A DNA stretch of 64,000 nucleotides from Promethearchaeota archaeon (GTDB lineage: Archaea; Asgardarchaeota; Lokiarchaeia; Sigyniarchaeales; SOKP01): positions 17,055 through 81,054 of the forward strand of contig JBHLLU010000015.1 in the NCBI GenBank assembly GCA_048938895.1, in the 5' to 3' direction. Both the position numbers and the translations under genes were made by a program. Positions 1 through 64,000 of the stretch are shown here, one piece after another; within the stretch, counting starts at the first letter, position 1; each line of letters opens with the position of its first letter. The notes below the pieces were generated by a model. The model saw only the letters and a program-made list of their open reading frames with translations, made no database searches and had not been told where the DNA came from.

Positions 1-716
1 TCTTCTTTACTAAATCCTCCAGAAAGAACAAGAGCAGTCTGAAAAGATTGATCCGGTTCTAATGCTTTGAATTCAATCTGCAGAGCTGATAAAATTTCTC
101 CTGATCCCTTATACAAGGTATTTGAAAGATTCAATTTTTGATGATCAATTATGAACTCATTTGTAAGACTTGATTCGTAATTTGTTGATTTTGATATAGG
201 GGAGAAACCCCCATATAACCCGGTGTTATCATATTGATAAATAATATCATTTTCCTCGTCATAACCTGACATATCATTATCATATCCATCAAGTCCATTT
301 ATATCAAAATCGAAAACGAAATACATTGAAAAATCATTCATGGTATAGTCTGAAATGTTCTTTAAAGTAAAAAAAGTACTAATATACGGTACTTTAGGGG
401 GATTAAAAATATCTTTATACAAACGAACATATTCCTTTTCTTTCAATGGAATCGCTTTCAGCTTATTTTCTCGACTAAGTTTCTTAAGATATTCGGTTAT
501 ATTGAAATCCAGGGTAATCCTGCTTATAGCAGTTCCCTTTCTAGTATTAACCATATTATAGATAGGTGTTGGTTCAATATTTTTTAAAAGAACTGGAATC
601 GAGCCAATCTTTTTCCCTTCTAGTTTAAAACTAAACCACGGACCGGTTAATTCTTTTTCACTAAGATATATAAGATATTTTCCTTTATATGTAAGTTCTT
701 TTATTGAAAATCCCAT
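1..716 (-). CDS. Hypothetical protein, 5' part only (runs off the window edge)
   Basis: Manual translation: ATG at 716 gives MGFSIKELTYKGKYLIYLSEKELTGPWF...FVFDFDINGLDGYNDND...LVLSGGFSKE, open to position 1. Not in the ORF track because it has no stop inside the window. Confidence 0.75.
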   Translation of the reverse strand, partial: MGFSIKELTYKGKYLIYLSEKELTGPWFSFKLEGKKIGSIPVLLKNIEPTPIYNMVNTRKGTAISRITLDFNITEYLKKLSRENKLKAIPLKEKEYVRLYKDIFNPPKVPYISTFFTLKNISDYTMNDFSMYFVFDFDINGLDGYDNDMSGYDEENDIIYQYDNTGLYGGFSPISKSTNYESSLTNEFIIDHQKLNLSNTLYKGSGEILSALQIEFKALEPDQSFQTALVLSGGFSKE

Positions 717-880
717 AACATATCCAGCAGCGTTTCAAGTTGTGAGCACTTCGTGCCAATCTACCTTCAGTACTATCTTTTTAACCTCCTTTTACTAATT
801 TAAAAATATATTATGAATTCAATTACTTTATTGAGTATGTAAAAGAATAAAGAATCATTAAAAAGTTTGTTTTCTCACAT

Positions 881-1864
881 CTAAAGCGTCTCTATTACTC
901 TATAGGCAATATGGAAAAAAGCATCATTAACATTTTCTCCTGTTTTTGCACTAGTAAGAATAAAATGAAAACCATAGTTAAATGCAACATTCCTAATATC
1001 TTCTTCACTAATTAAATTTTCTTCTATCAAATCTGATTTATTTCCGACAATCACAATAGGAATATTCTTTTGTACTGAGCTATTAATATCATTATACCAT
1101 TTTTCAACACTTTTTAGATTATCCTGGCGAGTTCTATCGATTACAATAAATGCCGCATCAGCACCATTATAAAATTTTGTTCTGTATGGAGCCATTTGAA
1201 AACTTTGACCTCCAATGTCCCAAATAATAAAGTTCATCTTTACTTTGTCTGTCAAATCAACTGATTTCTTCGAAAGCTGCACACCAATAGTTGAGATGTA
1301 ATCTTTTTCGAATGTATTTTTTACAAATCTTCTTATAAGAGAGGTTTTTCCTACTTTAAAATCTCCAGTGAGTATTAGTTTATGAGAATATTCTCCTTCA
1401 ATACTTTGAAGTGAACCAGCTCTCGTCTTTGCTAATGCTTTAATTATTTCTGGAATTTCTGGGGAAACTTCCTCATTACCCTCTAGGATTAACTCAACTT
1501 TTCCTGCTATATGTTCAGAATATACTTTTAATTCAATGTCGCTTGTAGATTGATCAGCAACCGTAGTTAATATAGTTAACGGACCCTGCGAACAAAATGC
1601 AAATTTTCTCTCTCCTGTCATAGTTATATTAAAGAAATTTCCCTTACTCCCAAATTCACTTTTAATTCGTTCTATATAATTATCAAGAATTGCTGAAATT
1701 GCTCCAATAATCGAATCAGATTCTTCCACATCCCCTTCTTTAAAATCTGATACGATTATAAAGCCGTTTCGATCACATATAGCTACTCCTAATATCCCAT
1801 CAACTTCATTAGTATATTTTTTCAATATTTTCATTAGTTGTTCTGTATTTGGGAGTTTTTCCAT
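881..1864 (-). CDS. Roadblock/LC7 domain fused to Rab-like small GTPase
   Basis: N-terminal GILGVAICDRNGFIIVS...IIGAISAIL is roadblock-like. C-terminal G motifs: GDFKVGKTS, STIG, WDIGGQ, GNKSD, TSAK. Confidence 0.88.
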   Translation of the reverse strand: MEKLPNTEQLMKILKKYTNEVDGILGVAICDRNGFIIVSDFKEGDVEESDSIIGAISAILDNYIERIKSEFGSKGNFFNITMTGERKFAFCSQGPLTILTTVADQSTSDIELKVYSEHIAGKVELILEGNEEVSPEIPEIIKALAKTRAGSLQSIEGEYSHKLILTGDFKVGKTSLIRRFVKNTFEKDYISTIGVQLSKKSVDLTDKVKMNFIIWDIGGQSFQMAPYRTKFYNGADAAFIVIDRTRQDNLKSVEKWYNDINSSVQKNIPIVIVGNKSDLIEENLISEEDIRNVAFNYGFHFILTSAKTGENVNDAFFHIAYRVIETL

Positions 1865-2046
1865 TGAAGCTCAAGACCTCTCTAGAGAATTTATCCATTA
1901 TATTCCTTAAAAATTATATTAAGAATATATTCAGATAATATAAATATAGGTATTGATGCAGTTATTAGGATAATATTATAATCATACTTGCGAAGACATT
2001 AGCATACCATATTATTTTTTAATTAAAATACAACCCACTTTTAATT

Positions 2047-2211
2047 ATGATAAGTGATTCCTCTATAAATGATGATATAGCAAGTTGTGAAGAAAATATA
2101 GCTAAAATTTTAGATCGAGCAGTAAAGCTCTTCAGACGAACAGATCTACCTGAATTGGCTGAAAAATGGGATAGGATTTTGAAAACTTACCTTTCAAAAA
2201 AGAGAAGATAA
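2047..2211 (+). CDS. Putative small protein, 54 aa
   Basis: Manual translation MISDSSINDDIASCEENIAKILDRAVKLFRRTDLPELAEKWDRILKTYLSKKRR. Fills the gap and ends 1 nt from the hisB stop. Confidence 0.4.
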   Translation: MISDSSINDDIASCEENIAKILDRAVKLFRRTDLPELAEKWDRILKTYLSKKRR

Positions 2212-2212
2212 T

Positions 2213-2785
2213 CTATAATATTCCTTTACTCGAGGGAATTTCATCTGAAGTAATTTTTTTTGCTTGTTTAATCGCTCTTGCTAGTGCTTTAAATACAGCT
2301 TCAATTTTGTGATGTTGATCTTCGCCATAAAGTACATGGATATGAAGATTCATTTTTGCATTTTCCGCAAAAGAATTAAAAAAATGTACTACATCTTCCA
2401 CAGCAACATCTTCTATGTCACATTCTTTTAAATTTAAATCGAGAATCAGTGCTTTTCGACCACTAAAATCTACAACACATCTTGCAAGAACCTCATCCAT
2501 AGGAACTAAGGCAAAACCATATCTATTAATTCCTTTTTTATCACCTAGTGCTTTTTGAAAGCATTCTCCAAGAGATATTCCAATATCCTCTATTATATGG
2601 TGAGTCAGATCTCCATTTGCGTTTAATTTAATATCTGTATTAGAGTGTGAGGATAATAATCTTATCATATGATCCATAAATTTAAAACCTGTATCAATCT
2701 CGCTTTTACCAGAGCCATCTAAATTCAACTCAACAGCTATCTCAGTTTCATTTGTTTTTCTCGTAATTTTAGCAGTACGTTCCAT
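2213..2785 (-). CDS. hisB: Imidazoleglycerol-phosphate dehydratase
   Basis: RKTNET, FMDHM, HHIIED, PMDE, HHKIEAVFKA and PSSKG motifs. Confidence 0.97.
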   Translation of the reverse strand: MERTAKITRKTNETEIAVELNLDGSGKSEIDTGFKFMDHMIRLLSSHSNTDIKLNANGDLTHHIIEDIGISLGECFQKALGDKKGINRYGFALVPMDEVLARCVVDFSGRKALILDLNLKECDIEDVAVEDVVHFFNSFAENAKMNLHIHVLYGEDQHHKIEAVFKALARAIKQAKKITSDEIPSSKGIL

Positions 2786-2852
2786 TTACATAACACCAAT
2801 GAATAATATTAAAGCAAAGATTATAATTTTTAGGAATTTTTTTTTAATTACT

Positions 2853-4238
2853 ATGCCTAAAATCTCATTTATTGGTGCAGGATCTTTCGTATTTGGTGAA
2901 GCTGTGCTTACTGATATCTTAACTTTTCCAGCACTCAAAAAAGATACCATCGTTTGTCTTGAGGACATTGATCCTGGTCGTTTAGATATTATGTTCAAGT
3001 ATATGAATAAAATTGTTGAAGATAATTATCAGGACCTTAAAGATGTGCAAATAGAAAAAACCCTAAACCAAAAAAAAGCAATTGAGGATGCTAAATATAT
3101 CATAAATGCTATCCAGGTTGGATGGTTAGATGTGATGAAATATGATTTTGATATACCTTTAAAATTTGGAGTAACTCAATGTGTAGGAGATACGCTAGGT
3201 CCGGGAGGAGTATTTCGTTTCCTTAGAACTGTACCTGCATTGAAATCGATTATAGAAGACATTCAAGATATTGGATATAATGCTGGAAAAAATGGAGATA
3301 AACCACTTTTTATAAATTATACAAACCCTATGGCAATGAATACTTGGTACTGTAATACTTTATTACCAGATTCTACAATTGGTCTCTGTCATAGTGTTCA
3401 AAGCACATCTAAACTCTTAAGGGCTGCTATTGGTGTAAATAAAGAAGATTTCAGTTTCCTTTGTGCTGGTATTAATCATATGGCATGGTTTATTGAAGCA
3501 TGGTATAGAAATCAAGGGGATTCTACCTGGCAGGATGCTTATCCTGAATTAAAAAAAGAGCTGAATGAAAACCCAAGATTTAATAAATCTGTTAAGGTTC
3601 GCTTGGATATGATGAATGCGGTTGGTTATTTTGTAACTGAAAGTTCTGGACATCTTTCTGAATATTTACCTTATTACCGTAAAAGAGAAGATTTGCTTGA
3701 AAAATATAAGGGTGTTAATATGTATTATTCAAACTTAAAGCATGGATCTTATTACGATTTATGTGTTCAAATTGAAGGACAAGCAGAATTAAGATATAAA
3801 AGAAGATTAAAAAAGTCAAAGTTAAAAATTAAAAGAGGAGAGATTAAACCTTCAACTGAGTATGCATCACATATAATTAATGCAATTGAGACAGATAAGT
3901 CTTTTAGATTTAATGGAAATGTAATGAATAAACAAAGAAGTATAATAACAAATTTACCAGAGAACTGCTGTGTAGAAGTACCCGTATTTGCGGATCATCA
4001 CGGATTACATCCTCAAGGAAGTATTCAATTACCTACAATTTGCCAAGCGCTCTGCCTTTCAAATATAATGGTCCAAAAGGCAGCCGTTGAGGGAGTAATT
4101 GAATTGGATAAAGAAAAAATTTATCATGCAATATTGTTAGACCCGAATACGGCTAGTGTATGCTCTCCTCAAGAAATTCGAGACATGGTGGATGAAATGT
4201 TTGAAAAAGAGGCAAAATGGCTTCCGCAATTTAATTAA
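2853..4238 (+). CDS. melA: Glycoside hydrolase family 4 (NAD+/Mn-dependent alpha-galactosidase-like)
   Basis: KISFIGAGS, GDTLGPGG, NYTNPM, GLCHS, GINHMAW, TESSGHLSEY. Start moved to MPKISF (ATG 2853) from the track's 2799. Confidence 0.9.
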   Translation: MPKISFIGAGSFVFGEAVLTDILTFPALKKDTIVCLEDIDPGRLDIMFKYMNKIVEDNYQDLKDVQIEKTLNQKKAIEDAKYIINAIQVGWLDVMKYDFDIPLKFGVTQCVGDTLGPGGVFRFLRTVPALKSIIEDIQDIGYNAGKNGDKPLFINYTNPMAMNTWYCNTLLPDSTIGLCHSVQSTSKLLRAAIGVNKEDFSFLCAGINHMAWFIEAWYRNQGDSTWQDAYPELKKELNENPRFNKSVKVRLDMMNAVGYFVTESSGHLSEYLPYYRKREDLLEKYKGVNMYYSNLKHGSYYDLCVQIEGQAELRYKRRLKKSKLKIKRGEIKPSTEYASHIINAIETDKSFRFNGNVMNKQRSIITNLPENCCVEVPVFADHHGLHPQGSIQLPTICQALCLSNIMVQKAAVEGVIELDKEKIYHAILLDPNTASVCSPQEIRDMVDEMFEKEAKWLPQFN

Positions 4239-6166
4239 TTATTATTATTAATATAGTCTATAATGAATTTTCTATGTATGTCTGGTATTTTGTAAAGTTT
4301 AAAAACTAAATTATCAATTTCCTTTTGTATATCTGTAAATTTGTTATCTTCTTCCTTGTGTAAATCTAACAGAGTCTTAACTTTTAAAATTATTTGAGCT
4401 GCTAAATTTTTTTCTTTAACAGTCTGTGGAATACAAATAGGGAAATCTTTAATCTTTTCAATTAATATGCGTGGAAATAATTGCTTATAAGAACCAAATA
4501 GTTTTATAAAATAAAATGATAATAGTTTGGAATTTATAATGCCTAAAAAATACAAATTGTTAAATTCATCTATTGGTGATTTATAAACTCTTAGATTGTA
4601 GAAAGATTGAGAAGTTAATGAGAACTCTTTATCATAAGTTGCACAGATTAGGTTGTTTTGGGTTAACTGCCTAATAATAATATGATCTATATATAAATTT
4701 AAATCTTTATAATTAATCCCTGGTTTTTCTACTTCAATATATTTTGAACTCTTAATCTTATATCGATTAATTGAATCTATAAACTTGACATACTTTTGTG
4801 TATTCTCTTTGGGGGGTGATTCAAATATGATTTTTTCAACATTTTGCTTTTTAAGAGGTTTTTTGCAGTCAGGACAAAGGAATTCTCTTTGAGGAATGGG
4901 GTAAAAAGTTTGACAACTCTCACAAAAAATCACTTTTCCTTTCTTAGTCAATTCTACACCTCTGCTTATAAGGATTTTAAATCCTTTTTTCTTCATTAAA
5001 TCTTTTAATTTAGGAAACTGAATATTTAAATGATTAATTATGAAGCTATCTCCTTCATTTAGATGAATTAAATAATTATAATCCCACCCTTTTAAATCAC
5101 TCTGTCTTATTTTTCTATAATTTTGTCCCGAAATCTTAACTTTGATAAAGTTATTTTCTCTTTCTTGAAGATCATGTTCTTTTTCCAAAATGAGGACAAT
5201 GTTTGAGACAACAGGATCCTCAAATTGGGAACCAACTACATTAATTTCTTGTATCTTTGTATTGTTATATATATATTTCCTTAATATCGAACGATTTGAC
5301 AGTGCCAATAGTGAATCTGGAACAATATACCCAAGCATGCCTTCATTTTTAAGTAATCTTATACCAATTTCGATGAAAATCTGGTAATAATCATACTGTC
5401 CTTTACTTGTTTTGAAATTTCTATTCAATATTAATTTCTTTTGTTCGTGTGGGATATCTCTGATAAATAAATATGGTGGATTTCCTACCACGTAATCATA
5501 AACATTAGTGTCACTTAAATTCAATGAATTTGAATTTATTATGTTAAACAATGGAGGGAGAGATAATTTTTCATGATCTCTGATGATTTTTATTAATTCA
5601 AATAACTCAAACATAACATTGGCTTGACACAAAATACAGGAAACTGGATTTATATCTATGCCAAAAATATTTCTATTTACATTTGAAATTATATATTTTG
5701 CTTCTTCCGGTGAAACCTCAGAAAAATCTAGCTTATTGATCTTTTTTAAAATACTTTGGACTAAACGCCTAATAGTTACAATTATAAAGCTTCCTGATCC
5801 ACAGCTTACATCTACAAGTTTTTTAGTTTGAATATCCTTACCCTCTAAATAACCAACCGCATTTAGGATGTAGTCTACTATTATTTTTGGGGTATAAAAT
5901 TCACCTAATTTCTTTCTTTCATTTTGATCTAGTTTCTTCTCATAATACTTACCTAGTGAATTGAAATTTAATTCAAAGAGATTTGATTCACTTCTTTTAA
6001 CCTCTGTGCTATATTTTTCATCAAGATTTTCAAAATAATCTTCAAAATATCTATCCAGGTTGAGTGTAATATTAGATACCTTATAATGATCAAGGAGAAT
6101 TTGAATTAGGTTTTCACTTTTCATATATTCAATAAAATCATATATTAGGGAATAGTCAGAATTCAC
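4235..6166 (-). CDS. N6-adenine DNA methyltransferase (TaqI/Eco57I-like, gamma class) with C-terminal target-recognition region
   Basis: GEFYTP, DVSCGSGSF (motif I), GIDIN, VVGNPPY (motif IV), GIINSKLL in a TaqI_C-like region. Confidence 0.9.
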   Translation of the reverse strand: MNSDYSLIYDFIEYMKSENLIQILLDHYKVSNITLNLDRYFEDYFENLDEKYSTEVKRSESNLFELNFNSLGKYYEKKLDQNERKKLGEFYTPKIIVDYILNAVGYLEGKDIQTKKLVDVSCGSGSFIIVTIRRLVQSILKKINKLDFSEVSPEEAKYIISNVNRNIFGIDINPVSCILCQANVMFELFELIKIIRDHEKLSLPPLFNIINSNSLNLSDTNVYDYVVGNPPYLFIRDIPHEQKKLILNRNFKTSKGQYDYYQIFIEIGIRLLKNEGMLGYIVPDSLLALSNRSILRKYIYNNTKIQEINVVGSQFEDPVVSNIVLILEKEHDLQERENNFIKVKISGQNYRKIRQSDLKGWDYNYLIHLNEGDSFIINHLNIQFPKLKDLMKKKGFKILISRGVELTKKGKVIFCESCQTFYPIPQREFLCPDCKKPLKKQNVEKIIFESPPKENTQKYVKFIDSINRYKIKSSKYIEVEKPGINYKDLNLYIDHIIIRQLTQNNLICATYDKEFSLTSQSFYNLRVYKSPIDEFNNLYFLGIINSKLLSFYFIKLFGSYKQLFPRILIEKIKDFPICIPQTVKEKNLAAQIILKVKTLLDLHKEEDNKFTDIQKEIDNLVFKLYKIPDIHRKFIIDYINNNN

Positions 6167-6361
6167 TTTGTTAACCTAAGTTTTGCATATATTTCTTTTT
6201 TTTTTATTTTTAATTTAATAAATATAATAAGTATCTTCAAAGATTAAGTATGAATATCATGGATAGATAAAACTAATTCAATATAAAACATATTTATATA
6301 ATATTGAACTATTATCTTTAATTTAATCTAAGAAATTCATTATTTTAGATGAAATTCACCC

Positions 6362-7474
6362 GTGATTTTTAGCATAATTCTTATAATTATATCACCTTGT
6401 ATTTCCATTATTGGAATTTATTATTCTCTACTCAAAAGAGAGATTTTTGGAACTTATCTAAATACAGTTTTAAACATCTTACTCTATGTATTTTTTGGTA
6501 TCTTTTTTCTTCCATTATATACTCTATCAGCAGAAACCTCAATAGAAGAATCTATTGCTCTTTGGATATGGAAACTTTCCTTAATTTTTTGGATGATTTC
6601 AATAAGTCTCTTAAGTATTCAGCAAAAATTAATAATTAAGATTAAGAAAATATCAAACTTTCCTTCAATACTTTATGCTTTTATAGGTGGTATAATTATA
6701 AGCTTAGTTATCCTCCCTAGTTCTATTGAAATTTTACAGGGAAATGATAATGGTTATTATTATAGATTTAATAATTCAATTTTGCTTTTAAGTATTGTAT
6801 TTTTCAATATTTTTATTTTATCTCTCTTAATCTTTTATTTATTTAATAATTTAAGTGATCTCAGAGATAAAATAGCAGGAAGAAATTTAAGCATTCTTAC
6901 TGTTCAATTTGGCATGGTTATAGTATCTTTCACTTTAAATCTTTTTACTCAAATTACTATTTTTAAGTTTGTCTATTATGCAGTTTATTTTATAGGAGCT
7001 TTATTTGTAACTTACATAATGTACAAGCAACCCTCCTTATTTCTTGAACTTACTAATAAATTATTTGACTTTATTATCTTTCATAAGAGTGGTATTCTCT
7101 TATATTCTTTCAATTTTGAAACAAGGAAAGAAACTGATGATTCTCTCTTGAAAGGATCAATCCTTATTGGAATAAATCACATCTTAGCTAACTTTATAGA
7201 TAGGAAAGATCAACTAAGTCTTATAAAAATGAAGGATCGAGATTTGATTTTCGAATATGATAATAAGTATGATTATGCCATTCTTTTAACTACAAATCAT
7301 AAACATATCTTTATAGAAAAAGCTGTTAGGAGGTTTATGCGTAAATTTTCAGATTTAAATGGAGAAAAATTGAAAAATATGAAAGGTTTAATTGATGTTT
7401 CAGAATTTAGAAATGCAAAAGATCTAATTACAGAAATGTTTACACCTTACATAAAAAAAACTAATACCGAATAA
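6362..7474 (+). CDS. 7TM membrane protein with C-terminal longin-like domain
   Basis: About seven hydrophobic segments over residues 1-220, then FIIFHKSGILLYSFNF...LIGINHIL...LIFEYD...AILLTT, a longin-type beta-beta-alpha-beta-beta-beta-alpha pattern. Confidence 0.72.
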   Translation: MIFSIILIIISPCISIIGIYYSLLKREIFGTYLNTVLNILLYVFFGIFFLPLYTLSAETSIEESIALWIWKLSLIFWMISISLLSIQQKLIIKIKKISNFPSILYAFIGGIIISLVILPSSIEILQGNDNGYYYRFNNSILLLSIVFFNIFILSLLIFYLFNNLSDLRDKIAGRNLSILTVQFGMVIVSFTLNLFTQITIFKFVYYAVYFIGALFVTYIMYKQPSLFLELTNKLFDFIIFHKSGILLYSFNFETRKETDDSLLKGSILIGINHILANFIDRKDQLSLIKMKDRDLIFEYDNKYDYAILLTTNHKHIFIEKAVRRFMRKFSDLNGEKLKNMKGLIDVSEFRNAKDLITEMFTPYIKKTNTE

Positions 7475-7478
7475 AATC

Positions 7479-8621
7479 ATGTACATCACATTTTTTATTA
7501 TCTTAGGGATTGGATATTTTTTTATTTTTTGTGTAGCAATTTTCACCCTAATTCACATTGCTCGATATCATAAGAACTATGGAATAAAATTGATGGCTAT
7601 TCTGAATTTCCTAACAATCTTTAATATAATTATTATATATTCTTCGCTCTATATTATTTCAATTACGTTTTTCTTCTCTGAAACCCTTAATGTCATCTTA
7701 TGGAAATTCTCAATTCTCTCTGGACTAGTTAGTTTACTTTTAAATACAATTATTTTCACTTTTTTAAGACATTATAAAGAATTACCAGATTTTCCTTTTC
7801 TATATCTCATTGCTCTTTTTGGAATTGTTTCCGGTATTTTATTTTTCTCAAATTCTATTAGTGTAGATATTAATGCCTCTGGATCACCCCCCTATTTCAT
7901 TATAGATACATCTCAAATCAATTACAATTATGAAATTGTCACCGGAATATTAATAACTATTTTTCAGTGTTCAAATACAATTTATTATTTTATTCTCTCC
8001 AACCTTATCCATAAAAAATCCCGAAATAAAGATCTTACTAAAGGCTTGATCAAAAATACCTTATTTTTCCCAATCCCTATATTACTATATATTTTATACA
8101 TTTTTCTTCAATTACCGATATTTAGAGAATTACATATAATATCTCTATGGATAATTATCTATGGATACTGCATAATTTTATTAAGAGAGCCTGAAATGTT
8201 CATAGAATTAACAAATAAAATTTATTACATTAATATTTATCACAAATCAGGAATCTTACTTTACTCTTACAAATTTGCTAAATCTCCTGATGAAGTAGAT
8301 TCAGCTGTTTGGGGAAATATTCTTATTGGGATTAATTACATCTTATCTGAGTTTGTAGATAAACGAAATCAAATTGATCTTCTACAGACGAATAATACAG
8401 ATATAATTGTTAACTATGATGAGTTAGGATTTGCCATTGTTCTAATAACAAATAAAAAAAATCAAATTTTACAGAATTTAATGAATATATTTACTGAGAA
8501 TTTCAAAAATAAATTTCATGAGGAATTACTCGAAATTCAGGATTTAAATAAATTAATAAATGTCTCTGATTTCAACGGAGCAAAAGAGCTTATTGAACAA
8601 GGATTTCAGCTATATCTATAA
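7479..8621 (+). CDS. 7TM membrane protein with C-terminal longin-like domain (paralog of 6362..7474)
   Basis: Shares ELTNK, HKSGILLYS, ILIGIN.IL..F.D and LI.VS.F..AK.LI with the upstream gene. Intergenic gap is 4 bp. Confidence 0.72.
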   Translation: MYITFFIILGIGYFFIFCVAIFTLIHIARYHKNYGIKLMAILNFLTIFNIIIIYSSLYIISITFFFSETLNVILWKFSILSGLVSLLLNTIIFTFLRHYKELPDFPFLYLIALFGIVSGILFFSNSISVDINASGSPPYFIIDTSQINYNYEIVTGILITIFQCSNTIYYFILSNLIHKKSRNKDLTKGLIKNTLFFPIPILLYILYIFLQLPIFRELHIISLWIIIYGYCIILLREPEMFIELTNKIYYINIYHKSGILLYSYKFAKSPDEVDSAVWGNILIGINYILSEFVDKRNQIDLLQTNNTDIIVNYDELGFAIVLITNKKNQILQNLMNIFTENFKNKFHEELLEIQDLNKLINVSDFNGAKELIEQGFQLYL

Positions 8622-8726
8622 TAAATCATTGTTTAAAGCTTTTATCCTTTAAAATTGGACTATAAAACCCTTTTATAAAGTAATCATTTTAGATCCTTAA
8701 TAAAATTAAAAAACAACTATCTTAAA

Positions 8727-9311
8727 ATGGCTTTAAAATTTTGTCCAAAATGTGGAAATGAATTGGAACCGGATGCTTCTTTTTGTGACGCTTGTGGCGC
8801 AAGCTTGAAAGAGAGATCTGAGTTATCTCAACAGCCAGTTTCTGAAGTAAATAAAGAACCAGAAGTTGAACCAGAAGGAGTCATTTATGCTCCTTTTTTA
8901 AAAAGACTAATTGCTATCTTTTTAGATTCAATAATAATTGGTTTAATAGGTTCAACATTCTCATGGCTTTTCATTAGTCCATGGTATGGTTTAAATTTTT
9001 TTGATCCTTTTCGGGCGTGGTGGTTCACAATGCCTTTTGATTGGATCGTCGGTTTTTTGTATTTTTGGGGATTAGAAACACGAAATGATGGCCAAACTGT
9101 AGGAAAAATGGCTATGGGTATTAGAACTGTAGATGAACATACATTGGGACAAGCAACACCTAGTAATTATGCAATAAATAATATTCTTAAGCCATCTGGT
9201 CTAATAATAATAGATTTTCTCATTGGAATCTTTAAAAATTCAGGAGATCCTAAACTTAGACTAAGAGTGATGCAAAATATTTCAGAAACAGTTGTTATTA
9301 TGAAAAAATAG
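8727..9311 (+). CDS. Zinc-ribbon plus RDD family membrane protein
   Basis: FCPKCG...FCDACG at the N-terminus; APFLKRLIAIFLD and GQTVGKMAMGIR are RDD motifs. Confidence 0.88.
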   Translation: MALKFCPKCGNELEPDASFCDACGASLKERSELSQQPVSEVNKEPEVEPEGVIYAPFLKRLIAIFLDSIIIGLIGSTFSWLFISPWYGLNFFDPFRAWWFTMPFDWIVGFLYFWGLETRNDGQTVGKMAMGIRTVDEHTLGQATPSNYAINNILKPSGLIIIDFLIGIFKNSGDPKLRLRVMQNISETVVIMKK

Positions 9312-9433
9312 GTTTTTAAAACCTTTAATATTATTTTTTTAATATATATTAGAAAATTGGGAGTTCCTCAATATTTATAAAGCTAAATTTGTATGAATAC
9401 CATCAGAGAATATATTATCGAGATGATATAAAG

Positions 9434-9649
9434 ATGGAAATTTATGATATCCCACAAGATAAAGATTGGCAATCGGATTGGACTACAATTGTAACTATTT
9501 TTGATACAATAGATCAACTAAAATCCTTATTTACTGAGCTTGATGTGCCCTACTTACGTGATGTTCAGCAAAAAATATTAATTCTAAATCTTGAAAAATA
9601 TGCTTGGACATTGCAAAACTATATAATAGAGAAATATTCAAGAATTTGA
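9434..9649 (+). CDS. Small helical hypothetical protein
   Basis: Protein-like sequence from MEIYDIP (ATG 9434). The track starts it at TTG 9389. Confidence 0.6.
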   Translation: MEIYDIPQDKDWQSDWTTIVTIFDTIDQLKSLFTELDVPYLRDVQQKILILNLEKYAWTLQNYIIEKYSRI

Positions 9650-9774
9650 TTCTAAATTAGATAAACAAGGATTCTCAAAAAACAATTTACATTTTGGTCA
9701 AAACAACTGATTTTAGAAACATATTTTAAGATATCTTTCAAATATATTAAGAAAGATACAATTTTTGTAAATAT

Positions 9775-11175
9775 TTGATGAGTGATTCAAAACTGCAATC
9801 AGAATTGAAGTTTGAGGATTATGGGAGAAAACAAAAATGGAGTTTTGGTATGTCTTCATTTGCTTTGTTTTTCATAAATAGTGCATTTAATACATGGGTT
9901 TTTTCATTCTATTTTACCGCTGTTGGATTAGAAGCTTTAACAATTACCACTGCATTTGTATTATGGACGATTTGGAATGCCTTTAATGATCCTATGGTTG
10001 GATTTTTATCAGATCGAACAAAAACTCGGTGGGGTCGTCGTAGACCATATCTTTTTATCGGTTTAATCCCTGTACTTATCATTGAAGTAATATTATGGTT
10101 ACCACCTACAGGTAGTGAAATTCTAGGTTTTATTTATTTACTTATAATGTTAATCAGCTATGATACGTTTTATACAATGTTAGCATTACCCACAGATTCC
10201 CTTTTTCCTGAATTGTATACATCTGTAGAAGAAAGAGCAGAAGTAAATACAATAAGGCAAATTTTATCAACAATAGGGTTGATTATGGCGTTCTTAGTTC
10301 CAGGTATATTTATAGGAGACCTAAGTGAAAAATCTGGTTATTTAATTAATGGAATTGTTACATCGGTAATAGTGGGTGTTACAATGTTTATTTATTTATT
10401 ATGGGGTGCTAAAGAGCGTCCTGAATTTAAAATGGATCATCGTCATGAGTTTGGATTTTTCAGGGGTTTACGGTATACGTTCAAAAATAAAGGATTTATA
10501 CTCTATAGTATGATGTTTTTTTTATATGAGTATACTCTTCTCGTATTAGCCACTACTGTCCCTTTATACGCTCAAGAAGTACTTGGAGTAACTGATACAT
10601 TTCTAACTGCTTTATTATTGGGAGTAATGTTTATCATAGGGATACTTACAGTAATTATCTGGGGAAAATTGGATATAAAACTTGGAAGCTTGAAAGCATA
10701 TGCGATTTCTATAGTTGCTTATATTATAGCGTCAATTCCATTGTTAATTGTATCCAATTTCTTTACCTGTTTAATAACGGTGATATTTATGGGATTTGGA
10801 TTTGGGGGTATGTTATATTTTGTATACCTCATTATAGCAGATGTAATCGATGAGGATGAACTTAAGACGGGAGTAAGGCGAGAAGGAACATTTTTTGGGA
10901 TTACAAACTTTTTTATGAGATTATCAATGATATTATCAATTGTCACAGTAGGGTTAGTATTTACTGGGGCAGACTGGTCGGACTATACACCCAAACCTGG
11001 TGTAAACACTATTATTGGTCTTAAATTGCTTGTTTTCCTTTTCCCTGCTGTAGCACTTATAGCAACATTAATATGTTTATTATATTATCCATATACAAAA
11101 TCAAAGGTAGAAGAAATTAAAAACCAGTTAACAAAATTACATACGGAAAAGAGAGATAGGCTTAAATCCTCTTAG
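9775..11175 (+). CDS. MFS transporter, GPH/MelB family
   Basis: WNAFNDPMVGFLSDRTKTRWGRRRPY, ADVIDEDE, RREG; about 12 TM segments. Confidence 0.92.
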   Translation: MMSDSKLQSELKFEDYGRKQKWSFGMSSFALFFINSAFNTWVFSFYFTAVGLEALTITTAFVLWTIWNAFNDPMVGFLSDRTKTRWGRRRPYLFIGLIPVLIIEVILWLPPTGSEILGFIYLLIMLISYDTFYTMLALPTDSLFPELYTSVEERAEVNTIRQILSTIGLIMAFLVPGIFIGDLSEKSGYLINGIVTSVIVGVTMFIYLLWGAKERPEFKMDHRHEFGFFRGLRYTFKNKGFILYSMMFFLYEYTLLVLATTVPLYAQEVLGVTDTFLTALLLGVMFIIGILTVIIWGKLDIKLGSLKAYAISIVAYIIASIPLLIVSNFFTCLITVIFMGFGFGGMLYFVYLIIADVIDEDELKTGVRREGTFFGITNFFMRLSMILSIVTVGLVFTGADWSDYTPKPGVNTIIGLKLLVFLFPAVALIATLICLLYYPYTKSKVEEIKNQLTKLHTEKRDRLKSS

Positions 11176-11197
11176 AATAATTTTTTTTCACTTCTTT

Positions 11198-12706
11198 TTA
11201 ATCTGATACCTCTGGTAAATTTAATGATTTATCTGAGTCTTCTAATCCTTCTAATCTGCGATACTCATCATAAGTGCGTCCAGAGACTATTTTGTGATAT
11301 TCATTCAACTTTTTTTCCACATATTCACCTAAACTTGGTCCTTTTTGAGTTTCTAATATTTCTTCGACCTTTTCTTTTGCTCTATCCATAATTTCTTTAG
11401 CACCTGCTCTTTGCCATACACCTCTTCTATCTCTATCAGCAAGTAAAGGGACAAAGAGTTCTTTCCGGGTATTCTTTGCTGTATGCTTCAAGCTTAAATA
11501 GGATTTTCCTGACGTGGCAACTTTTTTAATTTCCTCTATAGCAAGAGATTCTTTTTCAACTCTAATGCCTTCTAAACCTCTTTTTACAATACTACATAAT
11601 TCATCATCAATTACCAATAATTCTAAAGCTTCTGAAAGTGATGATTCATAAGTTCCTGCACAGGTTATATAGTTAATACCCGCATGAGCAGATGTAAACA
11701 AAGTCATAAATCTTTCATATCCATTTTGAATATCAAAACATTTAGATTCTGTAACCGCTCCTGGTCCTCGTGAAGGTATATCGTAATATCGAGCCATTTG
11801 AGCTGTAGCTGCGGTAATTAAACCAGTTTCTATGGAACCCCATGCTACATTACCCGTTGCTGGGTCCATTGGTGCTGACATTGATGAATAGAAAACAGGT
11901 GCACCCGGATTAATGAGTTGAGTAAGTACTATTGCTGAGAGTGTTTCCATATTAGCTTGAACAAGTAAACCCGCAAGAGTAACGGGCGCTGTTGAACCTG
12001 CACTAGCAGCAGGTGCTATTATTAAAGGTTGATTATATTTAGCAAATACAAAGAGACCATTTAATAGAATTTGTGTATGAATTAACGGACTCGTTGGATT
12101 ATAGAAGCCAATAAGTCTAGGTCTTTTTTTAAGTTCCTCTTCACTCCCGACGATAATAGAAAGCATATTAATCATATCCTGTGATGGAGTTCTCCCTAAG
12201 CATCCTAAACCATATGGTTTAAAGCTGTTTCTGGCCCAAGCATTGATTGCATGCCAATGTAGCTCTGTATATGGAACATCATTTGGCCACACATCTACAT
12301 GACTACAATGTATGTTTTTCAGACTATCAACGATACGAATCTGTTTGATCGTATCGGCAAGTGCAGTTTTCCTTATCCCTTTCTTATGGGTGCGGTCATA
12401 AATTTTTACAGGAGTACCTACTGTAGCAAAATTTACAGTGTTTGTATTTATGTCTAATTGGAATGATCCATCTGGTCCCCAAAGAGAGAAGGAATTTGGT
12501 ACGGTTTTAAGGTGTTTAACTACAAGATCGTGTGGAAATTGGACAAAATGATCATCCTGATTTAAAATACATCCCTTTTCTTTTAAAAAATCACGTGCTT
12601 CTGGAGACTCTACTTTAACTCCAATATCTTCAAGTAAATCAAGTGTATGATTATGAATTGTATCAATTTCTTCATTTGATAACACTTCTAATTTATTCAT
12701 TTTCAT
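11198..12706 (-). CDS. Trimethylamine methyltransferase (MttB) superfamily, non-pyrrolysine
   Basis: LLEDIGVKV, AGSTAPVTLAG, NPGAPV, QMARYYDIPSR, SKCFDIQNGYE, LVIDDE. No in-frame TAG. Confidence 0.92.
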   Translation of the reverse strand: MKMNKLEVLSNEEIDTIHNHTLDLLEDIGVKVESPEARDFLKEKGCILNQDDHFVQFPHDLVVKHLKTVPNSFSLWGPDGSFQLDINTNTVNFATVGTPVKIYDRTHKKGIRKTALADTIKQIRIVDSLKNIHCSHVDVWPNDVPYTELHWHAINAWARNSFKPYGLGCLGRTPSQDMINMLSIIVGSEEELKKRPRLIGFYNPTSPLIHTQILLNGLFVFAKYNQPLIIAPAASAGSTAPVTLAGLLVQANMETLSAIVLTQLINPGAPVFYSSMSAPMDPATGNVAWGSIETGLITAATAQMARYYDIPSRGPGAVTESKCFDIQNGYERFMTLFTSAHAGINYITCAGTYESSLSEALELLVIDDELCSIVKRGLEGIRVEKESLAIEEIKKVATSGKSYLSLKHTAKNTRKELFVPLLADRDRRGVWQRAGAKEIMDRAKEKVEEILETQKGPSLGEYVEKKLNEYHKIVSGRTYDEYRRLEGLEDSDKSLNLPEVSD

Positions 12707-12745
12707 TATTTTAACCTTAGCTTATGAATTGTTGATACATTTATT

Positions 12746-14044
12746 TTATATTTGTTTTAAAGCTTGGTCTAAATCAGAAATTAAATCTTCTGCATTTTCA
12801 AGACCAACAGAAAACCTAAAATGAGTTTTAGGGATATTCATAGCTTTAAGTTCCCATTTACTAAGATTGATTCCTGTCATCAAGGTAGTATATTCTATCA
12901 AAGACGTGGTATCTCCTAGGGATACTCCTACTTTAATTAACTTTAAGAGTTCAATGAATTTGTTACTATCATCTACTGATTCTAATTCAAAACCAATCAT
13001 CCCACTAAAACTTTTCATTTGTCTTTTTGCTATCTCATGCCCTGGATGAGATTCTAGGCCAGGATATGCTACATTCTTAATCTTTGAGTGGTCTTCTAGA
13101 TATTGAGCGATTTTTAAAGCATTCAATGAATGCCTTTCCATTCTTAAATCTAATGTTCTAATTCCTCGTAAAATTAACCAAGCATTGAAAGGGCTAAGCA
13201 CTTGACCTTGAGTTTCTAACCAGAAATATCTAATATCTCGGATTTGATTTTTTGGACCAATTATTGCTCCACCTAAACAATCTCCGTGTCCGTTAATATA
13301 TTTTGTTAAACTTTCAATTACAAGATCCGCTCCTAACTCTAATGGATGTTGTAATGCAGGTGATGCAAATGTGTTATCTACTATACATTTTCCTCCTACT
13401 TCATGTATAATATCTGAACATACTTTTATATCGATCACATCAATTGTTGGATTTGTTGGGGTCTCAAAAATAAGTAATTTTGTATAATCATTAACTTCTT
13501 TTCTCAATTGATCTAAATCATTTAGATCTACTATTTTGAAATCAACACCAGTTTGTGGATAAATTTTTGTTAACAGCCTATAAATATCTGCATATTGATT
13601 TTTATGCATAATGATTGTAGGGATATTTTCAGGATTATTCTGTGGTATTAAAGATCTAAGCTTATCGAGCTTTTTCCTCTCAACTCGTTCTTGTAATATA
13701 GATTGACAAGCTAGATGGACTGCTCCCATCCCTGAAGCGACGGAAATAGCTTCTTCACCCTTATGAAGTGTAGCTAATTTTTGATCAAGTGCTTGCAAAG
13801 TTGGATTTTCAGTTCTGGAGTAGTTATAGAAATTCTTTAAAAGTTCAGAAAAAGTATCGTAAGCAAATGATTTTGTAGCATAAATGGGAGTTCGTAAACT
13901 ATATGATGACTCTGGATAAGGATATTCTCCTGCGTGAATAGTTTGGGTGCTAAATCCCATTTTTGCCCACTTTTCCATATTTTTTTTATTTTTTTGAATT
14001 AAGATTTCCCTTTTTTCTTCAAAACTTGCACCATTCCTTTCCAT
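12746..14044 (-). CDS. PLP-dependent Cys/Met metabolism enzyme, methionine gamma-lyase-like
   Basis: YSRTENPT, ASGMGA, FETPTNP, VDNTFASP, ESLTKYINGHGD (PLP lysine), VSLGD, RFSVGLE. Confidence 0.9.
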   Translation of the reverse strand: MERNGASFEEKREILIQKNKKNMEKWAKMGFSTQTIHAGEYPYPESSYSLRTPIYATKSFAYDTFSELLKNFYNYSRTENPTLQALDQKLATLHKGEEAISVASGMGAVHLACQSILQERVERKKLDKLRSLIPQNNPENIPTIIMHKNQYADIYRLLTKIYPQTGVDFKIVDLNDLDQLRKEVNDYTKLLIFETPTNPTIDVIDIKVCSDIIHEVGGKCIVDNTFASPALQHPLELGADLVIESLTKYINGHGDCLGGAIIGPKNQIRDIRYFWLETQGQVLSPFNAWLILRGIRTLDLRMERHSLNALKIAQYLEDHSKIKNVAYPGLESHPGHEIAKRQMKSFSGMIGFELESVDDSNKFIELLKLIKVGVSLGDTTSLIEYTTLMTGINLSKWELKAMNIPKTHFRFSVGLENAEDLISDLDQALKQI

Positions 14045-14136
14045 ATTATCACTATTTTCAGTCTTATTTTTTAAACTAAATTTTTTTACAAAGCAAACAA
14101 TAATCTTAATATCTTATACCTAAAAAAGGAGATGTT

Positions 14137-14784
14137 ATGTCTTTAGAAGAAAAAATAGAAGAATCTATTGTTGCTTGGGATGAGGAAGGACTAAGAAAAA
14201 CGTGCTTATCCTCAATAGAAAGCGATAATGTAGAAGCTGCGGAGATATTAAGAATTATCGGAGGAATTATGAGAAAGATTGGCAAATTATTTGAGGAAGA
14301 AGAAATTTTCCTTCCTGATTTGATTGGTTCTGCAAATGTGGTGAAAAATGTTATTGATGATGTGCTAGATCCAATCATTAGATCCTCAGGTGAGAAAAGA
14401 GAGACGTTAGGAACCATTGTTTTAGGAACAGTAGAAGGGGATGTTCATAGCATCGGGAAAGATTTAGTTGCCGCTTTCTTATTTTCAAACGGATTTGAAG
14501 TGTTTAATTTAGGGGAAGAAGTACCTCCCGCAAAATACATTGAAAAAGCAGAAGAAGTTAATGCTCAAATAATAGGGCTCTCTTCTTTATTAACAATGTC
14601 CATGGATATACAAAGACAAGTGATTGAAGAATTAAATAAAAGGGGATTAAGGGATAAATATAAAGTTATAATCGGTGGTAGTCCCACATCTGAGGAATGG
14701 GCCGAAGAAATAGGTGCTGACGGTTGGGCAGATGATGCTATTGAAGCTGTTGAACTTACTATAAATCTGTTGCATAAAAAGTGA
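14137..14784 (+). CDS. Corrinoid (B12-binding) methyltransferase cognate protein, MttC/MtgC-like
   Basis: N-terminal cap domain with IFLPDL; GDVHSIGK (DxHxxG), GLSSL, IIGGSP, IGADG. Confidence 0.93.
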   Translation: MSLEEKIEESIVAWDEEGLRKTCLSSIESDNVEAAEILRIIGGIMRKIGKLFEEEEIFLPDLIGSANVVKNVIDDVLDPIIRSSGEKRETLGTIVLGTVEGDVHSIGKDLVAAFLFSNGFEVFNLGEEVPPAKYIEKAEEVNAQIIGLSSLLTMSMDIQRQVIEELNKRGLRDKYKVIIGGSPTSEEWAEEIGADGWADDAIEAVELTINLLHKK

Positions 14785-14794
14785 GGTAATAAAA

Positions 14795-16324
14795 ATGAAA
14801 TTAAACTATTTAGAACCGTTATCTAAGGATGAAGTTAAAATTATTGATTCTGCAGCAATTGAATTACTTTCTAATGTAGGAATAAAGGTTGATGCAGAGA
14901 ACGCTAAAAATTTGTTTATAAAATCTGGTTGTAAGATCGATAAAGACACTAATTTTGTTAAAATTCCTGAGAGTTTAGTGAAAGATAAGTTAAAGTCCGT
15001 ACCAAGCTCATTTAAACTCTATGGTTCTGATGGAAAATATAATTTTGAAGTTAATACTTCGAGTACTAAATTTGCGACTATCGGTACCCCTGTAAAAATT
15101 TATGATCCCTCTCAAAAGAGAGGAATAAGAAGAACAATTCTTGACGATACTATACAACAGATTAAGCTTGTAGATTGCCTGGAAAATATTGTATGCTCTC
15201 ACATTGATGTATGGCCTAATGATGTTAAAGTTACCGCCTTACACGCTCATTGCATTTACCAATGGTATAAAAATTCTAAAAAGCCTTACGGCTTGGGATG
15301 TTTGGGAAAATTAGCAAGTCAAGATATGATGAATATGCTCTCAATTATCGTTGGGGGAGATGAAGAGTTAAAAAAAAATCCAAGATTAGTGGGTTTCATG
15401 AACCCTACAAGCCCTTTACACTTACCTCAACTTATGACAAATGGGTATGAAATTTTTGCTAAATATAATCAACCAACAATTATCGCTCCAGAAGCTATGG
15501 CTGGAAGTACGGCACCTGTTACACTTGCAGGTCTACTCGCCCAAATAGTTGCCGAAACCTTAGCAGGGGCAGTTCTAGGACAGTTATACAATCCAGGATC
15601 TCCAATTTTCTTCGCAACAGTTTCTAATACAACAGATATGAGATCAGGAAATTCTGCTATCGGGGCAATTGAAACGGGATTAATCACAGCAGGGATGGCT
15701 CAAATGGCTCGATATTACAATATCCCCTCGCGAGGACCTGGGGGAGTTACTGATTCAAAAGTACTGGATATTCAAAATGGATTTGAAAGACTTCAAACAT
15801 TAATGCTTGCTGTACAAGCGGGAATTAATTATATAACCTGTGCAGGCACTTATGAAGCAACTTTGGTTGAGGCTTTGGAATTACTAGTAATCGATGATGA
15901 GTTAGCTAGTATCTGTTTGCGAGCAATGGAAGGAATTGATGTTAATGATGATACTCTTGGATTAGATGTCATTAAAAAAGTAGCAACAAACCCTAAAAAG
16001 GGAGTAACCTATTTGAGCGAAAAACATACACAAAAATATATGAAAAAAGAGTTATATATTCCAAAATTGATCGATCGTAATCGTCGTACCACTTGGAGGA
16101 AAAAAGGATCGAAAGATATCGTTGAACGGTCAAGAGATCGAGTAAATGAACTTTTGGAGAATTTTATTGCTCCAGATATTAATCCTGATATTGAAGCCAA
16201 ATTATTATCAATGATCAACGATATTGAAAAAAGGTCTATAGATTTATATAAAGAAATTGAAGGTATTACAGCAGATAGTGTTTCAATTGAACATGTGGAG
16301 ATCAAATCTGATAAAGAGAAGTAA
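14795..16324 (+). CDS. Trimethylamine methyltransferase (MttB) superfamily, non-pyrrolysine (paralog of 11198..12706)
   Basis: Same motifs as the paralog: FATIGTPVKIYD, CSHIDVWPND, AGSTAPVTLAG, DSKVLDIQNGFE. GAGGT Shine-Dalgarno-like sequence upstream. Confidence 0.92.
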   Translation: MKLNYLEPLSKDEVKIIDSAAIELLSNVGIKVDAENAKNLFIKSGCKIDKDTNFVKIPESLVKDKLKSVPSSFKLYGSDGKYNFEVNTSSTKFATIGTPVKIYDPSQKRGIRRTILDDTIQQIKLVDCLENIVCSHIDVWPNDVKVTALHAHCIYQWYKNSKKPYGLGCLGKLASQDMMNMLSIIVGGDEELKKNPRLVGFMNPTSPLHLPQLMTNGYEIFAKYNQPTIIAPEAMAGSTAPVTLAGLLAQIVAETLAGAVLGQLYNPGSPIFFATVSNTTDMRSGNSAIGAIETGLITAGMAQMARYYNIPSRGPGGVTDSKVLDIQNGFERLQTLMLAVQAGINYITCAGTYEATLVEALELLVIDDELASICLRAMEGIDVNDDTLGLDVIKKVATNPKKGVTYLSEKHTQKYMKKELYIPKLIDRNRRTTWRKKGSKDIVERSRDRVNELLENFIAPDINPDIEAKLLSMINDIEKRSIDLYKEIEGITADSVSIEHVEIKSDKEK

Positions 16325-16335
16325 TTGAAAGTAAT

Positions 16336-17052
16336 TTAATCATTTTTAGTTTTTCTTCTACAAACTTTTCTTAATAGTTCTAATACATCTACTTTCAACA
16401 TTACATACACTAAAACTAAAATTATATATAGAGATACAATTGAAATAACCCAATTCTCTCCTCCAATCAACCTACATATATTAATCAGATTATAAGCAAA
16501 AATTAGCATTAAACTTAACTTTCCGAGCCATATCCAAAAGACAGTTTTCTTAAAGTCATATTTGATCAATCCTAAGGGTATAGTTATCATATCATCGTTT
16601 AAGGGTGTTAATCCGAATATATATATTAAAATAGGGGCCAATTGTGGATGCATGCTAAAATATTGTTGGTATTTCTTTAAATTTTCAGTTCTTTCCTTAG
16701 AAATCAATTCAGAAGCACCTCTTCCTACTAAATAACCAATTAGTTCTCCAATTAAACACCCTAATGAAGCCACAAATCCGACAAGAAGAGGTATCATATA
16801 ATTTATTTGTAAAAAAGGTAGAGAAGAAAAACACACAACGAAAGTGTAAGGTGTAGGAACTGGAAGAAGGTTACCTATTAAACATACCCAAAATGTTACT
16901 AAAAGCCCCGTCCCTAAGTTTTGAAAGGGAGCATATTTAGATATATCCTCAATTATTTCTCTATGGGATGCGTTTAACACCAAATCTATTGAAAGAATAG
17001 AGATTAAAATAATAAGGAAAAAAAAGGCATAGTCGATTTTCGTTAATTTCAA
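16336..17052 (-). CDS. DedA/VTT (SNARE-associated) family membrane protein
   Basis: LLPVPTP, GELIGYLVGRG, FGLTPLNDD...IPLG, WLGK. Confidence 0.82.
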   Translation of the reverse strand: MKLTKIDYAFFFLIILISILSIDLVLNASHREIIEDISKYAPFQNLGTGLLVTFWVCLIGNLLPVPTPYTFVVCFSSLPFLQINYMIPLLVGFVASLGCLIGELIGYLVGRGASELISKERTENLKKYQQYFSMHPQLAPILIYIFGLTPLNDDMITIPLGLIKYDFKKTVFWIWLGKLSLMLIFAYNLINICRLIGGENWVISIVSLYIILVLVYVMLKVDVLELLRKVCRRKTKND

Positions 17053-17125
17053 AATAGTCCAATATTTTTATTTAATTTAGGTAAATAAACGATCAATAAT
17101 TCAAAAATTAATTTGATAAGTTCAG

Positions 17126-17272
17126 TTAAAGAAGAGGAAGTGCAATTAATATTATGCTTGCTAAAATACTAATAAAAAATAAAACCACAATGAATATGCC
17201 AATAACCATATTTTTCTTTTTTCTACTTTTACCTCGTGAATTCTGAGAGGTTCTATATTTTGGGCGACTCAT
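17126..17272 (-). CDS. Small tail-anchored membrane protein, 48 aa (not in ORF track)
   Basis: Manual translation MSRPKYRTSQNSRGKSRKKKNMVIGIFIVVLFFISILASIILIALPLL. ATG lies 5 nt after the gelsolin gene stop, preceded by AGGAAG. Confidence 0.65.
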   Translation of the reverse strand: MSRPKYRTSQNSRGKSRKKKNMVIGIFIVVLFFISILASIILIALPLL

Positions 17273-17277
17273 CTTCC

Positions 17278-17952
17278 TTAATCACTATTTTTTTGTAGTA
17301 ATTCTGTGAGAACGACATTATTATAAGAGAAGAGCATTCTTGGTATATAATCTTCAGCTAAATAAGTTCCATCTTCAACTTCCTCCTTTAAGGGAAATAG
17401 TCTTTTCTCTCTAATGGTAGATCCTAAATAATCTCTGTCATATTCCTTATAACCGAATATCCTATTATTTACTATTACCATCTTACGCTCATATCCTTCT
17501 GGTATTCCTGCTTTTTCTAATAACAAAAGAATTTTTTCTCTTGATAATGATTCAAGGAGTTCCATATCTTGTTCCGTCCCTTCATAAGCAGGGCCTTTTT
17601 GAACTTCCGTATAATCAACTTCCTCTTCCACACCAGCCATAACATTGAATCCTACAGTTTCATTATCCTCATCAACAGCAGAAATTTTGTAACCGATACC
17701 ATATCTATCTCTAATACTTGGAGCGAGTTTAGCTGCAATGAATTTCATTCTTGTTGTAGTATTGGCTCCATGCCATATCCATACTCTATATTTTTTAGGA
17801 TCCACAAAAAGCAAGATAAAATCAGGATCTAATAATTCTGATATTTCTACACTCTCATCAAATTCTAACTCTTGATACTCATTCAATTGATCGTTATATT
17901 GGAACACAATTAGCTTTTCATCTGCTTTTTCAGGAATAGAATCATCTGACAT
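17278..17952 (-). CDS. Gelsolin-domain protein (single gelsolin domain plus C-terminal domain, 1DGelX-like)
   Basis: LLDPDFILLFVD...VWIWHGANTTTRMKFIAAKLA...VDEDNE matches the gelsolin core (L..D.F.LD...IW.W.G). Confidence 0.78.
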   Translation of the reverse strand: MSDDSIPEKADEKLIVFQYNDQLNEYQELEFDESVEISELLDPDFILLFVDPKKYRVWIWHGANTTTRMKFIAAKLAPSIRDRYGIGYKISAVDEDNETVGFNVMAGVEEEVDYTEVQKGPAYEGTEQDMELLESLSREKILLLLEKAGIPEGYERKMVIVNNRIFGYKEYDRDYLGSTIREKRLFPLKEEVEDGTYLAEDYIPRMLFSYNNVVLTELLQKNSD

Positions 17953-18052
17953 AATAATCCATATAAATAGTCTTTCTAAATATTCATTCTTTTCTAATTA
18001 TATATTATTATTTTTGATTTAAAAATTTGGATAAAAGCAATCCAGATTATAA

Positions 18053-18164
18053 TGCGGGAAGGGAGATTTGAACTCCCGAACTCCTACGAGACTGAATTCT
18101 GAGTCTAGCTGATAAAGAGGTCATATCAATGTCCAGCGCCTTTACCAGACTTGGCAACTCCCGC
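18053..18164 (-). tRNA. tRNA-Leu(CAG) with 28-nt intron at non-canonical position 32/33 (intron 18103..18130)
   Basis: GCGGGAG/TTCCCGC-A acceptor stem, GCCAAGTCTGGTAAAGGC D arm, long variable arm, GGGAG-TTCAAAT-CTCCC T arm. After splicing the anticodon arm reads CTGGA-CT-CAG-AA-TTCAG. Confidence 0.92.
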
Positions 18165-18273
18165 TCTTTAATCGTTTTATGTAATTAGTATAAATGTAGT
18201 AAAACTAAAAAAAAATTTTGAAATCTTTTCATATAATAAAAATTAAAACCATATAATTATTTGTTCAATTAAT

Positions 18274-19074
18274 TTGAAAACTTTACCTTATAGAGAATTT
18301 GAATCTAAATTAGATAAATTATTAGAGAGAATTCCTTCATTAGGTAAATTGTTATCAAGTTTATTTGGCTTCTTTGAATTCTATATTCTTGAATTATTTC
18401 GAAAAATCGATAAGAAACTTAATATCTATACTCTTGGTATTATAAATAATTATATTCTAAAGGGCAGATGGGGTGGAAAAGTTATTCCTTTAGAACATAA
18501 TATCTCTATTGATACGAAATTTGTGCCTTCTCAAGAAATTTTAGGATTGTTAAACAAATCAAAAGTAGTAGGAATAAGCTGGTGTTATTGTAGAACAATT
18601 CAACGGAAATACAATACTCCTAATTGTAACCATCCACTAAATACTTGTATCCATCTTAGCTTTGGTGAATCATTATATGAAGTTCCGTTTAAATCTTCAA
18701 AGATAAAAATGGTCAAAAAGAAAGAAATCAAAGATTTATTAGAATTTTGTGATGAACGGGGTTTACTACACCAAATCATTTATTTTCCAAATCCCAATTT
18801 TTATTATATCGTTTGTAATTGTTGCCCCTGTTGTTGCGTAGTTTTAAATAAATTTCTCAATAAGGGTTCCCCACAAATGATTAAGAGTGATTTTATAACT
18901 GAAACATCTTCAAACATATGTATAAATTGTGGGGAATGTGAGAAATGGTGCTATTTTGGAGCAAGAATTTTGAAAAATAACATTTTAGAGTTTAACACTA
19001 GGAATTGTTTTGGATGTGGTATTTGTGTTTCAAAATGTCCTAATGGTGCCATCTCACTAGTCAAGAAATCTTAA
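18274..19074 (+). CDS. 4Fe-4S dicluster domain protein with Cys-rich middle domain
   Basis: CYCR..C..C, CNCCPCCC, CINCGECEKWC and CFGCGICVSKCP. Confidence 0.88.
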   Translation: MKTLPYREFESKLDKLLERIPSLGKLLSSLFGFFEFYILELFRKIDKKLNIYTLGIINNYILKGRWGGKVIPLEHNISIDTKFVPSQEILGLLNKSKVVGISWCYCRTIQRKYNTPNCNHPLNTCIHLSFGESLYEVPFKSSKIKMVKKKEIKDLLEFCDERGLLHQIIYFPNPNFYYIVCNCCPCCCVVLNKFLNKGSPQMIKSDFITETSSNICINCGECEKWCYFGARILKNNILEFNTRNCFGCGICVSKCPNGAISLVKKS

Positions 19075-19120
19075 ATAAACTTAAATAGAAAATAACAATT
19101 TAAATGTATCGTGATTTAAA

Positions 19121-19831
19121 ATGCCAGAAGATGAAAAGAAACCTACCAATGCAATTTTTAAAGTCCCTACGTGTCATAATTGCGATAGTCTTAATTTTTG
19201 TACTGTAGGAAACCCTAATACTGGAAAACAAGATTGTCCAATGGTTGTAACTCCAGAAATTGTGGAAGAAGTAATGAAACTTTATAAAACAGATGAATTT
19301 GTGAAAAAGTCAACTAGTGTAGCATCAATAGTGGAAGCTCAAGGATATATACACTGGCCCCGTTTAAAAGATACTATAGAATATGCGAAAGGTATGGGAT
19401 TTAAAAAGTTAGGATTAGCATTTTGTGTTGGTTTAAGAAGAGAAGCTAAAAAAACTGCTGATATTTTAACCAATTATGGATTTGAAGTATGCTCTGTTTG
19501 TTGTAAAACTGAATCAGTTAAAAAAACAGACGTTGATGTCCCCAAAGAATTTACAATGGTATCAAAGACGGGATACCCAATAGGTATCATGACCTGTAAT
19601 CCCGCAGCCCAAGCTTTAATACTCAATAAAGCAAAAACTGAGATGAATATTATAGTAGGGTTATGCGTTGGGCATGATATTACCTTTACTCATCTTTCTA
19701 AAGCACCTGTAACAACTCTGATTGCTAAAGATAGAGCTAATCCTCATAATCCCGCGGCAGTATTATACACTCATTATGGAGAATCATTTTTTTCAAGAGA
19801 TTTAAGAAAACTTCAAACTGAAAATAAGTAA
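19121..19831 (+). CDS. DUF1847 family Cys-rich protein
   Basis: KKLGLAFCVGL, SVCCK, CNPAAQA, GLCVGHD, PVTTLIAKDR..HNP. Confidence 0.88.
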   Translation: MPEDEKKPTNAIFKVPTCHNCDSLNFCTVGNPNTGKQDCPMVVTPEIVEEVMKLYKTDEFVKKSTSVASIVEAQGYIHWPRLKDTIEYAKGMGFKKLGLAFCVGLRREAKKTADILTNYGFEVCSVCCKTESVKKTDVDVPKEFTMVSKTGYPIGIMTCNPAAQALILNKAKTEMNIIVGLCVGHDITFTHLSKAPVTTLIAKDRANPHNPAAVLYTHYGESFFSRDLRKLQTENK

Positions 19832-19964
19832 TAACTGATTAATTTAATTTCATTAATTTTTATTAATTCTTTTCTAATGAAATAAATATAAATATGAATG
19901 TATGAAATTCTACAATAACAATTAGAAAACAGAAAAGTGATAAAAAGTAAAATTACCAGATATT

Positions 19965-21821
19965 GTGAATAATTTAATTAGAAGACTCCCTAAAACACAT
20001 TCTATTTTAAAAGAAATTATTAAAAAAAATTATCAGAATATAAACCTGGATAACTTGAAAGCTTTTACTCTAAAGAGTAATAAAACCAAGCAACAGAAGT
20101 TTTATATACAAGTTATTCAAGATATTCTATCGTCAAATCCAGAATCGTTAGAATTGCTTAAAAATTTAGTTGTATTAAATCCTAATTTGGAAACGAATAT
20201 AGATAGAGCACTTATCGAATCTAGTTTTAAATCAAAGACTATTCGGAAATCTTTTAACGATTTAGTAAATAAGGGGATAATACGAGAAAAACAAGGGAAA
20301 GAAGGATTATTTGAATTAACCTCCCTACATCTTCAAGATGCTTTAAGTACTTTAGCAAGTGAAGAAAACCATAGGCTAGCAATGCAATATTATACAGTAA
20401 AAATTAATAAATATGGAGAAAATCTCACCGATGAAATAGAATTACTTTTCCATAAGGTAAAAATTAAACCAAATGAACAATTAGTCAATGAATTTCTTTC
20501 TATATCTCAATCTTTACAAGAAATTGATAACAAATTTAGAAGACTAATTGATATTGCTGAAGAATTGATCAATCTTGATAATAAATATAAAGCTCCAATT
20601 TTTGTGGTGCTTGGTAACTTATATTCAGCTACAGGAAACTCAGAAGAAGCTGAGAAAGCTTATTTAAACGCATTAAATACTTATAAAACCTTAGCTCAGC
20701 AATATTATAAAATTTATTTGCCTTATATCGCCGCAATTGAAAAGAATTTAGGTACTCTCTATGTTGATTTGAAACGTTTTGAAGAAGCAGAAAAAATATA
20801 TCTAGATGCATTAAAAACCTATAGTGAACTAGAGAAACAGTATTACGATGTATATTCACCTGAAATTGATTCTACACAAAACGACATTGCTTATGGGAAA
20901 ACTGTTGGAGAACAATCATATCTTGATGAATTTGATGCTTATAATCAGTTGATGAAACAATACTATGATGTATATCTACCAGATAAAACTTCTATTCAGA
21001 ATTATTTTGGAAATGTTTGCATTGATTTAGATTTACTTGAGGATATTCAAGATGGAGAAATAGATTCTCCAGACAGTTATAAAAAACTAGCAAAAATGTG
21101 TTATGATATGTCTTTAACTGATGTAGCAACAACTCAGAGCAATCTAGGGGCTACATATTTTGAAGAAGGGAAAATTGAAGCCGCAGAAAAAATGTACCTT
21201 GAATCATTAAATATCAGAAAAAAATTGGCGGAAATCTATCCAGAAAATATCTTACCAGATTTAGCTTTTAATTTTGTAGATCTAGGGGATCTTTATGCCC
21301 ATCAAAATAAATTTAAAGATGCTGAATTAATGTATGATGAAGGATTAAAGATTTCCAAAAGATTAGCTGAAAATAATCCAGAAGTTTATCTATACAACGT
21401 TGCTATTATTCAAAATTGTCTTGGTACTGTTTTTATAAAGCTACAAAAGCTTAAAGAAGCAGAAATAATATATCTTGAAGCATTAGAGATATTTAAAAAA
21501 TTTGCTAAGGAAGATCCAAAAACTTATTCATATGATGTAGCCATTGTTCAAAACAATCTTGGTAATTTATTTATTGTTCTAGAAAAGTATGAAAAAGCGA
21601 ATTATTATCTAAATAAGGCAATAAAAGCAGATCCCTCCAATATTGATATTCTTTATAATAAGGCTTGTCTAGAAGCATTGAGAAATAATCAAATACAAGC
21701 CTTGGAACTTCTAGCGTTTGTAATTAAGTCAGATGAAAGCTATAAAGAACGGATTTTAAAGGATAAAAGGTTTGATAGTATTAAAGAGTTGAAAGAATTT
21801 AAAGATTTAATAGGCAACTAA
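19965..21821 (+). CDS. Tetratricopeptide repeat protein with N-terminal winged-helix-like segment
   Basis: Repeated NLG.LY....F..AE..Y..AL units; C-terminal YNKAC...ALELL...D.RF end motif. Confidence 0.85.
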   Translation: MNNLIRRLPKTHSILKEIIKKNYQNINLDNLKAFTLKSNKTKQQKFYIQVIQDILSSNPESLELLKNLVVLNPNLETNIDRALIESSFKSKTIRKSFNDLVNKGIIREKQGKEGLFELTSLHLQDALSTLASEENHRLAMQYYTVKINKYGENLTDEIELLFHKVKIKPNEQLVNEFLSISQSLQEIDNKFRRLIDIAEELINLDNKYKAPIFVVLGNLYSATGNSEEAEKAYLNALNTYKTLAQQYYKIYLPYIAAIEKNLGTLYVDLKRFEEAEKIYLDALKTYSELEKQYYDVYSPEIDSTQNDIAYGKTVGEQSYLDEFDAYNQLMKQYYDVYLPDKTSIQNYFGNVCIDLDLLEDIQDGEIDSPDSYKKLAKMCYDMSLTDVATTQSNLGATYFEEGKIEAAEKMYLESLNIRKKLAEIYPENILPDLAFNFVDLGDLYAHQNKFKDAELMYDEGLKISKRLAENNPEVYLYNVAIIQNCLGTVFIKLQKLKEAEIIYLEALEIFKKFAKEDPKTYSYDVAIVQNNLGNLFIVLEKYEKANYYLNKAIKADPSNIDILYNKACLEALRNNQIQALELLAFVIKSDESYKERILKDKRFDSIKELKEFKDLIGN

Positions 21822-21966
21822 AATTATCTTTAAGATTCTCTATAATAAAGCTTCTCATCTTTCTTGTAGTAATAAATTTAAATGAACAAATTTTATCCTA
21901 TCAATCATTAGGATTACAATTTATAATTAATAATTTATGTTATTTTAATAATAAGGCTGAGAGATA

Positions 21967-23553
21967 ATGGGAAATTTAAAGGTTCTTATTCTAGATAATC
22001 TTCATAAAGCTAGCATTGACATATTCACTCGGGAGGGGATTCAAGTAGATGTTAAAGGAACAATACCTCCAGAGGAACTTACTGATATTATTGATCATTA
22101 TGATGGTATAGCTCTCCGAGGAGCTACGAATATAAGTGCTCAGATGTTTGATAAAATTACTCGTTTGAAGATTATAGGTCGTGCAGGTTCTGGAACCGAT
22201 AACATTGATACTAAGGCAGCAACAAAAAGTGGCGTTGTTGTAATGAATACACCTGGAGGAAATACTATAACTACGGGAGAACATGCTATTGCTTTAATAT
22301 TTGCTCTTGCCCGTAAAGTACCACAAGCTTCTGCTTCTATGAAGGAAGGAAAATGGGAAAAGAAAAAATTTATAGGTACAGAACTCACTGATAAAATACT
22401 AGGAATTGTGGGTATTGGAAATATAGGAAAAGTTGTTGCTGAACGAGCTTTAGGACTTAAAATGGTCGTCCTCGGATATGATCCTTATGTTTCCAAGGAA
22501 GATATGTTGAAGTTAGGAATAGAACCTACCAATCTTGATGAAATTTATTCTCGATCTGACTTCATTACTTATCATACTCCTCTTACCCCTGAAACAAAGG
22601 GTATGATCAATGCCCAAGCAATTGCAAAGATGAAAAAAGGAGTTTTTCTGATAAATTGTGCAAGAGGGGAATTAATTAATGAGAATGATCTCTTAAGTGC
22701 CCTTGAAACTTCCCATGTTCAAGGAGTTGCACTAGATGTATTCCCCATAGAACCCCCCCCTACAGACAAATTACTATACAAACACCCTAACGTAATTCTT
22801 ACTCCCCACTTAGGTGCTTCAACAAATGAAGCTCAAAAAAAAGTTGCTGTGTTAATTGCTGAACAAATTAGTGATTTACTTAAGAGGGGAGTGATTCGCA
22901 ATTCAATTAATTTTCCGTCTGTCGCGGCTGAATTACTACCTATTTTGCAACCCTACCTTTTTCTTTGCGAGAAATTAGGATCATTTCATGGACAACTTCT
23001 TGAGACCCCACTCAATGAACTTCGTATAGAATATCTAGGGGAAGCTTCAAATCTCCTAATTGAACCACTTACTATCTCTGTTTTGAAGGGTATTCTTCAA
23101 CATCAGACTGAAGAGGTCAATTTAGTAAATGCTCGTATGATAGCTGAAGAGCGGGGAATAAAAGTCACAGAAACCAAGTCAAGAAACGCAGAAAATTACA
23201 CCAGCCTAATTCGTGTAGTTGCGCTAACTGAAAATGGCAAAACTTCAGTATCGGGAACCACTTTTGGAAAAATTTCAAAGATTATAAAAATTAATCTCTT
23301 TCCAATTGAAGCAGAATTGTTAGGAGGAATGTTAATGTTAGAAAATTTAGATGTTCCAGGCGTTGTTGGTCGAGTGGGAACGTTTCTTGGTGAAAGAGAT
23401 ATCAACATAGCAGGATTTCAGTTAGGTCGTAAAGAAATAGGTGGTACAGCAATATCTCTTATTAATGTAGATAATGATGTGTCTGAAGATGTACTACTCC
23501 AACTGACAAAACTGCCTAATGTCACTTCTGCAAAGTATCTAACTTTTAGATAG
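21967..23553 (+). CDS. serA: D-3-phosphoglycerate dehydrogenase (type I, ASB and ACT domains)
   Basis: GRAGSGTDNID, NTPGGN, GIGNIG, INCARG, TPHLGAST; C-terminal ACT domain DVPGVVGRVG...INIA. Confidence 0.95.
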   Translation: MGNLKVLILDNLHKASIDIFTREGIQVDVKGTIPPEELTDIIDHYDGIALRGATNISAQMFDKITRLKIIGRAGSGTDNIDTKAATKSGVVVMNTPGGNTITTGEHAIALIFALARKVPQASASMKEGKWEKKKFIGTELTDKILGIVGIGNIGKVVAERALGLKMVVLGYDPYVSKEDMLKLGIEPTNLDEIYSRSDFITYHTPLTPETKGMINAQAIAKMKKGVFLINCARGELINENDLLSALETSHVQGVALDVFPIEPPPTDKLLYKHPNVILTPHLGASTNEAQKKVAVLIAEQISDLLKRGVIRNSINFPSVAAELLPILQPYLFLCEKLGSFHGQLLETPLNELRIEYLGEASNLLIEPLTISVLKGILQHQTEEVNLVNARMIAEERGIKVTETKSRNAENYTSLIRVVALTENGKTSVSGTTFGKISKIIKINLFPIEAELLGGMLMLENLDVPGVVGRVGTFLGERDINIAGFQLGRKEIGGTAISLINVDNDVSEDVLLQLTKLPNVTSAKYLTFR

Positions 23554-23806
23554 TGAGGTATCTATTAAAGATAATGCAGCAAAAATCTTTATAGATTCTA
23601 CTTTAATCTCCTAATTTTTAGAATTTAACTTTTATACTACCAAGTATCCAAGTTCATAATTAGTTTGCTTTATTTATAATAGACAAGATATATTTATAAG
23701 ACAAAACTCCCCTAAAGACTACCAAGATTAAAGATTTATATATTCGAAACTAATCAGGAGATCATCTGCTATTTTAAAATAAATATTATGTAAATTTTTT
23801 TAAGAA

Positions 23807-24295
23807 ATGTGTACAAAAACTTACTTTAAAGAATATAAAAGAGAAAATCTTGTATTAGACGAATTGAGAAAATTACCAGATCAATTTCTTCTTTTTAAAA
23901 ATGTCTTTTTGCGCTTAAAGTGGCCGGTAACATATACTAAAACTTCTGAAACTATAAAATCATGTCAAATTGATTATGTAGTGATTGGTCCTCCTGGAAT
24001 TGTTATTGTTGAAGCTAAGAAATGGGATGAATCTTTGTTCACAGAATTGATCCCACACAAGGAAACAGATAAAGCAGGATTAATCGTATATATTAAACTC
24101 AAAGCCTACTTTAATAAAAAGATACCGATTTACAATATTGTCGCAACATTAAAAAAAATACCAATTGTTCATTATGGGTTCGTTTATCAACTTTCAGTGT
24201 GGGATTTAACCACATTTATATATGATCAGGAAAGTTTTCTCTCAAAATCGGAAATTCGCCAATTAGGGAAAATTTTTAAAAGAAAATTCAGTTAA
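23807..24295 (+). CDS. NERD-domain (nuclease-related) protein
   Basis: E..V...L, QIDYVVIGPPGIVIVEAKKW (PD-(D/E)xK-like). Confidence 0.82.
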   Translation: MCTKTYFKEYKRENLVLDELRKLPDQFLLFKNVFLRLKWPVTYTKTSETIKSCQIDYVVIGPPGIVIVEAKKWDESLFTELIPHKETDKAGLIVYIKLKAYFNKKIPIYNIVATLKKIPIVHYGFVYQLSVWDLTTFIYDQESFLSKSEIRQLGKIFKRKFS

Positions 24296-24336
24296 AGCAT
24301 TTTCTGTATGTTATTAAATCAAAAATATTTGATTAG

Positions 24337-26490
24337 TTATATTAATTCCATTTTTTCTTCACAATACGGACAATGTAGAGGAAGTTGTTCCTCACAAGTT
24401 TCCAATTCATCATTGTTAATAATATTTTTCCAACAAACCAATTTATCTCCTTTTTGAACCATGTCACGACCATGATGTTGTGGAATAATATTCTTAGTTT
24501 GGCAATTTTCACAAATTATTAATTTAGCTTTATTTTCTATCTCTTCTTGAGGGATTTCTTTGTATTGGAACTTATATCTAAATATCGTCATGCTATTGAG
24601 CATAATAGCGAGACTTAAACCCATATCTCCAATTCCTACTGCAAACCAGAGGTTCATTAAACCAATAACTGTAAGTATAGCAAAGGAAACTTTAATTATA
24701 ATAGATACCCAGATGTTTTGTTTAATTTTCTTATTTGTCTTTTTCGAAACGTCAACATATGTAAGAATTTTTTTTAGATCGTCGTTAATTATTATGATAT
24801 CTGCGGTTTCAAGAGTTATATCCGTTGCAGAGGCACCAATTGCTATTCCCAAATCTGAGAGAGCTAAAGCAGGAGCATCATTTATTCCATCACCAACCAT
24901 TGCCACACCTTTATAATCTTCTTTCATTTTCTGGATCTCTTTTAGTTTTTGATCTGGTAATTGTTCCCCATAACTATGATCTATATCTAGGCAGCTTCCT
25001 ATTGAATTGCAAACCCTTTGATTATCACCGGATATTAAAACAGTTTCATATCCTCTTTTCTTTAGACCAGCAATCAGAATTGGTGCTGTAACCCTTAAAA
25101 CATCTCTAATTGAGAGGATTCCAATTAGATTCTTTGAATTTCCTAATAGAATCGGAATAGTACCGGCCTCTTCGATTCCTTTAATATCTTCAATAGGGAG
25201 CTTATACTTAAGTTCTTCAATAAAATTTTTACTTCCTACATAGAATAATTCTCCATTGATTTCCCCTTTTATGCCTTTCCCTTTAATTACCTCAAATTTA
25301 TCTACACTATGAAATGGTAAATTTAGATCTTTTGCCTGTTGAACTATTGTTTTACCAATTGGATGTTCTGATAATGCTTCCAAACTTGCCGCAATACTAA
25401 TAACATCCAATTTTGAAGCACTATTGTATGTAAAAACATCAAATAATTTTAATTTACCTTCAGTGAGAGTACCAGTTTTATCAAAAGCAAATACTTCTAT
25501 ATTTTGGATTTGCTCAATAAATTTATTTCCTTTAACTAGTATCCCTTCTCTTGCTTGTTTCGTTAGGGAAGCGACATTAGCTAATGGAGTAGATAGAGTT
25601 AAGGCACAAGGACAAGAAACAACCAATAAAACTAACCCTCGATAAAACCATTCATAAAAACTTAAATTAAATATGAATGGGATAATCATAACAAAAATTG
25701 AAGATAAAAGAATAATTGGAGTATAGTACTTTGCAAATTTCTCAATGAATTTTTCATTTTTGCTTTTATTTTGCTGAGCAATTTTAACACTCTCAGCGAT
25801 TTGGGCTACAATTGTATTTGTGCTTTCTCGTGTAACTTTTATATCGACAAAGCTATCAGAATTTAAACTTGCAGCAAAAATTTCATTACCTTCTTTTTTA
25901 TACACTGGAACAGACTCACCTGTTATCGCACTTTCATCAAAATATGAGCTTCCCTTTACAATAATTCCATCTAAAGGAACTTTCATTCCTGGTTTAATCC
26001 CTACAATATCATCTATCTGTATCTCCTTAGATGGAACATTTATATACCCTTCTTCTGTTTTTAACAATGCATCATCAGGTGCTAATTCGAGTAATTCTTT
26101 AATTGCATTTCTTGATTTGTCCGCAGTTATTTCTTCTAGTCTTTCCGCAATTGCATACAACAATAAGGCTGTTGCTCCTTCCTGCCCATGAAATATAAAA
26201 AATGCGGCAATAGCGGCTATTAACATTAGTAAATTTGCAGTAATTTTCTTATGTCTCACATCTTCGATTGCCTCTTTTACCACTCCCGAACCTGAAAGAA
26301 AAATAGAAACCATGGCGAGAAATTGGTCAAGAAAAATTAATTTAAAAAAAAATCCGATAAAAATAGATATTGCTAAGATTATTCCTGCTGGTATTAGAAA
26401 ATACCAGAAGTGTTCCTCGAAAAATGATTCTTCCTTATGGTCTTCCCATTCTTCCTCGCAAAAAGATGATGAACATTCTATTGTAGTAAT
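24337..26490 (-). CDS. Heavy-metal P1B-2 type ATPase (ZntA/CadA-like) with C-terminal Cys/His domain; probable ATT start at 26490
   Basis: TGES, CPC, DKTGT, SEHP, GDGIND, TM7 Lys (IIIKV) and TM8 GDMG. The frame stays open 59 codons upstream of the track ATG (26313) and encodes the first TM helix. Confidence 0.9.
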   Translation of the reverse strand: MTTIECSSSFCEEEWEDHKEESFFEEHFWYFLIPAGIILAISIFIGFFFKLIFLDQFLAMVSIFLSGSGVVKEAIEDVRHKKITANLLMLIAAIAAFFIFHGQEGATALLLYAIAERLEEITADKSRNAIKELLELAPDDALLKTEEGYINVPSKEIQIDDIVGIKPGMKVPLDGIIVKGSSYFDESAITGESVPVYKKEGNEIFAASLNSDSFVDIKVTRESTNTIVAQIAESVKIAQQNKSKNEKFIEKFAKYYTPIILLSSIFVMIIPFIFNLSFYEWFYRGLVLLVVSCPCALTLSTPLANVASLTKQAREGILVKGNKFIEQIQNIEVFAFDKTGTLTEGKLKLFDVFTYNSASKLDVISIAASLEALSEHPIGKTIVQQAKDLNLPFHSVDKFEVIKGKGIKGEINGELFYVGSKNFIEELKYKLPIEDIKGIEEAGTIPILLGNSKNLIGILSIRDVLRVTAPILIAGLKKRGYETVLISGDNQRVCNSIGSCLDIDHSYGEQLPDQKLKEIQKMKEDYKGVAMVGDGINDAPALALSDLGIAIGASATDITLETADIIIINDDLKKILTYVDVSKKTNKKIKQNIWVSIIIKVSFAILTVIGLMNLWFAVGIGDMGLSLAIMLNSMTIFRYKFQYKEIPQEEIENKAKLIICENCQTKNIIPQHHGRDMVQKGDKLVCWKNIINNDELETCEEQLPLHCPYCEEKMELI

Positions 26491-26754
26491 CGACTATCAC
26501 CTATGTAAAAGTTATATCTCTTTCAATTAGAATTTACCATTTATATGCTATAAAATCATAAATCTGAGTTGAGTATATATTTAATCATTTTTCAAATATT
26601 TCTTATTTTATATAAAAAGTATTTCTTATTCTAATTACACTCCAATAAAACAAATATATATATCATAAATTCTTTTAAAGCAATCTTACTTCTTAGATGT
26701 TAAGATATCTAAAAAATTTAAATTATGCTTTAGAGGATTAGGCGAAAACCAAGA

Positions 26755-28854
26755 ATGCCTTTCATGCCTGAAGATATGGAAAGTATAATCAAGCTTAATA
26801 ATGAAGGAAAAATTGAAGAGCTACTAAATTTTTTCAGCAATTTTGAAAAGAGAGAGGATTTTTCACAGGAAGATAAACTTAGGTTAAAAATTTATAAGTG
26901 TATATGTTTTCAAGGTTTATCCAGATTAGAAGAAGCTCTTAAACTTTCAGAGGAAGCGTATCAGGAGAGTAAAAAACTGGAAAAACCGCTCATATTAATT
27001 GATGCCATCTTCAATAGATTTATGATTTTGACTGTCCTTGGTCGACGCAAAGGATTTTGGAAAAATGTTGTGGAAGTTGAAAAGATTCTTAAAACTGCTA
27101 TAAAAGCATCTTCTTCTGAAATTAATGAACGGAAAGCACTCTTAAATAACATGAAGGGTCATATTTATCGTTTCGAAGGCCAATTGGTTTCGGCATTAGA
27201 ATGTTTTAAAGAAAGCCTAGCAGTTTTAGAAAAACTAAATCCTCTTGATAATCCCACTTTTTATATTGTACGCGGTACTATAATGATGATTGGATTAGGT
27301 TATCAAACTAAAGGAGAACTAGAACTTGCCTTAAATTACTATAAAAAATGTATCGAATTTCAGAAACCTAATAACTTTTCTTCCAAACTTATAGATGCCA
27401 TATGTTTTAATCAAATAGGTGGGACTTACTTTCAACAAGGTGATATAGATAAGGCGATTGAGCATTCTAAAAGAGGTTTAGAAACGTTAGAAGAATTCTT
27501 ATCTTACAATTATACCGGCTCTGTTTTTGCGTCACTTATATATTATTTCTTGGAGAAAAAAAATCTTGAAAAGGCACAAGAGTACTTGCAACGGTTCCAT
27601 AAGTATATTGAGAAGAGTAAGGGTGATGAGAATTTCCCTTCATACAAACTTGCAAAAGCTTTAATCTTAAAATCGAGCTCTAGAACACGGGATCGGGCTG
27701 AGGCAGAAATTCTTCTAAAAGAAGTCATAGATTTTCCTCTTACAAGAAAAGATACAGATATTAGCGCTAGTATAGATGAAAGTAAAACTGCCCTTATGGT
27801 ACTGTGCGATTTATATCTAAATGAATTACGCTCAACCAATAATTTGAAAATATTGGATGACATTGAACCCCTTATTGAAAAATTACTTGTTCATTTAAAA
27901 AACTCAAACTCTTTCAGAGACCAAGCTTATATATATTTATTAAAAGGACAAATAGCCTTACTCCAGATGAATATGGGAGAAGCTAGGCGTTATTTAACAG
28001 AAGCTCAGAAGATAGCTGAAGACCACAAATTAAACTTATTAGCTCGTGCAATATCGCATGAGCATGATAAATTATTGATGCAAATGGATGCCTGGGAAAA
28101 TATAAAGAAACAAAATATATCATTAAAAGATAAAATGGATTTAATTTCAATAGAAAAAACTGTAGAAATTATACTTCAAAAACGTGGAATTATGTCACCA
28201 GAATTGACCGAGGAGATTCCTACTCTGCTTTTAATAATTACGGAACTTGGTGTCCCAATCCTTTCTAAAATATTTACAAAAGAAAAAAGTTTTAATGAAG
28301 GATTTATTAGCAAATTTTTAACTATGTTTAATACCTTTAGTGAACAAATCTTTTCTGAAGGTATTGATAGGGCTACGTTTGGAGATTACACGTTAGTAAT
28401 GGAACCCATAAACTCTTTTTCTCTGTGTTATGTATTCAAAGGTCAATCATATACTGCAAAGCAAAAATTAACTTCTTTTAGCGAGAAAGTACGAAACAAT
28501 ACACTCTTATGGCAAATTATTAAAGATTTCGATAATAATAATCAAACTATTGGATTGAATAATAATGCTATAGAATCACTGATAACCGAGATTTTCCTTA
28601 GAAAAACAATTAAAATCACAGAAAGTGAAGTCGTAATCCAAAAAGAGAAAAAAATTTGTATAGTGTGTAAAAGCAAAGTGATAAAATATTTCTATGTATG
28701 TGAATGTGGTGCTATTTACTGTGAAAATTGTGCTCGGTCAATTAGTGATTTAGAAAATTTATGTTGGGCTTGTAATATACCAATTGATTATTCAAAACCA
28801 GTCAAATATGTTAAAAAAGAGCTCAAAAACAACGGAAAAAAAAAACGTGAATAA
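26755..28854 (+). CDS. TPR plus longin-like plus C-terminal C4C4 RING-like zinc finger protein
   Basis: TPR units; LLLIITELGVPILSKIF...FSEGIDRATFGDY...CYVFKG (longin-like); CIVC..CEC..CENC..CWAC. Confidence 0.78.
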   Translation: MPFMPEDMESIIKLNNEGKIEELLNFFSNFEKREDFSQEDKLRLKIYKCICFQGLSRLEEALKLSEEAYQESKKLEKPLILIDAIFNRFMILTVLGRRKGFWKNVVEVEKILKTAIKASSSEINERKALLNNMKGHIYRFEGQLVSALECFKESLAVLEKLNPLDNPTFYIVRGTIMMIGLGYQTKGELELALNYYKKCIEFQKPNNFSSKLIDAICFNQIGGTYFQQGDIDKAIEHSKRGLETLEEFLSYNYTGSVFASLIYYFLEKKNLEKAQEYLQRFHKYIEKSKGDENFPSYKLAKALILKSSSRTRDRAEAEILLKEVIDFPLTRKDTDISASIDESKTALMVLCDLYLNELRSTNNLKILDDIEPLIEKLLVHLKNSNSFRDQAYIYLLKGQIALLQMNMGEARRYLTEAQKIAEDHKLNLLARAISHEHDKLLMQMDAWENIKKQNISLKDKMDLISIEKTVEIILQKRGIMSPELTEEIPTLLLIITELGVPILSKIFTKEKSFNEGFISKFLTMFNTFSEQIFSEGIDRATFGDYTLVMEPINSFSLCYVFKGQSYTAKQKLTSFSEKVRNNTLLWQIIKDFDNNNQTIGLNNNAIESLITEIFLRKTIKITESEVVIQKEKKICIVCKSKVIKYFYVCECGAIYCENCARSISDLENLCWACNIPIDYSKPVKYVKKELKNNGKKKRE

Positions 28855-28861
28855 TTTATTT

Positions 28862-30502
28862 CTAATCTTCATCCAAATCAATAATATTTCCGATATTTAG
28901 AGTTAAAGATGGATCGAGAGCTTTCTTGATTTGACACATCTCATCGAGATCATTTTGACTATACATAATTTTTAAATATTCCTTTTTTATTTTTCCAATT
29001 CCATGCTCTGCAGATATAGATCCACCATAATCTACTGCCTTTTTCGCAAATTTTTTATAGATTTCTTCTCCCAATTGCAACTCTTTCATGTTTTTAGGAA
29101 GAATATTTACATGAACATGATTGTCACCTAAATGACCAAATATTACATATTCAAGATTTGCTTTGCGTAAAGTGGAATGATAATAATGCATCATGTCTCT
29201 AAACCGATTTTCAGGTACGCTCATATCAGTTCCGAGTTTGTGCAACTCTGGGAAATTCTGTTTACGTTTAGCGATTGTTGCATTAATATACTCTGGTAAT
29301 GCATGTCTAAAATCTTTAAATCTTGTAGAATCCTGATCCTCAAAACTTGACCAGCCATTTGATAAATCTGCATTACAATTGTCTGTCATCTTAGTTAATT
29401 CATCAAAAATTTGATCCAACTTTTCCTCAGAATAATCTAAATCAAAGAAAATTGCTGATTTAGCATCTAAGGGAATTAAAGGTATATCTAAAGTTCTAGG
29501 TTCTTCCTTTTGAACTTTTTTCATAAGATTCAGGGATTCTTTTGAAAAGAATTCTATAAATTCTGGGCACAAAACACTATTCCTTTTCAGTAATTTACCA
29601 AAATTAATAGCATCCTCTTCAGAATTAAAGAATAATACATTATACATTAATCTTTTCTTTTCAATAATCCAAATCTCTATTCGAGTAATGATTCCTAAAA
29701 TCCCTTCACTACCAATAAATAAATCGATTAAATCCATTTCAGGTTCTGAATAAATTCCAGCCGCATTTTTCACTGATGTGTTGAAGGAATAATTTGGAAT
29801 TTTGTAGCGAACTTTTTCTCCATTAGGATTATTTATAATAAAAACGCCTTCTTCTGAGGCAAAATGTTCTCCTCGCTGGATGTCTAAAATGTCTCCATTA
29901 CTTAAAATAATCCTTAATCCCTTGATCCATTCTCTCGTGGATCCGTACTTCAGAGTTCTTGCTCCAGAAGCATTGGTAGCAACTGTTCCCCCAATAGTAG
30001 CAGTCATTTCAGTTGGATCAACTGGATAATGAAATTTTTCTTTTGTATCTTTAAATTGTTTAATAGCATTAGGAGTCAAATCTGCTACATTTTCAATTTT
30101 TTTTTTTGCTAAAATTTCGTTTATCTCATTTAAAGTGATCCCTGGTTCGACTTGAATAAAATAATGGCTTTTATTAGAATCAAAACCAAATCCAATTAAT
30201 CGATTCATTTTTTCAATAGATAAAACAGAACCAGAATTGGGAACGCTTGCTCCCACAATTCCTGTGCGAGCAGCACTAATATAAGTTCTAATATTATTAA
30301 CACGTAGAAAATTTAATACGCATAATATTTCAGCTTCTGATTTTGGAAAAAATAACCAGTCTGCCATACCTTCTGATTTACTCTCATCTATGAGATATGC
30401 TGGAAAATCTTTTAAGATTTTAGATTTTCCATGAATGAAATAAATATCATCAAATTTAATATCTATATCTAGCTTAATTGAGTTAATAATATTACTCAAC
30501 AA
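28862..30502 (-). CDS. FAD-linked oxidase (GlcD/D-lactate dehydrogenase family)
   Basis: ARTGIVG, PVDPT, TIGGTVATNASG, GSEGILGII, FGHLGDNHVH, SAEHGIGK. Confidence 0.92.
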   Translation of the reverse strand: MLSNIINSIKLDIDIKFDDIYFIHGKSKILKDFPAYLIDESKSEGMADWLFFPKSEAEILCVLNFLRVNNIRTYISAARTGIVGASVPNSGSVLSIEKMNRLIGFGFDSNKSHYFIQVEPGITLNEINEILAKKKIENVADLTPNAIKQFKDTKEKFHYPVDPTEMTATIGGTVATNASGARTLKYGSTREWIKGLRIILSNGDILDIQRGEHFASEEGVFIINNPNGEKVRYKIPNYSFNTSVKNAAGIYSEPEMDLIDLFIGSEGILGIITRIEIWIIEKKRLMYNVLFFNSEEDAINFGKLLKRNSVLCPEFIEFFSKESLNLMKKVQKEEPRTLDIPLIPLDAKSAIFFDLDYSEEKLDQIFDELTKMTDNCNADLSNGWSSFEDQDSTRFKDFRHALPEYINATIAKRKQNFPELHKLGTDMSVPENRFRDMMHYYHSTLRKANLEYVIFGHLGDNHVHVNILPKNMKELQLGEEIYKKFAKKAVDYGGSISAEHGIGKIKKEYLKIMYSQNDLDEMCQIKKALDPSLTLNIGNIIDLDED

Positions 30503-30604
30503 ATTATTTATAAGTCTATTTAAGATTAAATATAGTATAATTGAATAATTTTATGTTGAATTATGAGTTTGAATTTTAAAGGAATAACGAATTAAAATCG
30601 AAAT

Positions 30605-31501
30605 TCATTTAATTATATAAACCAATTTTTCCCCTTCTTGTTCTTCTAGGTTTAAATCACGTCTAACTGCATTCCTAACTAAATAACCAGCAACGTGGAG
30701 AATTGAGTCTTTTAAAATAGAGTCTTGATCCATTGAGGCATTACAAGGATAGGCATGATGGGCTTTACTTATTCTTTCATTCAATGAAAGTTTACCGCTT
30801 TTACCATTCTTAAAGTATTTTGATTTTAACTGTTGACAGATATAATATGTACTGCCACAAGGTGCTGATTGTAACACACACTTATCTTCAATAGATTCTC
30901 CATCCTTACTTAACAGGAAAGAAATAATTGGAACTCCAATTTTAAAATGATCAATAAACTTATGCACATTAATGTGCTCCTTTGTAAGATGAAATCCAAT
31001 TTTATTATGTTCATTTAATTCCTTACTCAGGGCGCAAAAAGGTTTAGGAAACGCAGCCTGAATACCATTTTTTTCAAAATCTTCAAGAACCTGGACTTGT
31101 AGTCCTGCTGGGACCCACTTGGGATTTTCAATTGGTATTATTACTGCCTTCAAATTTTCTCTATTTTTAAGATAATTGGGGAGACCAGACAATAAATCTT
31201 GGTGGATCCCAACAATTAGTATGAAATCTACAGATGGAAGATTTTTTGGGAGAAAGTCTTCAGGTTCTTCAATAAAATCTGGAACATTTTCACCAACTTT
31301 TTCATAAAAATAAATTGAACTTGAGAAACTCTTTAAATGTTCCCTACATTTATCACACTTTACATTTAACTCTAAGTCCTCACAAGCTTTACAGAATTCT
31401 TCACTATTTATGAGATTTCCAACAAATTTTTGTGCTAGCATCTCAGTATCAGGATCAGTCCCATACAAAATCCCAATCGTATAATTTTTGTCAGTCAACA
31501 T
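30605..31501 (-). CDS. DUF166 family protein
   Basis: PDFIEEPEDFLP, FPKPFCAL, SAPCGST, HHAYPCNASM, LHVAG. Confidence 0.8.
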   Translation of the reverse strand: MLTDKNYTIGILYGTDPDTEMLAQKFVGNLINSEEFCKACEDLELNVKCDKCREHLKSFSSSIYFYEKVGENVPDFIEEPEDFLPKNLPSVDFILIVGIHQDLLSGLPNYLKNRENLKAVIIPIENPKWVPAGLQVQVLEDFEKNGIQAAFPKPFCALSKELNEHNKIGFHLTKEHINVHKFIDHFKIGVPIISFLLSKDGESIEDKCVLQSAPCGSTYYICQQLKSKYFKNGKSGKLSLNERISKAHHAYPCNASMDQDSILKDSILHVAGYLVRNAVRRDLNLEEQEGEKLVYIIK

Positions 31502-31623
31502 TAGAAGGAAACTAATTAGTGTTTTTATTTGTATTTTTAATAATTTATAACAGATTTAAGAGTTTAGCTGAACATGTTCATATTTTAAAACAAATTTTAT
31601 TCATCATAAAGATTCAATATTTT

Positions 31624-32085
31624 CTAAGACTCTTCATAGGAAGCCATTGTACTCTTACTTTCTCCTACTTTCACCACAATAGTTTTATTTGGGTAAAGTT
31701 CTTTTAATTTAGTATGAATATATTTTGCTAACAATTCACTAGTAGTTGCAGGCAAAGGGAGAAAAAAGATGTCAGTGCGTGGAAATACATATCTCTTTCC
31801 AGATGAAATTATTTCTACTGAATAATCGTCTTCATTGTTTATCTTTAAATCCTTTGACTTCTCAGGGATTAATATATAATGATCTAAGGGACTAATTATT
31901 TCACTTAACCTTTTATTCAATTCAATGAAATCTACCACGAAATAATTATTATCAAGTTTATCACCTATCTCAACAGACACATAATAATTATGACCATGAA
32001 GCCTTGAACATTGATCAGGCTCTTTTAGGAAATGACATGCACTAAACTTTATTTCCGTTGAGTCCAAAAAAACTTTATGCCCCAT
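31624..32085 (-). CDS. queD: 6-carboxy-5,6,7,8-tetrahydropterin synthase / PTPS family
   Basis: FSACHF, CSRLHGHNY, VVDF..L, LDH, TTSELLA, V.E. Confidence 0.88.
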   Translation of the reverse strand: MGHKVFLDSTEIKFSACHFLKEPDQCSRLHGHNYYVSVEIGDKLDNNYFVVDFIELNKRLSEIISPLDHYILIPEKSKDLKINNEDDYSVEIISSGKRYVFPRTDIFFLPLPATTSELLAKYIHTKLKELYPNKTIVVKVGESKSTMASYEES

Positions 32086-32211
32086 AATTCTAACTAATTA
32101 GATTATTCTTTAAAATAGTTTGGATTATTATAGTTTTTATAATTTATGTTTAAAAACAATAAATATAAGGAAAAGATCAATTCATATAGATATATTTTAT
32201 TTTGAATAAAT

Positions 32212-33783
32212 ATGAATGATGCTAAAATTTTAGTAATTACAGGCGCGAATGGATACTTGGGTAAGCACACCATCGCAGCAGCAATTTCTAGAGGATGGGA
32301 TGTTGTAGGTATAGTAAGACGTAAAGAAGCAGCTAAAGATGTAGAATCATTAGGCGCGAAAGTGTCATTAATTCAAGATTTTAGCATCCATTCGCTCAAA
32401 AATATACTTGTGGGTTGTAAAGCAATAATACACTTCAGGGGAGTCGTTTGTGGATCTAAAGAGATATTTGAAAACGTGAACGTGGAAGGGATGAGGATAT
32501 TAGTCAATGCTGCTGAAGAAATGAATGTTTCAAGGATTATTTTTCCTTCTGGATTGGGAGTTCATTTATATGGTGAGGCCAACTGGGCTTCTAATGAATA
32601 TTTTCGCTCAAAGATCGAGGCTGAGAAGATTCTAAATGAAAGGAAAGTTCCTTATATAATCTTTAGACCTTCTTATATCTTAGGACCTGGTGACGAATTA
32701 ATTCCAGATTTAATTGATCAAATAGGAGACGGCAATATAGAAATAGCTGGAGCTGGTGATTTACCTTTGCAACCTATTTATGTTAAAGATGCTGTGAATG
32801 CATTTCTAGCAGCTGCAGAAGGAAGAGGAAAAGATAATCAAGTGTACGATCTTGTTGGTCCCCAAATTATAACTATGCGTAAATTAATTGATCTGATTGT
32901 AAAGAATATGAAGAATTTAGGATTTAACGTACCTCCTCCAAGAATTCACTCTATACCATATGATAACGCTGCAAAACAGCTTGAATTATGTAAGGAGATG
33001 ATTGACGTTATGCAATGTGATGTTACGTCTGATGGTACTATAGCAGCAAAAGCTTTAGGTTATAATCTCTCTAATCTTAATGAAGCAATTCAAATGTCAA
33101 TAAAAGATAAGTTATTCCCAAGTGTAATTCAATCATCACAAAAAGCAATAGTAATGTTCTCTGGAGGAATTGATTCCACCACTGCTCTTTATTGGGCAAA
33201 AAAAAAGGGATACGATATAATTGCTCTTTCAATCAACTATAATTTACGACCAAAAAGAGAAAATGAAGCAATGTTAGAAATTGCAAACAGATTAGGGGTA
33301 GAAGTAATTGAGGTTCCTATGGGTTTTTTAAAGGAAGCAATTGATTTAAGATTAGAAGGATTTCCTATTCCTAGTGTTGTTCATTCTCCAGAAGGCTTTA
33401 TTCCATCGCGGAATCTGGTTTTTTATTCAATTGCAGCTTATTATGCTGAAGTTTATGGCTGTAACTATATTATTGGGGGTCACCTCTCAGCAGATACAGA
33501 ACAATTTCCTGATGCTAATTTGACTTTTTTTCAATCTCTCGAGTATTTAATAAATAAAGGCAAACATAAACGAGACAAAACTAAAATCGAAATTCTCCTC
33601 CCGTTAATTAATTTGAGGAAAATTGAGGTTGTAAAGTTAGCTAAGGATTTAAAAGTTCCTATCGAATTAACTTGGAGTTGTTATAGTGATGGAGATAATC
33701 CTTGTGGCCAATGTTCATCTTGCCTGAAGAGGATACAAGCGTTTCATGAACTTAACACAAATGAACCAGAATTATCTGGATAA
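32212..33783 (+). CDS. queC: Fusion: NAD(P)-dependent SDR/epimerase domain plus 7-cyano-7-deazaguanine synthase QueC
   Basis: N-terminal TGANGYLG, YFRSK, RPSYILG, QPIYVKD. C-terminal SGGIDST, IPSRNLVF, FPD, TWSCY..PCGQCSSC. One continuous frame. Confidence 0.9.
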   Translation: MNDAKILVITGANGYLGKHTIAAAISRGWDVVGIVRRKEAAKDVESLGAKVSLIQDFSIHSLKNILVGCKAIIHFRGVVCGSKEIFENVNVEGMRILVNAAEEMNVSRIIFPSGLGVHLYGEANWASNEYFRSKIEAEKILNERKVPYIIFRPSYILGPGDELIPDLIDQIGDGNIEIAGAGDLPLQPIYVKDAVNAFLAAAEGRGKDNQVYDLVGPQIITMRKLIDLIVKNMKNLGFNVPPPRIHSIPYDNAAKQLELCKEMIDVMQCDVTSDGTIAAKALGYNLSNLNEAIQMSIKDKLFPSVIQSSQKAIVMFSGGIDSTTALYWAKKKGYDIIALSINYNLRPKRENEAMLEIANRLGVEVIEVPMGFLKEAIDLRLEGFPIPSVVHSPEGFIPSRNLVFYSIAAYYAEVYGCNYIIGGHLSADTEQFPDANLTFFQSLEYLINKGKHKRDKTKIEILLPLINLRKIEVVKLAKDLKVPIELTWSCYSDGDNPCGQCSSCLKRIQAFHELNTNEPELSG

Positions 33784-33869
33784 ATCTAAAAATGATTAAT
33801 GAAAATAGACAATTTATAAGCAATTAAATTTATTTTATAGTATTAATATTATTCTCTAAGAATAACTCC

Positions 33870-34538
33870 TTGATTTTTATGTTAAAAACTAATGGTACTG
33901 AAGAGAAGGAACTATTTGAAAATATAAGAGTAGTATGTCCCACATGCAATAAAAGTAAAGAATTGAAAATCCCAAGTAAAATCATTAATCAAAGTAAACA
34001 ATTAACAACGGTTTCTATACCTTCAGGTGCTGTATGTGAACATAGTTTTCAATCCTTCGTGGATAAGAATTTTAAAGTACGTGGATATCAAAAAGTTGAT
34101 TTTGAATTTGCTCATATGGAATTTTACGAAGGTGGTGGTGATTCTTTAGAGACGTCCGTAGAGGACCACATTTCAACAATGACCTCTTCACATTTATTTC
34201 AAGAGATAGTTAAAATACTCAGAAACTTTGTAGATGACAGAGAAATCCTAGGAAGTGGTATCTTTACTACTGATGGTAACGTTTTATATTCTTCACTCCC
34301 AAGCACTACTCTCTTTTCAATTACTAAAGAATTTGAAGTACGTAGTGAGAAGAAACTGAGTGCTTTAAAAAAGATGTATTTGGAATTAGAAAACAACCAA
34401 AAGATTTGCTCTAGTTATATTGATATCCAAGATAAAAGGTTTGCAGTGGTACTATTTTTTTCCCATTTGGTGAAATTAGGAATGGGAAACTTATATCTTA
34501 ATGATTTAGTTAGAAAAATTAAAAGTTTAGAAAATTAA
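33870..34538 (+). CDS. Zinc-binding domain plus roadblock-like domain protein
   Basis: CPTC...CEHSF..FVDKNFKVRGYQ; C-terminal EILGSGIFTTDGNVLYSSLP is roadblock-like. Confidence 0.72.
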   Translation: MIFMLKTNGTEEKELFENIRVVCPTCNKSKELKIPSKIINQSKQLTTVSIPSGAVCEHSFQSFVDKNFKVRGYQKVDFEFAHMEFYEGGGDSLETSVEDHISTMTSSHLFQEIVKILRNFVDDREILGSGIFTTDGNVLYSSLPSTTLFSITKEFEVRSEKKLSALKKMYLELENNQKICSSYIDIQDKRFAVVLFFSHLVKLGMGNLYLNDLVRKIKSLEN

Positions 34539-34552
34539 ATAAGAGATTTTTT

Positions 34553-35005
34553 TTAAGCTTCAAATGTTACAGGTTTTAGCGCTTTTTCAGGACAAAGTGC
34601 TTCACATCGCCCGCAGCCTTGACAGGAAGCAATTTCTCTGAACTTAAATTTTATCCCTTCAATTTCCTTTTTTTCTTTATTTTTTACTTTATCTTTATAA
34701 AAAAGATTTTTAGGACAAAAATTTCCATTTTCATCTAGACATTCTTCACACATAGTGCATTTTTCATGATCTACTTTAATACTAACTACTTGATCGGGAC
34801 GAGTAATAGAAGTGACTTCAACAGCATTTCTTGGACACACAGTAACGCAACTAAGACATGCACGGCATTTAGAATAGTCAACTAAACGAATACTATGCTC
34901 AAAATATATAGCTTTAGCCTTACATGCTCGTAAACATCGTTCACACCTAACACATAATTCCTGATTTATCTGTACAGGAATAAATTTCTCCTTTATTCTT
35001 CTCAA
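34553..35005 (-). CDS. Polyferredoxin (four 4Fe-4S motifs)
   Basis: CVRCERCLRAC, CRACLSCVTVCP, CTMCEEC...CP, CQGCGRCEALCP. Confidence 0.9.
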   Translation of the reverse strand: MRRIKEKFIPVQINQELCVRCERCLRACKAKAIYFEHSIRLVDYSKCRACLSCVTVCPRNAVEVTSITRPDQVVSIKVDHEKCTMCEECLDENGNFCPKNLFYKDKVKNKEKKEIEGIKFKFREIASCQGCGRCEALCPEKALKPVTFEA

Positions 35006-35161
35006 TTTTTATCTAACTTAGGTTGTTGTTTAGCTAAATAATCCATTAACCTAATTTTTTCTAATTCTTTAAATTTTATATTAATCTTTATAAGCTTTCG
35101 TAAATGAACTAAATAACTCTTAAAATAAATAAAAAAGATTTGAAATTAAAATAAAAATTGA

Positions 35162-35962
35162 TTATTGGAAATATTGAGTATATTCTTTACCTGTACCCGG
35201 TAATTGCTGCTGTTTTTGATACTCATGTGCTTTTTGAGCTAATTCTAACATTTTAGCTTTAATTTCTTTCCCTTGTTCGATTAAAGCCGCGGTATCTACT
35301 TTCAAATCATATATCTTATTCAAAACTTCTAAAATACTAGCAGCACCTTCAGGTGTAGGAATTTCTAAAACTGGAGTGAATAATGCATAAGCATTTAATC
35401 GGTTTGTAAGAGCTTCGTTTAAAACTGTAGCTTCCGGACCGACTATAATTCCTTTCTCTACTTTAGTAATCCCAAATTTTTCTAGATGTTCCATCATTGT
35501 CTCTTCTGCCGCATAATAAACAGGATATTCTTCAATGATACCTCTTTGAGGGATTCCTTGAAATATCACAATTTCCTTTGCACGAACATCTTCAGATAAT
35601 GCCCAATTACAAATTGTTTTTGAAAGATCGTTATATGCTGATACAACTTGGAAGGGGACTTCACAGACGCCAATTAATAAGTTATGTTGGGGGGAATAAA
35701 GTACTCTAAAAGGATGTTTTAAAACGCCCTCATAAAAAACAGAAATAGGAGGTAGATATTCACTAGTGATAAAACCTATTTCTTTTGCATCTGGAAGCTG
35801 TTCGATTAGCGTATTAGCAACAATAGGACCAATAAGACCTATCCCTGCAAAACCTAAAACTAATGTTGCCCCCTGCTTAATTTCTACAGAAAGATCATCA
35901 ATTACAACAGAACTTTTTTTACCTTTCTCACAGATATATTCTTTCTTGACCAAAATATTCAC
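35162..35962 (-). CDS. Proteasome assembly chaperone PAC2 family
   Basis: LGFAGIGLIGPIVA, IGFITSEYLPP, HPFR, PEGAA.IL..L, L.VDT..L..Q. Confidence 0.88.
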   Translation of the reverse strand: MNILVKKEYICEKGKKSSVVIDDLSVEIKQGATLVLGFAGIGLIGPIVANTLIEQLPDAKEIGFITSEYLPPISVFYEGVLKHPFRVLYSPQHNLLIGVCEVPFQVVSAYNDLSKTICNWALSEDVRAKEIVIFQGIPQRGIIEEYPVYYAAEETMMEHLEKFGITKVEKGIIVGPEATVLNEALTNRLNAYALFTPVLEIPTPEGAASILEVLNKIYDLKVDTAALIEQGKEIKAKMLELAQKAHEYQKQQQLPGTGKEYTQYFQ

Positions 35963-36117
35963 TTCTTCTTATTTTATTGGTAATTTGTTAATAGTTGAAT
36001 TAAATATTAGAATTCTATCATATTAATATTAATTTTATTTTTTAAAATATCTACTGATTTTCTTCTAACCAAGTAATAAATCTTAAATGAAGTTACACAT
36101 TAAAAAAATAAATAAAT

Positions 36118-36651
36118 GTGAAAGTGAAATTTATGGAGATAAAAGATATAGCTGAAGGAGATAAAGCCCCTTTATTTAAATTAGAGTCTTATAATGCAGG
36201 TGATATTGATTTGGCAAAAGAAATAGGAGAAAAAAAGATTGTATTGATTTTCTCAAGATATTTTGGTTGCCCAATCTGTCAAGTGGATCTTAGAGAATTA
36301 ATGAACCGCAAAGCTGAAATTGAAAATAAGGATGCGAAAATTCTCTACATCACACAATCGGGTGAAAAAGTTGCAAAAGAGTATATTGAAAAGGAAAAAA
36401 TTGACTTCCCAGTAATCCCAAGTTCTAAGGATGAGTTGTATGCTGAATACGGGTTAGGTTTTATGACACGTGAAGCAGTTAAACAAATTCCACTTAAATT
36501 GAAAGAAGTACAGAAGCATGGATTCAAACATGGAGCTTATGAAGGGGAAGAAAAGCAAGGGCCAGGTCAATTTGTTATAGATAAAAACGGAACATTAATT
36601 CATGCATTAAAGGGCTGGCTAGATATCGATAGTTTACTTTCTGTACTCTAA
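36118..36651 (+). CDS. Peroxiredoxin-like / AhpC-TSA family protein
   Basis: GDKAPLF.L, FSRYFGCPIC, LY.EYGL, PGQFVID..G. Confidence 0.85.
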   Translation: MKVKFMEIKDIAEGDKAPLFKLESYNAGDIDLAKEIGEKKIVLIFSRYFGCPICQVDLRELMNRKAEIENKDAKILYITQSGEKVAKEYIEKEKIDFPVIPSSKDELYAEYGLGFMTREAVKQIPLKLKEVQKHGFKHGAYEGEEKQGPGQFVIDKNGTLIHALKGWLDIDSLLSVL

Positions 36652-36848
36652 TTATCAAAAATCCTATTTCTTATTTTTTTTCAAACTTTATAAAATCTTC
36701 TTCTCATTAATACTGAGGATATCATGAGCATATTACTTAATTTCAAAATTAAAAGAAAAATTCTTAATATATATCTAGATATTTCTCGGCTATTATCAAG
36801 GAATTACACGAGAAATACAAGAAAATTATATATGCAAAATCTTAAAAA

Positions 36849-37310
36849 ATGATGATTTCAAATTTAGATCAATTAAATAATACTCTTAAGAAAATTCCAA
36901 ATACATGCCACTCGAAATTTGCTCAAGATACACGGGATTGTCAAGATTGTAGATATAGGCATAAAGGAATTTGTAAGGCTTTTTTCGAACAGGAATTTGA
37001 AATCACTCATAAAATTATGGAAAATCTTGAGCGAGGAGTAGAGGTTATGACAAATCAAAGATTAGAGGATTCAGAACCCGTTCTTAATCTGAAAGATTTG
37101 TTTTATGAAATCAAGGTAGAATATAATAGAAATCAAGCGTCAGAAATAATGCAACAGAAGGCTAAATATGACAATTTTAAACTACTTGCAGATATCCAAA
37201 ATGTACTTCAAAATTGTAAGCATTTAACCGACAAGGATAGGTTAAATTATTGCACTACCCAACGTTATTTCATGAAACTATATTTACGTGAGATTAACAA
37301 ACCAAAATAA
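36849..37310 (+). CDS. Hypothetical protein with small Cys cluster
   Basis: ORF track; C..CQDC..C cluster; no family recognised. Confidence 0.5.
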   Translation: MMISNLDQLNNTLKKIPNTCHSKFAQDTRDCQDCRYRHKGICKAFFEQEFEITHKIMENLERGVEVMTNQRLEDSEPVLNLKDLFYEIKVEYNRNQASEIMQQKAKYDNFKLLADIQNVLQNCKHLTDKDRLNYCTTQRYFMKLYLREINKPK

Positions 37311-37347
37311 GTTAATCTTTTGAACATTTTAAAAGAGATAAAGACTA

Positions 37348-39039
37348 TCAATAATACTTCTTAACTTCAGTTATTACTAAATCAATTAAATCTTTAGTAT
37401 TTCTTATCCCATAGAAGGTGACTTTTTCTAGAAGAGATTTGAATTTATCTTTTGGTATTTTAGAAGCCCCTATGAAAAACCCAACTATCTTATGACCTTT
37501 TTGAACTAAATCAATCATGACTTTCTTAGATTTACTCCAATTATAGATTCCAAAATCAGTAATAATAAATACAAGAGATTTTCTTTCCGATTTATCACAT
37601 TGTTGACTAATTTCTTTAATTGGTAAGACTGTACCACCTCCTTGATATCTTAATAGTACACGTTCAGCTTTTTTGAAATCGGAAGTCCACTGGCAAATAT
37701 CAGCAGTATTAGAAAAGTTAATTACACTAAATTTTGAGCCTTTTCCTGCAGCATAATGAAGAGAGGCAAAAGCAGCAACTAATGCTGTATGATAAGGTCC
37801 CCTGCCTCTTTCTATTCGTGAAGTATAATTCCATTTCATTGAACCAGAAGAATCTAAAACGATTAATAAGTCTGGAATTTGTCTCTCTGTAAGATGTCCA
37901 GGTCCTTTTTCATAAGCCCATTTTCTCGTAGTCAGATTAGGGATAATAACAGGGCTATTAAGTAGAGTCTGAATTACATCTAAATCTTCTATAGGATCCC
38001 CTATTCGCCATACTTCTGGATATACAGGTAGCTGTCCACTTGGTTGTTCTTCAAGAATTTTTATTTCTATTAAGTTCTTCGCTATGCCTCTATACCACGT
38101 TGCTAACGGAACCCCATCCAATAAAATTCCCGCTTGCCTTGCGGGTCCACCATACTCAGAATAGGGGATGTTTTTTGCGAATTCTTCAGCTTTCTGTCTT
38201 CTTTCATCCTCATTCCCTTCTTTTAATTTATCAGTATTTTTATTTTCAAGGGGATTATCCATAATTTCCAGTACATCTTGAGGAACTTCAATAAATGCTC
38301 CTCCAGGACTCTTTATTTTTTCCTTACCTTTTCCACATCTTTCATGTTTGCCAATCATCGTAAACGTATCCTGTATTAAATGGTTCAAATGTCTTGCTAT
38401 AATAGAAACTTTTTTCTCCCAAGTAGACTCATCTTCAATGTCTTTCATAATCACTTTTGATACTCTCTCAGCTAATGAATCCACATTTTCCGAAGAATCA
38501 TCATTTATGATATCAACATTCCAAATTTTTTCATAAGCCCTAAACAAAAATTTAGAGAAATCACTCTTTTTTCCTTTATTCTTAATATTTTCATATGTAA
38601 CCCTTGCTTCCCATGTTATCAATTTTGGATATTTCTTATATAACTTATAATCAATAATCAGGTCTGCAAAAATATTTACAACAATCGGAGCATAATTGAT
38701 ATTAATATTTTGCATCGCTGCTCGAAGCAGTTTGGCATTAATTAAACCATCATAGGGAATAATTTGATAGTGAGATATTTCATGAAGAGATATAATCTGA
38801 AAGTAATCAATGTATTCTTGATCATCATTGAATAAGGGAACACTAGCAAGATTCATTGTTATTTGCCATTGATTTTCAGGATCAATATAGAATCCTTCTA
38901 GATGAGTATAATCAAAGACAAAATTAGGTTCACTTAATGGAGGATAATAAAATTCTGCAAGGGCTTTATTAAATGCGTCTTCAGCTAGTTTTTTTATTCT
39001 ACTCTCTTTACTACTTAAATCTCGACTTTTAGCTCGCAA
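37348..39039 (-). CDS. vWA-domain protein with N-terminal HExxH (zincin-like) motif; probable MoxR partner
   Basis: LHEISHY near the N-terminus; MIDAS LDSSGSM, GGT, ITD. Confidence 0.85.
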   Translation of the reverse strand: MRAKSRDLSSKESRIKKLAEDAFNKALAEFYYPPLSEPNFVFDYTHLEGFYIDPENQWQITMNLASVPLFNDDQEYIDYFQIISLHEISHYQIIPYDGLINAKLLRAAMQNININYAPIVVNIFADLIIDYKLYKKYPKLITWEARVTYENIKNKGKKSDFSKFLFRAYEKIWNVDIINDDSSENVDSLAERVSKVIMKDIEDESTWEKKVSIIARHLNHLIQDTFTMIGKHERCGKGKEKIKSPGGAFIEVPQDVLEIMDNPLENKNTDKLKEGNEDERRQKAEEFAKNIPYSEYGGPARQAGILLDGVPLATWYRGIAKNLIEIKILEEQPSGQLPVYPEVWRIGDPIEDLDVIQTLLNSPVIIPNLTTRKWAYEKGPGHLTERQIPDLLIVLDSSGSMKWNYTSRIERGRGPYHTALVAAFASLHYAAGKGSKFSVINFSNTADICQWTSDFKKAERVLLRYQGGGTVLPIKEISQQCDKSERKSLVFIITDFGIYNWSKSKKVMIDLVQKGHKIVGFFIGASKIPKDKFKSLLEKVTFYGIRNTKDLIDLVITEVKKYY

Positions 39040-39100
39040 TTCTGGTATCTAATTTATTTTTGAGTTCCTTTTAATTAAATCAATTAATCTCATATATAAA

Positions 39101-40885
39101 TTAATCCTCATGTTGGAATTGTAATTTGTATAAATTGTAAAATTCCCCCTTTTGAGCGAGGAGCTCATCAAAAGTTCCTTCTTCAATGATTTTTCCTTTG
39201 TCGAGAACAATGATCCTATCTGCAGCTCGTACAGTACTTAAACGGTGTGCAATAATTATAGATGTACGATTTTCAAGCATTTTAGATAATGCACGTTGTA
39301 TTCGGAGTTCAGCTTGTGGGTCGATTGAAGAGGTTGCCTCATCTAGCAAAATAATTTTTGGATTTGTAATAAGAGCTCGAGCGAAAGAAATTAATTGTCG
39401 TTGTCCTAAAGAAAGCCAACCACCTCGTTCACCAACTTTTGTGTCAAGTCCATCAGACAAATCATAAACAAATTCAGCACTCATTAATTTCAAAACGTTT
39501 TGTATTTCTATATTAGTAGCTTCTTTTCCATAACATAAATTATATCGAATCGATTCGGAGAATAAAAATGGATCTTGAAGAACGACTCCAATTGATTTTC
39601 GTAGTGACGAGAGTGTCACATCTCTTATATCTTGCCCATCTATCAGGATGGAGCCTTCTTGAACATCATACAACCTTGAGATCAGACTAATAATTGTTGT
39701 TTTACCTGAACCAGTTTCCCCAACAATCGCTATGCATTCATTAGGGTGAATAGAGAGATCCAAATCGTCTAAAACCATAGCTTCATCTTCACCATAAGAA
39801 AATGTAACCTTTTTAAGGTCTATTTTTCCAGAATGACAATCCAACTTTTTAGCATTAGTAACCTCGGTTACTGAGGAGGGAGTATCAAGCAAAACGATAA
39901 TACGCTCAAATGCCGAAAAAGAAGTCTGGATAAGAGCATATAATCCTGCAATAATCATTAATGGTTCAAGAAATGAATTAAGATATAGGATAAAAAGAAA
40001 TAAGCTTCCTAGCGTTACAGCACCTTGAGTTTGTAATGTCATAGTTCCTCCAACAAATAAAACCAAAACAATTGTCAGTTTAGTATAAGTTTCATAAAAT
40101 GGGCTAAAGATACTACTCCAACGGAAAGCACTTAAACCTTTTTGATAATATTCTTCATTCAATTTATCAAAATCTAAACGATTATATTCATATCGTGCAA
40201 AAGATTGTGAAACTCGTGCTCCTGATATTTGCTCTGCCATTGAAGATATATATTTTGCATTAAATTCTCTATATTCATCCCATTTCTTTCGGACAAAACG
40301 TCGTTGAAAAACTGCGAATATAATAATGACAGGGAAGAGAGATAATGTTAGAAGTGTTAATGGAAGAGAAATTGACAAACAAACGATAAGTCCCCCTATT
40401 ACCATAAAAAGAGATGAAAAAGCCATTAAAAACTCCCCGGAAAGTATGGGTTGAATTGAAGCAATATCACTCGTCATTCGAGCTAGAGAATCCCCCGTTG
40501 GAGTTTTGTCAAAATAATCCATACTAATGTCTTGCAGCTTCTCATAAGTATCTCTTCTTAAGTCATGAATCGTCTTTTCACCGGCTATTAAGAGAAGCCA
40601 CCTTTGAACATACATCGGAATAATTCGTAGAACTACTACTAAAAGGTATAGAAACCCGACTATTAAAAACTCTGATCTATATCCATGAGTTACATAATTG
40701 TCAAGAATTATTTTTATCATATATGGACCTAATGAGAAAAATATAGTTTGGATAATCATCATTAATAGTGAGATCAGCATCAATTTTTTATGAACAAAGA
40801 GATATTTTAACATCTTTTTTATCAAAATTCTGTCAGAGATAGTTCTCTCGGAATTTTCTTCATAAGAAACCATTTTACGTTTCAT
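39101..40885 (-). CDS. ABC exporter, fused TM and ATPase subunit
   Basis: GETGSGKTT, LSLGQRQ, LDEATS, IAHRLST. Confidence 0.95.
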   Translation of the reverse strand: MKRKMVSYEENSERTISDRILIKKMLKYLFVHKKLMLISLLMMIIQTIFFSLGPYMIKIILDNYVTHGYRSEFLIVGFLYLLVVVLRIIPMYVQRWLLLIAGEKTIHDLRRDTYEKLQDISMDYFDKTPTGDSLARMTSDIASIQPILSGEFLMAFSSLFMVIGGLIVCLSISLPLTLLTLSLFPVIIIFAVFQRRFVRKKWDEYREFNAKYISSMAEQISGARVSQSFARYEYNRLDFDKLNEEYYQKGLSAFRWSSIFSPFYETYTKLTIVLVLFVGGTMTLQTQGAVTLGSLFLFILYLNSFLEPLMIIAGLYALIQTSFSAFERIIVLLDTPSSVTEVTNAKKLDCHSGKIDLKKVTFSYGEDEAMVLDDLDLSIHPNECIAIVGETGSGKTTIISLISRLYDVQEGSILIDGQDIRDVTLSSLRKSIGVVLQDPFLFSESIRYNLCYGKEATNIEIQNVLKLMSAEFVYDLSDGLDTKVGERGGWLSLGQRQLISFARALITNPKIILLDEATSSIDPQAELRIQRALSKMLENRTSIIIAHRLSTVRAADRIIVLDKGKIIEEGTFDELLAQKGEFYNLYKLQFQHED

Positions 40886-42683
40886 CCTCCACTTCTTCCA
40901 TTATTTCAAGATCTAAAATACCATCAACTTGTGTTTCAAAGAGACGTTTATATATACCATTCTTAGAGAGGAGATCTATATGTGTTCCTTGCTCTGCAAT
41001 AGTTCCCTTGTCCATTATTACAATCCAATCTGAGAATTTAATTGTAGAAAGTCGTTGAGTAATAAATATTGTAGTTCTATTCTTCAATAATATTTCTAAT
41101 GCATCTTGGATCTTTCTCTCTGTTTTAACATCAACTGATGATAACGCATCATCAAAGATTACAATTAATGGATCCGCGAGAAGAGCACGAGCAATTGAAA
41201 GACGTTGTCTTTGTCCTCCACTTAAGGTTACTCCTCGCTCTCCAATTATAGTATTATATCCCTCAGGAAGACTTTCAATGAAATCATGAATTTGAGATAT
41301 TTTTGCAATTTGAATAATTTCTTCTTTTGTCGCTTGAGGATTTCCAAATGCGATATTTTCTTCTATTGTTCTCGAGAAGAGAAATGTTTCTTGATCACAA
41401 AAACCAATTCTTTTCCGTATTGATTCTAACTTCAAGTTCCGAACATCTATACCATCAATCTTGACAGCCCCATTCGTCACATCGTAGAACCTGGGAATTA
41501 AATTGATCAAGGAACTCTTCCCGGACCCTGTTCCTCCCAAGAGGGCAATAGTGCTTCCCGCAGGAATTGATAAGGTAATCCCCTCTAACACTGGTTCTTC
41601 CCTATATCCAAAACTCACATCTTCAAATCGAATTTCACCTTTTCCATCATCAGGTAAATTGATCGCCTTTGGATCATCCAATATAACGGGAACATTTTCA
41701 ATCACCTGAAATATCCTTGTTCCAAGTGCCTGACCTTGGCCTAATACGACTCCAAGACGGGTTATATGATTTATCGGGACGAAAAGACGTCCGGAAAGTC
41801 CAATGGCTGCAATAAGTGCTCCTACCGTCATTTTATTATCCATAACTAAGGTTCCCCCTAATAATATTACTATTGAAACTAATACCCCCCCAATTAAAAG
41901 CATTTGAGGCCAAATCGCTGCCTGATATTTATGTGCTTTTATCATAAAATCACGATATTGAGAATTATCTCTATCAAATCTTACTAGATCTTTTTGTCTT
42001 GCGTCAAATACTCGTGAAACAATCGCTCCTGCAATATTCTCCTGCATTACTTTGTTAAGCATGCCAATTTGTCTTCGAGCATCAAAATATAATGGCCAGA
42101 ATTTCTTCTTAAAATTCCTTGTTGTAAACCACATTAAAGGTAAAAAAATTAAACTGATGATTCCAATTAAAGTGTTGGTAGTAAATAACAATAATAATAG
42201 TAAGGTAAATTCGGATACCATTAACGTTCCATTAATTGGTATAGCAAAAAAGAAATCTGCAACTATGCCTATATCAGACGTGGACCGGGAAATGATTTCA
42301 CCAGTACTGTGATCACCAAAATATTTGTGAGATTGTCTTTGAAGTGAGTCAAATACATCTTCCCGGAGTTTTTTAAATATACCCTGATGTAAATTCCCCA
42401 CAAAAAGAAATGCAAAGCCTTGAGCAAGGAATCCGGATAATGCTATAAAGATGAGAAGTAATAAGTATAATATAATTTTTATACTAGAACTTTCAAGATT
42501 TTCTAGACTTTCGTATAAAGCATCGAAGGCTAGACCTGTTACATATGGTGTGCTTGACCACACAATGCCCCAAACAGCAGTACAAACTATTACCAAGAGC
42601 ATGGTACCCTTTTTTGACGAAAAGTACCCGAACATTTTTTGAAGAGTGTTTTTTTCTCCATCCTTGATTTTCACTTTTCTCAC
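40875..42683 (-). CDS. ABC exporter, fused TM and ATPase subunit (degenerate-site partner of a heterodimer)
   Basis: GGTGSGKSS, LSGGQRQ, degenerate FDD Walker B and ITQR switch; 11 bp overlap with the partner gene. Confidence 0.95.
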   Translation of the reverse strand: MRKVKIKDGEKNTLQKMFGYFSSKKGTMLLVIVCTAVWGIVWSSTPYVTGLAFDALYESLENLESSSIKIILYLLLLIFIALSGFLAQGFAFLFVGNLHQGIFKKLREDVFDSLQRQSHKYFGDHSTGEIISRSTSDIGIVADFFFAIPINGTLMVSEFTLLLLLLFTTNTLIGIISLIFLPLMWFTTRNFKKKFWPLYFDARRQIGMLNKVMQENIAGAIVSRVFDARQKDLVRFDRDNSQYRDFMIKAHKYQAAIWPQMLLIGGVLVSIVILLGGTLVMDNKMTVGALIAAIGLSGRLFVPINHITRLGVVLGQGQALGTRIFQVIENVPVILDDPKAINLPDDGKGEIRFEDVSFGYREEPVLEGITLSIPAGSTIALLGGTGSGKSSLINLIPRFYDVTNGAVKIDGIDVRNLKLESIRKRIGFCDQETFLFSRTIEENIAFGNPQATKEEIIQIAKISQIHDFIESLPEGYNTIIGERGVTLSGGQRQRLSIARALLADPLIVIFDDALSSVDVKTERKIQDALEILLKNRTTIFITQRLSTIKFSDWIVIMDKGTIAEQGTHIDLLSKNGIYKRLFETQVDGILDLEIMEEVEDET

Positions 42684-43023
42684 CCCCTGTAAAGCTTATT
42701 TCTATATAGAACTAGTTTTACAGAATGTAAATGAAAATAAAATAATATTTGGAATAAATTACATTTTATAATGGATCTGTTAAGTAATATACTAGAACCA
42801 TTAAATATTTAAATTTTTACATTCTTCATGGGATAGTGCATAGTTCCTTTATTATCTAACCGAAAGATTTAAATAATATCCGTCCCTATTATAATTTAAG
42901 GAATAAAATTTACGTTTTATAACTTGTTCTTCTTTTTCTCTGTTATCATCAAAATTCAATAAATGAATAAAAATTAATGTTAATTTAAATCTAAACTTTT
43001 TAAAATCTAGGTTAAAAAATTAA

Positions 43024-44757
43024 TTATTCTTGCTTTTCAATATAATCTAAATTATCCATTAATGATCTTAATTTAAGAGCTTTTGATCCTCCAGAAATTT
43101 GAATATTTACTAATGAGTCATCTTTTGTCCCGGTCACATTAATTTCTATTAAAAGGTCTTCTGTCCGAATTTGTTTTGTCTGTCTTTGATTAAATGCATC
43201 CTTAAAAGGTTGATCCAAATCAGAAAATTCAGCAACTATGTCTGCCCAGACATCTTTCCAATAAGAAAACTTTATTATATAATCAGTAACAGTCTGTTTG
43301 TAAAGCTCATGATTACACCATTCGATCAAATCTCCTCTATTTGGAAAGTCAATTTTTTCCAAAAGATTATTTCTTATTTCCGCTAATTTATTAATATCCC
43401 CTTTCTTCGCCGCATCCTTTATTTCTTGAGCAATAGGAGGGTAATTTTTATTATTTACTGAATTTATAAATGGAATTAAATCAAATTTTACAATCAAATC
43501 GTTTTTTTCAAATTTCTTAATTTCTGTTAAGTCGCTTTCTTTAGAATTTCCTTCTCGAAATCGCTCAGTAATTTCATAACTTGGTTCTCTGTTTTTAAAT
43601 CGCTTTTGAATTAATTTCAACATATTCTCGGAAAATGCATATTTATTTCCAAAATATGGAGATTTATCTAACTCTCTTTTTACATAAACAGCTCGATGTG
43701 AAATTACATAAGGAGCAATAGTATTTACAATATTGATATCAACTATACTAATACCTAATAACCATGCTAAGGCTTTCGAGTATCTCAATAAATCTTTTGC
43801 TACACGTACACTTAAGATTGTATCAATTTTATTACAGATATTTTGAGCTGTATCAAAATGACACCCGGAACATAAACCTGTGCTTGGTTTTAAATCTTCT
43901 GTGTTACCCTTGTCGACTCTCGAACATAACGTAAATTCTCTGATTATAGCATGAATGTAATTATTAACCTCTGGAGAAAAAGATACTCTGTTAACATAGT
44001 ACCAAATTTCCATTAACTCATCAATAGTTAAAACCTTAGGAACTTGGATTAATTCATCAAATCCAGAATATTTTTCATCCTTACCTGCTAAAATCAATTG
44101 TAAATCATGACTCGCAGGCATTGCAATTGGAACTGAAACTCCAAATCTATCTAGGAACGGTTGAGATAGTTCAAATGTTCCTATATCATTTGGATTTATT
44201 GTAGCATAAAGGCAGTATTTATTAATTGTTGTTATTGAATCATAATATTTTACTGTACCTTCAGCGAGAAGGGAAAGGAGTATATCTTGAGCATATGGAG
44301 TAAGTCGATTTACCTCATCAATAATTTTCCAAAAATTTGTAACAAATTGCCTCCATACAACTTCTTCTTCTCCCTCTTTCATTAATTTTCCCAATTTTAA
44401 AGTTCCAATTAGTTTCTCCTCAGTTAATTGTGGATGTCCTCTAATTATCGAACTTTCTATTTCATTAAGTGAAATTGCCGTAAACATCCGACCTAAAATT
44501 TTGGTGAGACTCGTTTTTCCGCCACCGTGGCCACCGATTAAGAGCATAGCGGAATTAGGGACGATGGCATTTAATATGCATAAAGTTAATATTTCAGGTA
44601 AAGATCTTGATTGGACTTTTTTAGTACTTTCTATAGCATATTTGATGTTTAATTCTTTATAGTGAACAAAAAGTTGATTCGCTTGAATTAAATTGATAAT
44701 TCTCCAAATTTTTTTCCTTAAAATTTCATCTTCCCTTAGATTTGTCGGCATATACAC
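43024..44757 (-). CDS. MoxR-like AAA+ ATPase
   Basis: GGHGGGKT, IIDEVNR, ATINP, FLDRF, SVR. Confidence 0.85.
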   Translation of the reverse strand: MYMPTNLREDEILRKKIWRIINLIQANQLFVHYKELNIKYAIESTKKVQSRSLPEILTLCILNAIVPNSAMLLIGGHGGGKTSLTKILGRMFTAISLNEIESSIIRGHPQLTEEKLIGTLKLGKLMKEGEEEVVWRQFVTNFWKIIDEVNRLTPYAQDILLSLLAEGTVKYYDSITTINKYCLYATINPNDIGTFELSQPFLDRFGVSVPIAMPASHDLQLILAGKDEKYSGFDELIQVPKVLTIDELMEIWYYVNRVSFSPEVNNYIHAIIREFTLCSRVDKGNTEDLKPSTGLCSGCHFDTAQNICNKIDTILSVRVAKDLLRYSKALAWLLGISIVDINIVNTIAPYVISHRAVYVKRELDKSPYFGNKYAFSENMLKLIQKRFKNREPSYEITERFREGNSKESDLTEIKKFEKNDLIVKFDLIPFINSVNNKNYPPIAQEIKDAAKKGDINKLAEIRNNLLEKIDFPNRGDLIEWCNHELYKQTVTDYIIKFSYWKDVWADIVAEFSDLDQPFKDAFNQRQTKQIRTEDLLIEINVTGTKDDSLVNIQISGGSKALKLRSLMDNLDYIEKQE

Positions 44758-44817
44758 TATTCTCTTCAGATTTTCAATATTAAATAAGAAGCAGTATGAA
44801 TATATAATTTTTTTGGA

Positions 44818-45510
44818 TTATAATTTAAGAATTTCATCTAACCTTTCGATAATATAATCTGGTTGGAATTTCCATTTAGAAATTTCCTTAGTTGACCTGA
44901 ATTTACTTCTATTTATCAGACATGCAGAAATATTTGCTTTTTTGGCAGCAATGATATCAGAAATAGAATCTCCAATCATTAAGGCTCTATGAATATTTTG
45001 ATCATATTCAAATTTCTTCAAGATTGACAAAATTCCACTAGGAGAAGGTTTTGCGAGCTTTTCGTCATTCTTTGAACCCATACTAAAGATTTCATGAAAA
45101 TAGGAAGAAATATTAAACTGTTTTATAATAAAATCTACAACATAATCAGCAGTATTAGAGACTATGGCAATTTTTTTATCCTCTTTATGATTATAAATTT
45201 TTTTTAATACTTCCTCAACCTCCTCAAACAATGAAATTTTATTTTGACTATACATGATTTTTCGATGTTTAAAATCAACTTTATCAAAATATTCCCAAAA
45301 TTTATTGGCTTGAGGAACCTCCCATTTATTCAAGATTTCAATATAATTATCACCAGAACCCCAAAATTGACGTCTTTCATGTTTGTCTGGGATATTGGGA
45401 GTTTTTAAATTAATTAATGTTTCTTCTAAGAGCATATCAGCATAAGGACCTATATCCCCAAGATTAAGCAGAGTCCCATCTAAATCAAATAAAAAAACAT
45501 CAAATTTCAT
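44818..45510 (-). CDS. HAD-superfamily hydrolase (phosphoglycolate phosphatase-like)
   Basis: FDLDGTL, IVSN, KPSP, IGDSISD. Confidence 0.92.
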   Translation of the reverse strand: MKFDVFLFDLDGTLLNLGDIGPYADMLLEETLINLKTPNIPDKHERRQFWGSGDNYIEILNKWEVPQANKFWEYFDKVDFKHRKIMYSQNKISLFEEVEEVLKKIYNHKEDKKIAIVSNTADYVVDFIIKQFNISSYFHEIFSMGSKNDEKLAKPSPSGILSILKKFEYDQNIHRALMIGDSISDIIAAKKANISACLINRSKFRSTKEISKWKFQPDYIIERLDEILKL

Positions 45511-45528
45511 GAGGTGTTCATGTTTGTT

Positions 45529-45882
45529 TCAAAAATACCCTATATGACCTAAATTGTTTTTATTTTCATCCAAGGCATAAACCATTCCCATTGATAAAGG
45601 TTCTTCATCTGTCTCCTTGGTTGATTTTGCTACTTTTTTCAAAGTGACCAGTTTTAAGATAAAAGTTCCATTACATTTTTTACATTTAATATAAATTTCT
45701 TTCGTATGCTTCTTTTCATCTTCATATTCTTCTTTCTTAAAAGGTTCGAGTAGATCTGGATTTTCATTGTTACAATTAACCAAAAAACATTGATCAAGTG
45801 AAATCTTCTCCATTCCTCTTCGTGCGAGAGCAATATAAGCATGACTTGGTATTTCTTCCATTAATTCTTTAGAATCTGTCAT
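45529..45882 (-). CDS. Hypothetical zinc-binding protein
   Basis: CFLVNC and CKKC pairs. Confidence 0.65.
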   Translation of the reverse strand: MTDSKELMEEIPSHAYIALARRGMEKISLDQCFLVNCNNENPDLLEPFKKEEYEDEKKHTKEIYIKCKKCNGTFILKLVTLKKVAKSTKETDEEPLSMGMVYALDENKNNLGHIGYF

Positions 45883-46025
45883 AATTATTTAATAAAAAGG
45901 GTCTAAATAATTCTTATTTTTATATTATATAGAAGTTACTGGAAATCAATTTATAAAAGTTACCTAAAATCTATCATTAGGTTGTCAAATGGTTAAGCTT
46001 AATTAAGTTTTAAATTTATACTTAT

Positions 46026-46343
46026 TTGAATAATACTATGACGAAAAAAGAAGAATTTACCAAGGAAACAATTGAACATCTCTCTAAATTATCATTACTC
46101 AACTTATCTGAGGAGGAAAAAGAAAACCTTTCTAAACAACTTGGGGATATCCTAAGTTATTTTAAGAAATTAGACGATTTAGATACAACTAATGTTGCTC
46201 CTACTACACATCCAATTAAAGGATTAGTGAATGTTTTTAGAGAGGATGAGCCAAGAGAGTCTCTTTCAAATGAAGAAGCTACAAAAAATACAAAGCATAA
46301 ACAAGACGGGTATTTCAAAGCTCCAAGGATATTAAAAAAATAG
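46026..46343 (+). CDS. gatC: Asp-tRNA(Asn)/Glu-tRNA(Gln) amidotransferase subunit C
   Basis: IEHLSKLSLL.LSEEE, LDTTNVAPT, NVFRED, YFKAPRI. Confidence 0.92.
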   Translation: MNNTMTKKEEFTKETIEHLSKLSLLNLSEEEKENLSKQLGDILSYFKKLDDLDTTNVAPTTHPIKGLVNVFREDEPRESLSNEEATKNTKHKQDGYFKAPRILKK

Positions 46344-46356
46344 ACTTAATTGATTA

Positions 46357-47349
46357 CTACTTTTTATATTCATCAGTTAATTTCCTTATAGCTCCCGCCA
46401 TATCTCGAAGGGCTTGTCTTCTTTCCGTGGGAGTCATATTATCAAAATCATCACCCACATCTGAGCCAATTGTAGAAGCCATAACTTGGAATTTTTTGTA
46501 AACTAATCCACCAATATAACGATCATAATAAGATAATGCCTTCTCTAGTTTTGGATCATCTTTTATTTCTTCCCATAGTTCTAAAGTTTCCAGTGATTTT
46601 ATCCCTAAATCTATTCGAAACCAACTAATTGGAAAAAGTAATTGCCTTTCAATTCCCATATCAATAATTTCAAGATTTTCTTCGTCAATGTAGAGTTCTG
46701 GAATTACATCTTCCTTAAAAACGATATTATCACTCATGATATAAAGATTAGCAGCACCACGCGATGTACAAACTATCCCTGTAGCAAAACCCCTGGCCAA
46801 TCTTAAACTATCTGCGTAATCTTCTAACTTTGTACCAGTTAAATGAAGATTTACTTTTTTAGTTCCTTGAAATTCAAGTTTAATTTTCTTACTTCCTTTT
46901 GCATCGGATAAAATCTGTGGAAATAGTTCTTTATCTCGAGTCTTCTTATGTGCTTCAAGTAGTTTATTAATAATCTGATAATCTAATTTTAATCCAGGAA
47001 TTATAGTATTTTGATTAAGAAAAGCATCGACTTCAAAATCAACAATACCATAAAAGAGTCTCAGTTTATTCATTATATTGTAAATACTATCCACTATAGT
47101 TTTTACTAATTCTTCGGGATCTTCACGAACAGAATCGTATTCTTTTGTTTCAAACGTATCTATTTGGTCCTGTAGCCCTTCTTCTTGATAAAATGCACCC
47201 CAACTTAATTCACTAAAAATAGAACCTTCAGCATAGAGATTATGAAATTGGTCTATACTTAGAATGCTCTTAGAACCTCCTAACTCAACTCCCAACTTAG
47301 ATCCAGAGGCTAATATCGCAGATGGTGCATTGTAAAATTCAATTGGCAA
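46357..47349 (-). CDS. Hypothetical protein
   Basis: 330 aa ORF with protein-like composition; no family recognised. Confidence 0.7.
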   Translation of the reverse strand: MPIEFYNAPSAILASGSKLGVELGGSKSILSIDQFHNLYAEGSIFSELSWGAFYQEEGLQDQIDTFETKEYDSVREDPEELVKTIVDSIYNIMNKLRLFYGIVDFEVDAFLNQNTIIPGLKLDYQIINKLLEAHKKTRDKELFPQILSDAKGSKKIKLEFQGTKKVNLHLTGTKLEDYADSLRLARGFATGIVCTSRGAANLYIMSDNIVFKEDVIPELYIDEENLEIIDMGIERQLLFPISWFRIDLGIKSLETLELWEEIKDDPKLEKALSYYDRYIGGLVYKKFQVMASTIGSDVGDDFDNMTPTERRQALRDMAGAIRKLTDEYKK

Positions 47350-47495
47350 CTATCGACACTTATTTAGTCAAGTCTTAATTTAATATCTTTCAAATGATAA
47401 TAGAAAGAATTTATATAAATAATTAGTGGGAATAATATCCAGAAACTTTAGAATAAGTATTTAACTTTTATTTATTTCTTATACAATTTTGTTGC

Positions 47496-49004
47496 TTAAT
47501 TTGAAAAAGATCGCTTTTGTCGAAATTCAGCATATCTAGTTAACATTGCCATGCATTTTGTAGGTTGATCCCAAAGTGAAAAAATTGGGATATCAGATGA
47601 AATAAATTTCTGCATCCAAGGAGAACTATACAAAATAGGTCCAGCATAAAAAACTGGAATCTGATTTTTTTCCATTAGTTTTTTTATAGGTTTTATAACT
47701 ACAATATCCATTAAATTTTTCATTTGCTTCATTTGATCATCTACTTTTCCACCAGATCTCTCAACTACATTCATAACTTCATCAAAATCATAGATACCAA
47801 AAACAATAACACTATCCACCTCCCCAGATTTAATTAAGATTTTCGGAAATTTAATTAACATATTCAAGAAATTTTCATGAAAAGTAGCATCAATTGGATT
47901 AGTAGCACTAGCAGTATGAGGTAAATCATCAGAAAATTTCTCTTGTAATTGTTTAGAAAATTCAGGAACTTCTAACCCGTATATCTCCGCGGTTTTTGTC
48001 ATCATTGCACCTGGTCCACCTGAGTCAGTTATTATACCAACACGGTTTCCCTTAGGAAATATCTTATATTTTTGAGCCTGAGATAACGTTCTAAGGTAGT
48101 AAAGGAAATCTAATACAGAGTTCGTTGAAATGATACCTGTTTCCTTAAACATCGCCTCATAAATCTTTTCATCTCCGCTTATAGACCCTGTATGAGACAT
48201 GATAGATCTTGCAGCACCATTGGTTCCTCCCGCATAAATTGCAACTATTGGTTTTTTTAAGGAAATTTCTTTAGTTAATTCGATAAATCTTTTACCTCTC
48301 TTTATCTCTTCAATATAAAGTCCGATAACATCAGTTTGAGGATCATTTTTGAAATATTCCAATAGATCAACCAAGTCAATATTTCTCTCGTTGCCAACTG
48401 ATATTGATTTCCCAATATTTACACCCATATCATTCGTATACCACGCTGTTTGAGCTGCAACAGTACCTGACTGGCTTACAATTGAGATTTTACCTCTTTT
48501 GTGTGGAAGATATATCCAAAAGGTGTTAAGATATGAATTATGTTTCTCAGGATATCCATACCATCCATTAAATACTCCCAAGCAATTTGGACCTATAAAT
48601 CTCATATTGTATTTCTTTGCTAATATATCAATCTGATTAGATAAATCAATTCCATCAGAACCTATTTCTCGGAATCCTCCTGAAGTTATAATCAAATTCT
48701 TAATACCTTTTTGACCGCATTCTTCCATTACTTCAGGAACAACTCTTGTAGGTAATATTATAAATGCTAAATCTGGAGTTTCAGGGATGTCAAATACTGA
48801 TTTATAAGATTTTAAACCTTGAATACGGTTTAATCTAGGATGAACAGGAAATATTTGCTCATACCCCCCACCAGTAATAATATTATGAAGCTGCATTGAG
48901 CCCATGGTACCCAATAGATTGTTATTAGCTCCAAAAACACAGATCTTCTTAGGATTTAAAATTTGCTCAATAAAATTTTCTTTGTGAGATTTTAAGTCAT
49001 TCAT
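47496..49004 (-). CDS. Acyl-CoA synthetase (ADP-forming), alpha subunit
   Basis: GGFREIG, IGPNCLG, SQSG, SVGN, LYIE, SHTGS (phospho-His), SGGPG, NPID. Confidence 0.9.
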   Translation of the reverse strand: MNDLKSHKENFIEQILNPKKICVFGANNNLLGTMGSMQLHNIITGGGYEQIFPVHPRLNRIQGLKSYKSVFDIPETPDLAFIILPTRVVPEVMEECGQKGIKNLIITSGGFREIGSDGIDLSNQIDILAKKYNMRFIGPNCLGVFNGWYGYPEKHNSYLNTFWIYLPHKRGKISIVSQSGTVAAQTAWYTNDMGVNIGKSISVGNERNIDLVDLLEYFKNDPQTDVIGLYIEEIKRGKRFIELTKEISLKKPIVAIYAGGTNGAARSIMSHTGSISGDEKIYEAMFKETGIISTNSVLDFLYYLRTLSQAQKYKIFPKGNRVGIITDSGGPGAMMTKTAEIYGLEVPEFSKQLQEKFSDDLPHTASATNPIDATFHENFLNMLIKFPKILIKSGEVDSVIVFGIYDFDEVMNVVERSGGKVDDQMKQMKNLMDIVVIKPIKKLMEKNQIPVFYAGPILYSSPWMQKFISSDIPIFSLWDQPTKCMAMLTRYAEFRQKRSFSN

Positions 49005-49024
49005 AATTATATTATATCCTGAAC

Positions 49025-49201
49025 CTAACTTCTAAGAAAGGAAATAAAAAAAGGAATAATAGTTTTTCCATTAAAAGAAGTTAATCTCACTCCTTCAAAT
49101 TCATCTTGACAGAGAGTTTGTAACTCCCTATAATTTAGCTTTCCTCCCCTTTCTTTAAGTTTTTCGATTATAAAATTCTCTTCATGAGTTAATTCTGACA
49201 T
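49025..49201 (-). CDS. Small winged-helix-like protein, 58 aa, possibly truncated (not in ORF track)
   Basis: Manual translation MSELTHEENFIIEKLKERGGKLNYRELQTLCQDEFEGVRLTSFNGKTIIPFFISFLRS; GAGAGGG upstream. Confidence 0.6.
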   Translation of the reverse strand: MSELTHEENFIIEKLKERGGKLNYRELQTLCQDEFEGVRLTSFNGKTIIPFFISFLRS

Positions 49202-49234
49202 TATGACCCTCTCTTAAACAAAATTATACATTTA

Positions 49235-49744
49235 TTATTCTTTTCCTGTAGATCCAAATCCTCCTAATCCTCTTTCAGATTGTGATAATGCTTCTGTTTC
49301 TAAAAACTCATACTCATGAATTTTTCCCAGAATAATTTGACAAATTCGTTCTCCCTTTTTCAAAATTACCTCTTTATTTGAGAGGTTTACTACAATAGCC
49401 ATCCATTCATTTCGATAACCTGAGTCAATGGTTCCCGGAGAATTCACAATAGATATTCCTTCCCATAGAGCCAAACCACTTCTAGGAACAACTCTAAAGT
49501 AATATCCTTGAGGAATGGCTGTAGAAAACCCAAGAGGGCAACCTATTCTCTCTAAAGGTTTTAGTACATAAGAATCAGTTTCAATATCTTCTAATTCTTT
49601 CTTATCTCCTTCAATATTTATCTTTTTAAAACCCATTATCCTCGCATCTGCTCCTGCATCACCAGGTTTAGAAAGTTTTGGAATTTCTGTGTTTATTCTT
49701 AATAATTTAATGGGGATAACTATTTTTTCCTTATCCTTACTCAT
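49235..49744 (-). CDS. dut: Trimeric dUTP diphosphatase
   Basis: DAGAD, PRSGLA, NSPGTIDSGYR, GERICQ, RGLGGFGSTG. Confidence 0.96.
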   Translation of the reverse strand: MSKDKEKIVIPIKLLRINTEIPKLSKPGDAGADARIMGFKKINIEGDKKELEDIETDSYVLKPLERIGCPLGFSTAIPQGYYFRVVPRSGLALWEGISIVNSPGTIDSGYRNEWMAIVVNLSNKEVILKKGERICQIILGKIHEYEFLETEALSQSERGLGGFGSTGKE

Positions 49745-49864
49745 TATATATCAAATTTAATTAGTTAAAATTCTAAAAAAGAGTAACTATTAAGCAATAA
49801 TTAAGGATGAATAGAAAAAAAATCTTATACAATCATTCATTAACTCACAAAAATTAGTTAACTT

Positions 49865-50332
49865 TTGGTGGGATTTATGATCATAATTGACAGATTTGAC
49901 CCGAGAAGTGATAAACCTGCTATAAAGGAAATTTTTGAAGATTTCATCGAAAATAAATCTTATTTCTTCTCTCACTGGAAAAATTTTGAAGAAGAATTAA
50001 ATCGGAGAGCTCTTGACCTTCAGTATAGAAATTCAATGGTGACTGCTAAAGAAGAAGGAAAAATATTAGGATTTGGAACGTATACATTGTTTAAAGATTA
50101 TTTAGGGAATGATCGAGTGCTAATCCATCAGGTTTTAACAAAAAAAGAGGATTCTTTTAAGAAAGGGATCGAGGAGAAAATTATTCGAGAAATTCAATTA
50201 TATGTAAAAAGAACCCTTAAAATCGATAAAGTATATTATATATGCCCCGATTCGGATAGTGCATTAAGAAGTCTTTTTTTAAAACTTGGGGTAAATAAAT
50301 CAAAATATATATGGTATGAACATGATATTTAA
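49865..50332 (+). CDS. GNAT-fold-like protein
   Basis: VTAKEEGKILGF...IHQVLT...KKGI...LFLKLG pattern. Start may be MIIIDRF (49877). Confidence 0.6.
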   Translation: MVGFMIIIDRFDPRSDKPAIKEIFEDFIENKSYFFSHWKNFEEELNRRALDLQYRNSMVTAKEEGKILGFGTYTLFKDYLGNDRVLIHQVLTKKEDSFKKGIEEKIIREIQLYVKRTLKIDKVYYICPDSDSALRSLFLKLGVNKSKYIWYEHDI

Positions 50333-50372
50333 CTTACTTTATAATCCTTGTTTTAACGTTTTTTGAATTAAA

Positions 50373-51122
50373 ATGAATGCAACTACTCATATTGAAGAAA
50401 TCATTGAAAAAGCTGCAGAGCTAAGACGAAAAGAAAAGTTTGAAGAAGCTTTAGATCTTCTCGAAACGCTCTATCAGACATATCCTAATATTAAGGAAGT
50501 AAAAAATGCTCTTATAGAAACGCTATTTACATATGGGGGCTATCTTAATGATGAATTAATATTAGAATATGAAAAGGCAAGAGAATTGTTTGAAAGAATT
50601 ATAAGAATGGATCCTACAAATTATCGAGCTTATTATAACTTAGGTATCGCTAATTTTAATTTAACAAACATCGAAAAAGCAAAAGAATGTTATGAAGTGG
50701 CAATCAAAATTAAACCTGACTACAAGCACTGTTTTTATAATATTGGCTTGATTTATGAAGAAGAAGGAAATTTACAGGAAGCATTGAATTATTATGAAAA
50801 AGCTTTAGAGATAGATCCAAGATTTCCATATGCCTTTAATGCAAGAGTTCAAATTTTAAAAAATTTGGAAGCTTTAAAAAAAAGTCAAAAAATATCTAAT
50901 CGACAAGAAAAGACTGAGAAATTAAAATCGCTTTTAGAAGTCTCAAAAAGGATTAAGATTGGGATGCTACAGTCATTGTTAGACGTGAATAATGATAGAC
51001 TCTTAGAAATATTGATTGAATGGTGTAAAAAGTATCAATTTGAACTAGATGGTGATTTCTTGAATTTAAATAAAGATTCTATACCCAAATTGATAAAGGA
51101 TATTGAAAATTTAGAAATTTAA
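50373..51122 (+). CDS. TPR protein with C-terminal winged-helix/PCI-like domain
   Basis: AYYNLG, FYNIG...ALNYYEKALEIDP; C-terminal RIKIGMLQSLL...EW...FELDGDFL. Confidence 0.8.
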   Translation: MNATTHIEEIIEKAAELRRKEKFEEALDLLETLYQTYPNIKEVKNALIETLFTYGGYLNDELILEYEKARELFERIIRMDPTNYRAYYNLGIANFNLTNIEKAKECYEVAIKIKPDYKHCFYNIGLIYEEEGNLQEALNYYEKALEIDPRFPYAFNARVQILKNLEALKKSQKISNRQEKTEKLKSLLEVSKRIKIGMLQSLLDVNNDRLLEILIEWCKKYQFELDGDFLNLNKDSIPKLIKDIENLEI

Positions 51123-51162
51123 AGTAAATTGTAATATGTATTCCCGAATTTTAGTATGTAGT

Positions 51163-51306
51163 TTATTTATTAACAAGTTTATGATGGATTACATAACAAA
51201 TTATAATTACAATAAGAAAAATTATTCCCCCAATGATGTATGGCAAGACCTTCGGGTCAGATATAAAATTAATAATCTCATCGATAATGTCATTAGATTG
51301 AAACAT
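51163..51306 (-). CDS. Single-pass membrane microprotein, 47 aa (not in ORF track)
   Basis: Manual translation MFQSNDIIDEIINFISDPKVLPYIIGGIIFLIVIIICYVIHHKLVNK. An in-frame TTG at 51315 is an alternative start. Confidence 0.55.
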   Translation of the reverse strand: MFQSNDIIDEIINFISDPKVLPYIIGGIIFLIVIIICYVIHHKLVNK

Positions 51307-51440
51307 CAGAATCAAATCTTAAGAGGTATTAAATCTAAATAGATTTTGTAATATTTAAAATTTAACAATTCTCTTGATATGTTTTCTCTATTTAAAAAAT
51401 TGTTCAAAAGAAATAGAAAAAAAATTATTACTTTATTATA

Positions 51441-51647
51441 TTATCTCTCTAATTGAAAATTTACTTGCACACGGACTCTATATATCAATTTATCAACGTC
51501 TTCTTTAACCTTAACATCAGATTCAATGATCTGAATATTTCTAATACCACGTAGAGTTTTTTTAGCTTCTTCATAACAACTTTTCACTGCATCAGCCCAA
51601 TTCTTATCTGAAGTTCCAACTAGTTGAATACTTTTATAAACTGGCAT
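51441..51647 (-). CDS. Dodecin family protein
   Basis: VYKSIQLVGTS..NWADA..EAKKTLRGI...YRVRV.VNF. Confidence 0.9.
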   Translation of the reverse strand: MPVYKSIQLVGTSDKNWADAVKSCYEEAKKTLRGIRNIQIIESDVKVKEDVDKLIYRVRVQVNFQLER

Positions 51648-51819
51648 TTTGATTTCACTTTTATTATTTTGTAAGATAAATTGTTATTGACTAATATTTA
51701 AATATTACTCAGAAAGCTCATAAATCCATGAATTTAATTCATAAAATGTCACAGAGAAAGAGGGGTATTTTAAAAAAAAGAGTATGTTATTTTATAAATA
51801 AAAAATAAAAATTGAAAGC

Positions 51820-53112
51820 CTAAGCATCAATATTTTCAATTAAGGTTGCGATTCCTTGACCGCCACCAACACAAGCATTTGCAATACCGTATTTAGCTTT
51901 TTTATCCTTCAAAATTCGAGCAAGTGTACCAGGAAGTCTTATCATTGTTGCTCCTAATGGATGTCCAATAGCGGTAGCGCCCCCCATAACATTTACTTTT
52001 TCCTCTGGAATACCAAGCGCTTTCATACAGTTTAGAGCAACAATACAAAATGCTTCATTTATTTCCCAATAATCGATATCATCAGCAGTTAAACCAGCAT
52101 GCTTTAAAGCCATCTCAGAAGCAGGTACAGGACCTCTTCCCATGACTGTTGGATCTACTCCAGCATAACCAATAGATAGGATTCTTGCCATTGGTTCAAG
52201 ACCTCTCTTTTTAGCTTCTTCTGCTTCCATTAGTAAACATGCGGTAGCACCTGCGTTTAATGGGGACGAATTCCCTGCAGTAATTACACCTTCTAAAGTA
52301 CCTTCCCTCTTTTGATATCCCTCTTTTCCACCATTTTTCTCTAGATAAAATGGTCTTGATAATCTTCGTAATCCTGCTACACCTTCTAAAGTAGATTTTC
52401 GTGCTGCCATATCTCTATCAATCATTATTTTTTCTTCTACATTTCCCTCAGCATGACCTTCAATTGGTATTATTTCACCCTTAAACCATCCTGCTTCTGT
52501 GTTATCAACCGTTAAATTATGAGCTCGTACTCCAAATTTGTCTAGATCTTCCTTTGTAAAAGCAGGCATTTCTTCTTCATAGAGCTTTTGAGCAGTCTGA
52601 AGCATTTGACTGGTCGTCATGAAATCATATTGTGGTCTGTACCAATTACTCTTTTTATTAATCATAGCTAAATTTGGAGTAATTTTATCATTTTGCATTG
52701 GAACTCTTGTCATATGTTCTACGCCAGTTGATAATGCACATTTACTGAATCCTGTCATTATTTCCATTATTCCTACATGCATCCCTGCACCAGCAGAACC
52801 ACATTGTTTGTCAATAAACATTGCCGAAGTTTTAAAGGGAAACTCGGCTAAAAATGCTGGAATTCTCCCTCCATATGCCCAGTTCTCTCCAACACCCATA
52901 GCTGAACCAACAGTTAATTCGTCAATATCCTCTTTTGTTATGCCTTTATCTGCAAGTTTTTCATCGAAGAATTTAATTAATAAACTTGCCAGAAGTTCAT
53001 CTCCTCGAATTTCACCGAAGACATCACGTTCAGGTTGTTGTGGTCTAGATCGAGAAAAAGCTGTACGAGCATAATCTATTAACCATACTTCTTTTAAATC
53101 CATTATTTTCAC
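51820..53112 (-). CDS. Acetyl-CoA acetyltransferase (thiolase)
   Basis: QCGS, TAGNSSPLNAGA, EINEAF, GHPLGA, CVGGGQG. Confidence 0.95.
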   Translation of the reverse strand: MKIMDLKEVWLIDYARTAFSRSRPQQPERDVFGEIRGDELLASLLIKFFDEKLADKGITKEDIDELTVGSAMGVGENWAYGGRIPAFLAEFPFKTSAMFIDKQCGSAGAGMHVGIMEIMTGFSKCALSTGVEHMTRVPMQNDKITPNLAMINKKSNWYRPQYDFMTTSQMLQTAQKLYEEEMPAFTKEDLDKFGVRAHNLTVDNTEAGWFKGEIIPIEGHAEGNVEEKIMIDRDMAARKSTLEGVAGLRRLSRPFYLEKNGGKEGYQKREGTLEGVITAGNSSPLNAGATACLLMEAEEAKKRGLEPMARILSIGYAGVDPTVMGRGPVPASEMALKHAGLTADDIDYWEINEAFCIVALNCMKALGIPEEKVNVMGGATAIGHPLGATMIRLPGTLARILKDKKAKYGIANACVGGGQGIATLIENIDA

Positions 53113-53265
53113 TCTTAATTAAATTTTGTTTAATTGATTTATTTTTAACTTAGGAAGTTAAAAAAAGATATTAAACTTTTTGTTGATACTAATTTTCTCA
53201 TAATCATTTAGAAATAATATGAGATTATTAGCAGTATTTTTATTTACAAAATTTTTAGATAAAAT

Positions 53266-53688
53266 ATGCCTAGATCAAATTTAGGTAAAAGTGAAATTCC
53301 ATTAGTTTCTATAATAGCTGGCAGTAATTCAGATAAAGATGTCTATGAAAAAGCAGAAAAAGTGCTTAAAGAAAATAACATAGAATATGATCTTCAAATT
53401 ATCTCAGCACATAGGAATCCTGATAAATTAGACGAATATATAAAATCATGCAAATCTTTAATTTATATTGCTGTTGCGGGTCTTTCTGCTGCTTTACCTG
53501 GAGTAATTGCTTCAAAAACCAAGAAACCAGTAATCGGTGTGCCAGTAAGTGCAAAATTAAATGGATTAGACGCATTGTTGTCAATAGTACAAATGCCACC
53601 TGGAGTTCCTGTAGCATGTGTTGGAATAGATAGAGGTGAAAACGCCGCTCACCTAGCAATTAGAATACTCAACTTTAATAAAACTTAA
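53266..53688 (+). CDS. purE: AIR carboxylase / N5-CAIR mutase
   Basis: [34 protein letters not shown]. Confidence 0.95.
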
Positions 53689-53703
53689 TAAAATGAGAAA
53701 AAT

Positions 53704-54417
53704 ATGTCCGACGATTTAATAGAAATTGGGAAAAAAGAAGCAGCTATAAAAGCTGTGGATGAAAATATTAAAGAAAATATGATAGTAGGAATTGGTAGTG
53801 GTTCAACAGTAGTTTATGCTGTACAGAGATTAGGAGAAATAGATAGACAAAAATCATTAAACCTAAAATGTATACCAAGTTCGTTCCAAGCTTATCAATT
53901 AATAATAGAAAATGAGTTAATGTTAGCTTCTTTAGAACAATATCCTGAAATTGATATTGATATCGATGGAGCAGATGAAATAGACAAAAATCTTAATTTA
54001 ATAAAAGGTGGTGGGGGGTGCTTAGTTCAAGAAAAAATTATCGCCTCCAATTCAAGAGAATTAATAATTATTGCTGATTTTAGAAAAAATTCAGAAATTT
54101 TAGGCTCAAAATGGAAAAAAGGAATACCTATAGAAGTGATTCCCATGGCTTACTTACCAATTATGAAAAAACTAGAAAATTTGGGGGGAAAGCCCGTTTT
54201 AAGAATGGCAAAATCAAAAAGTGGACCACTCATTACAGATAATGGAAATTTTATTATTGATGTAGATTTTGGAAAAATTACTAATCCTGAAGAATTAGAT
54301 AACAAACTTCTGAGTATTCCTGGAATTGTTGACACAGGTTTATTTATCGATATGACTTCTAAAGCATATATAGGATTAGAAGATGGAAGTGTAATGAATT
54401 TAGTTAAAAAAAAATGA
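53704..54417 (+). CDS. rpiA: Ribose-5-phosphate isomerase A
   Basis: GIGSGST, DGADE, IKGGGG, QEK, TDNGN. Confidence 0.97.
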   Translation: MSDDLIEIGKKEAAIKAVDENIKENMIVGIGSGSTVVYAVQRLGEIDRQKSLNLKCIPSSFQAYQLIIENELMLASLEQYPEIDIDIDGADEIDKNLNLIKGGGGCLVQEKIIASNSRELIIIADFRKNSEILGSKWKKGIPIEVIPMAYLPIMKKLENLGGKPVLRMAKSKSGPLITDNGNFIIDVDFGKITNPEELDNKLLSIPGIVDTGLFIDMTSKAYIGLEDGSVMNLVKKK

Positions 54418-54437
54418 ATTAGTATATTTAAAAAATT

Positions 54438-57400
54438 TTATTCTTCCTCTTGTTCAAAATTAAGAGATTCTCCACAATGAGGACAGAACTTCTTTGGTGT
54501 TGCAATAGCACCTCCACAGAAAGGACAATACATTGTGGGACTAATCTGAGTTCCCAATTCAGGTGTAATATATGTATCTTCTTCTCTCTCATACGAAGGT
54601 TTGTAATAATAATCTTGCATAGAAATTCTACTCCTTTTCCTACGAACAAAATAAAGAGAGATACTAGCAATTCCAATTATGGCAATAACACCTAAAACGA
54701 TAAAAAAAATCATTGAATAATCTCCTGGCTTTGCTGAGATCACCATTATAATTATGAAATCATCATATTTCCCTTCACTATCGTAAGCAGTTATGTATAA
54801 TACGCCCAAATATCCCTTATTAGTTGAAAAGTCAAAACTGGCAGCCGTTGAAACGGGTTTCGTTCCTATTATTGAATGATAACTCAGTGAATTAGGAATA
54901 ATAAAAACCCCTTCGTGAAGATCAGAAACAGGGTTATACAAAAGTTCATCAACTACGAGTGAGGCAGGAAATATGAAAATAATAAAGCCATCATCGGTTA
55001 CTGAAGCCATTAAGAAATTAATAAACACGCTCATATTCGAATTATCATCCTCATAAGATACAGAATCTCTTATGTCTATATTGAAATCGATCTTACTCCC
55101 TTGGTTTGCTCTATAAACTAAAACTCCATCATTTGATTCGACGTCATCAAATAGAATATCAGCACTATTATCTATTCGAAAAATTGAATTAGTTTTTATT
55201 ATTTCTGGGGGATTGTTAATTATCTGAAAAGCAATTCGTGGTGAATTTGGATTCGTATAATTTTCATTCGAAGGCTCAATAAAAAATATTGCATAACCGG
55301 AAGGATCTGTTGTATTTGGATCGAAAATATGCCTATAATCATTACCCCCAAAATGACTAAACGTTAACGATTTATTAACTGTATTTTTTAAATTGTTAAA
55401 TGAATAGGCATAAATTGATAAGAATCCATCGAATGAGCTATATGAAGATTTATCGAGTTCAGCGTTTAAGGTAGTAGATTCACTTACAGATCTTGTAATT
55501 CCTGATTCACTGGATGCCAAATTATTTATGATTGGTAATTTTGAACTATCATAGTAAAGAATTTTAGACATTTTACTATATATTTTTGATCCAATCGTAA
55601 GGTTGACGATTATGGAATAGGGTGTATAACTAGGTATAGGTAAATTGAACGAATCGTTAAAATATATACCATTACTAGCATATGTTATATTTAAATCGAT
55701 TAGTTTCACATAAGAATCGTTTTTTATAGCTAATTCCAGTGTATCGTAATCATTATTACCGATTGGGGAATTTTGTGTTTGATTTTTCAAATATAATGAG
55801 ATATCAACCTGGGGATTTGATGTAAATTCTGATTCTAGGTTAATATCAATCGAAACTTCATTTTGGGGTAATAGATGTTCTAGAATATTTCTTAATAAAG
55901 TACTATGGTCCTGTGAATAAGGAGAAGATTTGTATTTATTAAAAATCCAATGCGGGCCACCAAAAGCAAGAAACTGACCCTTTCCATAAGAAGAGCCATT
56001 ATAAAAAGCTGCAACTGTTGAACCATCTATACTAGCTATAGATTCACCATCATTAAAAACCGTAAAGCTAGTTCCATAGGACCAGAAATAACGATTGACA
56101 TTATTAAAAATTACTGAATTACTAAAATTTTGTACAATTTGAGAAGTGACTGTAGTTGTTATTCCATACCAATTATCATTCATAATATTTTCTTCATTAA
56201 TTTGAACTCCTATATCTAATGAAGAGAATAAGTCATTTATATTAACAACTGGCATATCCTGATATCGAGTTCCTAAGAATAGAATATTTCCTCTATTTTC
56301 AAAATAGTTTCTTATGTTTGAAATTTCAATAGGACTAAAGGGTAGTATAGGTGTTTGAAGTACAATAAGGTCATATTGATATAATTTTTCTTCCGTCAAT
56401 ATCGAATTGTTAAAATTCTTATCATAATCCGGAGTCCAGTATTCCATTTCATAATCAATTGAAATATTTAAATCCGAGATGTCTTTCATTGCTTCATAAA
56501 AACCCATTTGATGAAAAGAAAATTCTGGAAACCAATCATTTAATCCATGATAGGATTCCATCAAAATACTATATTCTGGTAATTCAATGTTTAAGGATAT
56601 ATCTATAATATCGTAGATTTCCCCGCTTGCGGTTAAATTAAGTTGAATCTGCCTTGGACCAGGAATAGCATTTTTATTTATTTTAATATCTAATTCTATA
56701 AAGCCTACACCAGAATCTGGAAAATTAATCGAGTAATTATCTAATTTAATAGTTATTCCTTTAATATCGTTTGGAACCTCAATATCAAAGGTATTACTTT
56801 GACCAGAGATTACCGTTAGGTTAAATTTTTGATGATCTCCTGGAAATTTTAATAAATCAAATGGTTCTACCGGTAAATTGTTTGGGAACACTTTGGCAGT
56901 ATCATTATAGTCAGGGGAAATGCTACTTAAATAATCGAGGGAGGCAGACACATTTATTAAACCGGCTCCTGATTTAATTATTTCATCATCTTCTTCATTA
57001 GAGAGTTTTTTTGCTCCTTTTAGTAATGCAATTCTCGCAGTTTCGGGTGTTAAATTAGGGTAAGCATCTTTTAAGATAGCTAAAGCACCAGATACCATAG
57101 GAGCAGCCATACTTGTGCCACTTAACGGTATATAATCCGCATCACCTGCAAAGTCAAAAAAATTTCCAATAAATCGTTCTTCTTTTGAAATAATTGAATT
57201 CGCTGCTTCTGTCGAAATAATGTTGAATCCAGGAGCTACAACATCAGGATATCCAATATATCCGAATGTAGGGCCCCAACTGCTGAATGATGCGAGTTCA
57301 TTGGCACTATCGGTGGCACCTACAGATATTACATCTGTTCCTGAAGCAGGTGTTGATCCTGTGAAATATCCTGTACCCTCGTTTCCAGCTGATGCTACAA

Positions 57401-58418
57401 AAATAACCCCATAAGTCTCTTGGGCGTTTGATATTGCTTGAGTTAATAAGTCAGATATATAAGGATAGCCTCCTCCGAAACTCATCGATATGATATCAGC
57501 ACCAGCACCACCTAAACCAAGGGGTTTGGAACTCCAATCTATCGCACTAATAATATCTCCTTCTTCTAGTCCACTAGCATTTCCTGCCCTTGCGTTAATT
57601 AAGGAAACTCCAGGAGCCATACCACGATATTTTCCATCAGATCCCATTCCATTTCCTCCAATAATTCCTGCAACATGAGTACCATGTCCTACATCATCAT
57701 TATAATTTAATGATGACTCATCCGAAACAAAATTTTGATTAGCTACAATATTTAATGCTGGATGATCATATATTCCTGTATCAACTACAGCGACTTTTAC
57801 TCCAGATCCATCATAAGCTAAACTTTCTGCACCTACAGCAGGTATCCACCAATTGGGGAAATTATTTTCATTAAGATCGCTTATTTGAAGATCATTATCA
57901 ATAATGTAAGGGCTTTCAAAGGTTTCTGATTTATAAATTTGTTTAACTTCTTTAATTTCTGCTAAATCCATTCCTTTTGATAATAATTCAATAGGATTGA
58001 CTTCTATATAAGAGCCAGGTATAATGTCATAATGGTTAATAAGCTTGTAATCTTCAAATATTGAATCCAAAATTCTACTTCTTTGTATTTGGTTTAAATT
58101 TTCTTTAAAAAGTACAATAATCCTACAATTTTTCACATCGGATTGAGAATTTAAATGTAAAGATGTTAAATATTCTTTTAGACTTTTACTAAAAATGGTT
58201 AAACTATTGCTTAAAAATAAATCCGAATCATCATCGGTCATTTGAAAATCATTAGAGGGGATTACATCTATCGAATGATTGGTTATTTCTGCTTTTTGAT
58301 TTATGACACTATTAAAATTTGTTGCCAAACTAAATGATAGAGGAATTTGAATAACAAGAGCAGCAACAATGAACAATAGATACATAGATTTATTTCGAAA
58401 TTTTCTCATAGTCAACAC
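54438..58418 (-). CDS. Membrane-anchored S8 subtilase (signal peptide, prodomain, S8, Ig-like, GATase-like, TM, cytoplasmic double zinc ribbon)
   Basis: Catalytic triad VAVVDTG, HGTHVAG, GTSMAAP; oxyanion SAGN; C-terminal TM followed by RRKR and CPFC..CPHC. Confidence 0.92.
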   Translation of the reverse strand: MLTMRKFRNKSMYLLFIVAALVIQIPLSFSLATNFNSVINQKAEITNHSIDVIPSNDFQMTDDDSDLFLSNSLTIFSKSLKEYLTSLHLNSQSDVKNCRIIVLFKENLNQIQRSRILDSIFEDYKLINHYDIIPGSYIEVNPIELLSKGMDLAEIKEVKQIYKSETFESPYIIDNDLQISDLNENNFPNWWIPAVGAESLAYDGSGVKVAVVDTGIYDHPALNIVANQNFVSDESSLNYNDDVGHGTHVAGIIGGNGMGSDGKYRGMAPGVSLINARAGNASGLEEGDIISAIDWSSKPLGLGGAGADIISMSFGGGYPYISDLLTQAISNAQETYGVIFVASAGNEGTGYFTGSTPASGTDVISVGATDSANELASFSSWGPTFGYIGYPDVVAPGFNIISTEAANSIISKEERFIGNFFDFAGDADYIPLSGTSMAAPMVSGALAILKDAYPNLTPETARIALLKGAKKLSNEEDDEIIKSGAGLINVSASLDYLSSISPDYNDTAKVFPNNLPVEPFDLLKFPGDHQKFNLTVISGQSNTFDIEVPNDIKGITIKLDNYSINFPDSGVGFIELDIKINKNAIPGPRQIQLNLTASGEIYDIIDISLNIELPEYSILMESYHGLNDWFPEFSFHQMGFYEAMKDISDLNISIDYEMEYWTPDYDKNFNNSILTEEKLYQYDLIVLQTPILPFSPIEISNIRNYFENRGNILFLGTRYQDMPVVNINDLFSSLDIGVQINEENIMNDNWYGITTTVTSQIVQNFSNSVIFNNVNRYFWSYGTSFTVFNDGESIASIDGSTVAAFYNGSSYGKGQFLAFGGPHWIFNKYKSSPYSQDHSTLLRNILEHLLPQNEVSIDINLESEFTSNPQVDISLYLKNQTQNSPIGNNDYDTLELAIKNDSYVKLIDLNITYASNGIYFNDSFNLPIPSYTPYSIIVNLTIGSKIYSKMSKILYYDSSKLPIINNLASSESGITRSVSESTTLNAELDKSSYSSFDGFLSIYAYSFNNLKNTVNKSLTFSHFGGNDYRHIFDPNTTDPSGYAIFFIEPSNENYTNPNSPRIAFQIINNPPEIIKTNSIFRIDNSADILFDDVESNDGVLVYRANQGSKIDFNIDIRDSVSYEDDNSNMSVFINFLMASVTDDGFIIFIFPASLVVDELLYNPVSDLHEGVFIIPNSLSYHSIIGTKPVSTAASFDFSTNKGYLGVLYITAYDSEGKYDDFIIIMVISAKPGDYSMIFFIVLGVIAIIGIASISLYFVRRKRSRISMQDYYYKPSYEREEDTYITPELGTQISPTMYCPFCGGAIATPKKFCPHCGESLNFEQEEE

Positions 58419-58622
58419 AAAAATAAATGGTTATTTAATCATTCTTTTAATAACCTAAAAAATATTCTATTATAAGGAATAAATATCTAATTTCTAAAAT
58501 AATTGATTTGTAATCTGAAGAAATTCCTTTTTTTCTAAAAATTACAAATTTAAAAGAAAATATTAAAAAATAGGAAGAATATAAGAATATAATCCAATTA
58601 AACAATTTTTTCCATTTGATTT

Positions 58623-59150
58623 ATGAAACATTATACTTTTAAAGTATTATTGTTGGGTGCCCCATCTGTAGGAAAAACTAGCATAGTTTATAGATATGTA
58701 AAGAATCAGTTCTCTCAAAATTACATTACGACTATGGGAATTAATTATTTAACTAAAGAAATCACGTTGGATGCAAAAGCTCAAGCTAAACTTGTAATAC
58801 TAGATATCGCGGGTCAAGAAAAATTTAAATTTCTGCGTAAGGAATTTTATGAGGGTGCTAATGGTGCCTTGGTCATATATGATCTTACTCAGTTGAAAAC
58901 ATATCAAGCGATTGATGGATGGCTTTTAGAAATGTTTGATATTTTAAAAGAGAATATCCCATTTATTATAATTGGAAATAAAGTGGATTTATTAGAAGAA
59001 ATACCGCGTACAATTGAAAAAGATATAGTAAGAAAATATGCTCAAAATAGAGATAGCATGTACATAGAAACTTCAGCTAAAACTGGTGAAAATATTAATG
59101 AAATTTTTACAGAATTAGCTCACCATATGATTAACCGCGTTTCTATTTAG
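58623..59150 (+). CDS. Rab-like small GTPase
   Basis: FKVLLLGAPSVGKTS, TMG, DIAGQEKF, GNKVD, ETSAK. No C-terminal prenylation Cys. Confidence 0.93.
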   Translation: MKHYTFKVLLLGAPSVGKTSIVYRYVKNQFSQNYITTMGINYLTKEITLDAKAQAKLVILDIAGQEKFKFLRKEFYEGANGALVIYDLTQLKTYQAIDGWLLEMFDILKENIPFIIIGNKVDLLEEIPRTIEKDIVRKYAQNRDSMYIETSAKTGENINEIFTELAHHMINRVSI

Positions 59151-59159
59151 AAACGATAA

Positions 59160-59714
59160 TTAAAGCGACCATGTAAACATTATTTTAGTTTGTCCTTGCC
59201 CCTTCCATGATTTTTGTAGAAAGCTAAAATCAGTTTTTTTATCAATACACATCTCAATAAATCCCTGTATATATCCTACTGCTACATGATAAAAATTTTC
59301 CCAATTAGCATCGAAATCTCTATAAGTGAAATTTATCTTATTATCTGAAATTATTTCTGGAATAACTTCACTGAAATTGAAAATCATTCTGTGAAAGCGT
59401 ACATATTTTTCAATAGCTTGTTCAAGATCTCCCTTAATAACAGAAAATTGATATACAGTTGACATCAATCGATTTGATTCAATTTGACCCCATTGTCTTA
59501 TTACCTTTGGATCATTTCTGGCTTCGACAAAACATAAAGCATTAAAAAGCTCTTTATACATTTCATATGGATACCATGAAGAACTTAAAACCCTTTGGTT
59601 TAGAAATTCTTTTGTTTTATCTGACAGTAATCTATCGTATTCTTCTTTTTTAGTTTTATTAGACTTGATAGATTTTACAGCCATAGCTAAGATTGTACCT
59701 TTTACTTGTTTCAA
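59160..59714 (-). CDS. Hypothetical protein, DUF2378 / H-NOX-V4R-like fold
   Basis: VKGT at the N-terminus, SSWYP.E, late helix AVGYIQGFIE and terminal F.W strand; pattern recognised by eye. Confidence 0.55.
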   Translation of the reverse strand: MKQVKGTILAMAVKSIKSNKTKKEEYDRLLSDKTKEFLNQRVLSSSWYPYEMYKELFNALCFVEARNDPKVIRQWGQIESNRLMSTVYQFSVIKGDLEQAIEKYVRFHRMIFNFSEVIPEIISDNKINFTYRDFDANWENFYHVAVGYIQGFIEMCIDKKTDFSFLQKSWKGQGQTKIMFTWSL

Positions 59715-59906
59715 ATTAATCCCCTAATTATATTATAAAATTATTTTTAGAATAAATTATTCAAAATAATAGTTGAGTTTGATAATATAAATTTATTGAT
59801 TATTGTTGAGAAATTATTACATATTAAAATTATAATTTAATTGCAAAAAATATTCACCAAAATCAAGAAAGAATTATGAACCTACCAATGAGTTCAGAAT
59901 TTGAAT

Positions 59907-61874
59907 TTAAGTTGGTGAAAAGGTCTCAGTTAGTAATTCTTCGAGAGAAGGAATATCTTTTAACTGTACTTCTTGATGTAATTGATAACATTGGTTAAAA
60001 TTCTGCCATATAGTATCTATACCTTGCATTTTTTTGATAAAACTTTGGATTGTAGATTGAGCTAAGTACGTTTGCCCTTTAAATAAATAATAGACTAAAA
60101 AAGGTGGTACGGCTTTAATTATAAGGATATAATCACCAAATTTTACCCGATCAAGTCCTTCTGAGAGCATCTCATCGCTGAAGGAATTAAAAGCACTTAA
60201 AAACCCACTCCATAAGTGGTCTTGGAAGGAAAATTCTTCTTTAAATAACTTAGAAAAAATTGGTTTTCCGCCTTCCGAAGCTATCAAAAGTAAAATTGGT
60301 TCTTCTGATGTCACCTCTAAGACTTCTGATACTCGTTTGTAGATCATAGATTTCATTTGTTCATCTAATCGAGCTAACTCCATACGATCTTTCAATGAAT
60401 ATGTCGTTTCTTTTAAATTCTCCCACATATTTAATTGTCTCATAACCTCGTCATGTTCATTTGAAATTTTAATCGATAGTGATTTAATCCCATATCTTTC
60501 AGCAATTTGCTGACCTTGAGTTAATAATCTTCGTGCTTCTTTCAAATCTAAAGAAATTAAAGCCAACTTAGCTCGTAAAAGGTAAGTTTCTCCCAAAACC
60601 CAGTGTGAATTCGACTTTTCAGCGAGTTCTAATGACTTCCCGATAAATTTTTGAATCTCATCTAATAGCTCTACGTCATTAGTTATACGTAATTCTGTTA
60701 GAAGCAAATCACATAGATTAAGTGATGCTGTGTACATAGCTTCAAAGGCTAAATTCTCATTTTTAAGGACCTGTTTTAAGATTTTTTCTGCTTTAACCCG
60801 ATCAGGTGCTCTAAGACTTGTTTTCAATAATAAAGCCTTATCAATAAGATAAAATGAATCAATATATCTATTTTTTAATCTATCTTTCAATTGCTTCATA
60901 CCATGAAGTGAAATCTGTGCTTGCTTGAAATCACCTTTCTCTATTAAAATTTGAATCAAAAAATCGTAGTTATTCGCTAATGTGAATTGATATCCTAAAT
61001 CATGGTTCAGAGCCATAGATTCTTCAATATATTCTAATGCCTTATTTAGATCTCCTTTTTGCATATAGATTCCTGATAAATCATTAAATGCATCCGCCAG
61101 CTTTGGTTTGTTATTAAGTTTTTTAAATAATTCTATACTCTGTTCTAGTAATCGAGTACTACGTTCAATTTTACCTTGCAAGCCATATATCACTGATAAA
61201 TAATAGAGACTGTTAGCAATATAATAGCTTTTGTTGCTTTCTTTAGAAAGAGCTAAACTTCTCTTAGCATAATTTAAAGCAAGATTGAGTTCACCTTCAT
61301 CAAAACTTAGATGGAATGCTATCGCATAAAGAATACGGGCTATTTCGTGCTTATTTCCTTCCAATTCCTCTTGTAACATTAAACCATGTTTAAAATATTT
61401 TAGTGGCAGATCTATGTCATTTTCTTTTTGTATTATGCGGTAGTAATATCCCTTTCTAACAGATAATGAAGATTCTCTTTGTTTATAAAAATTGGTTAAT
61501 TTTTGGGGAATAGCCTTCATCATTTCATCTGCCTGCTTAATCAAGTCAAAGGTTTCATCAGATTTTCCAAGCAACAAAAAGGCACTCACCATCCAAATTA
61601 AACTGTCAATTTTTAAGAATTTATTTTCTAATCTTTCACTTTCTTTATAGGCTTGTTCAGTACGTTTTAAAAGCTTTTTGTACTTCCCTTGCCAATAGAG
61701 AATTTTAACTTGAAGTAAATGACAAGAGGCTTTATCATGATGAGTGAGTCCCTCTTTTTGTAGGAAATTATTCAAGAGAGAGAGTGCTTCATCAAGTTTC
61801 TCATCATCTATTAATTGTTCAGCTCGAATTATTTCTTCTGGCTTTTCTATTTCTATGAATTTTTCAACTTCCAC
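59907..61874 (-). CDS. TPR plus longin-like protein (paralog of 26755..28854, without zinc finger)
   Basis: Shared motifs KAL.LK.S.R..DR..AE..LK.V, EARR.LT..Q.IAE, IS.EHD, SEG.DR..FGDY, FKGQ.Y.A. Confidence 0.8.
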   Translation of the reverse strand: MEVEKFIEIEKPEEIIRAEQLIDDEKLDEALSLLNNFLQKEGLTHHDKASCHLLQVKILYWQGKYKKLLKRTEQAYKESERLENKFLKIDSLIWMVSAFLLLGKSDETFDLIKQADEMMKAIPQKLTNFYKQRESSLSVRKGYYYRIIQKENDIDLPLKYFKHGLMLQEELEGNKHEIARILYAIAFHLSFDEGELNLALNYAKRSLALSKESNKSYYIANSLYYLSVIYGLQGKIERSTRLLEQSIELFKKLNNKPKLADAFNDLSGIYMQKGDLNKALEYIEESMALNHDLGYQFTLANNYDFLIQILIEKGDFKQAQISLHGMKQLKDRLKNRYIDSFYLIDKALLLKTSLRAPDRVKAEKILKQVLKNENLAFEAMYTASLNLCDLLLTELRITNDVELLDEIQKFIGKSLELAEKSNSHWVLGETYLLRAKLALISLDLKEARRLLTQGQQIAERYGIKSLSIKISNEHDEVMRQLNMWENLKETTYSLKDRMELARLDEQMKSMIYKRVSEVLEVTSEEPILLLIASEGGKPIFSKLFKEEFSFQDHLWSGFLSAFNSFSDEMLSEGLDRVKFGDYILIIKAVPPFLVYYLFKGQTYLAQSTIQSFIKKMQGIDTIWQNFNQCYQLHQEVQLKDIPSLEELLTETFSPT

Positions 61875-62191
61875 TTTTGAACATCTCTTGATTAAAATCT
61901 ATAACAGAGATAAACACATTATGATTTTGCTCTATGTTATTAATGTATAGGATACTTATAAATATAAAGTTCTTTGAATAAATTGTTTTTTTGTTAGTTT
62001 TTTCACATGAATTTTCATTGAAATCGTTTAACAAATATGTCCTTAATCAACTGTTCAATTGGGGAACATTTTTTAATTCCACTACCTGATTTGCTTTACA
62101 GAATCTATTGAAGATGAATAAAGAAAAAAAAAATTTATAAGTTTTTACCAAATTACATAATGTAATTTTTAATTTATGGTGTACAAATCAA

Positions 62192-62749
62192 ATGAATGTT
62201 ATAGGTATTGTAGGTAGTCCTAGAGTAGAGGGGAATACCCAAAAATTAGTAGAGATTATTTTGAAAAGTAGCGCAGAAAATGGTGCAGAGACTAAAATAT
62301 TTAATATAAATGAAATGGATATGAAAGGATGTCAAAACTGTAATCATTGTAAAACAACTGATGAAGATTGTGCATTAAATGACGATATGAACAAATTATT
62401 TGAAGAAATTAAACAATCAAATGCTGTAATAATTGGGTCTCCTATATATTTTGGACAAATGTCAGCTCAATTAAAAATGTTTGTTGATCGTCATTATTCT
62501 CAAATAGGGGCAGGTTTTAAAAGCAAAATTGGAAAAAAAGATTCGGTGTTAGTTTTTACCCATGGTAATCCCAATATTGATCTATTTAAAAAATATATTG
62601 ATAACACGTCAAGGTTGTTTGGTCTTCTAGGCTATAATGTTAAAGAATTAATAATTGCCCCTGGAGTTCGTAGGATTGGGGCTATTAATCAAGAAGAGAA
62701 ATTGGTGCAAAAAGCAAAAGAAATAGGAGAACATTTAGTGCGGAATTAA
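62192..62749 (+). CDS. Iron-sulfur flavoprotein / multimeric flavodoxin
   Basis: GSPRVEGNT, CQNCNHC.....C..DDM, GSPIYFG...K.F.DR. Confidence 0.9.
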   Translation: MNVIGIVGSPRVEGNTQKLVEIILKSSAENGAETKIFNINEMDMKGCQNCNHCKTTDEDCALNDDMNKLFEEIKQSNAVIIGSPIYFGQMSAQLKMFVDRHYSQIGAGFKSKIGKKDSVLVFTHGNPNIDLFKKYIDNTSRLFGLLGYNVKELIIAPGVRRIGAINQEEKLVQKAKEIGEHLVRN

Positions 62750-62964
62750 GGTTTTCCTTATATAAATCCAACAATTGTTCAGTCTTAACTACAAAATCAC
62801 CGAAAAAACTAGTGGAGCTCTCATAAAAGGTAGAGAAATTAGAATAAAGCTTTTTAACCATTCTATCTTCCTATTACAAAAATTTAAAAAGTCAAAGGCT
62901 AGTTACAATCACTATTAATTTCCATTTCTTCTTTAATTCACCTGAGTTTGCATTACTTTTTCTT

Positions 62965-63582
62965 TTGTTTGGCTTACATCATATTCTTTCAAATGTGTTT
63001 ATTTATTTTTCCAGTGAGAAAAATAAAAGAGAATTTCATTACTTCTCCTACTTGAAAATAACTAGTATCTTCAATATCGTTCAAGTAGTTTTATTGATTA
63101 TTCTTCCCCAAATCTCATTAATTGGCCCTGCACCTCACTTTGAAGAGGTAATCTATATAGGTTATAATGTTTTTCGCAGCTTGATATTCTTTATACCTCG
63201 AATTTTTACATTTGGGATAATTTTTATTATAATTGGATTAAAATATAAAGAGCAAATTGACCAGTTTCTAATGTACTCTGGGATTTTTTGGACTATTTTC
63301 TCTACTTATGCAACTATCTGTCTCTATTCTCCTGAATTATTTAGTCCTTCTCTAAGTCAGATATTAGAGCTTATGGGGCTAATTAAAGATTTTAATATTT
63401 ATATGTCCATTCAGTTAGTATTGGGAATTGGCTCTATTGCTAATATTATAGCCTATATTTTTTTTCTGATTCACAGCTACATGAATCATGATAAAGATTT
63501 AAAAATCGCAGGATTTATATACATAATTGGACAATTATTGATGGGATTAGGGCTGATCCCCTATTATTTATTTAGATCGTAG
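62965..63582 (+). CDS. Multi-pass membrane hypothetical protein
   Basis: Five to six hydrophobic segments; start uncertain because the frame is open further upstream. Confidence 0.65.
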   Translation: MFGLHHILSNVFIYFSSEKNKREFHYFSYLKITSIFNIVQVVLLIILPQISLIGPAPHFEEVIYIGYNVFRSLIFFIPRIFTFGIIFIIIGLKYKEQIDQFLMYSGIFWTIFSTYATICLYSPELFSPSLSQILELMGLIKDFNIYMSIQLVLGIGSIANIIAYIFFLIHSYMNHDKDLKIAGFIYIIGQLLMGLGLIPYYLFRS

Positions 63583-63760
63583 TCTGTGTTTCATGGAAAA
63601 ACAAGGAAATTTGATAAATGAAGTTTCATAATCTCTTCTTTTCTTTTTACCCTCTTTGTCCTTAGGGTTTATAATGTTAATCAATATACTGATCTTGAAG
63701 CTCTTCAATATGGAAAGATAACTTACATAAAGATAAGAAACTATAAATAAGAATAAGGAA

Positions 63761-63832
63761 TGGACCTAGCGGGAATTGAACCCGCGGCCTTTCGCATGCC
63801 AAGCGAACGATCTTCCACTAATCCATAGGCCC
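63761..63832 (-). tRNA. tRNA-Ala(GGC)
   Basis: GGGCCTA/TAGGTCC-A acceptor stem with G3:U70; TTCGC-TT-GGC-AT-GCGAA anticodon arm; GCGGG-TTCAATT-CCCGC T arm. CCA not encoded. Confidence 0.96.
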
Positions 63833-64000
63833 ATTTAATGTTATAGATCAAAACATTCCCAAATAATTAAATTTTTGTATTTTAAGGTTAGAAACATGGA
63901 TTTATTCAAAATTAATATAATAAATTTGTTTAAAATTAAAATAATAAAAAAAAACTGTTTTCTAAATTAAAGGTTATTAGAACTTAAAGATTAAAAAAAT

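Follow-up and report, generated by a model that had tools for sequence, protein, structure and literature searches.

Longin domains recur in complexes in which two related longin subunits are kept together. Fuzzy-Inturned (CPLANE), Mon1-Ccz1 and TRAPP Bet5-Trs23 are platforms of this kind; they dock Rab GTPases and are soluble and peripherally recruited. The longin SRX of SRalpha holds an Arf-like GTPase, SRbeta, at the membrane; there the membrane anchor sits on the GTPase, and only one longin, SRX, takes part. The two adjacent genes described here, A and B, code for proteins with predicted domains of the same fold that differ from both kinds of system. Unlike in the platforms, each longin here forms the end of an integral seven-helix (7TM) protein, and unlike with SRX, there are two longins, which bear the anchor themselves.

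The membrane part invites two further comparisons. GPCRs, and among them obligate heterodimers of class C such as GABA-B, resemble the predicted A/B proteins in their seven helices, N-out/C-in topology, hairpin between TM4 and TM5 and two paralogous subunits; the output of A/B, however, would be a fused longin and not a heterotrimeric G protein. SLC38A9-Ragulator and LYCHOS/GPR155-GATOR1 are lysosomal membrane inputs to Rag GTPases. They are alike in outline: the roadblock or longin modules that control a Rag-type GTPase are tied to a polytopic membrane protein, which presents or binds them, and here a paralogous pair precedes a Gtr1/RagA-type gene. The lysosomal systems consist of separate eukaryotic proteins.

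Asgard archaea have dozens of small GTPases together with longin and roadblock proteins. A passage in Tran et al. (PMC10933270) states that operons rarely help to match Asgard regulators to GTPases. Passages of Liu et al. (10.1101/2020.10.19.343400) report Asgard NPRL2-like longins fused to two-component signaling domains and mention neither 7TM-longin fusions nor tandem pairs, which the figure or supplementary tables may list. We found no published description of a 7TM-longin fusion. The A/B longins offer a concrete, expressible pair of ~145-residue domains for work on dimerization and GTPase partners. If A and B bind a GTPase, longin platforms would have exerted membrane-coupled control over small GTPases before eukaryotes arose, and this control would once have been wired directly to a receptor-shaped 7TM module. 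If they directly recruit or switch one upon a signal, they would be a one-step counterpart, possibly a forerunner, both of receptor-to-G-protein signaling and of the SLC38A9 and LYCHOS inputs to Ragulator/GATOR-Rag.

Gene pair and membrane bundle

The window, a stretch of 64,000 nucleotides from a Lokiarchaeia-type Asgard archaeon, contains the following features.

881..1864, minus strand: GTPase gene, a Ras domain fused to a weakly matching roadblock domain, 4.5 kb from A (Pfam Ras 1.5e-38, Robl_LC7 0.029)
4235..6166, minus strand: Eco57I/N6_Mtase-type DNA methyltransferase gene, divergent from A (Pfam)
6362..7474, plus strand: gene A, 7TM-longin protein (370-aa ORF, GTG start)
6362..7027, plus strand: A residues 1-222, predicted seven-helix membrane bundle with the N terminus outside (AF2 model)
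6722..6772, plus strand: A residues 121-137, predicted beta-hairpin of the TM4-TM5 loop, on the outer side of the membrane (AF2 model)
7046..7060, plus strand: A residues 229-233, ELTNK linker joining TM7 and the longin domain (conservation)
7061..7441, plus strand: A residues 234-360, predicted cytoplasmic longin-fold domain (domain model, Foldseek, VIA)
7479..8621, plus strand: gene B, paralogous 7TM-longin protein (380-aa ORF; an orthogroup of its own)
7479..8183, plus strand: B residues 1-235, predicted membrane domain (hydropathy and alignment with A)
8184..8618, plus strand: B residues 236-380, linker and longin-type domain (41% identity to the C-domain of A)
8727..9311, plus strand: zinc-ribbon and RDD membrane protein, downstream of B (RDD 1.7e-12, Zn_Ribbon_1 4.5e-9)

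A sequence-only reading of the window had described A and B as tandem paralogs 4 bp apart, each with about seven TM helices, a hairpin-like TM4-TM5 loop, a conserved ELTNK linker and a cytoplasmic domain beginning with HKSGILLYS. The tandem 7TM-longin observation is confirmed. Coordinates and gap are exact, and BLASTP aligns B with A at 95/317 identical positions (30%, E 9e-38), the alignment spanning residues 62-364. A has 334 relatives at E<=1e-3 (8000 candidates scored), and A and B are therefore not chance ORFs. Pfam assigned neither protein to a family at E<=1, a chance-level TumE match excepted.

The AF2 model of full-length A (pLDDT 81.9, pTM 0.75) places helices at residues 2-24, 32-55, 63-92, 99-117, 139-163, 170-196 and 199-222. 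It supports a receptor-shaped bundle in the arrangement typical of GPCRs, with seven helices, the N terminus outside and the C terminus inside. Basic loops can be read from the sequence of A at 25-31, 93-98 and 164-169. By hydropathy, A has seven segments and B has six clear ones and a weaker one, in line with the earlier count. The TM4-TM5 loop also turned out as described: the model forms a beta-hairpin at residues 122-136, the very stretch quoted before, with strands at 122-126 and 131-136. Residues of the TM part conserved in at least 90% of 120 sequences are G30, S56, W70, S73, G110, S121, Y132, N138, R168 and F183, of which S121, Y132 and N138 belong to the hairpin region. The GPCR motifs DRY and NPxxY are not among the conserved residues.

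In the VIA comparison the bundle of A aligned best with 9jqx_A (Z 17.1, rmsd 3.5, 223 of 225 residues, all seven helices). The best 50 rows consisted of 49 receptors and one de novo GPCR-like design (Z 17.1-13.8, 194-223 residues aligned); the background for helical bundles lies at about 13-14, and the GPCR-like Z scores are little higher. No Pfam 7tm family matched at E<=1, and identity in the structural alignments was 5-14%. The modeled likeness to GPCRs is one of shape and does not imply descent.

The likeness to HisKA_7TM that the sequence-only reading had seen in the TM layout did not hold up. The PF16927 profile matched 0/120 relatives at E<=1 and had no match anywhere in the genome at E<=10, whereas control genomes do match, and the HisKA_7TM label on relatives comes only from automatic names (UniRef, Atlas). 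What remains alike is the architecture, a prokaryotic 7TM module at the N terminus of a signaling protein. In contrast to HisKA_7TM, no kinase-fused form of the A/B bundle was found, and the search at E<=1e-3 returned no longer fused forms of A; both absences are weak evidence. TM-domain profiles of A/B and of a paralogous pair in the same genome matched only themselves in that genome at E<=10.

A receptor shape does not make a receptor, and the bundle could instead be a transporter, channel or lipid-handling protein whose activity the longin tail reports or regulates (a transceptor). The same longin is fused to MFS-like 12-helix proteins in 6/28 relatives (22.7-32.2 bits, below the Pfam cut-off of 33.4), and the GPCR match, being one of shape only, leaves room for this idea. 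We consider it very improbable: no conserved charged residue lies within the membrane (columns at least 90% conserved, TM part, 120 sequences), and no transporter fold appears among the best 50 VIA rows.

The cytoplasmic longin domain

The ELTNK linker is conserved as described, with L230, T231 and N232 each at 90% or more across 120 aligned relatives and an identity of 0.63 between A-type and B-type proteins. The beginning of the C-domain fared equally well, since H241, S243, G244, I245, L246, L247, Y248 and S249, eight positions of HKSGILLYS, reach at least 90% in the same number of relatives. A model of the C-domain of A (pLDDT 78.7) has strands at 13-20, 25-30, 66-68, 73-79 and 84-90 and helices at 40-57, 95-117 and 125-143. 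The resulting order, b1 b2 a1 b3 b4 b5 a2 a3 without an N-terminal helix, is the b-b-a-b-b-b-a-a order by which a passage in PMC10933270 defines longins.

Foldseek with the domain model returned 16 PDB matches at E<=1e-3, the best being SRX 2fh5_A (E 1.1e-4), with further SRX matches 1nrj_A and 5ck3. Going by entry titles and recall, we take all 16 to be longin-fold proteins (SRX, AP sigma/mu, a COPI subunit, Fuzzy). TRAPP and Mon1-Ccz1 followed at E 1.2e-3 to 1.6e-3. In VIA, the best 29 rows were longin domains (Z 13.1-9.3, 113-137 residues aligned), led by Fuzzy 7q3d_C at Z 13.1 and including SRX (11.7), TRAPP 3cue_C (11.3) and Mon1-Ccz1 8jbe_B (11.2). The best roadblock, 3kye_A, scored 9.0 over 95 residues, its alignment stopping at model residue 114, and the C-domain of A is thus structurally nearer to longins than to roadblocks in both comparisons. 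These model-based matches support the earlier proposal that the C-domain folds as a longin.

Other searches returned fainter signals. Foldseek with the full-length model gave weak rows only (best E 2.6e-3), and a C-domain profile matched PDB sequences weakly (roadblock 8yqk, E 0.03; Trs23, 0.53). None of the curated longin Pfam models (Sybindin, Intu/Fuz_longin, Longin, NPR2) scored above cut-off for A or B. Among 120 relatives, Sybindin matched 11 (best E 0.0011) and Intu_longin_1 matched 4, both below cut-off, and NPR2 is absent from the 25 families listed of 29 matched. A stand-alone relative (P0192) matched Fuz_longin_1 at 19.9 bits, below the cut-off of 26.1. An Atlas feature search with the C-domain, a lead only at scores of 0.81-0.78 (<0.9), reached clusters with Fuz_longin_1 in 22-34% of members.

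The domain is not confined to 7TM proteins, as PAS-histidine kinases and MFS-like transporters end in the same longin domain. Kinase-type proteins with a C-terminal copy make up 8/28 of the database relatives scanned, and a PAS-HisKA-HATPase kinase of this genome ends in it as well. The A/B longin family shows the same kind of domain shuffling as the fusions reported by Liu et al.

Conservation of the pair and a proposed complex

Conservation of the pair, also proposed from the sequence, is borne out. In one Asgard family, 124/134 genomes match A. Among 150 listed rows at least 39 genomes have both types; A lies directly upstream of B on the same strand in 37 of these, and the two genes are on separate contigs in the remaining 2. 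B adjoins A in 26/30 loci, and the order A then B recurs in 20/20 larger fetched loci from five genera. In a maximum-likelihood tree both types form well-supported clades with matching subtrees (A 100/99, B 100/100), and the split into A and B comes after the branching-off of g2 (98/97), a genus with a single copy. The tree thus indicates that the pair arose by one duplication after genus g2 had split off. With loci and clade support taken together, two distinct longin subunits have been retained side by side.

The two halves of the proteins have diverged to different extents. Within types, identity is 0.73 (A-A) and 0.78 (B-B) in the longin part and 0.44 and 0.56 in the TM part, and the longin part is under stronger constraint than the membrane part. 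The 16 positions fixed differently in A and B are all longin positions, and seven fall at 264-266 and 285-290, where a1 starts and in the b3 region, a focus that was chosen after the data had been seen.

Evolutionary distances of A and B correlate with r = 0.915, the highest value among 10 gene pairs. The partial correlation remains 0.81 when two neighboring genes, the only controls used, are taken into account, compared with 0.20 to 0.49 for control pairs, and is 0.79 between the longin parts versus 0.47 between the TM parts. A and B hence co-vary beyond neighboring genes. Some covariation is expected between paralogs of like constraint.

Do A and B work together or side by side? They could be separate sensors for different inputs, acting alone or as homodimers and kept adjacent by a shared promoter or by inertia. 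Genus g2 has its single copy at the syntenic place, where one gene suffices, and a homomer would be viable because this genus works with one copy. The TM parts of the two types share an identity of only 0.23, as expected for different inputs, and relatives have A-B gaps of about 34-220 bp, not 4 bp as here. Even so, we regard separate sensors as unlikely: each of the five other genera sampled has kept both copies with their order unchanged, covariation of A with B exceeds that of every other gene pair and peaks in the longin parts, and the type-specific fixed residues cluster in a1 and b3. From copy retention, these residues and rate covariation we infer, in keeping with the sequence-only reading, a putative heterodimer of A and B.

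We hypothesize that A and B are subunits of one complex whose longin domains pair and dock a partner, most likely a small GTPase, and we give this reading a probability of roughly one half. Each subunit would consist of a receptor-shaped seven-helix bundle with its N terminus outside, a short conserved linker and a cytoplasmic longin. After the duplication, the two longin domains would most likely have come to pair edge-to-edge, a mode of pairing known from other longin and roadblock domains, and to form a longin-longin platform on the cytoplasmic side of the membrane. A partner from the cytoplasm would dock there, in all likelihood one of the ~100 small GTPases of the organism, and the state of the 7TM bundles could set where or whether this partner is held or switched. 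Both the identity of the partner and any signaling are presumptive.

Partner of the longin domains and gene neighborhood

The genome holds about 100-107 small GTPase ORFs, among them a Ras gene at 58623..59150 of the window. Another is the gene 4.5 kb from A, which had been called a roadblock-Rab fusion. Its distance and its membership in the Ras family (E 1.5e-38) stand, whereas the roadblock part is a weak match (E 0.029) below the cut-off. An ortholog lies within 7 kb in 15/20 relatives, in a block whose collinearity extends over 16 kb or more, and general synteny explains the proximity. Partial correlations with this gene (0.60 for A, 0.51 for B) are barely above the controls (0.49), so that neither A nor B shows specific covariation with it. 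Longin-domain genes of this genome are not enriched near GTPase genes either: 6/22 have a small GTPase gene within 5 kb, as against 0.20 for random 1.1-kb intervals (~20%), and 2/22 have one within 500 bp, as against 0.064.

A different picture emerges for the paralogous tandem pair, which adjoins a Rag-like or Ras-like GTPase gene in 15/16 loci, in two arrangements. In genus g1 a Gtr1/RagA-type GTPase gene follows the pair in 4/4 loci, and in genus g12 a convergent Ras-family gene of 183-186 aa follows it in 11/12. Six other genomes contain further tandem pairs. In 14 more distant family loci, a GTPase gene was found within 1.5 kb in 0/14. Judged from gene order, the link of A/B to GTPases is weak, and its sole family-level support is the paralogous pair with its GTPase neighbors.

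The longin tails might bind something other than a GTPase, such as a partner of helical or solenoid form, a cargo motif or SNARE-like motif, or a component common to the two-component pathways whose kinases have this domain. AP sigma/mu longins bind a helical or solenoid partner, and AP, COPI and VAMP7 longins are among the top fold matches of the C-domain. The same domain ends the 8/28 kinase-type relatives and the kinase of this genome, which would fit a two-component part, and the absence of a genome-wide enrichment beside GTPase genes agrees with a partner of another kind. The sequence of the C-domain points in the same direction. In GAP-type longins (FLCN, NPRL2, SMCR8) the b1-b2 loop ends with a GP motif, as described in a section of PMC12290439. 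This motif is absent in A/B, where the glycine before b2, G244 (invariant in one C-domain alignment), is followed by I, V or T and never by P in 33 C-domains. Arginine is also absent from the invariant or at least 90% conserved C-domain columns; in the alignment, position 242 is K or R. Against these points stand the neighborhood of the paralogous pair and the direct contact with a small GTPase that, going by entry titles, most of the closest solved longins make: Fuzzy-Inturned touches Rab23, Mon1-Ccz1 Ypt7, TRAPP Ypt1 and SRX SRbeta. On balance, a non-GTPase partner seems doubtful to us.

A complex of A and B with a small GTPase as its most likely partner thus remains the reading that we favor. 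A more specific version, in which A/B are a heterodimeric GPCR-shaped sensor and the fused longin pair acts directly on a Rag-, Arf- or Rab-like GTPase, recruiting or switching it upon an outside or membrane signal, is tentative and, in our view, rather unlikely.

The genes that flank the pair are conserved to different degrees. The product of 4235..6166 looks like a DNA N6-adenine methylase, judging by its Pfam matches (Eco57I 3.6e-24, N6_Mtase 8.9e-20, TaqI_C 2.3e-14), and a methyltransferase gene lies directly upstream of A, in divergent orientation, in 20/20 fetched relatives. The zinc-ribbon/RDD gene is present in the loci of 13/20 relatives.

Membrane and longin parts of A and B

Genes A and B lie four bases apart on the plus strand and encode paralogs (95 of 317 aligned positions identical, E 9e-38), as the sequence-only reading had described.

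Genes of the tandem pair
6362..7474, plus strand: A, ORF of 370 aa with a GTG start
7479..8621, plus strand: B, ORF of 380 aa

Neither protein matched any Pfam or NCBIfam model. Hydropathy gives A the seven membrane segments expected of both proteins, and B six clear segments and one weaker one. Other features from the sequence-only reading held up: the ELTNK linker is conserved, HKSGILLYS is present and conserved at the start of the cytoplasmic longin-type domain (C-domain), and the loop between TM4 and TM5 of A, SIEILQGNDNGYYYRFN, is a predicted beta-hairpin. In the AF2 model of A, built with 120 aligned relatives (pLDDT 81.9, pTM 0.75), seven TM helices precede an alpha/beta domain at the C-terminus, and the hairpin spans 122-136.

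A separate model of the C-domain, made with 48 sequences (pLDDT 78.7, pTM 0.76), shows the element order b1 b2 a1 b3 b4 b5 a2 a3, which is the longin order in the definition of Tran et al. (PMC10933270). All 16 Foldseek matches in the PDB at E<=1e-3 are longin-fold structures, led by SRalpha SRX (1.1e-4) and followed by AP sigma/mu, a COPI subunit and Fuzzy, with TRAPP and Mon1-Ccz1 just behind (1.2e-3 to 1.6e-3). In a VIA-align comparison with 48,161 chains, longin domains fill the first 29 rows, among them Fuzzy (Z 13.1, rmsd 3.2, 128 aligned), SRX (Z 11.7), TRAPP (11.3), Mon1-Ccz1 (11.2) and a solved Lokiarchaeal longin (9.7); roadblock domains appear from Z 9.0 down and cover just the first ~95 residues. 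Longin sequence models gave hints, all below threshold, from Sybindin for 11 of 120 relatives and from Intu_longin_1 for 4. Model, Foldseek and VIA-align together bear out the proposed longin fold of the C-domain, a solid assignment for a predicted structure.

For the membrane part, GPCR-type bundles occupy all top 50 VIA-align rows, from the GABA-B receptor (Z 17.1, rmsd 3.5, 223 residues) to Z 13.8 at rank 50, a range to be read against the Z of 13-14 that helical bundles get to through arrangement alone. Because of this background and the sequence identity of 5-14% to the matched bundles, we describe the modelled membrane part as GPCR-like in shape and do not claim descent from GPCRs. The suggested likeness to the HisKA_7TM sensor module fails as a claim to membership, with no match among the 120 relatives at E<=1 or in the whole genome at E<=10. 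Full-text literature searches found no published description of a 7TM-longin fusion; supplementary tables may hold the family. In the available text of a 2026 preprint (10.64898/2026.10.28.762692), "7TM proteins," GPCR-like clusters and longins are separate entries among Asgard-eukaryote families.

History and covariation of the pair

G+C content is ~30%, and the window's assembly is 98.7% complete with 7.5% contamination. Among 8000 scored candidates, 334 are relatives of A at E<=1e-3, and the source names of the best 120 of these are Asgard labels or "hypothetical protein," bar one UniRef "Histidine kinase N-term..." entry. At E<=1e-5, A is matched in 195 of 400 genomes of the phylum and in 124 of 134 of its own family.

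The pair itself is conserved. Among the 150 of 360 match rows on which our pair counts rest, at least 39 genomes have both types; in 37 the two genes share a strand with A immediately before B, and in 2 they are on separate contigs. At the 30 loci retrieved, the proteins of the two types form distinct orthogroups (336-805 bits within type versus 108-170 across types). A precedes B in 26; the other four comprise two contig-end cuts, one B with in-frame stops (G228) and one B for which no intact ORF was recovered. The order methyltransferase (minus), A (plus), B (plus) is found in all 20 larger loci, from five genera. Genus g2 has a single copy of 378 aa at the corresponding syntenic position, its distances to A and to B being about the same. 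In a maximum-likelihood tree with 49 rows, where other family members on long outgroup branches supplied the root used for reading, these single copies diverge ahead of the A/B split (support 98/97); A forms one clade (100/99) and B another (100/100), with matching internal orders. The topology therefore implies one ancient duplication, both copies of which have been retained in every other genus sampled.

Conservation is much higher in the longin part than in the membrane part (0.73 versus 0.44 for A-A, 0.78 versus 0.56 for B-B), and all 16 positions fixed by type (each >=90% within type) fall inside the longin domain. Seven of them are at 264-266 and 285-290, the a1 start and b3 region, which was chosen after seeing the data. 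Longin and roadblock domains dimerise through a1 and b3. The A and B distance matrices correlate with r = 0.915 over 15 genomes, the highest of 10 gene pairs, and the partial r controlling for two neighbouring genes is 0.81 (control pairs, 0.20-0.49). Over 20 genomes, the partial r is 0.79 between longin parts versus 0.47 between TM parts, and none of 2000 permutations reached either value. The covariation supports a heteromer but falls short of proof, because like-constrained paralogs may co-vary regardless. Our best reading, to which we give about even odds, is that A and B form a heteromeric membrane-anchored longin platform.

Possible coupling to small GTPases and the kind of longin

Coupling of the proposed platform to a small GTPase is plausible, not proven. 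Judged from entry titles, the closest solved longins are for the most part GTPase binders. A further tandem pair built like A and B (the paralogous pair) sits on another contig of the same genome, with a Gtr1/RagA-type GTPase gene (Pfam 4e-23) next downstream in the same orientation. A Rag-like gene follows the orthologs of this pair in 4/4 loci of genus g1, and a convergent Ras-family gene (183-186 aa, Pfam 1.1e-41) is present in 11 of 12 such loci of genus g12, the twelfth being a short contig. At A and B themselves, a gene for a weak Roadblock and Ras fusion (roadblock-Ras; 881..1864, minus strand) lies 4.5 kb from A, and 15 of 20 relatives have its ortholog no more than 7 kb away. Several results count against a specific GTPase link. 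General synteny explains this proximity, the whole block being collinear in relatives (hisB, GH4, methyltransferase, RDD, MFS and MttB genes), and neither A nor B co-varied with the roadblock-Ras gene above controls. Small GTPases are so abundant in this genome (89 Ras-family matches, or 107 ORFs by a purpose-made profile) that a random 1.1-kb interval has such an ORF within 5 kb in 20% of cases. Of its 22 ORFs with an A/B-type longin domain, 6 are within 5 kb (random, 0.20) and 2 within 500 bp (random, 0.064); no GTPase was found within 1.5 kb at any of the 14 loci taken from more distant members of the family.

At E<=1e-3, a search of 1.84 billion proteins with the C-domain profile gave 1873 cluster representatives. 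Among the 28 scanned for architecture, out of 150 listed, 8 are kinase-type (PAS, HisKA and/or HATPase_c), 6 are MFS-like under Pfam's cut-off, one stand-alone protein matches Fuz_longin_1 under cut-off, one has a chance-level match only and 12 have no family. A/B-type longins on kinases are consistent with the "NPRL2-like longin fused to two-component domains" mentioned by Liu et al. (10.1101/2020.10.19.343400). The GP motif, described as a mark of GAP-type longins (PMC12290439), is absent from the C-domains, in which the glycine is kept and the next residue is I, V or T, and their alignments contain no invariant arginine. Hence, a scaffold, effector-like or GEF-like role seems likelier from these residues than that of a folliculin-type GAP.

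Neighbouring genes and other 7TM-longin loci

The most constant of all neighbours is an Eco57I/N6_Mtase/TaqI_C-type DNA methyltransferase gene (4235..6166, minus strand), divergent upstream of A here and in 20/20 relatives' loci. At 11198..16324, genes for a Cys/Met PLP enzyme and a B12-binding protein sit between two genes of MttB-family methyltransferases (Pfam E 9.5e-102 and 4.7e-104), with an MFS_2 transporter gene (9775..11175) adjoining. The arrangement, which is collinear in relatives, resembles a corrinoid methyl-transfer cluster.

The Gtr1/RagA-type gene that follows the paralogous pair (outside the window; L035:2752-3759, contig C33) has no ATG, GTG or TTG before its P-loop, and the frame is open throughout. 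Read from an isoleucine codon it encodes 321 aa, as long as most of the best 120 homologs listed, and a non-standard start codon seems likely. The paralogous pair shares the layout of A and B, and in its second protein (L003/L035, residues ~118-133) the TM4-TM5 loop has YEVIQG where A has IEILQG, possibly a shared extracellular hairpin motif; TM profiles of the two pairs do not detect each other. Elsewhere in the genome (C37:41029-44259), 22 bp separate the end of an 880-aa ORF with an A/B-type longin domain (E 1.4e-10) from a small GTPase ORF of 190 aa, both on one strand. Judged from three loci (L056, L064, L060) and the genome match rows listed, at least six further genomes, belonging to other genera and families (G143, G140, G175, G141, G281 and G371), also carry tandem 7TM-longin arrays, one of them a triple.
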